A stretch of 24,000 nucleotides of DNA from Fibrobacter succinogenes (GTDB lineage: Bacteria > Fibrobacterota > Fibrobacteria > Fibrobacterales > Fibrobacteraceae): positions 1 to 24,000 of the forward strand of contig CACWPM010000030.1 of NCBI GenBank assembly GCA_902762795.1, written 5' to 3'. Under the pieces are notes generated by a model. The model did not search any database and was not told the DNA's origin. It worked only from the letters and a program-made list of their open reading frames with translations. A program made the translations under genes and the position numbers. Shown here one piece after another: positions 1 through 24,000 of the stretch; the first letter of the stretch is position 1; each line of letters begins with the position of its first letter.

Positions 1-460
1 AGACATTAGCTTCATGACGCACAGAATCCACATGAGCCGTACATTTTAACTGATTTCTAACCATTCGGCAACCACAAGCGGAAACAGAAATCATATGAAC
101 AAAATCAGCCTTCGGATTAAAAAGATGTCCCCCTACAGGATCGTCTCGCACCTCAACAGTCATTAATGATATATCCGTCCCAAAATTAGGGTCCACATGC
201 GAATGAATTAAAAAATCATAAAACAGCTTATCAGGGCCATGATAATGTCTAGTATAACAAGTTTCCCAATCCAAGCCCGTTCCACACGACACAGGATGCG
301 AAGCTTTTTTCATAAGAAGCGGAAATTCCGTCAGTTTATTCACCTGTTCATTCTGGATATCGTTCGCAGCCGTTGACGCCATGGAATTATCCACGCCAGA
401 TTCTGAGCAGCCCATCATAGCCAGCGCTAAAATAGCGGCAGACAATGTTATCTTTTTCAT
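1..460 (-). CDS. Lipoprotein, 5' part only (3' end runs off the left edge); shares its signal peptide and lipobox with the neighbouring lipoprotein genes
   Basis: Absent from the supplied ORF track because it has no in-window stop. My own translation of the minus strand from the ATG at 460..458 gives MKKITLSAAILALAMMGCSESGVDNSMASTAANDIQNEQVNKLTEFPLLMKKASHPVSCGTGLDWETCYTRHYHGPDKLFYDFLIHSHVDPNFGTDISLMTVEVRDDPVGGHLFNPKADFVHMISVSACGCRMVRNQLKCTAHVDSVRHEANV, open through position 2. An AAGGAGA RBS lies 7 nt upstream. The signal peptide is almost identical to that of 632..1315, but the mature part does not obviously align with the paralogs. Confidence 0.7.
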   Translation of the reverse strand, partial: MKKITLSAAILALAMMGCSESGVDNSMASTAANDIQNEQVNKLTEFPLLMKKASHPVSCGTGLDWETCYTRHYHGPDKLFYDFLIHSHVDPNFGTDISLMTVEVRDDPVGGHLFNPKADFVHMISVSACGCRMVRNQLKCTAHVDSVRHEANV

Positions 461-573
461 ATCAATCTCCTTTTTTATTAAATTGGTTAAATATAAAATA
501 AACTATTTATATGTTATTTTCAAGAGTTTATTTTAGTATTTCAATATAAATTTACAAAGTTTATAAAAATTTA

Positions 574-606
574 CAAAAAAAAGATAACCCGGCGGAACGC
601 CGAGTT
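574..606 (-). terminator. Rho-independent terminator downstream of the 632..1315 gene
   Basis: On the minus strand: stem CTCGGCG, loop TTC, stem CGCCGGG (7 bp, 1 mismatch), followed by TTATCTTTTTTTT. Confidence 0.6.
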
Positions 607-631
607 CTTTGCATTCTTTCAACAAAAGAAA

Positions 632-1315
632 TCAGTTCTTATTTTGAAGAGCATAATTCAAAAATCTAATATAGGCCAGAATTCCAGGAACCATATATCT
701 TTGGTACACTTTTTTCGCCACATCGGCACTTAAATTTTTACGATACGTAGCCGATAACGAAACATCACCTCCATTTATAGTAACACTTGCAGCTGCTACT
801 ATACCCACTGGATTACTGGTTGTCGACAGATCAGCGCATTCACGTGCCAATTCTGACGTATAAGAGCCACCCTGCTTTACAGCAAAATGAGATTTCTGGC
901 ATTCACCATCCGACGAACAACCTTGCACGCAAAGCGAGAACTGATGATGAGAAACGGTGTTCCGATACGGATTCCATTCACCCTGTCGTTTATCACTTTT
1001 TTTCGTAATCAAAGACCTAACAGTGTACTGGTGCCCTGCATCATAAGCATCGTCACTCGCATAAACAAAGAAACGATATATTCCGCTATCATCCAAAACT
1101 TGCCCAGACCATTCTGCTCCTGCTTTTTGAAGCGCCAACGGAGAATTAGAGTCCGGGAATTCAGGGATATCTTCGGGAACCACAGTCAATTGTTCCAAGG
1201 CATTTCTCTTTTGAATTTCACTCGTTGAAGGCATCACAGAAAGATCCATGCCAGATTCTGAGCAGCCCATCATTGCCAAAGAAAATACAGCAGCAGACAA
1301 CGTAATTTTTTTCAT
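632..1315 (-). CDS. Lipoprotein of unknown function, a paralog of the 1512-2922 genes
   Basis: Track ORF 632..1360. I prefer the internal start MKKITLSAAVFSLAMMGCSESG (ATG at 1315) because GGAGAAAATAATG supplies an RBS and the paralogs start at the same place. Motifs shared with the paralogs: CVQGCSSDGECQKS vs CVRDCDDEGNCKDN, and the C-terminus VYQRYMVPG...ALQNKN vs VYQKYLAAPLQNH. Confidence 0.8.
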   Translation of the reverse strand: MKKITLSAAVFSLAMMGCSESGMDLSVMPSTSEIQKRNALEQLTVVPEDIPEFPDSNSPLALQKAGAEWSGQVLDDSGIYRFFVYASDDAYDAGHQYTVRSLITKKSDKRQGEWNPYRNTVSHHQFSLCVQGCSSDGECQKSHFAVKQGGSYTSELARECADLSTTSNPVGIVAAASVTINGGDVSLSATYRKNLSADVAKKVYQRYMVPGILAYIRFLNYALQNKN

Positions 1316-1451
1316 TATTTTCTCCTTCCGAATTAAATTCGATGAACAAAATATAATCATCTTTTACAACTTTGTAAAGATAAAATTATACAGAATTTTA
1401 ACTTTATCAACATTAAATAAAGTTTTATAGAAACAACATATAACATACGCA

Positions 1452-1483
1452 CAAAAAAAGAACCCGGCAAAGCAAGCCGAGTT
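1452..1483 (-). terminator. Rho-independent terminator downstream of the gene ending at 1512
   Basis: On the minus strand: stem AACTCGGC, loop TTGCTTT, stem GCCGGGTT (1 mismatch), followed by CTTTTTTTG. Confidence 0.6.
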
Positions 1484-1511
1484 CATTATAGCCAAATGGG
1501 ACCAGCAAAGA

Positions 1512-2175
1512 TTAGTGGTTTTGCAAAGGTGCTGCGAGATATTTCTGATAAACAAGCAAAGCCTGATTTCTATTTTTCAATCCACTATAAGACGAACCGG
1601 TCAAGACAATTTCATCAGGCTTTCCCGCATTCACAACAGCGGCATAATTGGAAACAGTCCCCAACTCGCCATCACCACCTGCCTGGCACTGTTGATCGAA
1701 CCACGGGAAAGGTTCATTTTGGAGGTCTTTAGGTATCGGCAGAAACGTATATGGATCATGATATTGAGCTATTTCATTACTACTATTCTCACAGTTCCCT
1801 TCATCATCACAACCTCGAACACAAACCGTATATACATGAAGCATATCAACTTTTAGACTCGAATTAATATCAGGAGAACCTACCCAAACTTTTCCATGAC
1901 CACCGTATTTCGTTACTGTTGACTGTATTCCAATTCGATAACGTATTCCACCAATTCTTTCAGAAAGATCAAAAAAAGCGTAAGTATCAGGAAAATAATC
2001 ACAAATAAGCGTAGTAGTCTGTTTTTTTTAAAACAGGGACAAAATCCGCCGAATACTGATTTTGTACATCAATAATTTCGCGCGTTGTTGAAGCAACAGA
2101 ATTATCAACGCCCATATCAGAGCAGCCCATCATAAACAATGCCGAAAGCACGGCAGACAATGTTATCTTCTTCAT
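1512..2175 (-). pseudogene. Lipoprotein, downstream copy of the tandem duplication; frameshifted at an A8 homopolymer (either a phase-OFF allele or a pseudogene)
   Basis: From the ATG at 2175 the frame reads MKKITLSAVLSALFMMGCSDMGVDNS...VPVLKKTDYYAYL and stops at 1999. From codon CAG (2021..2019) the -1 frame is open to the TAA at 1512. It reads QTTTLICDYFPDTYAFFDLSERIGGIRYRIGIQSTVTKYGGHGKVWVGSPDINSSLKVDMLHVYTVCVRGCDDEGNC...LAAPLQNH and is colinear with the upstream copy. The only frame-breaking difference is T8 at 2022..2029 versus T7 at 2770..2776. Confidence 0.6.
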
Positions 2176-3024
2176 ATAAACCTCCTTATTTGTTATATAA
2201 AGTATTATAAATATACATTCATTTTTACAAAAACTCTCATTTTTTTTACACAACAACATATTATAAGCAAAATCAAAAGGTGCTGCGAGATATTTCTGAT
2301 AAACAAGCAAGGCCTGATTCATATTTTTAAATCCACTTCCTACACTATAAGTTGAACCGGTCAAGACAATTTCATCAGGCTTTCCTGCATTCACAACAGC
2401 GGCATAATAGGAAATAGTCCCCAACTCGCCATCACCTTTTTTTAGCTGGCACTGTTGATCGAACCAGTGAAGTTCTTGACCGTCTTTAGGCATCGGCAAA
2501 AACGTATATGAATCATCATATCGAACTACACCACTATTATCCTTACAGTTTCCTTCATCATCACAATCTCGAACACAAACCGTATATACATGAAGCATAT
2601 CAACTTTTAGACTCGAATTAATATCAGGAGAACCTATCCAAACTTTTCCATGACCACCGTTTTCTGATACTGTCGACGCTATTCCAATTGAATAACGCTT
2701 CCCACCAATTCTTTCAGAAGTATCAAAAAAAGAACTAGTAAACCGATCACAAATAAACGTAGTAGTCTGTTTTTTTAAAACAGGCACAAAATCCGCCGAA
2801 TACTGATTTTGTACATCAGTAATTTCTCGCGTTGTTGAAGCAACAGAATTATTAACGCCCATATCAGAGCAGCCCATCATAAACAATGCCGAAAGCACGG
2901 CAGACAATGTTATCTTCTTCATATTAACCTCCTTATTTGTTATATAAAGTATTATAAATATACATTCATTTTTACAAAAACTCTCATTTTTTTTACACAA
3001 CAACATATTATAAGCAAAATCAAA
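1527..3024. repeat. Direct tandem duplication, 2 x ~750 bp (copy B 1527..2277, copy A 2278..3024), each holding promoter, RBS and a lipoprotein gene
   Basis: 2176..2277 and 2923..3024 differ at 1 position in 102 nt. The signal-peptide coding part differs at about 4 of 142 nt. The junction is at 2277/2278 (aatcaaa|aggtgctgcgag). It joins upstream sequence (3018..3024 aatcaaa) to the gene's 3' end (1527.. aggtgctgcgag), with caaa microhomology. Confidence 0.9.
1999..2922 (-). CDS. Lipoprotein, upstream copy of the tandem duplication; it has no stop of its own and reads through the duplicated promoter into the 5' end of the next copy
   Basis: Track ORF 1999..3006. The likely start is the ATG at 2922 (MKKITLSAVLSALFMMGCSDMG), preceded by TAAGGAGGTTAAT. 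The part homologous to the family ends near 2278 (..QKYLAAP). The tail FDFAYNMLLCKKNESFCKNECIFIILYITNKEVYMKKITL... is translated promoter, RBS and signal-peptide sequence from the second copy. Confidence 0.65.
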   Translation of the reverse strand: MKKITLSAVLSALFMMGCSDMGVNNSVASTTREITDVQNQYSADFVPVLKKQTTTFICDRFTSSFFDTSERIGGKRYSIGIASTVSENGGHGKVWIGSPDINSSLKVDMLHVYTVCVRDCDDEGNCKDNSGVVRYDDSYTFLPMPKDGQELHWFDQQCQLKKGDGELGTISYYAAVVNAGKPDEIVLTGSTYSVGSGFKNMNQALLVYQKYLAAPFDFAYNMLLCKKNESFCKNECIFIILYITNKEVYMKKITLSAVLSALFMMGCSDMGVDNSVASTTREIIDVQNQYSADFVPVLKKTDYYAYL

Positions 3025-3076
3025 TTCTATTTACAAACTAGCATTAACTCACATTAAAAAAGTTGTTTACACATAC

Positions 3077-3102
3077 AAAAAAGTCCGCTATAGCGGACTT
3101 TT
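3077..3102 (-). terminator. Hairpin terminator downstream of rfbA
   Basis: AAAAGTCCGC, loop TATA, GCGGACTTTT: a perfect 10-bp stem with A/T runs on both sides, so it could act in both directions. Confidence 0.6.
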
Positions 3103-3129
3103 CTAACAAGAACTGACAAAGCAGTCCAT

Positions 3130-4017
3130 TTAATAATGGATTTTGCCTTCGGCGACTTTTTTGAGATGTTGACCGTAAGGAGACTTGCCGTACTTGGCAG
3201 CAGATTCCAACAGTTTTTCCTTGTCAATCCAGCCGTTGATGTAGGCGATTTCTTCGACGGCAGAAATTTGAATGCCCTGGCGGTTTTCGACCATCTTCAC
3301 GAACTCGCCCGCTTCGATGAGGCTATCCATCGTGCCGGTATCAAGCCAAGCAAAACCGCGACCAAGGAGTTTCACGTCGAGTTCGCCCTTGTCGAGGTAC
3401 GTCTTGTTGAGATCGGTAATTTCAAGTTCGCCACGGGCGCTGGGTTTTTGCGTCTTGGCAAATTTCGAAACGCGGTTATCGTAGAAATAAAGGCCCGTAA
3501 TGGCGTAATTGCTCTTCGGTTCCTTCGGCTTTTCTTCTACCGAAATAACCTTGCCATCCTTGTCGAATTCTACGACGCCAAAACGTTCCGGATCCTCGAC
3601 ATAATAGCCGAACACGCTAGCGCGACCGTTTTCTTCGGCGTTTTTGACGGCAGCTTTCAATAGCGGACTGAAACCGTTTCCGTAGAAGATGTTATCGCCA
3701 AGCACCATCGCGCAACAATCATCACCGATAAATTCTTCGCCAAGAATGAAAGCCTGCGCAAGTCCATCCGGGCTCGGCTGCACCTTGTAGCTCAAGTTGA
3801 GGCCCATGGCGGAACCATCGCCAAGCAAGCGTTCAAAATTCGGCAAATCCGTCGGTGTCGAAATAATGAGAATGTCACGAATGCCCGCCAACATGAGCGT
3901 CGAAAGCGGGTAATAAATCATCGGCTTGTCATAGACCGGCAAAAGCTGCTTCGACGTGACCATCGTGAGCGGATACAAACGGGTGCCGGAGCCTCCAGCA
4001 AGAACGATTCCTTTCAT
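3130..4017 (-). CDS. rfbA: Glucose-1-phosphate thymidylyltransferase (RmlA/RfbA)
   Basis: 295 aa. The N-terminus [55 protein letters not shown] is the canonical RmlA G-x-G-T-R-L signature. The length and the C-terminal tetramerisation region are typical. Confidence 0.96.
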
Positions 4018-4090
4018 AACAAATCTCCTATGAATTCGAAAATAGAAAAGTTATTACGAAATATTCTCAAAAAGTTATCTTTACGCCATT

Positions 4091-6709
4091 ATGGCAGAGC
4101 AAAATAAGCGTATTCTCAAAGATTTTTTAGAAGAACTGATTAAAAAAGTTAACGGACACCGTTCAGATATCTCGTCCGAAGATGTTTTGGAACAATTTAT
4201 GGAGTGGGCCGAAGCCCGCGGGACAACGTTGTACCCAGCGCAAGAAGAAGCGATTTTGGAACTTTTGGACGGCAAGAACGTTATCCTCAACACGCCGACC
4301 GGAAGTGGCAAATCCATGGTCGCGCTAGCTCTGCATTTTGACAGTCTTGTGCACAATCGACGAAGCGTTTATACGTGCCCCATCAAGGCGCTCGTGAACG
4401 AAAAATGGATGGCGCTCTGCAAGGAATTCGGCGCCGAGAACGTCGGACTTTCGACCGGCGATGCAACCGTGAACCGCGACGCGCCTATCATTTGCTGCAC
4501 AGCAGAAATTCTTTCGAACATGGCGCTCTGCGAAGGCGAAACGCTTTCCATCACGGATATCGTGATGGACGAGTTCCATTACTACAGCGACAAGGAGCGC
4601 GGTGTCGCCTGGCAAGTTCCGCTTTTGACACTCCCGCAATCGCGCTTCCTTTTGATGAGCGCGACCGTCGGTGCAACGGAATTTTTCGAACGCGACATGA
4701 CCAAGCATACAGGCCGCGAGTCCGTGACCGTCCGCTCCACGCAACGCCCGGTGCCTCTAGACTTTAGCTACAGCACGACAGAAATTTCGACAGAAGTGCA
4801 AAAACTCGTGAACGAAGGCAAGGCTCCTGTTTATGTTGTTCACTTTACGCAGGCCGCCGCCGCAAGCAATGCGCAGAACTTCATGAGTCTGGACCTCTGC
4901 ACCAAGGAAGAAAAAGTCAAGATCAACGAAGCGATTAAAGAGGTTCGCTTTTCTAGCCCGTACGGCCCGGATGTCAAGCGTTGGCTCAAGCAAGGCATAG
5001 GGATTCACCATGCAGGACTTTTGCCGAAGTACCGCATTCTCTGCGAAAAGTTGGCACAGCAAGGTTTGCTCAAAGTCATTTGCGGAACGGACACGCTCGG
5101 TGTCGGCGTGAACGTCCCCATCCGCACCGTCCTTTTCACACAACTTTGCAAGTACAGTGGCGACAAGACCGCCATTTTGACCGCACGAGATTTCCACCAG
5201 ATCGCGGGCCGCGCAGGCCGTAAAGGTTTTGACAATGTCGGCTACGTCGTTGCACAAGCGCCTGAACACGTCATCGAAAATCTGAAACTCGAAGCGAAGT
5301 CGCGCACGACCGGAAAAAAATTCCAAAAGAGGAAACCGCCTGAACATGGCTACATTCCGTTCGACGAAAATACATTCAAGCGCTTGATTGAAGCCTCACC
5401 GGAACCGCTCACGTCTAGCTTCCAGGTGAACCACGGAATGCTTTTGAACATCTTGAGCCGCCCGACGGACGGTTGCCGAGCCATGCGGTCGCTCCTCAAA
5501 GATTGCCACGAAAGCGCAGCGAGCAAAAAGCAGTTGCAGCACCGCGCCTTCCTCTTGTTCAAGAGCCTCGTCGAAAAGAAGATTATCGAATTTGTGCCTG
5601 CCGTTGCACCGGGATACAGCCACTTGCGCGTGAACATGGACCTGCAAGACGATTTTTCGATGAACCAGCCGCTTTCGCTGTACCTGCTCGACACATTGCC
5701 GAAACTCGACAAGGACTCGCCTGAATACGCGCTCGATGTAATTACTTTATGCGAAAGCATCCTTGAAAATCCCGATGCAATTTTGCGCATCCAGCAGAGC
5801 AAAGCACGCGATGCCCGCATGAACGAGCTCAAGGCGCAAGGCATGGAATACAACCAGCGTCTCGAAGAACTCGAAAAAGTCGAATACCCGAAACCGTTGC
5901 GAGACTTTATTTACGATACATTCAACGCATTCGCCGATGTCCATCCGTGGGTAGATGAAAACATCGAACCCAAGTCCATTGTGCGCGAGATGTTCGAGAA
6001 CTTCAGCACGTTCAGCGGCTACGTGAAACAGTACAATTTGCAGCGCATGGAAGCGATCTTGCTGCGCCATTTGAACGGCGTTTACAAGGTGCTTTCACAA
6101 ACTGTTCCCGACGGCTACAAGAACGAAGAACTCTTGGAAATGCAGGACTATCTCGGTGAAATGATACGCCGCGTGGACTCGAGCCTCTTGGAAGAATGGG
6201 AAAAGATGGCGCACCCGGAAGATTACCAAAAACGCTTGGACGAAGGCACCGCCGAAGACGAAGCCGAGAAAGCATTCGGCGCAGACAAGGCCGCCGCAGA
6301 CATCACCTACGACAAAAAGCGGTTCCTCAGCATGATCCGTCAGCGCATTTTCCAAATTATGATGAGCCTCTCCAAGCAAGATTTCGCAGATGTCCTGGAC
6401 AGCCTCGCCGACGATCTTGCCGAAGGCGAACTTTTGGCAGATGCCGAAGGCACGCCGTGGACAGAAAAACGCCTGCTCGAAATCATGGCCGCCTACACTG
6501 CAGAACACCACAGGTTCCGCATGGACGTAGAAGGACGTGCGCTAGCCCACACAATCGTCACTTACGAAGGCAACATCATGCACATTCAGCAAATGTTGCA
6601 GGACGAGGAAGGATTTAACGACTGGAGCATCGATTTCACGGTAAATCTTGACGAATGTCACGAAGCGGGAATGCCTTTAATAAAAATGGCTCGTATTGGA
6701 GAAGTATAG
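4091..6709 (+). CDS. Ski2-like DEAD/DEAH-box (superfamily 2) helicase with a long C-terminal extension, possibly DUF3516-type
   Basis: 872 aa. Helicase motifs: [21 protein letters not shown] (MSATVG), and [12 protein letters not shown]. The C-terminal ~400 aa is helical and acidic. The DUF3516 assignment is from memory of the family architecture and has not been verified. Confidence 0.88.
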
Positions 6710-6734
6710 AATATATTAAAAAGAGGATGTTGGT

Positions 6735-7727
6735 ATGAAATATTCTCTTTTTAAAAATTTTTCCGATGGGGTCATCATCGCAACTGCATTTTTTGCAATG
6801 GCGAGCGTCCCCTTTATTACCCCCGCCCACGCCGATGAGGCAAAAGGCTTTTCGCACACGTTAACCGTCGATGCGGCGTACTATCCTAAAAGCGATTATA
6901 AAAAAGGCAAAGACCACTTTGCTAAAGTAACCGGAGCTTTTGACGGAATTTTAGCCAAGGCCACATGGCAATCGATTTACACAATTTCAACCCCGCTCGG
7001 CGAAGGGCCGCTCCTTTCAAGCGCCATTCTCGAACTGAAGGGCGGAATTGAAATTTCACCGCTTTCCATTAGACCCATTGCTAGCGTCGCTTTTACGCCA
7101 CTACCGTTTCTCGTTTTCGACGCAGGATCAAGTATCGGTTCGGGTTGGAACATGCTTGGTTTCGAAGGATTTTGCGAATACCAGAACGACAGCTACAAGA
7201 ATTTGACGCCGTTCACCCGATACTATCACGACCACTGGGTTGGCGCGACATTCCAATTTGACCTCGGCGAGATTTTCGAAGGCGACTGGACTCATGTCGT
7301 GATGATAGCGAATTACCAAATGGAATACAAGGGAATTCTTGGCGTAGACAAGGGACATTTATGGGCTTGGCAGACAACCGAAGGGTACGCAAACGGACTT
7401 GGTTATAGATTTATCGGTCTTCTCGGTTACCAGATGACAAAATTCGTAGACCTGATTGGTTTCATGGCCGAGATTTACGGGAACTACAGCAAAAAAGACT
7501 TCGGGGAATATGCCGATACATTCGGTAAATTCATGACGGTCGAACTGAACGCTCTTGCAAGGCTCGCACTAAACAAGACAAATTCACTTACGATTGACGC
7601 AAGAGTTTCTAGCCGAAGAAGCTTTGCCACAGACCACAAAAAAGGCAAGGAAGAACCTCACCTTTTACAAACCGGACGCGAATGGTATTTCGACTGTATC
7701 GCGCTAAGCTGGGAACGAAAATTTTAA
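6735..7727 (+). CDS. Hypothetical secreted protein, probably an outer-membrane beta-barrel
   Basis: 330 aa with a GAGGA RBS at -10. There is an N-terminal hydrophobic signal ending AHA|DEA, alternating aromatic/glycine-rich beta-strand-like segments, and a C-terminal ...WERKF ending in Phe as in OM barrels. I recognised no family. Confidence 0.65.
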   Translation: MKYSLFKNFSDGVIIATAFFAMASVPFITPAHADEAKGFSHTLTVDAAYYPKSDYKKGKDHFAKVTGAFDGILAKATWQSIYTISTPLGEGPLLSSAILELKGGIEISPLSIRPIASVAFTPLPFLVFDAGSSIGSGWNMLGFEGFCEYQNDSYKNLTPFTRYYHDHWVGATFQFDLGEIFEGDWTHVVMIANYQMEYKGILGVDKGHLWAWQTTEGYANGLGYRFIGLLGYQMTKFVDLIGFMAEIYGNYSKKDFGEYADTFGKFMTVELNALARLALNKTNSLTIDARVSSRRSFATDHKKGKEEPHLLQTGREWYFDCIALSWERKF

Positions 7728-9277
7728 ACTTCGCCGCCGAATCCAAAGCCCGCTTCTTCAATAGCGATTTTTAACGCAGACTCGTCGACATCATCTTCGT
7801 CATGCCATTCCACACGTAATTCCTTTCTTGCAACATTGGCGACCGCAAAAATCACACCGTCCAATGCAAGCACCGCCTTTTCAACGCACGCTTTGCAGTG
7901 ACTGCAAGTCATACCGTTCACGCGGTAAATCTTTACAGCTGTCGCGGACTGATCTTTGTGATGGCAATGCCCATGTTCTTCATTATGATCGTGACCGCAA
8001 TGGTCATGTTCATGCTCTTCGTCATGTTCGTGATCGCAATCGCAGTGATCGTGTTCATGTTCACAAGAGTCCGCGCATTTGCAAGATTCGCCACAGCAAC
8101 CGCAACCACAATGTCCATCACAACCCTTGTGTGCAACTTTAGCGTAAATCATGAATACGGCCAAGAGACCTGCGCAAATGTAATCGAACACGCCTAACGC
8201 TTCATGCCCATGGCACTCCGCAGAGCCCTGCGGCAACATCGCCGAAAGGAACGTGTCCATAAAGAACGTATCGACAATAAAGCCAAAGAACATTGCCCCA
8301 AACGCAATCGAGAACAAGTACGCCGCAAGAGTGCGCTTGCCAAAAGCTTTACCGACCACAAGCATCGAAGCGATACTCGTCGCAGGCCCGGCCATCAAAA
8401 GCACAAGGGCGGCCCCCGGCGTAATTCCCTTCGCCACAAGCGCAAGCGCAAGCGGAATAGAGCCCGTTGCACACGTGTACATCGGCATCGCCAAAAGTAA
8501 CACGCAGACCATGCAAAGAATTGGATTTTCACGCAACGCAAGGAACAGCTCATTTGGAACAAATGCAGATATCAGAGCACCCAGCACAAGGCCAATCATC
8601 AGCCACTTGCTCACATCGCCCACCATATTGACCAAGCCATAGCGGAACGTTTCCTTGATCTTTTCCGTAAAAGTCGCCGAGTTGCCATGCGAATGCACCG
8701 GCGTACAGCAATCGCGACAACCACAACAATTATCGTCGCATTCATCGTGACCGCCGCATTCGCAGTGTTCGTGGTCATGGTGATGGTGTCCATGATCGTG
8801 ATGTTCGTGTTTCGAATTCGCCGAATCGACTCCCGATTTTGCTACAGCGTTCTCCGCAAATTCCCCGCGAGTCACAAAATTCGTCAGCACACCACCAAAA
8901 AGCGCAGTCACAAACGCCGCTACCGGTCGCAAAATTGCAAACGGGAGTCCAAGCAACGAATACGTTGCCAAGATAGAATCTACGCCCGTTGCAGGCGTCG
9001 AAATCAAAAAGCTCACGCTAGCGCCCTTGCTCGCTCCTTCCTTGCGGATTGCAATCGATGTCGGAATCACGCCGCAGCTGCAAATCGGAAGAGGCACGCC
9101 AAACAAAGCCGCCCACAGCACCGATGCAAAATTCGACTTTGCAATTTTAGGCACGTATAAATGATTCGGCACCCACACATGCAAAATTCCAGCCAGCAAA
9201 AACCCAAGCAAAAGGAACGGAGCCATCTCCGAAAACAGAGTGATAAATTCCTTGATAAATTCAACAACAATATTCAT
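7724..9277 (-). CDS. SO_0444-type (DUF318/ArsP-like) metal permease with two His/Cys-rich loops and a C-terminal heavy-metal-associated (HMA) domain
   Basis: 517 aa. The N-terminus ...PLPICSCGVIPTSIAIRKEGASKGASVSFLISTPATGVDS is characteristic of this permease family. Loop 1 is aa 155-197 (HEHHDHGHHHHDHEHCECGGHDECDDNCCGCRDCC). Loop 2 is aa 383-441 (CDGHCGCGCCGESCKCADSCEHEHDHCDCDHEHDEEHEHDHCGHDHNEEHGHCHH). The HMA motif is YRVNGMTCSHCKACVEKAV. The gene starts 3 nt after the arsR-family stop codon. Confidence 0.85.
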   Translation of the reverse strand: MNIVVEFIKEFITLFSEMAPFLLLGFLLAGILHVWVPNHLYVPKIAKSNFASVLWAALFGVPLPICSCGVIPTSIAIRKEGASKGASVSFLISTPATGVDSILATYSLLGLPFAILRPVAAFVTALFGGVLTNFVTRGEFAENAVAKSGVDSANSKHEHHDHGHHHHDHEHCECGGHDECDDNCCGCRDCCTPVHSHGNSATFTEKIKETFRYGLVNMVGDVSKWLMIGLVLGALISAFVPNELFLALRENPILCMVCVLLLAMPMYTCATGSIPLALALVAKGITPGAALVLLMAGPATSIASMLVVGKAFGKRTLAAYLFSIAFGAMFFGFIVDTFFMDTFLSAMLPQGSAECHGHEALGVFDYICAGLLAVFMIYAKVAHKGCDGHCGCGCCGESCKCADSCEHEHDHCDCDHEHDEEHEHDHCGHDHNEEHGHCHHKDQSATAVKIYRVNGMTCSHCKACVEKAVLALDGVIFAVANVARKELRVEWHDEDDVDESALKIAIEEAGFGFGGEV

Positions 9278-9280
9278 CTT

Positions 9281-9601
9281 TTACCCCTTCTTCTTATGCA
9301 AAATGTGCGCGAGGCCTGTATTGAAAATTTCACCAATATGTTCGTCATCGAGTGCATAATAAATCTTGCGACCGTCACGAGTCGGTTTCACAAGATTCGC
9401 CGTGCGTAAAATACGCAGCTGGTGACTCACCACGGACTGTTCAAGGTTAAGCTTTTCCGCAATGGCACTCACGGACATTTCACCAGAAAGCAACAGGTGA
9501 ATTACGCGAATACGTGTCGTATCGCCAAAGAACTTGAAAAATTCGGAAAGTTCAAATAGCGTATCCAACGAAACACTTTTAACATTCGAAGCCTTGCACA
9601 T
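9281..9601 (-). CDS. ArsR/SmtB-family metalloregulator, alpha5-site (CzrA/SmtB-like Zn/Co) type
   Basis: 106 aa. The winged-HTH region is FFGDTTRIRVIHLLLSGEMSVSAIAEKLNLEQSVVSHQLRILRTANLV. The C-terminal DEH-IGEIFNTGLA-H-IL-H matches the D-x-H-x10-H-x2-H alpha5 metal site exactly. Confidence 0.92.
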   Translation of the reverse strand: MCKASNVKSVSLDTLFELSEFFKFFGDTTRIRVIHLLLSGEMSVSAIAEKLNLEQSVVSHQLRILRTANLVKPTRDGRKIYYALDDEHIGEIFNTGLAHILHKKKG

Positions 9602-9626
9602 ATTTTCCTCTTTTTTAATAGTTTAA

Positions 9627-9650
9627 ATATATGAACAACAATTCATATAT
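9627..9650. promoter_or_regulatory. Putative ArsR/SmtB operator (perfect 9-bp inverted repeat)
   Basis: ATATATGAA-caacaa-TTCATATAT lies 26 bp upstream of the repressor ATG. The TGAA...TTCA core resembles the 12-2-12 operators of SmtB/CzrA-type repressors. Confidence 0.6.
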
Positions 9651-9674
9651 ACATATTTTCATACAATTTGGCAA
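9646..9674 (-). promoter_or_regulatory. Sigma70-like promoter of the arsR-permease operon, overlapping the operator
   Basis: On the minus strand: TTGCCA (9674..9669), 17 nt spacer, TATATA (9651..9646). The -10 element overlaps the right arm of the inverted repeat. Confidence 0.4.
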
Positions 9675-9808
9675 GAGATATTGAAATCTTTATATCCACT
9701 TTTTTATTGGAGCAAAAAAGTTCCTGACAAAAAAGCCAGTCCATCTTTATTATATTTTCATTACAAGTTAGGAGTCCATCGCTAGGATTACCTCAAAAAG
9801 GAGTTTTT

Positions 9809-10693
9809 ATGAAAAAAATTGCAGCAGGCCTTTTGACCGCACTCTGCGCCACCGCGTTTTCCTTTGCTCAGCCGATAGACCAACCGGCAGCACAACCGCA
9901 CGAACAAGAGGCTCCGCAGACCGCACCTACAACTACAGAGGCGAAGACATTAGCCAGTCCGCAAGCAACACCAGCAACACAACAGGCTCCAGCCGCTTCA
10001 CAAGCCGCTTCACCTAAACAAAAAAATTTCAATACGACAAATGCAAATGACACCGCGCCAATTGACGAGCAGCCCGTCGCTTATCCGCAGAAAAAAAATC
10101 CCGTCAGTATCGGCGCTAAAGCCGCATTCATTTACGGGAACCTCTGGGGATTTGAAGGCCTCAAAGACGACGATTTGGAAGACCCTTCTGGCTTCGGCGG
10201 AGAATTCGGTATCACAGCACGCTTTGTCATCGTAGACGGGCTCCATTTTGTACCAGAAATTTCATTCCGTATTTTCGACGTTTCTCACGAAGACGAAGGT
10301 TTCACTAGATATTACAACCAAATGTTCCTTGACTTCGCATTTTTAATGCGCGGTTTCATCGGCAACTCCGTTTTCCTCGAAGCCGGTCCCCAACTTTCCA
10401 TCAACACCAGTAGCGATGTAAAAATCAACGAGGACGGCGGTTTTAAGGAAAACATCGAGCAAGCGCCTGTCGAATTCGGCCTAAATATTGGCATCGGCTA
10501 TTTCGTGGCAAAAAGATTCAGCATCGGCTTCCGCTGGTACATGGGCTTCAACGAAGTCTTCCCCGATGTAAAGTATTACTTTGACGAAAAATTCAACCCG
10601 TCTAAAGATCGCAGTAGCAAATGGTCTCTCATCAACTTAAAGGGAGCCCACACTATGATGTTCAAGTTCGGCATCAACTACTGGTTCATTTAA
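9809..10693 (+). CDS. Outer-membrane beta-barrel (porin-family / OmpA-like barrel) protein with a Pro/Ala/Gln-rich N-terminal linker
   Basis: 294 aa with an AAAGGAG RBS. The signal peptide is MKKIAAGLLTALCATAFSFAQP. A low-complexity stretch, PAAQPHEQEAPQTAPTTTEAKTLASPQATPATQQAPAASQAASP, is followed by alternating beta-strand patterns, and the protein ends ...FKFGINYWFI. Confidence 0.8.
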   Translation: MKKIAAGLLTALCATAFSFAQPIDQPAAQPHEQEAPQTAPTTTEAKTLASPQATPATQQAPAASQAASPKQKNFNTTNANDTAPIDEQPVAYPQKKNPVSIGAKAAFIYGNLWGFEGLKDDDLEDPSGFGGEFGITARFVIVDGLHFVPEISFRIFDVSHEDEGFTRYYNQMFLDFAFLMRGFIGNSVFLEAGPQLSINTSSDVKINEDGGFKENIEQAPVEFGLNIGIGYFVAKRFSIGFRWYMGFNEVFPDVKYYFDEKFNPSKDRSSKWSLINLKGAHTMMFKFGINYWFI

Positions 10694-10698
10694 CAAGA

Positions 10699-12411
10699 AT
10701 GCGCTCGCTCCAGTCCTTAAATCTGCAACCGGTCCTTTCAACCGAAGGCATGCGTAATATCGATGCTGCGTCAAAAATATTTTTGGCAAAAAAGGCAACG
10801 AGCGAGCCTTCCGAAAAGAATGTTGTCCAAAGTGGATACCTCTTAATGCAAGAGGCGGGGTTAGCGCTATTTAAGTTTGTACAAACCAAAGCGCTTGAAC
10901 CTATCGCTATTTTTGTCGGAGGCGGAAACAATGGAGGAGACGGGCTTGTACTTGCAAAGCACCTTTTGCAAGCAGGCATAAAAAGCACCGTTTTCAGTCT
11001 TGCGAACACGAACAAGTTCAAGAACGAAGCCAAATTAGCGCTCGATGATTTTCTGCAAGTCGGAGGTTCTCTTTTTGATTTAAAAAAAATCATCGAGGAA
11101 TCAAAACAAGCATCATTCCTTTTACATGACGGGTTCAAGCTCATCGTTGACTGTATGCTAGGCAATGGAGCAAAAGGCGAACTACGCCCTGAATTTGCAG
11201 CGACAGTACAAATCATTAACGAAAGCAGACTCCCCGTAATTGCAGCGGATGCGCCTACCGGTTACGATTCAAGCGCACACATTTGCAACAGCGATTGCAT
11301 TCACGCAGAAGAAACAATGTTGTTCGGATTTCCGCGTCTAGACGCATATGCGAAAGAAGGCGGTCGGGCATTCGGAAAAGTATCGGTCGCTCCGCTCAAA
11401 TACCCAGTCGAAATCATCCAGCAATTTGACGAAAGAGTTTACCTCGTCACAGAAAGCGCAATTTCGCAACTTTTGCCCGAACGTGACGAATGGGGCGACA
11501 AACGAGTTCAGGGCAGCTTGCTAATTATCGCCGGATCCAAGAACATGTCGGGGGCCGCAGCACTTTGTACGGAAGCCGCACTTCGCAGTGGCGCTGGACT
11601 TGTAACATTGGCAGTGCCGCAAGTCATCGCGCCGATTTTGCAAGCAAAGCTCTCGGAACCTGTATTTTGCAGTCTAAGCGAAGCCGCGAACAACAGCGGC
11701 GACGGAACAGCGGAAAGCAGCGCCACCGATACTGGTAAATGCAGCGAAAATCATGACAATTTCCTCAACGAGAATCGCGGGACATTGCAACCGGAACACA
11801 TTCCGGCTTTATTAAAGCAGGCAAAACACGCCTGCGCCATAGCTATCGGCCCCGGACTTTCAACAAGCTCTGAAACTGTTCAAGCCGTTCTTGAATTGCT
11901 ACCTCAGCTAAACGTTCCGACTGTCATCGATGCAGATGCATTGAACGCCATTGCAACATTGAACGACAATGGTCCGACATGCGACGGTGCCGCCATAGAA
12001 TACTTGCACCAATTGCAATCGACCGCCATATTAACGCCGCACGTTCGAGAATTCGCAAGACTCTTCGGCAAACGCCCCGACGACAGCTTTGAAATTCCAA
12101 GTTGTTTAAGAGCCTTAGCATCAAGCACAAACAAAGTTATACTTTTAAAAGGCGCCCCCACCTACATCGCTTCACCCGACGGAAACGTTTATGTTATCCC
12201 TGTTGCAAATTCCGGCATGGCAAAGGGCGGCAGCGGAGACGTACTCACCGGCATCATCGTAGCGCTACTTTCGCAAGGCTTGCCTACCGCCGAAGCGACT
12301 GTCCTCGGAGCATTACTGCATCAAAAATCAGGCCGCATCGCGCGCGAAGAACTCGGTGCATTCGGCATGCTCCCGAGCGACGTGATCAAGAATCTGCACA
12401 AAGCGTTTTAA
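10699..12411 (+). CDS. nnr: Bifunctional NAD(P)H-hydrate repair enzyme Nnr (epimerase / ADP-dependent dehydratase)
   Basis: Track ORF 10621..12411 overlaps the preceding gene, so I chose the ATG at 10699 (MRSLQSLNLQPVLSTEGMRNIDA). The YjeF_N motif is FVGGGNNGGDGLV. The C-terminal kinase-fold motifs are AIGPGLS, LKGAPT and GGSGDVLTG. An extra ~35-aa Ser/Asp-rich insert lies at roughly 11671..11780. Confidence 0.92.
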   Translation: MRSLQSLNLQPVLSTEGMRNIDAASKIFLAKKATSEPSEKNVVQSGYLLMQEAGLALFKFVQTKALEPIAIFVGGGNNGGDGLVLAKHLLQAGIKSTVFSLANTNKFKNEAKLALDDFLQVGGSLFDLKKIIEESKQASFLLHDGFKLIVDCMLGNGAKGELRPEFAATVQIINESRLPVIAADAPTGYDSSAHICNSDCIHAEETMLFGFPRLDAYAKEGGRAFGKVSVAPLKYPVEIIQQFDERVYLVTESAISQLLPERDEWGDKRVQGSLLIIAGSKNMSGAAALCTEAALRSGAGLVTLAVPQVIAPILQAKLSEPVFCSLSEAANNSGDGTAESSATDTGKCSENHDNFLNENRGTLQPEHIPALLKQAKHACAIAIGPGLSTSSETVQAVLELLPQLNVPTVIDADALNAIATLNDNGPTCDGAAIEYLHQLQSTAILTPHVREFARLFGKRPDDSFEIPSCLRALASSTNKVILLKGAPTYIASPDGNVYVIPVANSGMAKGGSGDVLTGIIVALLSQGLPTAEATVLGALLHQKSGRIAREELGAFGMLPSDVIKNLHKAF

Positions 12412-12452
12412 AGCGAACAACATTCTCACATATAACTAATTAAGGAGAGACG

Positions 12453-13106
12453 ATGGACGCATTTTTCAAACTCGCCTTACAATACACGCAAACAAAGTTC
12501 CACAAGTACGGGACACGACCTTTGGCTTATGGGATTTATAGTCTTATAGTTCTTCTTATAATAGAATTTTTCGCCATTGTAATTGCTTTTATTATAAGCT
12601 CTATTTTTACAATCATCTATGCATTTTTAGGATCTCCCTCCTCAAAGGGAGATATTGGCACTGTTCTTGGATTTATTATGACAACCCTTGTTGTTTTATG
12701 GAATACTGGTTGGGTTGTTTACTGGATAAAGAACACGGAAAAGAAATATAATCTACTTGAAAAAAAATACGAACAGTTGGAGCTTATTCTACTAAAGAAA
12801 GGATTTATGAAAACAGACATTTGCCAAAGTTGCGGAATGCCTATCACACCAGATGTCTACGGTACGAACGCCGATGGCAGCAAGAACGATGAATATTGTA
12901 TCTGCTGCTACAAGGACGGAGCATTCACAACGGAATGTTCAATGGAAATGATGATTGATTTTACATCGCAAGGCGTAAACGAATTCAACGAGAACACAGG
13001 TAAGGACTTAACACGCAATGAATACAAAGAGGAACTTCGCAAAATTTTTCCTCTTCTTAAACGGTGGCAGTCATCCGCAACAAATACCACGAAAGAGCAA
13101 AGATAA
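12453..13106 (+). CDS. Membrane protein fused to a putative zinc-ribbon domain (Zn_ribbon_2-like)
   Basis: 217 aa with an AAGGAGAG RBS. Two long hydrophobic segments span aa 25-60 and 70-92. These are followed by MKTDICQSCGMPITPDVYGTNADGSKNDEYCICCYKDGAF, the CxxC...CxxC pattern of the stand-alone putative zinc-ribbon proteins. Confidence 0.75.
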   Translation: MDAFFKLALQYTQTKFHKYGTRPLAYGIYSLIVLLIIEFFAIVIAFIISSIFTIIYAFLGSPSSKGDIGTVLGFIMTTLVVLWNTGWVVYWIKNTEKKYNLLEKKYEQLELILLKKGFMKTDICQSCGMPITPDVYGTNADGSKNDEYCICCYKDGAFTTECSMEMMIDFTSQGVNEFNENTGKDLTRNEYKEELRKIFPLLKRWQSSATNTTKEQR

Positions 13107-13254
13107 ATCCTTCAATTACATCAATACAAAATTTTCCAGCGCCAAAAATCGCATCGTTCAACTAAACAACCAAATAAGTTCACGAGAGCAACACTCGCAA
13201 GCCCATTTCTCCCACACTTTACTTCCTACTAATTGCGCTCCGCGCCCAAACCGC

Positions 13255-13360
13255 TTCGGCTCGGTTATACAGGGAAGCGAACCCGCGCAAAATGCTAGCC
13301 TCGGTTATACAGGTAAGCAAACCCGCGCAAGACCCTAGCCTCGGTTATACAGGTAAGCAC
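13255..13360. repeat. 40-bp tandem repeat, about 2.6 copies
   Basis: tcggttatac recurs at 13261, 13301 and 13341, an exact period of 40. The unit is (c)tagcctcggttatacaggtaagcaaacccgcgcaagacc, and the first copy is more diverged. Confidence 0.85.
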
Positions 13361-13375
13361 TTTTCGCCCACACTT

Positions 13376-13407
13376 TACTTCCTACTTCCTACTTCCTACT
13401 TCCTACT
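13376..13407. repeat. Heptanucleotide microsatellite (TACTTCC) x 4.6
   Basis: tacttcc occurs at 13376, 13383, 13390 and 13397, followed by a partial tact. The homologous sequence at 13219..13230 carries only 1.6 units. Confidence 0.9.
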
Positions 13408-13426
13408 AATTGCTACATTCCCCAGC

Positions 13427-16336
13427 ATGGCAGAAAAGACTTTACTCCTTCTTGATTCGTTCGCACTCGCGTTCCGCATGTTCTACGCTTACAGCCAGAA
13501 CCCGCTCGTCAACAGCAAGGGCGAAGAGGTTTCCATGATGCACGGCTACTGGGGCGCTGTGCTCCGCATTTTGGCAAAGCACAAGCCCACGCATTTTGCG
13601 ATTGCTCGCGATGTCGCGCACACCAATACTTTCCGCCACGAACTTTACCCGGACTACAAGGCCAATCGCGGCCCCATGCCCGAAGAAATGGCAGCGCAGA
13701 TGCCACTCCTCTGCGAATCTCTGGAAGCAAGCGGCATTCCGCTTTTGTCGGAACCCGGTTACGAAGCCGACGACGTGATGGCAAGCGCCGCCGAAGCCGC
13801 AGTCAACGCCGGTTTTGACCATGTCGTGATTATCAGCAAAGACAAGGACATGTCGCAAATCGTGACCGACAAGATCCACCTTTTCCATTTGGAAAAAGGC
13901 GCCGACGGCATTGATTTTGGACCGCAACAAGTCCTCGAAAAATACGGCATTCCGCCAGAAAAAATCCGCGACTACTTGGCTCTCATGGGAGATTCGAGCG
14001 ATAACGTTCCGGGCGTTCCCAAAGTCGGCCCCAAGACCGCCATCCAGCTGTTAACCGAATACGGCGACATGGACAACATTTACGCAAACCTCGACAACAT
14101 CAAGAAGAAAGGCTTGCACGACAACCTCGCGAACAACAGAGAACAAGCGTTCCTCAGCCGCGAACTCGTAACGCTACAGACAAAGCGTGCCTACAGCGGC
14201 AACCTCGATGCGCTCGAATTCTGCGGCATCCACAGTGATACGCTCGAAGGCATTTTCAGGGAACACGAAATTAACAGTCTCGTTCGCTTGCTCGAAAACG
14301 TTCCGAGCAAGACAGGCTTCGTACGCGATTCTAGCGACGGTTCCAGCGACGGCTCTCGCGCTTCCGATGGCACATCCGAAGGCGAATCCGACGACTCCAG
14401 CAAAATCGCAAAGGCCAGCTTCCCGGCCGACCTCCCGCCCACCTACATCTGCGTCGATAACGAAGAAACCTTCGAACAGATGAAATCGGAATTTGACTCT
14501 GCAACTGAAATCGGCATCGACACCGAAACCGACGGACTCGACCCGATGCAATGCAGCATCGTCGGGCTTTGCCTTGCCTCCGCCGCAAAAGACGGGAGCG
14601 TCCCCAAGGGCTACTATATTCCGCTTGGGCATACCGACGACATCGGATTCCCGTACCCCGCCGGCAAAGGCGGCAACTTCGACTTCAACGCCACAAAGAA
14701 GTGGTTTATCGATTTTTGGAACGATTCTTGCACACCCCCCGATGACATTTCCAGTAGCGACGGCATTTCCACCAACCCCAAGCGCGCCCTCGTTTTCCAT
14801 AACGCCAAATTCGACTTGCACGTTCTCGCCCGCACCTTCGGACTCACGCAAAAGCAAATCGATTCCGCAAACATCATCGACACGCTCATTGCCGCATGGA
14901 TGCTCTCGCCCGGCCAAACTGGGCTCGGCCTCGACAATCAGGTCATGCAACTTTTGCAACACGAGATGATTCCAATCGAGAATCTCATCGGGCGCGGCAA
15001 GAACCAAATCACGTTCAACCACACGCCCATCAAGGACGCCACCGAATACGGCGCCGAAGACGCCGTCTACACGCTCCGCCTCTGGGCTCCGCTCCGTGCC
15101 AAACTCCAAAAGTACGACTACGAGAAGTACTTCTTCAGCCAGGAAATGCCGCTTCTCAAGGTGCTTTACCAGATGGAAGGCGTCGGCGCATTCGTCGACA
15201 CCAAGATTCTAAAGGACCTGCAAGCCGATTTGCAGCACCGCATCGAAAAACTCGAAAAAGAAATTTGCGACATGGCCGGCTGCGAATTTAACATCGGCTC
15301 TCCCAAGCAGCTCGGCGAGGTGCTCTTCGACACGCTCGGACTCCCCGAAATCAAAAAACGCAGCACTGACGCCGCCGTCCTCGAAGAACTCAGTTTCCGC
15401 GCCGCACACCCGATCGTTTTCGCCGTCATCGAATATCGCGAACTCAAGAAGATGCAGAGCACCTACGTTTCCGTGCTTCCGACACTCGTGAATCCGGACA
15501 CCAAGCGCATCCATACGAGCTTTATCCAGTGGGGCACCGCGACAGGCCGCCTTTCGAGCCGCGACCCGAACTTGCAAAACATCCCCGTCCGTAGCGATCT
15601 CGGCAAACAAATCCGCGCCGCATTCGTACCGCAGAATCCGAACAACGTGATTCTCGCGGTGGATTACTCGCAAATTGAGCTCCGCATGCTAGCACACCTC
15701 AGCGGGGACGAAGCGCTCATCGAAAGCTACAAGGAAGGCATCGACATCCACGCCCGCACGGCAGCCGCCATCAACCGCGTAAGCCTCGAAGACGTGACCG
15801 CCGACATGCGACGCGACGCGAAGGTCGTGAACTTCGGCGTGCTCTACGGCATGACCGCCTTCCGCCTCTCCCGCGACCTGAAAATCCCGATGGCACAGGC
15901 CAAGAGTTTCATCGACGGCTACTTCGAAATGTACCAGGGCGTGCAAAAGTTCATCGAGGATACCAAGGCTGCCGCCCACCGCGACGGCTATGTCGAAACG
16001 CTTTCGGGACGCCGCCGCTACATCGCCGGCATCGACAGTTCCGACCGCATGGAATCGCAGATGGCCGAACGCATGGCCGTGAACACCCCCGTGCAAGGCA
16101 GCGCCGCCGACCTCATCAAGATCGCCATGATCCGCATTCAAAAACGCATCAACGACGAGAACCTCCCGCTCCGCATGATGCTCCAGGTACACGACGAACT
16201 CGTTTTCGAGTGCCCGCGCGAACAGGTCGAAGAGCTTTCCACCATGGTCAAGTCCGAAATGGAAGGCGCCATGGAACTCAAAGTTCCGCTCATCGCAAGC
16301 GTTGGCTACGGCAAGAACTGGCTCGAAGCACACTAA
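13427..16336 (+). CDS. polA: DNA polymerase I
   Basis: Track ORF 13292..16336 starts inside the repeats, so I chose the ATG at 13427 (MAEKTLLLLDSFALAFRMFYA, a typical 5'-nuclease N-terminus). The 3'-5' exonuclease motifs are IDTETDGLDP, HNAKFDLHVL and YGAEDAVYTLRL. The polymerase motifs are A DYSQIELRMLAH, B RRDAKVVNFGVLYG and C QVHDELVFE. Confidence 0.97.
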   Translation: MAEKTLLLLDSFALAFRMFYAYSQNPLVNSKGEEVSMMHGYWGAVLRILAKHKPTHFAIARDVAHTNTFRHELYPDYKANRGPMPEEMAAQMPLLCESLEASGIPLLSEPGYEADDVMASAAEAAVNAGFDHVVIISKDKDMSQIVTDKIHLFHLEKGADGIDFGPQQVLEKYGIPPEKIRDYLALMGDSSDNVPGVPKVGPKTAIQLLTEYGDMDNIYANLDNIKKKGLHDNLANNREQAFLSRELVTLQTKRAYSGNLDALEFCGIHSDTLEGIFREHEINSLVRLLENVPSKTGFVRDSSDGSSDGSRASDGTSEGESDDSSKIAKASFPADLPPTYICVDNEETFEQMKSEFDSATEIGIDTETDGLDPMQCSIVGLCLASAAKDGSVPKGYYIPLGHTDDIGFPYPAGKGGNFDFNATKKWFIDFWNDSCTPPDDISSSDGISTNPKRALVFHNAKFDLHVLARTFGLTQKQIDSANIIDTLIAAWMLSPGQTGLGLDNQVMQLLQHEMIPIENLIGRGKNQITFNHTPIKDATEYGAEDAVYTLRLWAPLRAKLQKYDYEKYFFSQEMPLLKVLYQMEGVGAFVDTKILKDLQADLQHRIEKLEKEICDMAGCEFNIGSPKQLGEVLFDTLGLPEIKKRSTDAAVLEELSFRAAHPIVFAVIEYRELKKMQSTYVSVLPTLVNPDTKRIHTSFIQWGTATGRLSSRDPNLQNIPVRSDLGKQIRAAFVPQNPNNVILAVDYSQIELRMLAHLSGDEALIESYKEGIDIHARTAAAINRVSLEDVTADMRRDAKVVNFGVLYGMTAFRLSRDLKIPMAQAKSFIDGYFEMYQGVQKFIEDTKAAAHRDGYVETLSGRRRYIAGIDSSDRMESQMAERMAVNTPVQGSAADLIKIAMIRIQKRINDENLPLRMMLQVHDELVFECPREQVEELSTMVKSEMEGAMELKVPLIASVGYGKNWLEAH

Positions 16337-16396
16337 AGACCGCCCGGTTTAAGCACATTCGAAGAAATTTTTTCAAAATTCGAGACAATTCTGAAG

Positions 16397-16673
16397 TTTG
16401 TACCTATAAAACTATTGTTTTATGCACTTTTATAGGTACAAAACAAGTCGTTTTCCATTCAGCAAGGCCGACCATAAGGCGAATTCTATCGAAAATGTAC
16501 CTATAAAAAATGCAAAAAATCGTTTTTATAGGTACGCCAAAACTTAGTTTATATGTAAAATTAGAAAAGTGTACCTATAAAACCTACACTTTTAAGGATT
16601 TATAGGTACGCAATTAAAAAAAAAGAGTGACCGATACCTATAAAACTTCACCGCCATCTGTTTTTATAGGTAC
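16397..16673. repeat. Array of four hairpin-type inverted-repeat units with arms GTACCTATAAAA / TTTTATAGGTAC
   Basis: Unit 1 is 16397..16442 (15-bp arms TTTGTACCTATAAAA, 16-nt loop). Unit 2 is 16497..16535 (13-bp arms, 13-nt loop). Unit 3 is 16571..16609 (11-bp arms, 17-nt loop). Unit 4 is 16635..16673 (11-bp arms TACCTATAAAA, 16-nt loop). The loops and the sequences between units are unrelated. Confidence 0.85.
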
Positions 16674-16877
16674 CGAAACAAAAAGCATAGTACAGAAGAG
16701 TATTACGCACTGTTTTGGGGCATATTTTCAGACTTCACAGATTAAGAAAAATTAAAGAACATTCTTAAACAGTGCCCTTTCAAAACGTTCTCAAAAACAG
16801 TTCTCAATTTTTCAGTTAACTTCCATCACACTTTTTATTACAAAGTTGATATTTTTCTCAAAATATTTTTTTCTCTA

Positions 16878-16906
16878 TTGCGTTTTTCCCCGTTATCATA
16901 TATATT
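16878..16906 (+). promoter_or_regulatory. Candidate sigma70-like promoter for the GH5 gene
   Basis: TTGCGT (16878..16883), 17 nt spacer, TATATT (16901..16906). This would give a ~150-nt leader. It is a pattern match only, and FCB-group promoters may not follow this consensus. Confidence 0.25.
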
Positions 16907-17062
16907 AATAGCAAAACAACGGGTGTATTCTAAGGTGTTTGAGAAAAAGGATGTTTAAGATCAGGCCAACAGGCCTCGCAATGTTCTCAAAAAATTTCTA
17001 AAAACCATTAAGAAAACAACGGCAAAGACACCCACAACAAGTTACTATAAGGAGTCTTCGAC

Positions 17063-19165
17063 ATGAGATTCAATACCTTTGGCATCGCCGCAAGCTCACT
17101 GCTCTTAGCCGCAGCTTCGGCTTTTGCGCTTCCCAAGGCAACGGAAATTTTCCCCAAAATGGGCCTCGGCTACAACATCGGCAACACGATGGAAGTTCCG
17201 GGAAACCAAGGCGGCCCGACCGGATGGGGCAACCCATTCCCGGACTCCGCTTACGTGAAGGCTATCAAGGACGCCGGTTTCAACACGGTGCGCATCCCTT
17301 GCGCCTGGAATAGCCACTCCTCTAACGGCACAATCAACGCCGGCTGGCTCGACTCCGTCAAGACTGTCGTCGATCTCGTCATCAGCAACGGCATGTACGC
17401 CATCTTAAACAGCCACTGGGACGAAGGCTGGCTCGAAGACCACGTGTTCGACGGTGAAGGCTACGACAAGACCGGTCTCGTGAACAGCTCCGCAGCAGCA
17501 GTCGCCGCCAAGCAGGAATCTTACTGGAAGCAAATCGCCACCAAGTTCGCTGAATATGACGAGCACTTGATTTTCGCCTCCGCCAACGAACCGGGCGTGA
17601 ACGACCCGTGGAACGGCGGTGCCGATAACGGCCAATGGGCATTCGATTCCAAGCGCATGACCATCCTCAAGCAATTCCATGAAGCATGCCTCAAAGGAGT
17701 GCGCTCCACCGGCGGCAACAACGCCACACGCATCGTGGTCGTGCAGTCGCCGCGTACCGAAATCGACAAGGCCCCGCTCCTCTCCGAACAGTACCCGACC
17801 GACCCGGCAGGCGAAGGCTACACAATGGCCGAAGTCCACTTCTACCCCTACCAGTTCTCGCTCATGACTGACGGCGACGAAGACTGGGGCAAGATGTTCT
17901 ACTACTGGGAAGATCAAAACCCGGGCAACGATGCCCCGCACACCTGTTCCGGCACCGCACTCGGATCCAAGCAGTCCATCGACAAACTGTTCAGCGGCCT
18001 CAAGACTCGTTTCTACGATAAGGGCATTCCGGTCGTGATCGGCGAAATGGGCGCCGTCAAACGCCTCGACCTTCTCTCCGGCGACAATTTGAAAGTCCAT
18101 TTGAAGGCTCGCGCCGCTTGGTACGGCTACACGGTCGCAGCAGCCAAGAAGAACGGCCTCGTCCCTTGCGTTTGGGACACAGGCGATGAAGGCAACGGCA
18201 ACTTCACCATCATCCGCCGCCAGGTACACAAGTACCAGGGCAAGGTGGGCGACATCACCGACATAGAAACCCTAAACGCCATGCGCGAAGCCTATGGACA
18301 AGCAGCACTTCCAGGAAACACCATCGACTCCACCGTCAAAGAACATACAGAAATTCTCGATGGCGACATGGCTCTTCACATCTCCTACAAGACCGTTCAG
18401 GCAGACTCTAGCGAAGCAGGCACCATGCGTATCGACATCAACAAGAGCTGGAGCCAGTACGTCGCAATCTCCTTTGACATGCGAGTCGCAGGCGATATCG
18501 CAGGCCCGTGTTTGGACACCTCCCGCGACGGTTGCGGCGAATACGGCTGGGCAAGCGTCTCCGTATTCAACATGAGCGGCGAATGGAAATGGAACGAAGT
18601 CTCTCTCGGCAACGTCGAGGACCTCGGCACCCTCAAGAACTACAAGATCGAATTCGGCGAAGAAGAAAGGCAGCTCGCATTCACGGACCTTACTAAGGTA
18701 AACGCCATCGGCATCAACGTTTACGGCACGCAATTTACCGGCGACATGTACCTCGACAATCTACTCCTCTGGAAAGCTGACGGCACCGCAGACACGCTCC
18801 AGAATTTCAATACCAAAAAGCCCAAACTCGAAGGCACCGCCAAGGGCGAACTCATCAAGGCGAACGCAACGGGTGACTGGGACACAGATACAAAGAGCGA
18901 CATTTGCATGCCAAGCATCGCCAAGGCGAGAAGCCTCCGCGTAAACGTGCAGCCGGGAGTTGTCAGCGCAACCTTCACCACCAGCAAAGCCTCTCACGGC
19001 ACAGCAACGCTCATGAACACACTCGGCCAGACTATCGCACAGCAGAGCTTCAACACAAAGGCCGGCGCCAACGAAGTCAAGTTCAGCACAAACTTCCGTG
19101 GCGCGGCAGTTCTCATCGTCAAAACGGGTAGCCAAAAAATCGTGCAACAAGTAAACCTCCGCTAA
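17063..19165 (+). CDS. Glycoside hydrolase family 5 endo-beta-1,4-glucanase with a CBM-like beta-sandwich module and a C-terminal secretion/sorting domain
   Basis: 700 aa with an AAGGAG RBS and the signal peptide MRFNTFGIAASSLLLAAASAFA. GH5 hallmarks are GYNIGNTME, FNTVRIPCAW, the acid/base in IFASANEP and the nucleophile in VVIGEMGA. Residues ~425-575 look like a jelly-roll CBM (ends GDMYLDNLLLWK). The last ~75 aa (VSATFTTSKASHGTATLMNTLGQTIAQQSF..AAVLIVKTGSQKIVQQVNLR) resemble a T9SS-type CTD or the basic terminal domain of Fibrobacter enzymes. Confidence 0.93.
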   Translation: MRFNTFGIAASSLLLAAASAFALPKATEIFPKMGLGYNIGNTMEVPGNQGGPTGWGNPFPDSAYVKAIKDAGFNTVRIPCAWNSHSSNGTINAGWLDSVKTVVDLVISNGMYAILNSHWDEGWLEDHVFDGEGYDKTGLVNSSAAAVAAKQESYWKQIATKFAEYDEHLIFASANEPGVNDPWNGGADNGQWAFDSKRMTILKQFHEACLKGVRSTGGNNATRIVVVQSPRTEIDKAPLLSEQYPTDPAGEGYTMAEVHFYPYQFSLMTDGDEDWGKMFYYWEDQNPGNDAPHTCSGTALGSKQSIDKLFSGLKTRFYDKGIPVVIGEMGAVKRLDLLSGDNLKVHLKARAAWYGYTVAAAKKNGLVPCVWDTGDEGNGNFTIIRRQVHKYQGKVGDITDIETLNAMREAYGQAALPGNTIDSTVKEHTEILDGDMALHISYKTVQADSSEAGTMRIDINKSWSQYVAISFDMRVAGDIAGPCLDTSRDGCGEYGWASVSVFNMSGEWKWNEVSLGNVEDLGTLKNYKIEFGEEERQLAFTDLTKVNAIGINVYGTQFTGDMYLDNLLLWKADGTADTLQNFNTKKPKLEGTAKGELIKANATGDWDTDTKSDICMPSIAKARSLRVNVQPGVVSATFTTSKASHGTATLMNTLGQTIAQQSFNTKAGANEVKFSTNFRGAAVLIVKTGSQKIVQQVNLR

Positions 19166-19193
19166 AGCACGACAATATTTCGCAACGAGAAAA

Positions 19194-19215
19194 GGGCTCG
19201 GCTTTCGCCGGGCCC
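19194..19215. terminator. GC-rich hairpin between convergent genes, probably a bidirectional terminator
   Basis: GGGCTCGGC, loop TTTC, GCCGGGCCC (9-bp stem, 1 mismatch). On the minus strand it is followed by TTTTCTCGTT, and on the plus strand by CTTATTGCTT. Confidence 0.6.
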
Positions 19216-19333
19216 CTTATTGCTTCCTAACCCACTTTTATTTTTCCTCCTAACCTATTCTTCCTAACCAAAATTATTCATTGCGATTTCAGCAGTGAAG
19301 CGAATTGGCAAAGGCATCAAAATTCCGATAGCC

Positions 19334-20149
19334 CTACATATCGGGTTTATTCACAAAACTCGAAGACTGCTGATAGCTCAATGGACGTTCGCCAAGAGTT
19401 CCGAGACTCGTGATATTGAACTTAAATTCACCCGGAAAAGCCTGTATTCTGAACCTTATCGCAACAAGCTGTTTTGCAGCCATCTCACCGGCATTAAGCA
19501 TCCAATTTTCAGGAATATATGAATTCGCCCACATAGGGAACTTGAAGTCTCTCCATTCATAACACCTCGTCACAAAGCTCCCGCTCTTCGGTAAATTGAC
19601 CGATGGCAAAGCATAACCAAATTCCAATTCAAGCTGCGGACCCAAATCAAGCACCAAAGTAGGAGCCGCTTCCGAAGCATAGCCAATGCACAGACCGCCC
19701 CAGTTCGAGACATCGACAGGAATAGGATCGCCCACGTCATTCGTAGCGATCGAAAAACCGACACCCACAAACGGACTATAAGTCAGCGTACCTTTTTTCA
19801 AAACCGCCGTTCCACAAATTCCACCGCACGCATCCACAACAGGCGCCAAAGAATCTGCTCCGGTCCCTAACTCCACGGGCCAAGCTATATACGATTCGCC
19901 GCCATCCACCGCGTCCGTCTGCATTTCCCAGAACCAACGGCCGTCTCCAACTGCATTTTTCGGCCACGACTCCGCATAAGCATAGCGGGCTGTATTGACA
20001 GCAAATTCGCCCGCCTGAGGATTCCACAAATCGCCAACAGTATCTGCCACCGTATTCGGTTCCACCGACGTACCAGACACATTATTGTCGGAACAAGCCC
20101 CTGCAAAAAGCGCCACCGAGCCGCATATCATAGAAAGTTTTTTATTCAT
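19334..20149 (-). CDS. Lipoprotein with one copy of an uncharacterised ~215-aa domain (third gene of cassette 1)
   Basis: 271 aa with an AGGAG RBS in the 14-nt gap after the upstream gene. The signal peptide and lipobox are MNKKLSMICGSVALFAGAC|SDNNVSGTSVEPNT. Domain motifs are GDLWNP, DGGESYIAWP, CGGICGTAVL, PFVGVGF, PVDVSNWGGLC, LPSVNLPK, CYEWRDFKFPMW, AAKQLVAIRF and GEFKFNITSLGT. Confidence 0.85.
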   Translation of the reverse strand: MNKKLSMICGSVALFAGACSDNNVSGTSVEPNTVADTVGDLWNPQAGEFAVNTARYAYAESWPKNAVGDGRWFWEMQTDAVDGGESYIAWPVELGTGADSLAPVVDACGGICGTAVLKKGTLTYSPFVGVGFSIATNDVGDPIPVDVSNWGGLCIGYASEAAPTLVLDLGPQLELEFGYALPSVNLPKSGSFVTRCYEWRDFKFPMWANSYIPENWMLNAGEMAAKQLVAIRFRIQAFPGEFKFNITSLGTLGERPLSYQQSSSFVNKPDM

Positions 20150-20163
20150 CCTCGACCACTCCT

Positions 20164-21105
20164 CTATTGACGATTCGTCCCAACCGCCACGACATTAAAT
20201 TTATAGGAACCCGGTTTCGCCTGAATTTTGAACTTAACCATCACCAACCGCGCAGCAGCCATTGCTCCAGCGTTTTTCAGCCATCCGGATTCTTCAAGCC
20301 AATTCTGGTCGACCGTATTCGCCAATTTGACCCACGAAGGCAATTCAAAGTCGTCCCAATGGAAACACTTTTGCATAGTCACTTCCGTTTTGGGAAGCGA
20401 CACCGAGGGTAAACCCCACCCAAGCAAAGCGTCCAACGAATCGCCAAGACCAAGTTCAAGCGTAAGCGCCACATCCGACATATAGGCAACACAAATTCCG
20501 CCCCAATTCGACACGTCAACCGGAACGAGCTTTGGATCATTTTCATCGCTATAATCTGTAACCATCGTAAAACCGACGTACACAAACGGATCGTAATCCA
20601 AAGAACCTTTTTCCAAAACAGCCGTTCCGCAAAAGCCCGAACATTCAACAATAACGGGATTCCAGACATCATCGGAATAACTATTGCCCAATTCCACCGG
20701 CCACACAATCTTCGACAGGCCTCCATCTCCGTCATCGAAGGCTGCGAACCAATTTCCGTATTCCATATGGGGAATAAGCGCGTTGACCTCTTTATCCATA
20801 TAATGGACCACGTCAACGACTACATCGTAACTGCCTCCCGTCCACAAATCACCAGAAGCATGGACGCACCCGCCCATATCGCTACTCTTGCACAAGACAG
20901 GAGCAACCGAAGAACTGCTCCAATCCGTGTTCGCACTGCTCAACGAAACGTCAAACAACGAGCTAGAAAAAGCATCGGCAGAAGAACTCGATGAAGCCTG
21001 CGCCATCGTATTCGGCTCCACCGATGTACCAGACACCTTATCGCCAGAACACGCACACGCCAAAAGCGCAATCACGCAAAAAGCCATACACAAGTTCTTG
21101 TTCAT
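20164..21105 (-). CDS. Lipoprotein with one copy of the same domain (second gene of cassette 1)
   Basis: Track ORF 20164..21186. By analogy with its paralogs, the start is MNKNLCMAFCVIALLACAC|SGDKVSGTSVEPNT (ATG at 21105). An alternative ATG at 21120 forms an ATGA overlap with the upstream stop. A Ser-rich linker is followed by GDLWTG, DGGLSKIVWP, CSGFCGTAVL, PFVYVGF, PVDVSNWGGIC, LPSVSLPK, CFHWDDFELPSW and GSYKFNVVAVGT. Confidence 0.85.
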   Translation of the reverse strand: MNKNLCMAFCVIALLACACSGDKVSGTSVEPNTMAQASSSSSADAFSSSLFDVSLSSANTDWSSSSVAPVLCKSSDMGGCVHASGDLWTGGSYDVVVDVVHYMDKEVNALIPHMEYGNWFAAFDDGDGGLSKIVWPVELGNSYSDDVWNPVIVECSGFCGTAVLEKGSLDYDPFVYVGFTMVTDYSDENDPKLVPVDVSNWGGICVAYMSDVALTLELGLGDSLDALLGWGLPSVSLPKTEVTMQKCFHWDDFELPSWVKLANTVDQNWLEESGWLKNAGAMAAARLVMVKFKIQAKPGSYKFNVVAVGTNRQ

Positions 21106-21116
21106 CTCAAGCGACC

Positions 21117-21935
21117 TCATAACACCTCTTTGGAAAGAGGAAACAGTTGCAAATTCAGCCTGTAAACTTGTTTGATATCGCAGCAACCTTCAGCTATCGC
21201 CGTAATTTTCTTGCGACATTCGTCCAGTTCGCGAACAATGCGTTCGTACGCCTCATGGTCAACACCCATCGTGATGCCCGTAATGTTGCGCTCATTTGCG
21301 GTAAAGCGGTCCAGTGCATCTACCGCGAGATAGCCCATTTGACGATGCATCGAACGGATTGCAAGCGGCAACCCCTCCTTGGAGCCTTCCACAGATTTTT
21401 CCGTCTGCTCGTAAACGTTATCTTCAACTAGCTTAAGAAAGCCGGCACGTTCCAAAAACTGGAGCGACTTGCGCACTTCCGTCGCAGAGACATCCTGCGT
21501 GCACGCCTTGGCAATCTCGCTCGGCACGGCCCCCTGCATCATCGGGGCAAGTTCGCGAATGACCGGATTTTTCCAACTATCGTAATATTCAAAAGCGTCC
21601 TTATCGACAACACGAACCTTATGCTCAAAGGCGATAGACTGCATCTGCTCTAAAAACGTTTTCCTAACATCGTCCGTCTTCGCATTGCCAAACTGGACCA
21701 TCGCCTCGAAATAGGTCACCTCGTAGCCTACAAGCCCCATCACCTTAGCCACGCGCCCCATAGTCGTCTTGCTCAAATTGGTTTTGCTTTCACTAACCAT
21801 TTTGAGATACGAGGGCGAAACAAACCCTGCTATTTTCGCAAATTCACGCCACGAAAATGCAGAAGTACGCTTGCGCTCTTCATAATAGTCGCGCAAATAA
21901 GCGTGGTAATTCTGGTATTCAACGATCGGCCTCAT
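21117..21935 (-). CDS. TIGR02147-like cytoplasmic protein with an N-terminal HTH-like region (first gene of cassette 1)
   Basis: Track ORF 21117..21965 begins at a GTG, and I prefer the ATG at 21935 (MRPIVEYQNYHAYLRDYYEERKRTSAFSWREFAKIAGFVSPSYLKMVSESKTNLS). A second winged-helix-like stretch is ATEVRKSLQFLERAGFLK. There is no signal peptide or TM segment. The family call is from memory of the Fibrobacter paralogous family (TIGR02147 / DUF4423). Confidence 0.8.
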   Translation of the reverse strand: MRPIVEYQNYHAYLRDYYEERKRTSAFSWREFAKIAGFVSPSYLKMVSESKTNLSKTTMGRVAKVMGLVGYEVTYFEAMVQFGNAKTDDVRKTFLEQMQSIAFEHKVRVVDKDAFEYYDSWKNPVIRELAPMMQGAVPSEIAKACTQDVSATEVRKSLQFLERAGFLKLVEDNVYEQTEKSVEGSKEGLPLAIRSMHRQMGYLAVDALDRFTANERNITGITMGVDHEAYERIVRELDECRKKITAIAEGCCDIKQVYRLNLQLFPLSKEVL

Positions 21936-22071
21936 ACAACCGAAATATATATTCCAAGAATACACCCGTCAATAGATTATAGTACATTTTTTGTCTTTTT
22001 ATTTAAATTTTAACAATTAAATGTACTTTAGAAACATATTTCATAAAATATAGTACATTCATGCAGCACAC

Positions 22072-22099
22072 AAAAAAAAGGTCCGGCATCAGCCGGACC
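22072..22099 (-). terminator. Strong rho-independent terminator separating cassette 2 from cassette 1
   Basis: On the minus strand: GGTCCGGC, loop TGAT, GCCGGACC (perfect 8-bp GC-rich stem), followed by TTTTTTTTG. It lies 23 nt after the stop at 22122. Confidence 0.8.
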
Positions 22100-22121
22100 C
22101 TCCTTTCCCCCTAAAAATTTT

Positions 22122-23750
22122 CTAATCGCGATTCGATCCAAGGGCCTTTATATCGAAAGCTCCCACGTTGCCATTTTCGCCTTCGATAATGAACCTGACC
22201 GCCACAGCCCTTTTGGCAACATCTTCGCCCGATATCCTGTACTTTTCGGGATTCGGCAACTTGTCCAAATAAGGCTGGGTGAATTCATTCCATTTATAGC
22301 ACTTAACGATTTCTAAAGAAGTCGTTTTGGGTAAAACAACAGAAGGCCATTTATAAATATCCAAGTCAGCATCTTCGATAGCGCTTCCCGAAGTCAAGGT
22401 ATCCGTGCTCATTTCCAACGACACCGGATCCAAATCCATCCTTATAGGATGATCCGACTTATAGGTAACACAGATTCCGCCCCAATTAGAGATATCGACC
22501 GGCACGCCCTGGTTAGAATCATTTTGAGCAAGCTGGAACCCAAACAACGCATACGGCTTTCTAGAAAGTTCGCCCTGGTCCAATATGACATTAAAGCAGC
22601 ATAGGCTACCGCACGCATCGACAATCACATCAAAAGGCGCAACGTGTCCATCGTACTGATCGCTCCAATACCAGTCAAAAATCGAACTCCCGCCTTCATT
22701 TCGATCCGTGTACTCGAACCATTGACCATTTCGCAAATGGCTCCACGAGGAATCCGCATAAAGAGTCGTTTTGACATTAGTCTCACGAGCCTCACCATCC
22801 CACAAATCACGGGGATAATCGTCACCTGCATACACGCTCCCAAACGGATCGGTTCCCGAAGAAGAACTGGACAACGGTTCGGAATAAGTCCCTAACGACA
22901 TGATATTGAACTTATATTCTCCAGGTTGCCCCGCGAATTCGATTCTAAACGCAACTAGCTGTTTCGCCGCTTTTGCACCCACATCGGTTTTCCAGTATTC
23001 CGGTTCATCTTGCATCCACGAAGGTATCTGGAAGTCGCTCCATTTACGGCATATCGTCTTAGGTACACCATCCTTTGTTCTAGGCAAAGTAACAGCCGGA
23101 TAGGCGAAAATGGGCCAGGGAGTTTCATCAAGCAACGCCAACGAGTCGCGAACAGCCAATTGCAAGCTAAACGACCGATCCGATGTAAGAGTTACGCAAA
23201 TACCACCCCAATCAGAAACATCGACTGGAACAGGATTGCCACTACTATCCTTCGCAAGCGTAAAGCCGACATACGCAAAAGGATTTTCTTGTGCCCCAGT
23301 AGAACTTTCTTTCAAAACGACTGTCCCACAAATGCCATTGCACGCTTCAACAATAGCCCGTTCGTCTTTCGAGCTCACATAATCCATCGGCCAAACGATA
23401 GACGACGAGCCCCCATTTTCGGCATCCGTTGCCATTACCCAGTGGCCATCAGTTTTTGCACCCGCCGGCAACGACGCCGCATAACGAGCAACATTAATGG
23501 TAAAATCGCCCGCACTCGGATTCCACAAATCGCCATTAAGCTCATAACGCCCCGACGAAGATTCCACTACCGAGCTCGATAAAGATTCCACCACCGAACT
23601 CGACGAAGCCACGGGAACAGAACTCGACGAAGAATTATACGCCAACAGCACATTGGGATCTTCCGATGAGCCCGATACATTACTGTCCGAGCAGCCAAAA
23701 GCCGCAAGCGAAAGCGCTCCGGCGCACGCCATATATAGTCTCTTATTCAT
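22122..23750 (-). CDS. Lipoprotein with two tandem copies of the uncharacterised domain (second gene of cassette 2)
   Basis: Track ORF 22122..23768. The paralog-consistent start is MNKRLYMACAGALSLAAFGC|SDSNVSGSSEDPN (ATG at 23750). The N-terminal domain has GDLWNPSAGDF...GEYKFNIMSLGT. The C-terminal domain has RDLWDGEARE...NEGGSSIFDW, CGSLCCFNVIL, PYALFGF, PVDISNWGGICV, WPSVVLPK, CYKWNEFTQPY and GAFDIKALGS. Confidence 0.85.
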   Translation of the reverse strand: MNKRLYMACAGALSLAAFGCSDSNVSGSSEDPNVLLAYNSSSSSVPVASSSSVVESLSSSVVESSSGRYELNGDLWNPSAGDFTINVARYAASLPAGAKTDGHWVMATDAENGGSSSIVWPMDYVSSKDERAIVEACNGICGTVVLKESSTGAQENPFAYVGFTLAKDSSGNPVPVDVSDWGGICVTLTSDRSFSLQLAVRDSLALLDETPWPIFAYPAVTLPRTKDGVPKTICRKWSDFQIPSWMQDEPEYWKTDVGAKAAKQLVAFRIEFAGQPGEYKFNIMSLGTYSEPLSSSSSGTDPFGSVYAGDDYPRDLWDGEARETNVKTTLYADSSWSHLRNGQWFEYTDRNEGGSSIFDWYWSDQYDGHVAPFDVIVDACGSLCCFNVILDQGELSRKPYALFGFQLAQNDSNQGVPVDISNWGGICVTYKSDHPIRMDLDPVSLEMSTDTLTSGSAIEDADLDIYKWPSVVLPKTTSLEIVKCYKWNEFTQPYLDKLPNPEKYRISGEDVAKRAVAVRFIIEGENGNVGAFDIKALGSNRD

Positions 23751-23751
23751 A

Positions 23752-24000
23752 CTATTCCTCCGTTTCACATACGACTCTTTGAGTCAAAGGGAAAAAATGT
23801 AAATTCAATCTGCAAACCTGATCTAGCTTACCGCACCTCGCCGCTATAGAAATAACCTTCTTGCGGCAAGCATCGAGTTCCTTCACGATTTCTTCGTAAC
23901 CTTCACGGTTTACACCTAAAGTAACGCCAGTGACGTTGCGGTCTTCGGGGCCAAACCGGTCAATAGATTCTATACCAAGGCGCCCCATTTCACGATGCAT
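23752..24000 (-). CDS. TIGR02147-like protein, C-terminal part only (5' end lies beyond the right edge; first gene of cassette 2)
   Basis: The 82 aa align with the C-terminus of 21117..21935: MHREMGRLGIESIDRFGPEDRNVTGVTLGVNREGYEEIVKELDACRKKVISIAA..RLNLHFFPLT vs MHRQMGYLAVDALDRFTANERNITGITMGVDHEAYERIVRELDECRKKITAIAE..RLNLQLFPLS. Confidence 0.8.
   Translation of the reverse strand: MHREMGRLGIESIDRFGPEDRNVTGVTLGVNREGYEEIVKELDACRKKVISIAARCGKLDQVCRLNLHFFPLTQRVVCETEE

Follow-up and report, generated by a model that had tools for sequence, protein, structure and literature searches.

In a 24,000-nucleotide stretch of Fibrobacter succinogenes DNA, which we call the window, positions 16363-16684 are one copy of a dispersed, non-coding repeat module of approximately 320 bp that occurs in Fibrobacter. 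We propose that the module is a phased array of duplex palindromes that is probably read by a dimeric protein, the likely candidate being a cognate protein encoded elsewhere in the genome. This candidate belongs to the family that recurs beside such arrays, for which we coined the label array-associated protein (AAP).

Four interrupted palindromes in a conserved module

The window contains eight copies of the arm GTACCTATAAAA, located at 16400, 16428(-), 16497, 16524(-), 16571, 16598(-), 16634 and 16662(-). Six of them are exact and two carry one mismatch. Beyond the array, the 24 kb contain only two matches, at 1423 and 20199, each with two mismatches. At up to two mismatches, this amounts to 10 matches compared with 1.37 expected, a number reached by none of 100 shuffles. 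The four units formed by these arms, to which no strand was assigned, had been described in the initial annotation and are real. Both arms are exact in unit 1 (16400-16439, GTACCTATAAAA-N16-TTTTATAGGTAC) and unit 2 (16497-16535, GTACCTATAAAA-N15-TTTTATAGGTAC), while one mismatch is found in the right arm of unit 3 (16571-16609, GTACCTATAAAA-N15-ATTTATAGGTAC) and in the left arm of unit 4 (16634-16673, ATACCTATAAAA-N16-TTTTATAGGTAC). Left arms are spaced 97, 74 and 63 bp apart; the first two values agree with those given initially, and the third had been given as 64.

The same annotation had assigned the units variable, mutually unrelated loops of 13-17 nt. Measured between the conserved 11-mers TACCTATAAAA and TTTTATAGGTA, the spacer is fixed at 16, 15, 15 and 16 nt in units 1 to 4, with unit lengths of 38, 37, 37 and 38 nt from 11-mer to 11-mer. 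The apparent loop variation arose because of chance extra pairing beside the conserved arms. The four loops do differ from one another, yet each resembles its positional counterpart in the remaining module copies (identity of 43-71% compared with approximately 24-31% in the flanks) and they cannot be called unrelated. Across copies, identity was 0.97 and 0.99 for the two arms of unit 1 and 0.71 for its loop, 0.90, 0.89 and 0.65 for unit 2, and 0.94 for each arm and 0.43 for the loop of unit 3. The arms of unit 4 reached 0.77 and 0.81, and this unit is missing from several other module copies.

The conserved module is larger than the 277 bp originally delimited, running from 16363 to at least 16684, and shares 72-80% identity with copies from many Fibrobacter contexts. 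Similarity of other copies to the window begins at 16363-16373, within a conserved 5' leader (16363-16399, forward strand; consensus caaaatt.aagacaattctgaagtt) that shows 61% identity to 21 other copies compared with 24% for the upstream flank. Three linkers, also given on the forward strand, separate the units: linker 1 (16440-16496, 57 bp; consensus AAAACAGG...AATTCTAT; 57% identity across copies), linker 2 (16536-16570, 35 bp; consensus cTTaatTT.Tat..AAAAa..aAAA; 60%) and the A-rich linker 3 (16610-16633, 24 bp; 54%). The module tail and the rest of the window-specific segment occupy 16674-16784 on the same strand. Similarity to most copies stops near 16684 and extends to 16728-16739 in one subfamily (L004, L083 and their relatives). 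Across the 21 other copies, identity is 77-99% in the arms, 43-71% in loops and linkers and 24-31% in the flanks. Our working consensus of a unit is (G)TACCTATAAAA-N15/16-TTTTATAGGTA(C), an interrupted palindrome of 38-40 bp; four such units are the working parts of the module.

Half-site spacing and helical phasing

The motif recurs elsewhere, always in intergenic placement, with 191 units counted across 72 sources; 166 of these units (87%) have a spacer of 15 or 16 nt. Centre-to-centre spacings fall only at 53, 62.7, 74.0, 84.3, 95.2, 106, 127, 158.7, 168.4 and 181 bp. The best period was 10.60 bp (Rayleigh R = 0.914, n = 236 adjacent-unit spacings), and the 26 distinct integer spacings gave R = 0.77, a value to be set against at most 0.64 for the null over 2000 trials. 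Linker length is preserved between arrays even where the sequences are unrelated, as seen for a 46 bp linker in about ten arrays of one Eubacteriales metagenome assembly, and a variant of linker 1 in other module copies is approximately 11 bp shorter with the helical phase kept. The dyad centre is 82-95% A/T and the remaining spacer is unconstrained. Since a period of 10.60 bp is the helical repeat of duplex DNA, this points to a dimeric protein that recognises the double strand rather than to hairpins. Variable loops had been taken initially to exclude a dimeric DNA-binding protein and to favour hairpins. The fixed N15-16 spacing of the half-sites removes the first argument, and unit spacing in multiples of 10.6 bp together with the AT-rich dyad centre, both properties of duplex DNA, argues against the second.

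Under our proposal, a symmetric dimer would read each unit as double-stranded DNA; each subunit would contact a TAC-anchored half-site, and the high A/T content at the dyad centre would let the DNA bend. The unit spacings in the window correspond to 9, 7 and 6 helical turns. Whole-turn spacing would thus place all bound dimers on the same face of the helix, where a cooperative nucleoprotein array could form.

An alternative is that the units are REP/BIME hairpins, that is, single-stranded stem-loops moved by a RAYT (an IS200/IS605-type HUH tyrosine transposase) encoded elsewhere. Like the REP/BIME elements of Enterobacteria and Pseudomonas, the units are short extragenic palindromes of approximately 35-40 nt in clustered copies, form mosaics with conserved linkers (54-60%) and sometimes tandem arrays, prefer the 3' ends of genes and differ in presence among close relatives. 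Each unit also forms a stable single-stranded DNA hairpin, folding far better than shuffles (-6.7 to -11.3 kcal/mol, z -4.4 to -6.5). REPs are, however, tight hairpins with an asymmetric GTAG/GTGG head, whereas the array units are symmetric, carry the same TAC at both outer ends without any such head, and enclose a non-palindromic centre fixed at 15-16 nt in length and free in sequence. Spacing quantised at 10.6 bp implies duplex recognition and would be meaningless for isolated hairpins. Copy number also seems low, with at most six arrays recovered per genome in an exact-match scan compared with hundreds of REPs. Uncompensated one-sided changes in the arms far outnumbered compensated ones (39 versus 4 at position 1), against what hairpins would predict; double complementary changes were nevertheless somewhat enriched, and we judged that this compensation test does not discriminate, since symmetric changes are expected at a homodimer site as well. 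Together with the flanking genes described below, these observations make the hairpin explanation very unlikely.

The module could instead act as RNA, as a stabiliser or processing site in the polA 3'-UTR, as a 5' leader of the downstream GH5 cellulase gene or as a family of small non-coding RNAs with four hairpins. Folded as RNA, the complete module is stable (-77.6 kcal/mol, z -6.3): units 3 and 4 form hairpins of their own, and units 1 and 2 cross-pair in a nested arrangement. Both the enrichment at gene 3' ends and the replacement of the polA terminator in the window would suit such a role. But the stems are invariant while the loops drift, which is the opposite of structural RNAs, and the module has no consistent orientation relative to its neighbours. 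Helical phasing and linkers conserved in length, not sequence, are features of DNA. The covariance-model search proposed in the initial annotation matched the units to no Rfam family (best score in 16000-17400 of 25.2 bits compared with a threshold of 139.7 bits, all E >=0.49). Promoter and terminator scans gave nothing above shuffles, with 0 terminator-like sites in 16000-17400. With their AT-rich stems and 15-16-nt loops, the units are not intrinsic terminators, as had been concluded from the start. We consider a role at the RNA level quite unlikely.

Genomic contexts and the polA-GH5 site

At least two units were found at 132 loci, and the module in at most 56 flank contexts, this number being an upper bound. 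All copies are intergenic, which is consistent with the interspersed, REP/BIME-like intergenic family suggested initially. The 46 classified contexts comprise 22 tandem, 19 convergent and 5 divergent ones. The module is commoner at the 3' ends of genes, its orientation relative to the adjoining genes is inconsistent, and these genes are unrelated housekeeping genes. No Pfam family was enriched among 86 flanking genes, the recurrent families tracing to orthologous contexts. The largest flank cluster, the Fib_succ_major paralogue family, was judged to reflect background abundance. Genes with DUF4423 lie near a few arrays and in the window; given that DUF4423 has many paralogues per genome, this is consistent with chance.

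We considered whether a transcription factor controlling the GH5 gene or polA uses the units as operators. Inverted half-sites at fixed spacing and in helical phase are what arrays of cooperative repressors or activators look like, and GH5 starts 390 bp downstream of the array in the window. The arrays do not, however, occupy promoters of a coherent regulon: the same module stands beside unrelated genes, with only 5 of the 46 contexts divergent and 19 convergent, and close relatives that lack the module retain both the polA-GH5 arrangement and the conserved sequence near the promoter. Arrays located 5' of the AAP gene itself are the single exception to this non-promoter placement. Control of GH5 or polA thus appears highly improbable.

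The polA-GH5 spacer lacks the module in five relatives whose polA is 91-94% identical. Homology between the window and these relatives stops at approximately 16362 and resumes at approximately 16785, at GTTCTCAAAAA, so that the filled site differs from the empty one by a replacement of about 95 bp, including the polA terminator, with about 420 bp. Neither a target-site duplication nor a clean insertion boundary was found at this site. In Fibrobacter, the modules remodel intergenic regions beside key fibre-degrading genes, in this case with replacement of the polA terminator.

The module shares with MITEs its dispersal, its lack of coding sequence, a length of a few hundred bp and its variable presence among relatives. 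It differs from them in that the replacement occurred without a duplication, the leader is not an inversion of the tail and the ends do not make up simple terminal inverted repeats, a related full-length IS was not seen, and the interior consists of phased, putative binding sites; we therefore do not assign it to MITEs. The arrays are not CRISPR arrays either, as conservation between loci extends to loops and linkers, units recur every 63-97 bp and no cas genes were seen beside them. A 'questionable CRISPR' of Flavobacterium columnare containing TTTTATAGGTA is unrelated. A search of viral contigs gave one match only, to a single unit, and literature searches on the motif, on Fibrobacter repeats and on REP with PD-(D/E)xK returned nothing relevant.

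The array-associated protein

AAP is the only gene family that recurs beside the arrays. In several Fibrobacter lineages (proteins 57-98% identical) and also in the Eubacteriales assembly (protein 38% identical), its gene is found immediately 3' of an array. The initial annotation had proposed a RAYT or IS200-type enzyme, but none was seen beside any array: no transposase family, such as the Y1 HUH transposases of PF01797, is represented among the 86 flanking genes, and in 170 loci no gene is bracketed RAYT-style by TACCTATAAAA units. The recurring neighbour is predicted to have a nuclease-type rather than an HUH fold. It is not encoded in the 24-kb window, where no gene explains the units, as had been noted at the outset.

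AAP has approximately 270 residues, with an N-terminal domain that has no recognised relatives and a C-terminal domain that, in an AF2 model (pLDDT 87), adopts a PD-(D/E)xK restriction-endonuclease-like fold. In PADLOC, AAP matched the C-terminus of PDC-S68 (E = 1e-25) and HEAT_CxxC_PD-DEXK (E = 7e-6). Foldseek matches include Bax1, DrdV, MunI, TnsA-N, DUF2726, DUF559 and Vsr, although fold matches in the PDB were weak (E 0.03-0.6). Residues E196, D227, E242, H243 and K259 are invariant, as are the VRSKSE, PDF and (W)EH motifs in 50 AAP sequences. The modelled alpha/beta core and conserved acidic residues place AAP in the PD-(D/E)xK superfamily, with nuclease activity being a prediction. Searches of Pfam, NCBIfam, PHROGs and PDB sequences assigned AAP to no family. 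Clustered at 50% identity, the family comprises at least 9,000 clusters; it was seen here in Fibrobacterota and Clostridia.

AAP thus shares its predicted fold and conserved acidic residues with type II restriction endonucleases such as SfiI and BglI, for which a symmetric interrupted palindrome is the expected homodimer target, and its C-terminal domain with the nuclease end of PDC-S68, a candidate defence helicase-nuclease. In contrast to restriction sites, the interruption in the array units is much longer (15-16 bp), and the host genome keeps the sites in phased, conserved clusters instead of avoiding them. In further contrast to these enzymes, no methyltransferase partner was seen for AAP, and its N-terminal domain has no counterpart.

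We then turned to five distant AAP homologues, fetched by protein sequence alone. All five loci adjoin arrays of 38-40-nt dyads with different arms but the same geometry and phasing, the unit spacings being 63, 73-74, 83, 105 and 106 bp. At L178, arrays of TTACGGCTAGAA-N16-TTCTAGCCGTAA with a period of 63 lie on both sides of the AAP gene, and L204 has 14 units with a period of 73-74. Sequence reading and motif searches identified the arms TTACTGCC...GGCAGTAA at L180, the arm TGCGGATAGG... at L181 and TGCATACTAAA-N16-TTTAGTATGCA at L182. A uniform detector with a minimum of three units picked up the arrays at two of the five AAP loci, L178 and L204 (five chains in 34 kb), and missed the imperfect arrays of L180, L181 and L182; control loci totalling 195 kb yielded one array. 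No second neighbour gene was common to the contexts with AAP and arrays, of which approximately eight are independent. The cognate protein is therefore most likely AAP, whose gene typically lies just downstream of one array. We infer that AAP binds the units as a dimer, and it may also cut DNA and spread the modules.

An array upstream of the AAP gene is also expected from simple autoregulation or from regulation by another factor. The units could accordingly be sites of a host chromosome-organising protein unrelated to AAP, which would merely be an array-regulated or array-tolerant gene. Phased, AT-rich sites flanked by A-tracts would suit a protein that wraps or bridges DNA, and conservation of the arms at syntenic sites across species implies selection at the level of the host. 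However, the arms differ between the contexts of AAP homologues, with AAP as the sole shared neighbour, and one would not expect the specificity of a general nucleoid protein to shift together with one neighbouring gene. This makes an unrelated organising protein unlikely. Plasmid centromeres offer a precedent for phased repeats, with the 43-bp repeats of F sopC bound by SopB and R1 parC bound by ParR. There too, tandem phased dyad units load many copies of one protein and the gene of the binder adjoins the array. In contrast to centromeres, the modules are many and scattered over the chromosome, the candidate partner has a predicted nuclease fold, and no gene for a ParA-type ATPase was seen beside the arrays.

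The closest analogue of the array with AAP is REP/BIME with RAYT, in which the protein gene likewise adjoins its own repeat class and protein lineages pair with distinct repeats. The enzyme class and the DNA form would both differ, as RAYT is an HUH Y1 transposase. Tentatively, AAP and its phased arrays may form an unrecognised, widespread bacterial class of repeat plus enzyme, a duplex counterpart of REPIN-RAYT in which AAP would read dyads on one face of the helix and maintain or spread modules carrying its own sites, with protein and repeat specificity co-evolving. Interspersed palindromic repeats served by an enzyme of their own have so far been understood mainly through REP/RAYT, that is, an HUH transposase acting on single-stranded hairpins. 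If confirmed, a nuclease-fold protein acting on helically phased duplex dyads would add a second solution with a different mechanism. A large family that lacks a Pfam or NCBIfam model would also gain its first functional lead, and arrays that repeat-finding software may take for CRISPRs or hairpins would be explained.

Co-varying pairs of protein and site could serve as a natural library of long, programmable DNA-recognition modules. Array specificity does not follow overall AAP identity. Fibrobacter and Eubacteriales AAPs that are 38% identical share the TACCTATAAAA motif, whereas a protein 66% identical to the Eubacteriales AAP adjoins arrays with a different motif.

Palindromic units between polA and the cellulase gene

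The 12-mer GTACCTATAAAA or its complement occurs eight times in the window, and these copies pair into four units (16400-16439, 16497-16535, 16571-16609 and 16634-16673) located in the spacer between polA (13292-16336) and a GH5 cellulase gene (17063-19165); the polA product shows 91-94% identity to Fibrobacter proteins. Six of the eight arms are exact and two carry one mismatch. When up to two mismatches were allowed, GTACCTATAAAA gave 10 matches in the 24 kb against 1.4 expected by chance, with just two of them outside the array, both with two mismatches and far off. This excess, together with the pairing of eight matches as four units, confirms that the palindromic units described in the initial annotation are real. 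They had, however, been mis-measured: loops of 13-17 nt were reported, while the spacers between the conserved 11-mers TACCTATAAAA and TTTTATAGGTA are 16, 15, 15 and 16 nt in units 1 to 4, the wider range resulting from chance additional pairing beside the arms. An Rfam search of the array region revealed no match (best 25 bits, threshold 140 bits), and a terminator scan found no terminator-like site, in agreement with the earlier view that the units are not ordinary terminators.

Scanning one genome per species for the exact pattern identified units at 71 loci, mostly in Fibrobacter with several in rumen Clostridia, including about ten arrays in one Eubacteriales metagenome-assembled genome; a metagenome scan yielded 97 additional loci. 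Of the 191 units from the first 72 sources, 166 have a spacer of 15 or 16 nt. Units form clusters of two to nine. In the commonest Fibrobacter cluster, which occurs in both orientations, the starts of the four units lie 96 or 85, then 74, then 63 bp apart; clusters of the Eubacteriales assembly are tandem arrays repeating every 84 bp. Window positions 16363-16684 are 72-80% identical to dozens of loci with flanks unrelated to polA or GH5, and in one subfamily the similarity reaches about 16739. Alignment of 22 non-redundant copies revealed a characteristic loop for each of the four units and recognisable linkers throughout. Compared with the window copy, the 21 other copies are identical at 77-99% of positions in the arms, 43-71% in the loops, 54-60% in the linkers and 24-31% in the flanks. 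We are fairly confident that the window array is a copy of a dispersed module of about 320 bp.

The intergenic location first noticed in the window holds for every array, and the neighbours are unrelated housekeeping genes (MatE, ECF sigma factors, UvrD, IF3, SHMT). Of at most 56 flank contexts, 46 were classifiable, as 19 convergent, 22 tandem and just 5 divergent. This is the distribution of a tolerated intergenic repeat rather than of a regulon operator.

Five relatives, including Fibrobacter sp. UWB4 and an F. succinogenes-type contig, retain the polA-GH5 order (polA 91-94% identical) without the module, with a spacer of about 400-445 bp compared with 726 bp in the window. Homology with them ends at window position 16362 and picks up again at about 16785; between these breakpoints the relatives carry about 95 bp and the window carries the module. 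The 95 bp includes, just after polA (L170:6920-7020 in one relative), a GC-rich hairpin GACCCGTTTATACGGGTC followed by a T-run, likely the polA terminator. This element is missing from the window (16337-16362 compared), where the module stands instead. Comparison of the window with the relatives revealed no target-site duplication at this site. As five close relatives lack the module, its gain and loss are quick in evolutionary terms and, given that no duplication was found, proceed by a mechanism other than simple cut-and-paste insertion. Separately, GTTCTCAAAAA occurs twice upstream of the cellulase gene (16787-16797 and 16983-16993), both times inside blocks conserved in the module-free UWB4; it is a possible promoter or regulator element for that gene.

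Helical phasing of the units

The initial annotation had favoured DNA or RNA hairpins. We measured centre-to-centre distances for 236 adjacent unit pairs after removal of identical linkers. The distances are confined to ten values, with means of 53, 62.7, 74.0, 84.3, 95.2, 106, 127, 158.7, 168.4 and 181 bp, corresponding to 5, 6, 7, 8, 9, 10, 12, 15, 16 and 17 helical turns, and intermediate distances are absent. The best period is 10.60 bp (Rayleigh R=0.914, n=236), and the 26 distinct integer distances alone give R=0.77, a value to compare with 2000 random sets, of which none exceeded 0.64. Linker length is constant between arrays despite wholly different linker sequence, and linker 1 exists in a long form and a short form, about 11 bp apart in length. 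The spacer centre is 82-95% A/T, while the remainder of the spacer varies. These features indicate double-stranded DNA bound on one face and are not accounted for by isolated hairpins of either DNA or RNA, so that the units are quite probably duplex, phased protein sites. The arms are nevertheless able to pair, with single-stranded units folding at -6.7 to -11.3 kcal/mol, and a secondary role as hairpins is conceivable. Substitutions in the arms are mostly one-sided; symmetric double changes are also present, which a homodimer site would produce as well.

A protein family adjoining the arrays

Clustering of all genes flanking arrays revealed only one family, here newly named the array-associated protein (AAP, about 265-300 residues), that adjoins arrays in several Fibrobacter lineages and in the Eubacteriales assembly. 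AAPs of the L037 type are 88-98% identical among themselves; relative to L037, identity is 73-78% for those of loci L133 and L163, 57-64% for those of L090 and L032 and 38% for that of L027 in the Eubacteriales assembly. The array lies directly 5' of the AAP gene at all of these loci. The 24-kb window itself does not encode an AAP.

Starting from protein sequence alone, without any DNA motif, we fetched the contigs of five distant AAP homologues. All five carry arrays of 38-40-nt dyads beside the gene, with the geometry and phasing of the window but other arm sequences, and TAC starts most arms. P0243 (L178) has six TTACGGCTAGAA-N16-TTCTAGCCGTAA units upstream and seven downstream, spaced 63 bp; P0281 (L180) has four TTACTGCC...GGCAGTAA units upstream, spaced 73, 74 and 73 bp; P0340 (L181) has five 38-nt TGCGGATAGG... 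units upstream, spaced 105, 83, 74 and 63 bp; P0232 of Fibrobacter sp. UWEL (L182) has four TGCATACTAAA-N16-TTTAGTATGCA units downstream, spaced 64, 106 and about 63 bp, three from motif search and the fourth read by eye; and P0352 (L204) has 14 TTACCTGATAC...GCAGCAGGTAA units upstream, spaced 73-74 bp. No other neighbouring gene is common to the five contexts. As a control, a uniform detector set to a minimum of three units with a common arm found a single array in 195 kb of control loci and recovered the L178 and L204 arrays (five chains) from AAP loci totalling 34 kb; the L180, L181 and L182 arrays failed this detector and were identified by sequence reading and motif searches. AAP lineage and arm sequence co-vary. 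Specificity does not track overall identity: proteins 38% identical go with the same motif, and a protein 66% identical to the Eubacteriales AAP goes with a different one.

The single control hit is a second 38-nt dyad family of Fibrobacter, absent from the window. Upstream of polA in a relative (L177:2597-2824), three GGCGGTGAAA-N18-TTTCACCGCC units spaced 95 and 95 bp share geometry and phasing with the TACCTATAAAA units, and such dyads possibly occupy the equivalent place in L170, L175 and L176. This suggests that Fibrobacter genomes carry several dyad families of this geometry.

In the Clostridia array beside P0340 (L181:2449-2811), the graded spacing toward the gene start resembles the 97, 74, 63 bp pattern of the Fibrobacter module (window 16400-16673), which hints at a common higher-order architecture. 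Just upstream (L181:2318-2365), a 15-bp unit containing GGTACC, AGGTACCTAAGTCAA, occurs three times in tandem.

AAP sequences had no match in Pfam, NCBIfam, PHROGs or PDB sequences. Word-index searches gave 4213 and 3071 hits, and an exhaustive profile search gave 9150 clusters at 50% identity (3442 at E<=1e-30), the best hits listed being nearly all full length. Alignment of 50 members revealed invariant VRSKSE...AD, YE.P, PDF, (W)EH.G and T.E motifs. Two matches were obtained with the C-terminal 110 residues or so, one to the C-terminal end of PDC-S68, a candidate defence protein in PADLOC (E about 1e-25), and one to a PD-DEXK model (E=7e-6). The AAP C-terminal domain also ends RecD-like helicases of about 1100 residues and a RecQ-like helicase on IMG/VR viral contigs (L184-L203), and these viral helicases match the candidate system PDC-S68. 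Foldseek searches with an AlphaFold2 model (pLDDT 87) gave weak PDB hits to Bax1, DrdV and MunI and, among viral models, hits to DUF2726, endonuclease I, Holliday-junction resolvase, TnsA-N, DUF559 and Vsr. Together, the PADLOC matches, helicase C-termini and Foldseek hits identify a C-terminal PD-(D/E)xK nuclease domain. The N-terminal half, a beta-hairpin and long helices, has no recognised relative.

Known systems and a proposed mechanism

The closest known system is REP/BIME-RAYT, which the initial annotation had invoked. The two resemble each other in unit size, in that their palindromes are extragenic and form mosaics whose linkers are conserved, in a preference for the 3' ends of genes, and in having a protein gene set among its own repeats. 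The hairpin and RAYT parts of that proposal are not supported. The family recurring beside arrays is a PD-(D/E)xK protein in place of the HUH transposase. Unlike REPs, the palindromes are interrupted and symmetric and lack a GTAG head, their spacing is quantised by the helix, and copy number seems low. RAYTs have been linked to REPs by co-variation, the same kind of evidence as that joining AAP lineage to arm sequence. Tests of the module as a MITE, CRISPR, terminator or Rfam family were each negative. In geometry it matches a dimer operator array, but it does not fit the promoter and regulon definition of one. We found the motif, the arrays and the AAP family described nowhere in the searchable literature.

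The best-supported explanation, which we hold with moderate confidence, is a repeat with a cognate enzyme acting on duplex DNA. Binding, dimerisation, catalysis and mobilisation are predicted AAP functions. AAP dimers would bind each unit as duplex DNA, contacting two TAC-anchored half-sites about 27 bp apart, and the AT-rich centre would bend. Phasing would place all dimers on one helix face, allowing cooperative assembly. Arrays 5' of AAP genes would probably serve autoregulation. Dispersed modules, including that of the window, would be extra site clusters, either kept for a chromosome-structural role or spread by the nuclease activity; spreading by AAP is the more tentative part of this explanation.

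A DUF4423 gene (21117-21965, minus strand) lies 4.5 kb from the window array, and at four other loci (L077, L140, L147 and L163) DUF4423 paralogues are found no more than a few kb from an array. As DUF4423 genes have many paralogues per genome, we judge this proximity compatible with chance. Finally, GC content is 34-40% at window positions 1-3000, compared with about 45-60% across most of the remainder, and this segment may be foreign or otherwise atypical DNA.

Follow-up and report, generated by a model that had tools for sequence, protein, structure and literature searches.

Several described systems resemble parts of the locus studied here. Polysaccharide utilisation loci of Bacteroidota follow a similar logic, in which a dedicated regulator is combined with a lipid-anchored, lectin-like surface protein. 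Like these loci, the cassettes reported here occur many times per genome and often near glycoside hydrolase genes. Unlike them, the cassettes lack a SusC/SusD pair as well as any HTCS, SusR or ECF-sigma regulator, a minimal cassette consists of two genes, and glycan binding is only predicted. XRE/Cro regulators (SinR, C.AhdI, C.BclI, ClgR and DdrO) superpose on the N-terminal ~65-85 residues of our regulator (TMt 0.54-0.72), and palindromic operators upstream of the regulator's own gene are shared with the autoregulating C-proteins. Our regulator differs from the XRE/Cro group in an added MarR-like winged helix with long helices, and in its site layout, where a full palindrome is accompanied by a single half-site at a distance of 72 bp. 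MarR proteins bind DNA through the winged helix alone; in our regulator an XRE-type helix-turn-helix precedes the winged helix. The regulator belongs to TIGR02147, named 'Fsuc_second', a Fibrobacter succinogenes paralogous family that corresponds to Pfam DUF4423. In our literature search, TIGR02147 was unmentioned and the only trace of DUF4423 was one entry in a table of proteomics data. The search found no paper giving TIGR02147 a DNA-binding fold, operators, a leaderless promoter or a lipoprotein partner, and no description of the pairing.

The window, a stretch of 24,000 nucleotides of DNA from a rumen Fibrobacter succinogenes, contains two adjoining operon-like units on the minus strand, each made of a TIGR02147 gene, one or more lipoprotein genes and a hairpin. 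All open reading frames named in a preliminary description of this DNA were present in the ORF list of the window at the coordinates used here. Cassette 2 comprises the 3' end of a subfamily-B regulator gene (23752..24000; last 82 codons, truncated by the window edge), a gene for a 542-aa lipoprotein with two domain copies (22122..23750) and an intrinsic terminator (22072..22106). Cassette 1 comprises a subfamily-A regulator gene (21117..21935; 272 aa) and the genes of lipoprotein 1 (20164..21105; 313 aa) and lipoprotein 2 (19334..20149; 271 aa), each with one domain copy. The lipoproteins were assigned from their ORFs and family HMM hits. Spacing between the cassette genes was -4 to +14 nt. 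The junction between the cassette-1 regulator and lipoprotein 1 is either an ATGA overlap (alternative ATG at 21120) or a gap of +11 nt to the MNK start, and lipoprotein 2 follows at +14 nt with an AGGAG. The two-domain lipoprotein starts +1 nt past the stop of its regulator, with GGAGGA upstream. SD-like sequences of the GGAGG type precede the lipoprotein genes only, not the regulator gene. RNA folding bore out the strong terminator proposed for cassette 2, a 15-bp stem (-23.3 kcal/mol, z = -4.96) with a U8 tract after it. The consensus scan omitted this terminator, and folding revealed it clearly. The hairpin at 19194..19215 (-19.1 kcal/mol, z = -2.8), between cassette 1 and a convergent GH5 gene, is probably a bidirectional terminator.

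The preliminary description had assigned the first genes to TIGR02147/DUF4423, and profile searches agreed. The product of 21117-21935(-) gave a full-length match to TIGR02147 (2.6e-93; 312 bits, cutoff 50) and also matched PF14394 (DUF4423) at 8.9e-27. The 82-aa product of the 23752-24000(-) fragment matched the C-terminal part of both models (TIGR02147 2.1e-20, model positions 198-271; PF14394 3.6e-08) and shared 53% identity with the C-terminal end of the cassette-1 regulator, as expected of the proposed paralogs. In contigs L001 and L002, the full-length cassette-2 regulator has 277 aa. The preliminary description had taken the repeated arrangement as duplication of the whole module. The cassettes are indeed paralogous, but the paralogues are ancient and the duplication is not recent: identity between the two regulators is ~65%, and the operator sequence of one differs from that of the other.

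The AlphaFold (AF2) model of the cassette-1 regulator (pLDDT 84.6) contained both segments suggested earlier, each as a DNA-binding-type fold: an XRE/Cro-like helix-turn-helix with its recognition helix at ~43-48, and a MarR-like winged helix (~138-184) plus two long C-terminal helices. Local matches of the first part were DNA-bound SinR (TMt 0.71, rmsd 2.9 A), C.AhdI (TMt 0.72) and ClgR. The DUF4423 part repeatedly matched the folds of MarR, AdcR, MepR, SlyA and MecI locally, with E values of only 0.1-0.5 and no sequence match. Whole-model matches were weak (best E 0.1), and none of the Pfam HTH models scored above threshold against this regulator. The data suggest that the TIGR02147 protein works as a dimeric transcription factor, whose N-terminal helix-turn-helix would read upstream sites and control its own operon. 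The winged helix and long helices of the DUF4423 part would mediate dimerisation, and effector sensing by this part is probable.

A sigma-70-type promoter, TTGACG-17-TATATT (21944..21972, minus strand), was found by consensus scan upstream of the cassette-1 regulator. It was the best promoter match in the region (10/12). In the window, 8 nt separate the end of its -10 hexamer from the ATG, against 7 nt in most orthologues. All 34 rumen Fibrobacter loci had the -35 element at -36/-37 and the -10 element at -13/-14. Environmental relatives showed a clear -10 peak at -12 to -14, with about a third lacking the -13 TATATT. The promoter lies so close to the regulator ATG that a ribosome-binding site would not fit between them. 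With the -10 element ending ~7-8 nt before the ATG, a leaderless or near-leaderless regulator mRNA is therefore predicted.

Candidate operators were identified upstream of this promoter by locus comparison. The sequence AATGTACT occurred 3 times in the 24-kb window (0.52 expected), and all matches were in 21981-22059, inside a stretch of 80 nt upstream of the gene. The proximal half-site (21981..21988, minus strand; AATGTACT, hexamer at about -50) is separated by 8 nt from the -35 element downstream of it. It was present at -50/-51 in 30/30 related loci. The right half of a distal operator (22052..22059, minus strand; AATGTACT, hexamer at -122) has a degenerate left half at ~22060-22070 in the window, and 16 other subfamily-A loci carry a full palindrome, ATACAGTACA-N3-TGTACTATAT, at the matching distal position. 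An extra inverted copy of the half-site (22020..22027, plus strand; AGTACATT on the gene strand, at -92) was limited to the window's strain and the near-identical contig L001. The layout of a distal palindrome at -131/-122 and a proximal half-site at -50 was fixed in 30 loci, with 72-73 bp, about seven helical turns, between the two sites. We lean slightly towards loop-assisted repression relieved by a signal, rather than activation, because the core promoter comes close to consensus and the UP-element/alpha-CTD zone contains the proximal site.

The operator sequence changed with the regulator class. Subfamily-A loci (n = 17) carried only TGTACT/AGTACA, and subfamily-B loci (n = 14) only TGTATC/GATACA. 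Only 6 residues split the two regulator classes perfectly, and 3 of these (39, 46 and 52) lie around the recognition helix. Most of this covariation reflects a single division into two clades, and only locus L018 breaks the confounding. The L018 regulator belongs to the A clade (78% identical) yet carries B-type residues at the discriminating positions near the recognition helix; its distal repeat is GTATCA/TGATAC, and its proximal site, TGTTCT, is not of B type. We infer that residues 39, 46 and 52 set operator specificity.

A single domain of ~200-230 aa occurs four times in the three lipoprotein ORFs, with 35-48% identity between copies. This agrees with the shared domain noticed earlier. 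When aligned, the four copies have 45 invariant columns, with four Cys and several Trp among them. Pfam and NCBIfam profiles gave no match to these ORFs, and CBM sequence models gave none to the domain. The cassette-2 lipoprotein has a lipobox (..AAFGC), the motif GSSEDPN and a Ser-rich linker before its two domain copies. Lipoprotein 1 has a lipobox, the motif GTSVEPN and a Ser-rich linker, and lipoprotein 2 has a lipobox (..FAGAC) and GTSVEPN. These features suggest export and lipidation, and the proteins are probably surface-exposed rather than periplasmic. The AF2 model of lipoprotein 2 (pLDDT 84.4) was a beta-sandwich, with CBM11 (E 1.9e-05, TMt 0.56), CIA30, CBM29, CBM30 and CBM61 as best Foldseek hits (E 2e-5 to 1e-3, TMt 0.41-0.56). 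The likeness was modest (TM 0.3-0.56, rmsd 7-9 A, 9-14% identity). The domain is rich in conserved Trp, a point of likeness to these CBMs. It differs from them in its larger size and four conserved Cys, and it is found in free-standing lipoproteins or in T9SS cargo, not attached to enzymes. The fold alone does not prove glycan binding. Domain paralogues with a T9SS secretion tail adjoin GH5 and GH8 genes, which together with the CBM11/CBM29/CBM30-like model lends support to the glycan-binding role suggested in the preliminary description.

Adjacency to GH5 had also been read as a functional hint. The convergent GH5 cellulase gene (17063..19165, plus strand; PF00150 5.3e-50, weak T9SS-tail match to TIGR04183 at 0.0099) stands beside the cassettes in 20/22 Fibrobacter loci. 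The adjacency is conserved synteny, which extends to PolA, and not evidence of co-function. XRE-HTH first genes are typical of toxin-antitoxin or anti-phage modules, and the cassettes are iterated and variable; in such modules an XRE-type antitoxin or regulator precedes an effector. This reading is disfavoured and hardly credible: PADLOC hits were found in 0/4 proteins, the downstream genes encode not cytoplasmic effectors but exported lipoproteins of lectin-like fold, and the locus holds one chromosomal position across species.

The regulator-lipoprotein adjacency extends well beyond this locus. It was kept in 22 Fibrobacter genome loci and in 9/9 distant relatives examined, and among 80 TIGR02147 genes sampled from the phylum, a scripted count found at least 76 (~95%) to be followed by a lipoprotein gene; further pairs were seen by eye in L033 and L076. 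The modal junction was the ATGA overlap. Such tight translational coupling would give co-production of both proteins, as would suit a TIGR02147 protein acting as a cytoplasmic chaperone or targeting partner for the lipoprotein instead of a transcription factor. This alternative, raised in the preliminary description as a partner needed for production, is without support and very improbable: the regulator model contains two DNA-binding-type folds, conserved operators switch with the paralogue at fixed promoter positions, and domain paralogues without a TIGR02147 partner are made in L009, L027 and L037.

Partner lipoproteins were of several types: the new domain, CarboxypepD_reg+DUF2341+LamG, and PKD repeats with an unassigned C-terminal region. 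Only the N-terminus, with signal peptide, Cys and the post-cysteine motif G-T/S-S/T-x-x-x-N, was common to all of them. An XRE-type regulator directly upstream of an exported protein with such a constant N-terminus recalls an RRNPP-like loop, in which a peptide from the signal peptide or N-terminus is re-imported and bound by the regulator. We consider this improbable: the regulator has no TPR peptide-binding domain, its C-terminal part modelling as a winged helix with helices; the partners are large multidomain proteins rather than short pro-peptides; no linked peptide transporter or processing protease lies beside the cassettes; and the motif is retained on the mature lipoprotein, because it is located past the lipidated Cys.

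Across Fibrobacterota, the regulator is conserved while the lipoprotein partner is swapped and diverges fast. Between species, regulators were 81-88% identical and partner lipoproteins 39-42%. This rapid divergence, domain numbers from 1 to 4, tandem arrays of two or three cassettes (L001, L035, L047 and L054), a private operator for every paralogue and an A/B cassette order that varies between species would also fit a surface-variation switch. Here the regulators would activate their own operons through their private operators and give bistable ON/OFF expression. Lipoprotein sets would then vary from cell to cell, for example as a means to evade phages, protozoa or antibodies, and would not serve as a response to substrate. 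We believe that this is unlikely. The locus showed no invertible element, recombinase or hypermutable repeat, the near-consensus core promoter has no obvious need for an activator, and glycan-binding surface proteins are also expected to diverge fast. CAZyme genes lay near most of the distant cassettes, and such neighbourhoods together with the CBM-like fold favour substrate-related roles.

On balance, we believe that the cassettes are probably self-contained operons that regulate themselves and encode surface lipoproteins for glycan binding or adhesion. Each would form an operon in which a single regulator gene is followed by one to three lipoprotein genes. On their Ser-rich tethers, the lipoproteins would display between one and four beta-sandwich modules, rich in Trp and stabilised by disulfides, which may bind plant-cell-wall glycans or mediate adhesion. 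The pairing gives TIGR02147, a family without an assigned function, its first testable function.

The minus-strand gene at 21117-21935 encodes a 272-aa protein of NCBIfam family TIGR02147 (312.4 bits, 2.6e-93; curated cutoff 50 bits), and its residues 1-269 correspond to positions 1-271 of the 272-position model. PF14394 (DUF4423) matched residues 105-267 with 94.3 bits (8.9e-27; gathering threshold 30 bits). The 82-codon fragment at 23752-24000 (minus strand), cut by the window edge, was also matched by TIGR02147 (73.3 bits, model positions 198-271 only) and by PF14394 (33.8 bits, above the 30-bit threshold). It is 53% identical to the C-terminus of the complete regulator. The preliminary description had assigned the first gene of each cassette to this family and had regarded the two as paralogues; the profile matches and the identity confirm both points, and every gene was recovered in the ORF listing at the coordinates given there. 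The window proteins belong to a known yet uncharacterised family.

The structure of the regulator was predicted with AlphaFold (AF2) from an alignment of 71 diverse relatives (pLDDT 84.6). The model consists of a five-helix domain at the N-terminus, a helix-helix-wing unit at about residues 138-184, and two long C-terminal helices. In this predicted model, the N-terminal domain shows a Cro/cI-type fold (helices 10-24, 29-36, 43-48, 56-65, and 71-84), with 43-48 as the predicted recognition helix. Foldseek superposed the modelled N-terminus locally on DNA-bound SinR (TMt 0.71, rmsd 2.9 A) and on C.AhdI (TMt 0.72, rmsd 2.4 A), and further local matches were C.BclI, ClgR, and DdrO. Compared with the XRE family, the five-helix fold is matched in the model, but a match to an XRE sequence model is absent: Pfam HTH_3/HTH_XRE-type models did not match the regulator at E <= 0.01. 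The Pfam MarR model gave no match either, and the sole further Pfam match, TrmB (0.0013, 18.9 bits), was below its cutoff of 25.6. The DUF4423 part repeatedly matched MarR, AdcR, MepR, SlyA, and MecI in Foldseek; the matches to MarR, AdcR, and MepR were weak (E 0.1-0.5, TMt 0.3-0.4). No full-length analogue of the regulator was found in the PDB by Foldseek (best E 0.1), and a sequence search against solved structures returned no match for the regulator or the lipoprotein domain. The pair might also be read as an RRNPP-like secreted-signal loop. RRNPP regulators combine an HTH with a TPR domain and a short pro-peptide gene, whereas no TPR peptide-binding domain was found in the TIGR02147 regulator by Pfam or in the AF2 model, and its partners are proteins of 270-970 aa instead of a short pro-peptide.

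Thirty upstream regions were analysed for operators, with positions counted from the regulator ATG. In subfamily A, to which the regulator at 21117-21935 belongs, the halves of a distal palindrome, ATACAGTACA-N3-TGTACTATAT, lie at -131 and -122, and a lone TGTACT lies at -50, which is 8 nt 5' of the -35 element. The layout and positions in subfamily B (that of the fragment at 23752-24000) are identical, but the sequences are AAATGATACA-TT-TGTATCATTT and TGTATC. The partition of the hexamers is perfect, with only the A type in 17 loci and only the B type in 14. The A and B regulators are approximately 65% identical and differ at roughly 95 positions, yet just six residues discriminate both classes perfectly. 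Three of the six (39, 46, and 52) are located around the predicted recognition helix. One comparison locus, L018, breaks the clade confounding of the operator/residue covariation: its regulator, A-like overall (78% identical), has T39, L46, and S52, and the distal repeat there reads GTATCA...TGATAC. Because the operators at fixed positions switch with the paralogue, they indirectly support sequence-specific binding. The TIGR02147 regulator very probably binds DNA sequence-specifically, and the comparative operator evidence argues for this more strongly than the fold matches do.

The proximal site lies 72-73 bp from the right half of the distal palindrome, approximately seven helical turns away, so that cooperative or looped binding would be possible. 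In the window, AATGTACT occurs three times, all in 21981-22059, against 0.52 occurrences expected per 24 kb. The left half of the distal operator is degenerate in the window strain, and an additional inverted copy is present at -92. Alignment of locus L024 (positions 5990-6000), from one Fibrobacter MAG, with L014 revealed a deletion of ~155 bp between short A-rich repeats in L024. The first ~34 codons of the regulator are lost together with its promoter and the proximal operator; the distal palindrome and a four-domain lipoprotein gene are intact. Either L024 is a naturally occurring variant that has lost its regulator, or the deletion is an artefact of assembly.

The top promoter match in the region was TTGACG-17-TATATT at 21972-21944 (10/12). 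In the rumen Fibrobacter loci (34/34), the -35 element starts at -36/-37 and the -10 element at -13/-14 relative to the ATG. Among 54 environmental relatives, TAnAnT peaks at -12 to -14, with 24 occurrences versus at most 3 at any other position. The choice of start codon is secure, since the regulator N-terminus aligned with position 1 of the TIGR02147 model. Only ~7 nt separate the -10 element from the ATG, so the regulator mRNA is predicted to be leaderless or near-leaderless. The coupled lipoprotein genes are predicted to use SD-like sites, and an AGGAG/GGAGGA-type sequence precedes every lipoprotein start in the window. The gene spacing is as tight as had been claimed: in cassette 1 the regulator gene overlaps the first lipoprotein gene in an ATGA (or precedes it by 11 nt) and the second lipoprotein gene follows after 14 nt, and the gap in cassette 2 is 1 nt. 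The hairpins reported to close both units indeed fold strongly: the one with a U8 tail at 22072-22106 reaches -23.3 kcal/mol (z = -4.96), and that of cassette 1 reaches -19.1 kcal/mol. The 22072-22106 hairpin was missed by a consensus terminator scan despite its strong folding, and negatives of that scan are untrustworthy here. Rfam gave no match in the window.

We believe that an autoregulated operon is the best-supported reading of the cassette. A TIGR02147 dimer would read a private operator through its XRE-type HTH and would control its own gene and the coupled surface lipoprotein(s). As for the sign of control, loop-assisted repression is slightly favoured, because the core promoter is near consensus and the proximal site lies in the UP-element zone.

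The three lipoproteins of the window are encoded on the minus strand at 20164-21105 and 19334-20149 (cassette 1) and at 22122-23750 (cassette 2). Their lipoboxes, read directly, end in LLACAC, LFAGAC, and LAAFGC, respectively, each followed by S, by which they are predicted bacterial lipoproteins; a signal peptide and a lipobox with Cys were likewise present in 76 partner proteins. The preliminary description held that these proteins were made from one common domain, and this was correct. Together they contain four copies of a domain of ~200-230 aa, 35-48% identical, with 45 invariant columns that include four Cys and several Trp. The window lipoproteins had no match in Pfam or NCBIfam, and Pfam domain models, CBM_11 included, did not match any of 48 members of the domain family even at E <= 1. 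A model built from the 48 sequences is a beta-sandwich (pLDDT 84.4, pTM 0.78). The closest PDB fold was CBM11 of C. thermocellum Lic26A-Cel5E (1v0a; E 1.9e-05, TMt 0.56, rmsd 8.9 A, 14% identity), and other top folds were the related CIA30/NDUFAF1 fold, CBM29, CBM30, and CBM61; these PDB matches are of modest similarity (rmsd 7-9 A, 9-14% identity). The homologues found, 119 in total, were all from Fibrobacter or metagenome contigs.

Proteins with the new domain occur in two forms. The first consists of a lipobox, a Ser-rich linker, and the domain(s); the second consists of an ordinary signal peptide, the domain, and a T9SS sorting tail. The tail (PF18962 / TIGR04183) was present in 12 of the 48 paralogues, all 12 without a lipobox, and was absent from the three window lipoproteins in Pfam and NCBIfam searches. 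In Fibrobacter sp. UWB11 (L037:4838-8027), three tandem T9SS-tailed genes are flanked by a GH5 gene and a GH8 gene, and the trio has no TIGR02147 gene in its vicinity. That the domain also serves as T9SS cargo argues for an extracellular function. We infer a role in carbohydrate binding or adhesion, with which the fold and the conserved Cys and Trp residues agree.

Lipoproteins adjacent to TIGR02147 genes share a second feature. The motif G-[TSG]-[ST]-x-x-x-N lies 3-20 residues past the lipobox Cys in essentially all of them, whatever their globular domains (e.g., GTSVEPN, GSSEDPN, GTTDTGN, and GSSVTGN). It was seen in the three window lipoproteins and in the partner genes of loci L007-L089; 69 of 76 partners have the strict pattern, and the remainder are near variants. 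The motif was absent from ~20 lipoproteins of the same loci that do not adjoin a TIGR02147 gene, among them the stand-alone new-domain lipoproteins of L009 and L027. The N-termini are cassette-type-specific, with GTS[VT]EPN in A and GSSEDPN in B. Profile-profile alignment (hhalign) of the Fibrobacter partners and the DUF2341/LamG partners of distant regulators was confined to the N-terminal stretch of signal peptide and post-Cys motif (33 columns), and homology of the new domain to the DUF2341/LamG partners was rejected. The motif may serve to sort or tether the lipoproteins.

The TIGR02147 family comprises 6,966 clusters at 50% identity (E <= 0.001). In nine distant relatives (27-46% identical) from Fibrobacter, Chitinispirillaceae, and further lineages, the next gene encodes a lipoprotein in 9/9 cases, overlapping or within 33 nt. 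The usual partner domains are CarboxypepD_reg, DUF2341, and Laminin_G_3; the partner in L028 has CarboxypepD_reg and PKD repeats, followed by a C-terminal region without assignment. A metagenome scan with the regulator alignment added 51 loci. When all non-redundant loci were screened automatically, a lipoprotein gene was directly downstream of 76 of 80 TIGR02147 genes, and the modal junction was the ATGA overlap. Among the four misses, the partners in L033 and L076 are lipoproteins by eye, and in L046 the next gene is another TIGR02147 gene. With this tandem pair (L046:265-2131), which has no lipoprotein gene between its members, L046 is among the few loci that depart from the pairing. Tandem arrays were also found, with three cassettes in L001 and L047 and two in L035 and L054. 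The regulator-lipoprotein adjacency thus extends beyond the window, and pairing with a lipoprotein is a family-wide rule.

The pair could alternatively be a toxin-antitoxin or defence module, but the four window proteins had no match among the PADLOC models. Another proposal is that the TIGR02147 protein is a chaperone. The chaperone, toxin-antitoxin, and RRNPP readings collide with the folds, the operators, the PADLOC null, or the regulator-free paralogues.

Within 6 kb of most distant cassettes, GH16, laminarinase, GH88, arabinofuranosidase, GH10, CE15, or GH5 genes were found; some of these neighbours are co-directional with short gaps. In L031 (8441-11783), L032 (8523-12855), and L034 (8650-11588), co-directional glycoside hydrolase genes lie closely 3' of the lipoprotein gene and encode a GH16 with a T9SS tail, a LAM55-type laminarinase, three arabinofuranosidases, and a GH88. 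These genes may enlarge the operon to a small cluster for polysaccharide utilisation. A Bacteroidota-type PUL has a SusC-like TonB-dependent transporter and an adjacent SusD-like lipoprotein, whereas the cassettes lack them: no SusC/SusD Pfam family was found in the larger ORFs of the window or in the called genes of L029-L038.

The array occupies a fixed slot in the chromosome, with a malic-enzyme gene on one side and a convergent GH5 gene, then PolA, on the other. The slot was seen in contigs with an identical regulator and in 22 loci from Fibrobacter genomes, a sample drawn with a one-protein query (relatives 65-83% identical and one distant locus). It contains one to three cassettes per genome, each with one to three lipoprotein genes and one to four domain copies, and the order of A and B varies between species. 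The variable order and number indicate that the cassette behaves as a unit of rearrangement. By sequence comparison, the two cassette types are old paralogues. Across species, regulators are 81-88% identical and partner lipoproteins 39-42%. The cassettes could also form a bistable surface-variation switch, a rival to the autoregulated operon.

The GH5 cellulase in the window (17063-19165, plus strand) continues past the catalytic domain with ~300 aa that no Pfam model matches, and it shows weak similarity to the T9SS sorting tail (TIGR04183, E 0.0099). A lipoprotein domain in its C-terminal region was considered and rejected, as there is no sequence relation. Three tandem paralogous small lipoproteins (MKKITLSA...MMGC followed by S) are encoded at 1-3006 on the minus strand (ORFs ~1-460, 632-1360, and 1999-3006), where GC is low (35-39% vs ~49% elsewhere); neither of the two scanned had a Pfam match.

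Our functional conclusions on the cassettes are all inferred from sequence data, structural models, and comparisons. As a kind of system, a regulator and its target encoded together are ordinary. In a literature search, the strict regulator-lipoprotein coupling, the paralogue-switching operators, the leaderless geometry, the new CBM-like domain, and the common post-Cys motif were not found described. Searches on TIGR02147, DUF4423, DUF2341, and Fibrobacter leaderless mRNAs, lipoproteins, regulators, and lipoprotein export signal returned nothing relevant. The TIGRFAMs notes on TIGR02147 may mention gene neighbours.

Fibrobacter is among the most effective rumen cellulose degraders. To our knowledge, it has neither a cellulosome nor Sus-type PULs, and its means of recognising plant fibre and of holding on to it are still unsettled. 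One possibility, which we put forward tentatively and consider rather doubtful, is that a TIGR02147 regulator and a coupled lectin-like lipoprotein form the basic sensing/display unit of Fibrobacterota, present in many copies per genome, as a counterpart of the Bacteroidota PUL regulator/SGBP pairs. Every regulator would then have an operator of its own and be translated from a leaderless mRNA; its target would be a single glycan-binding protein at the surface, in some cases together with neighbouring glycoside hydrolases, and the post-Cys motif G-T/S-S/T-x-x-x-N would be a new lineage-specific surface sorting/tether signal. The analysis gives TIGR02147 (~7,000 clusters at 50% identity, function unassigned) a testable role as a sequence-specific autoregulating transcription factor, and proposes as its targets a family of CBM-like, lipid-anchored proteins of the cell surface that has no name as yet. 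The predictions are exact for the operator, the promoter, and the specificity residues. If the pairing is substrate-responsive, it would show how polysaccharide recognition is organised in a whole phylum.
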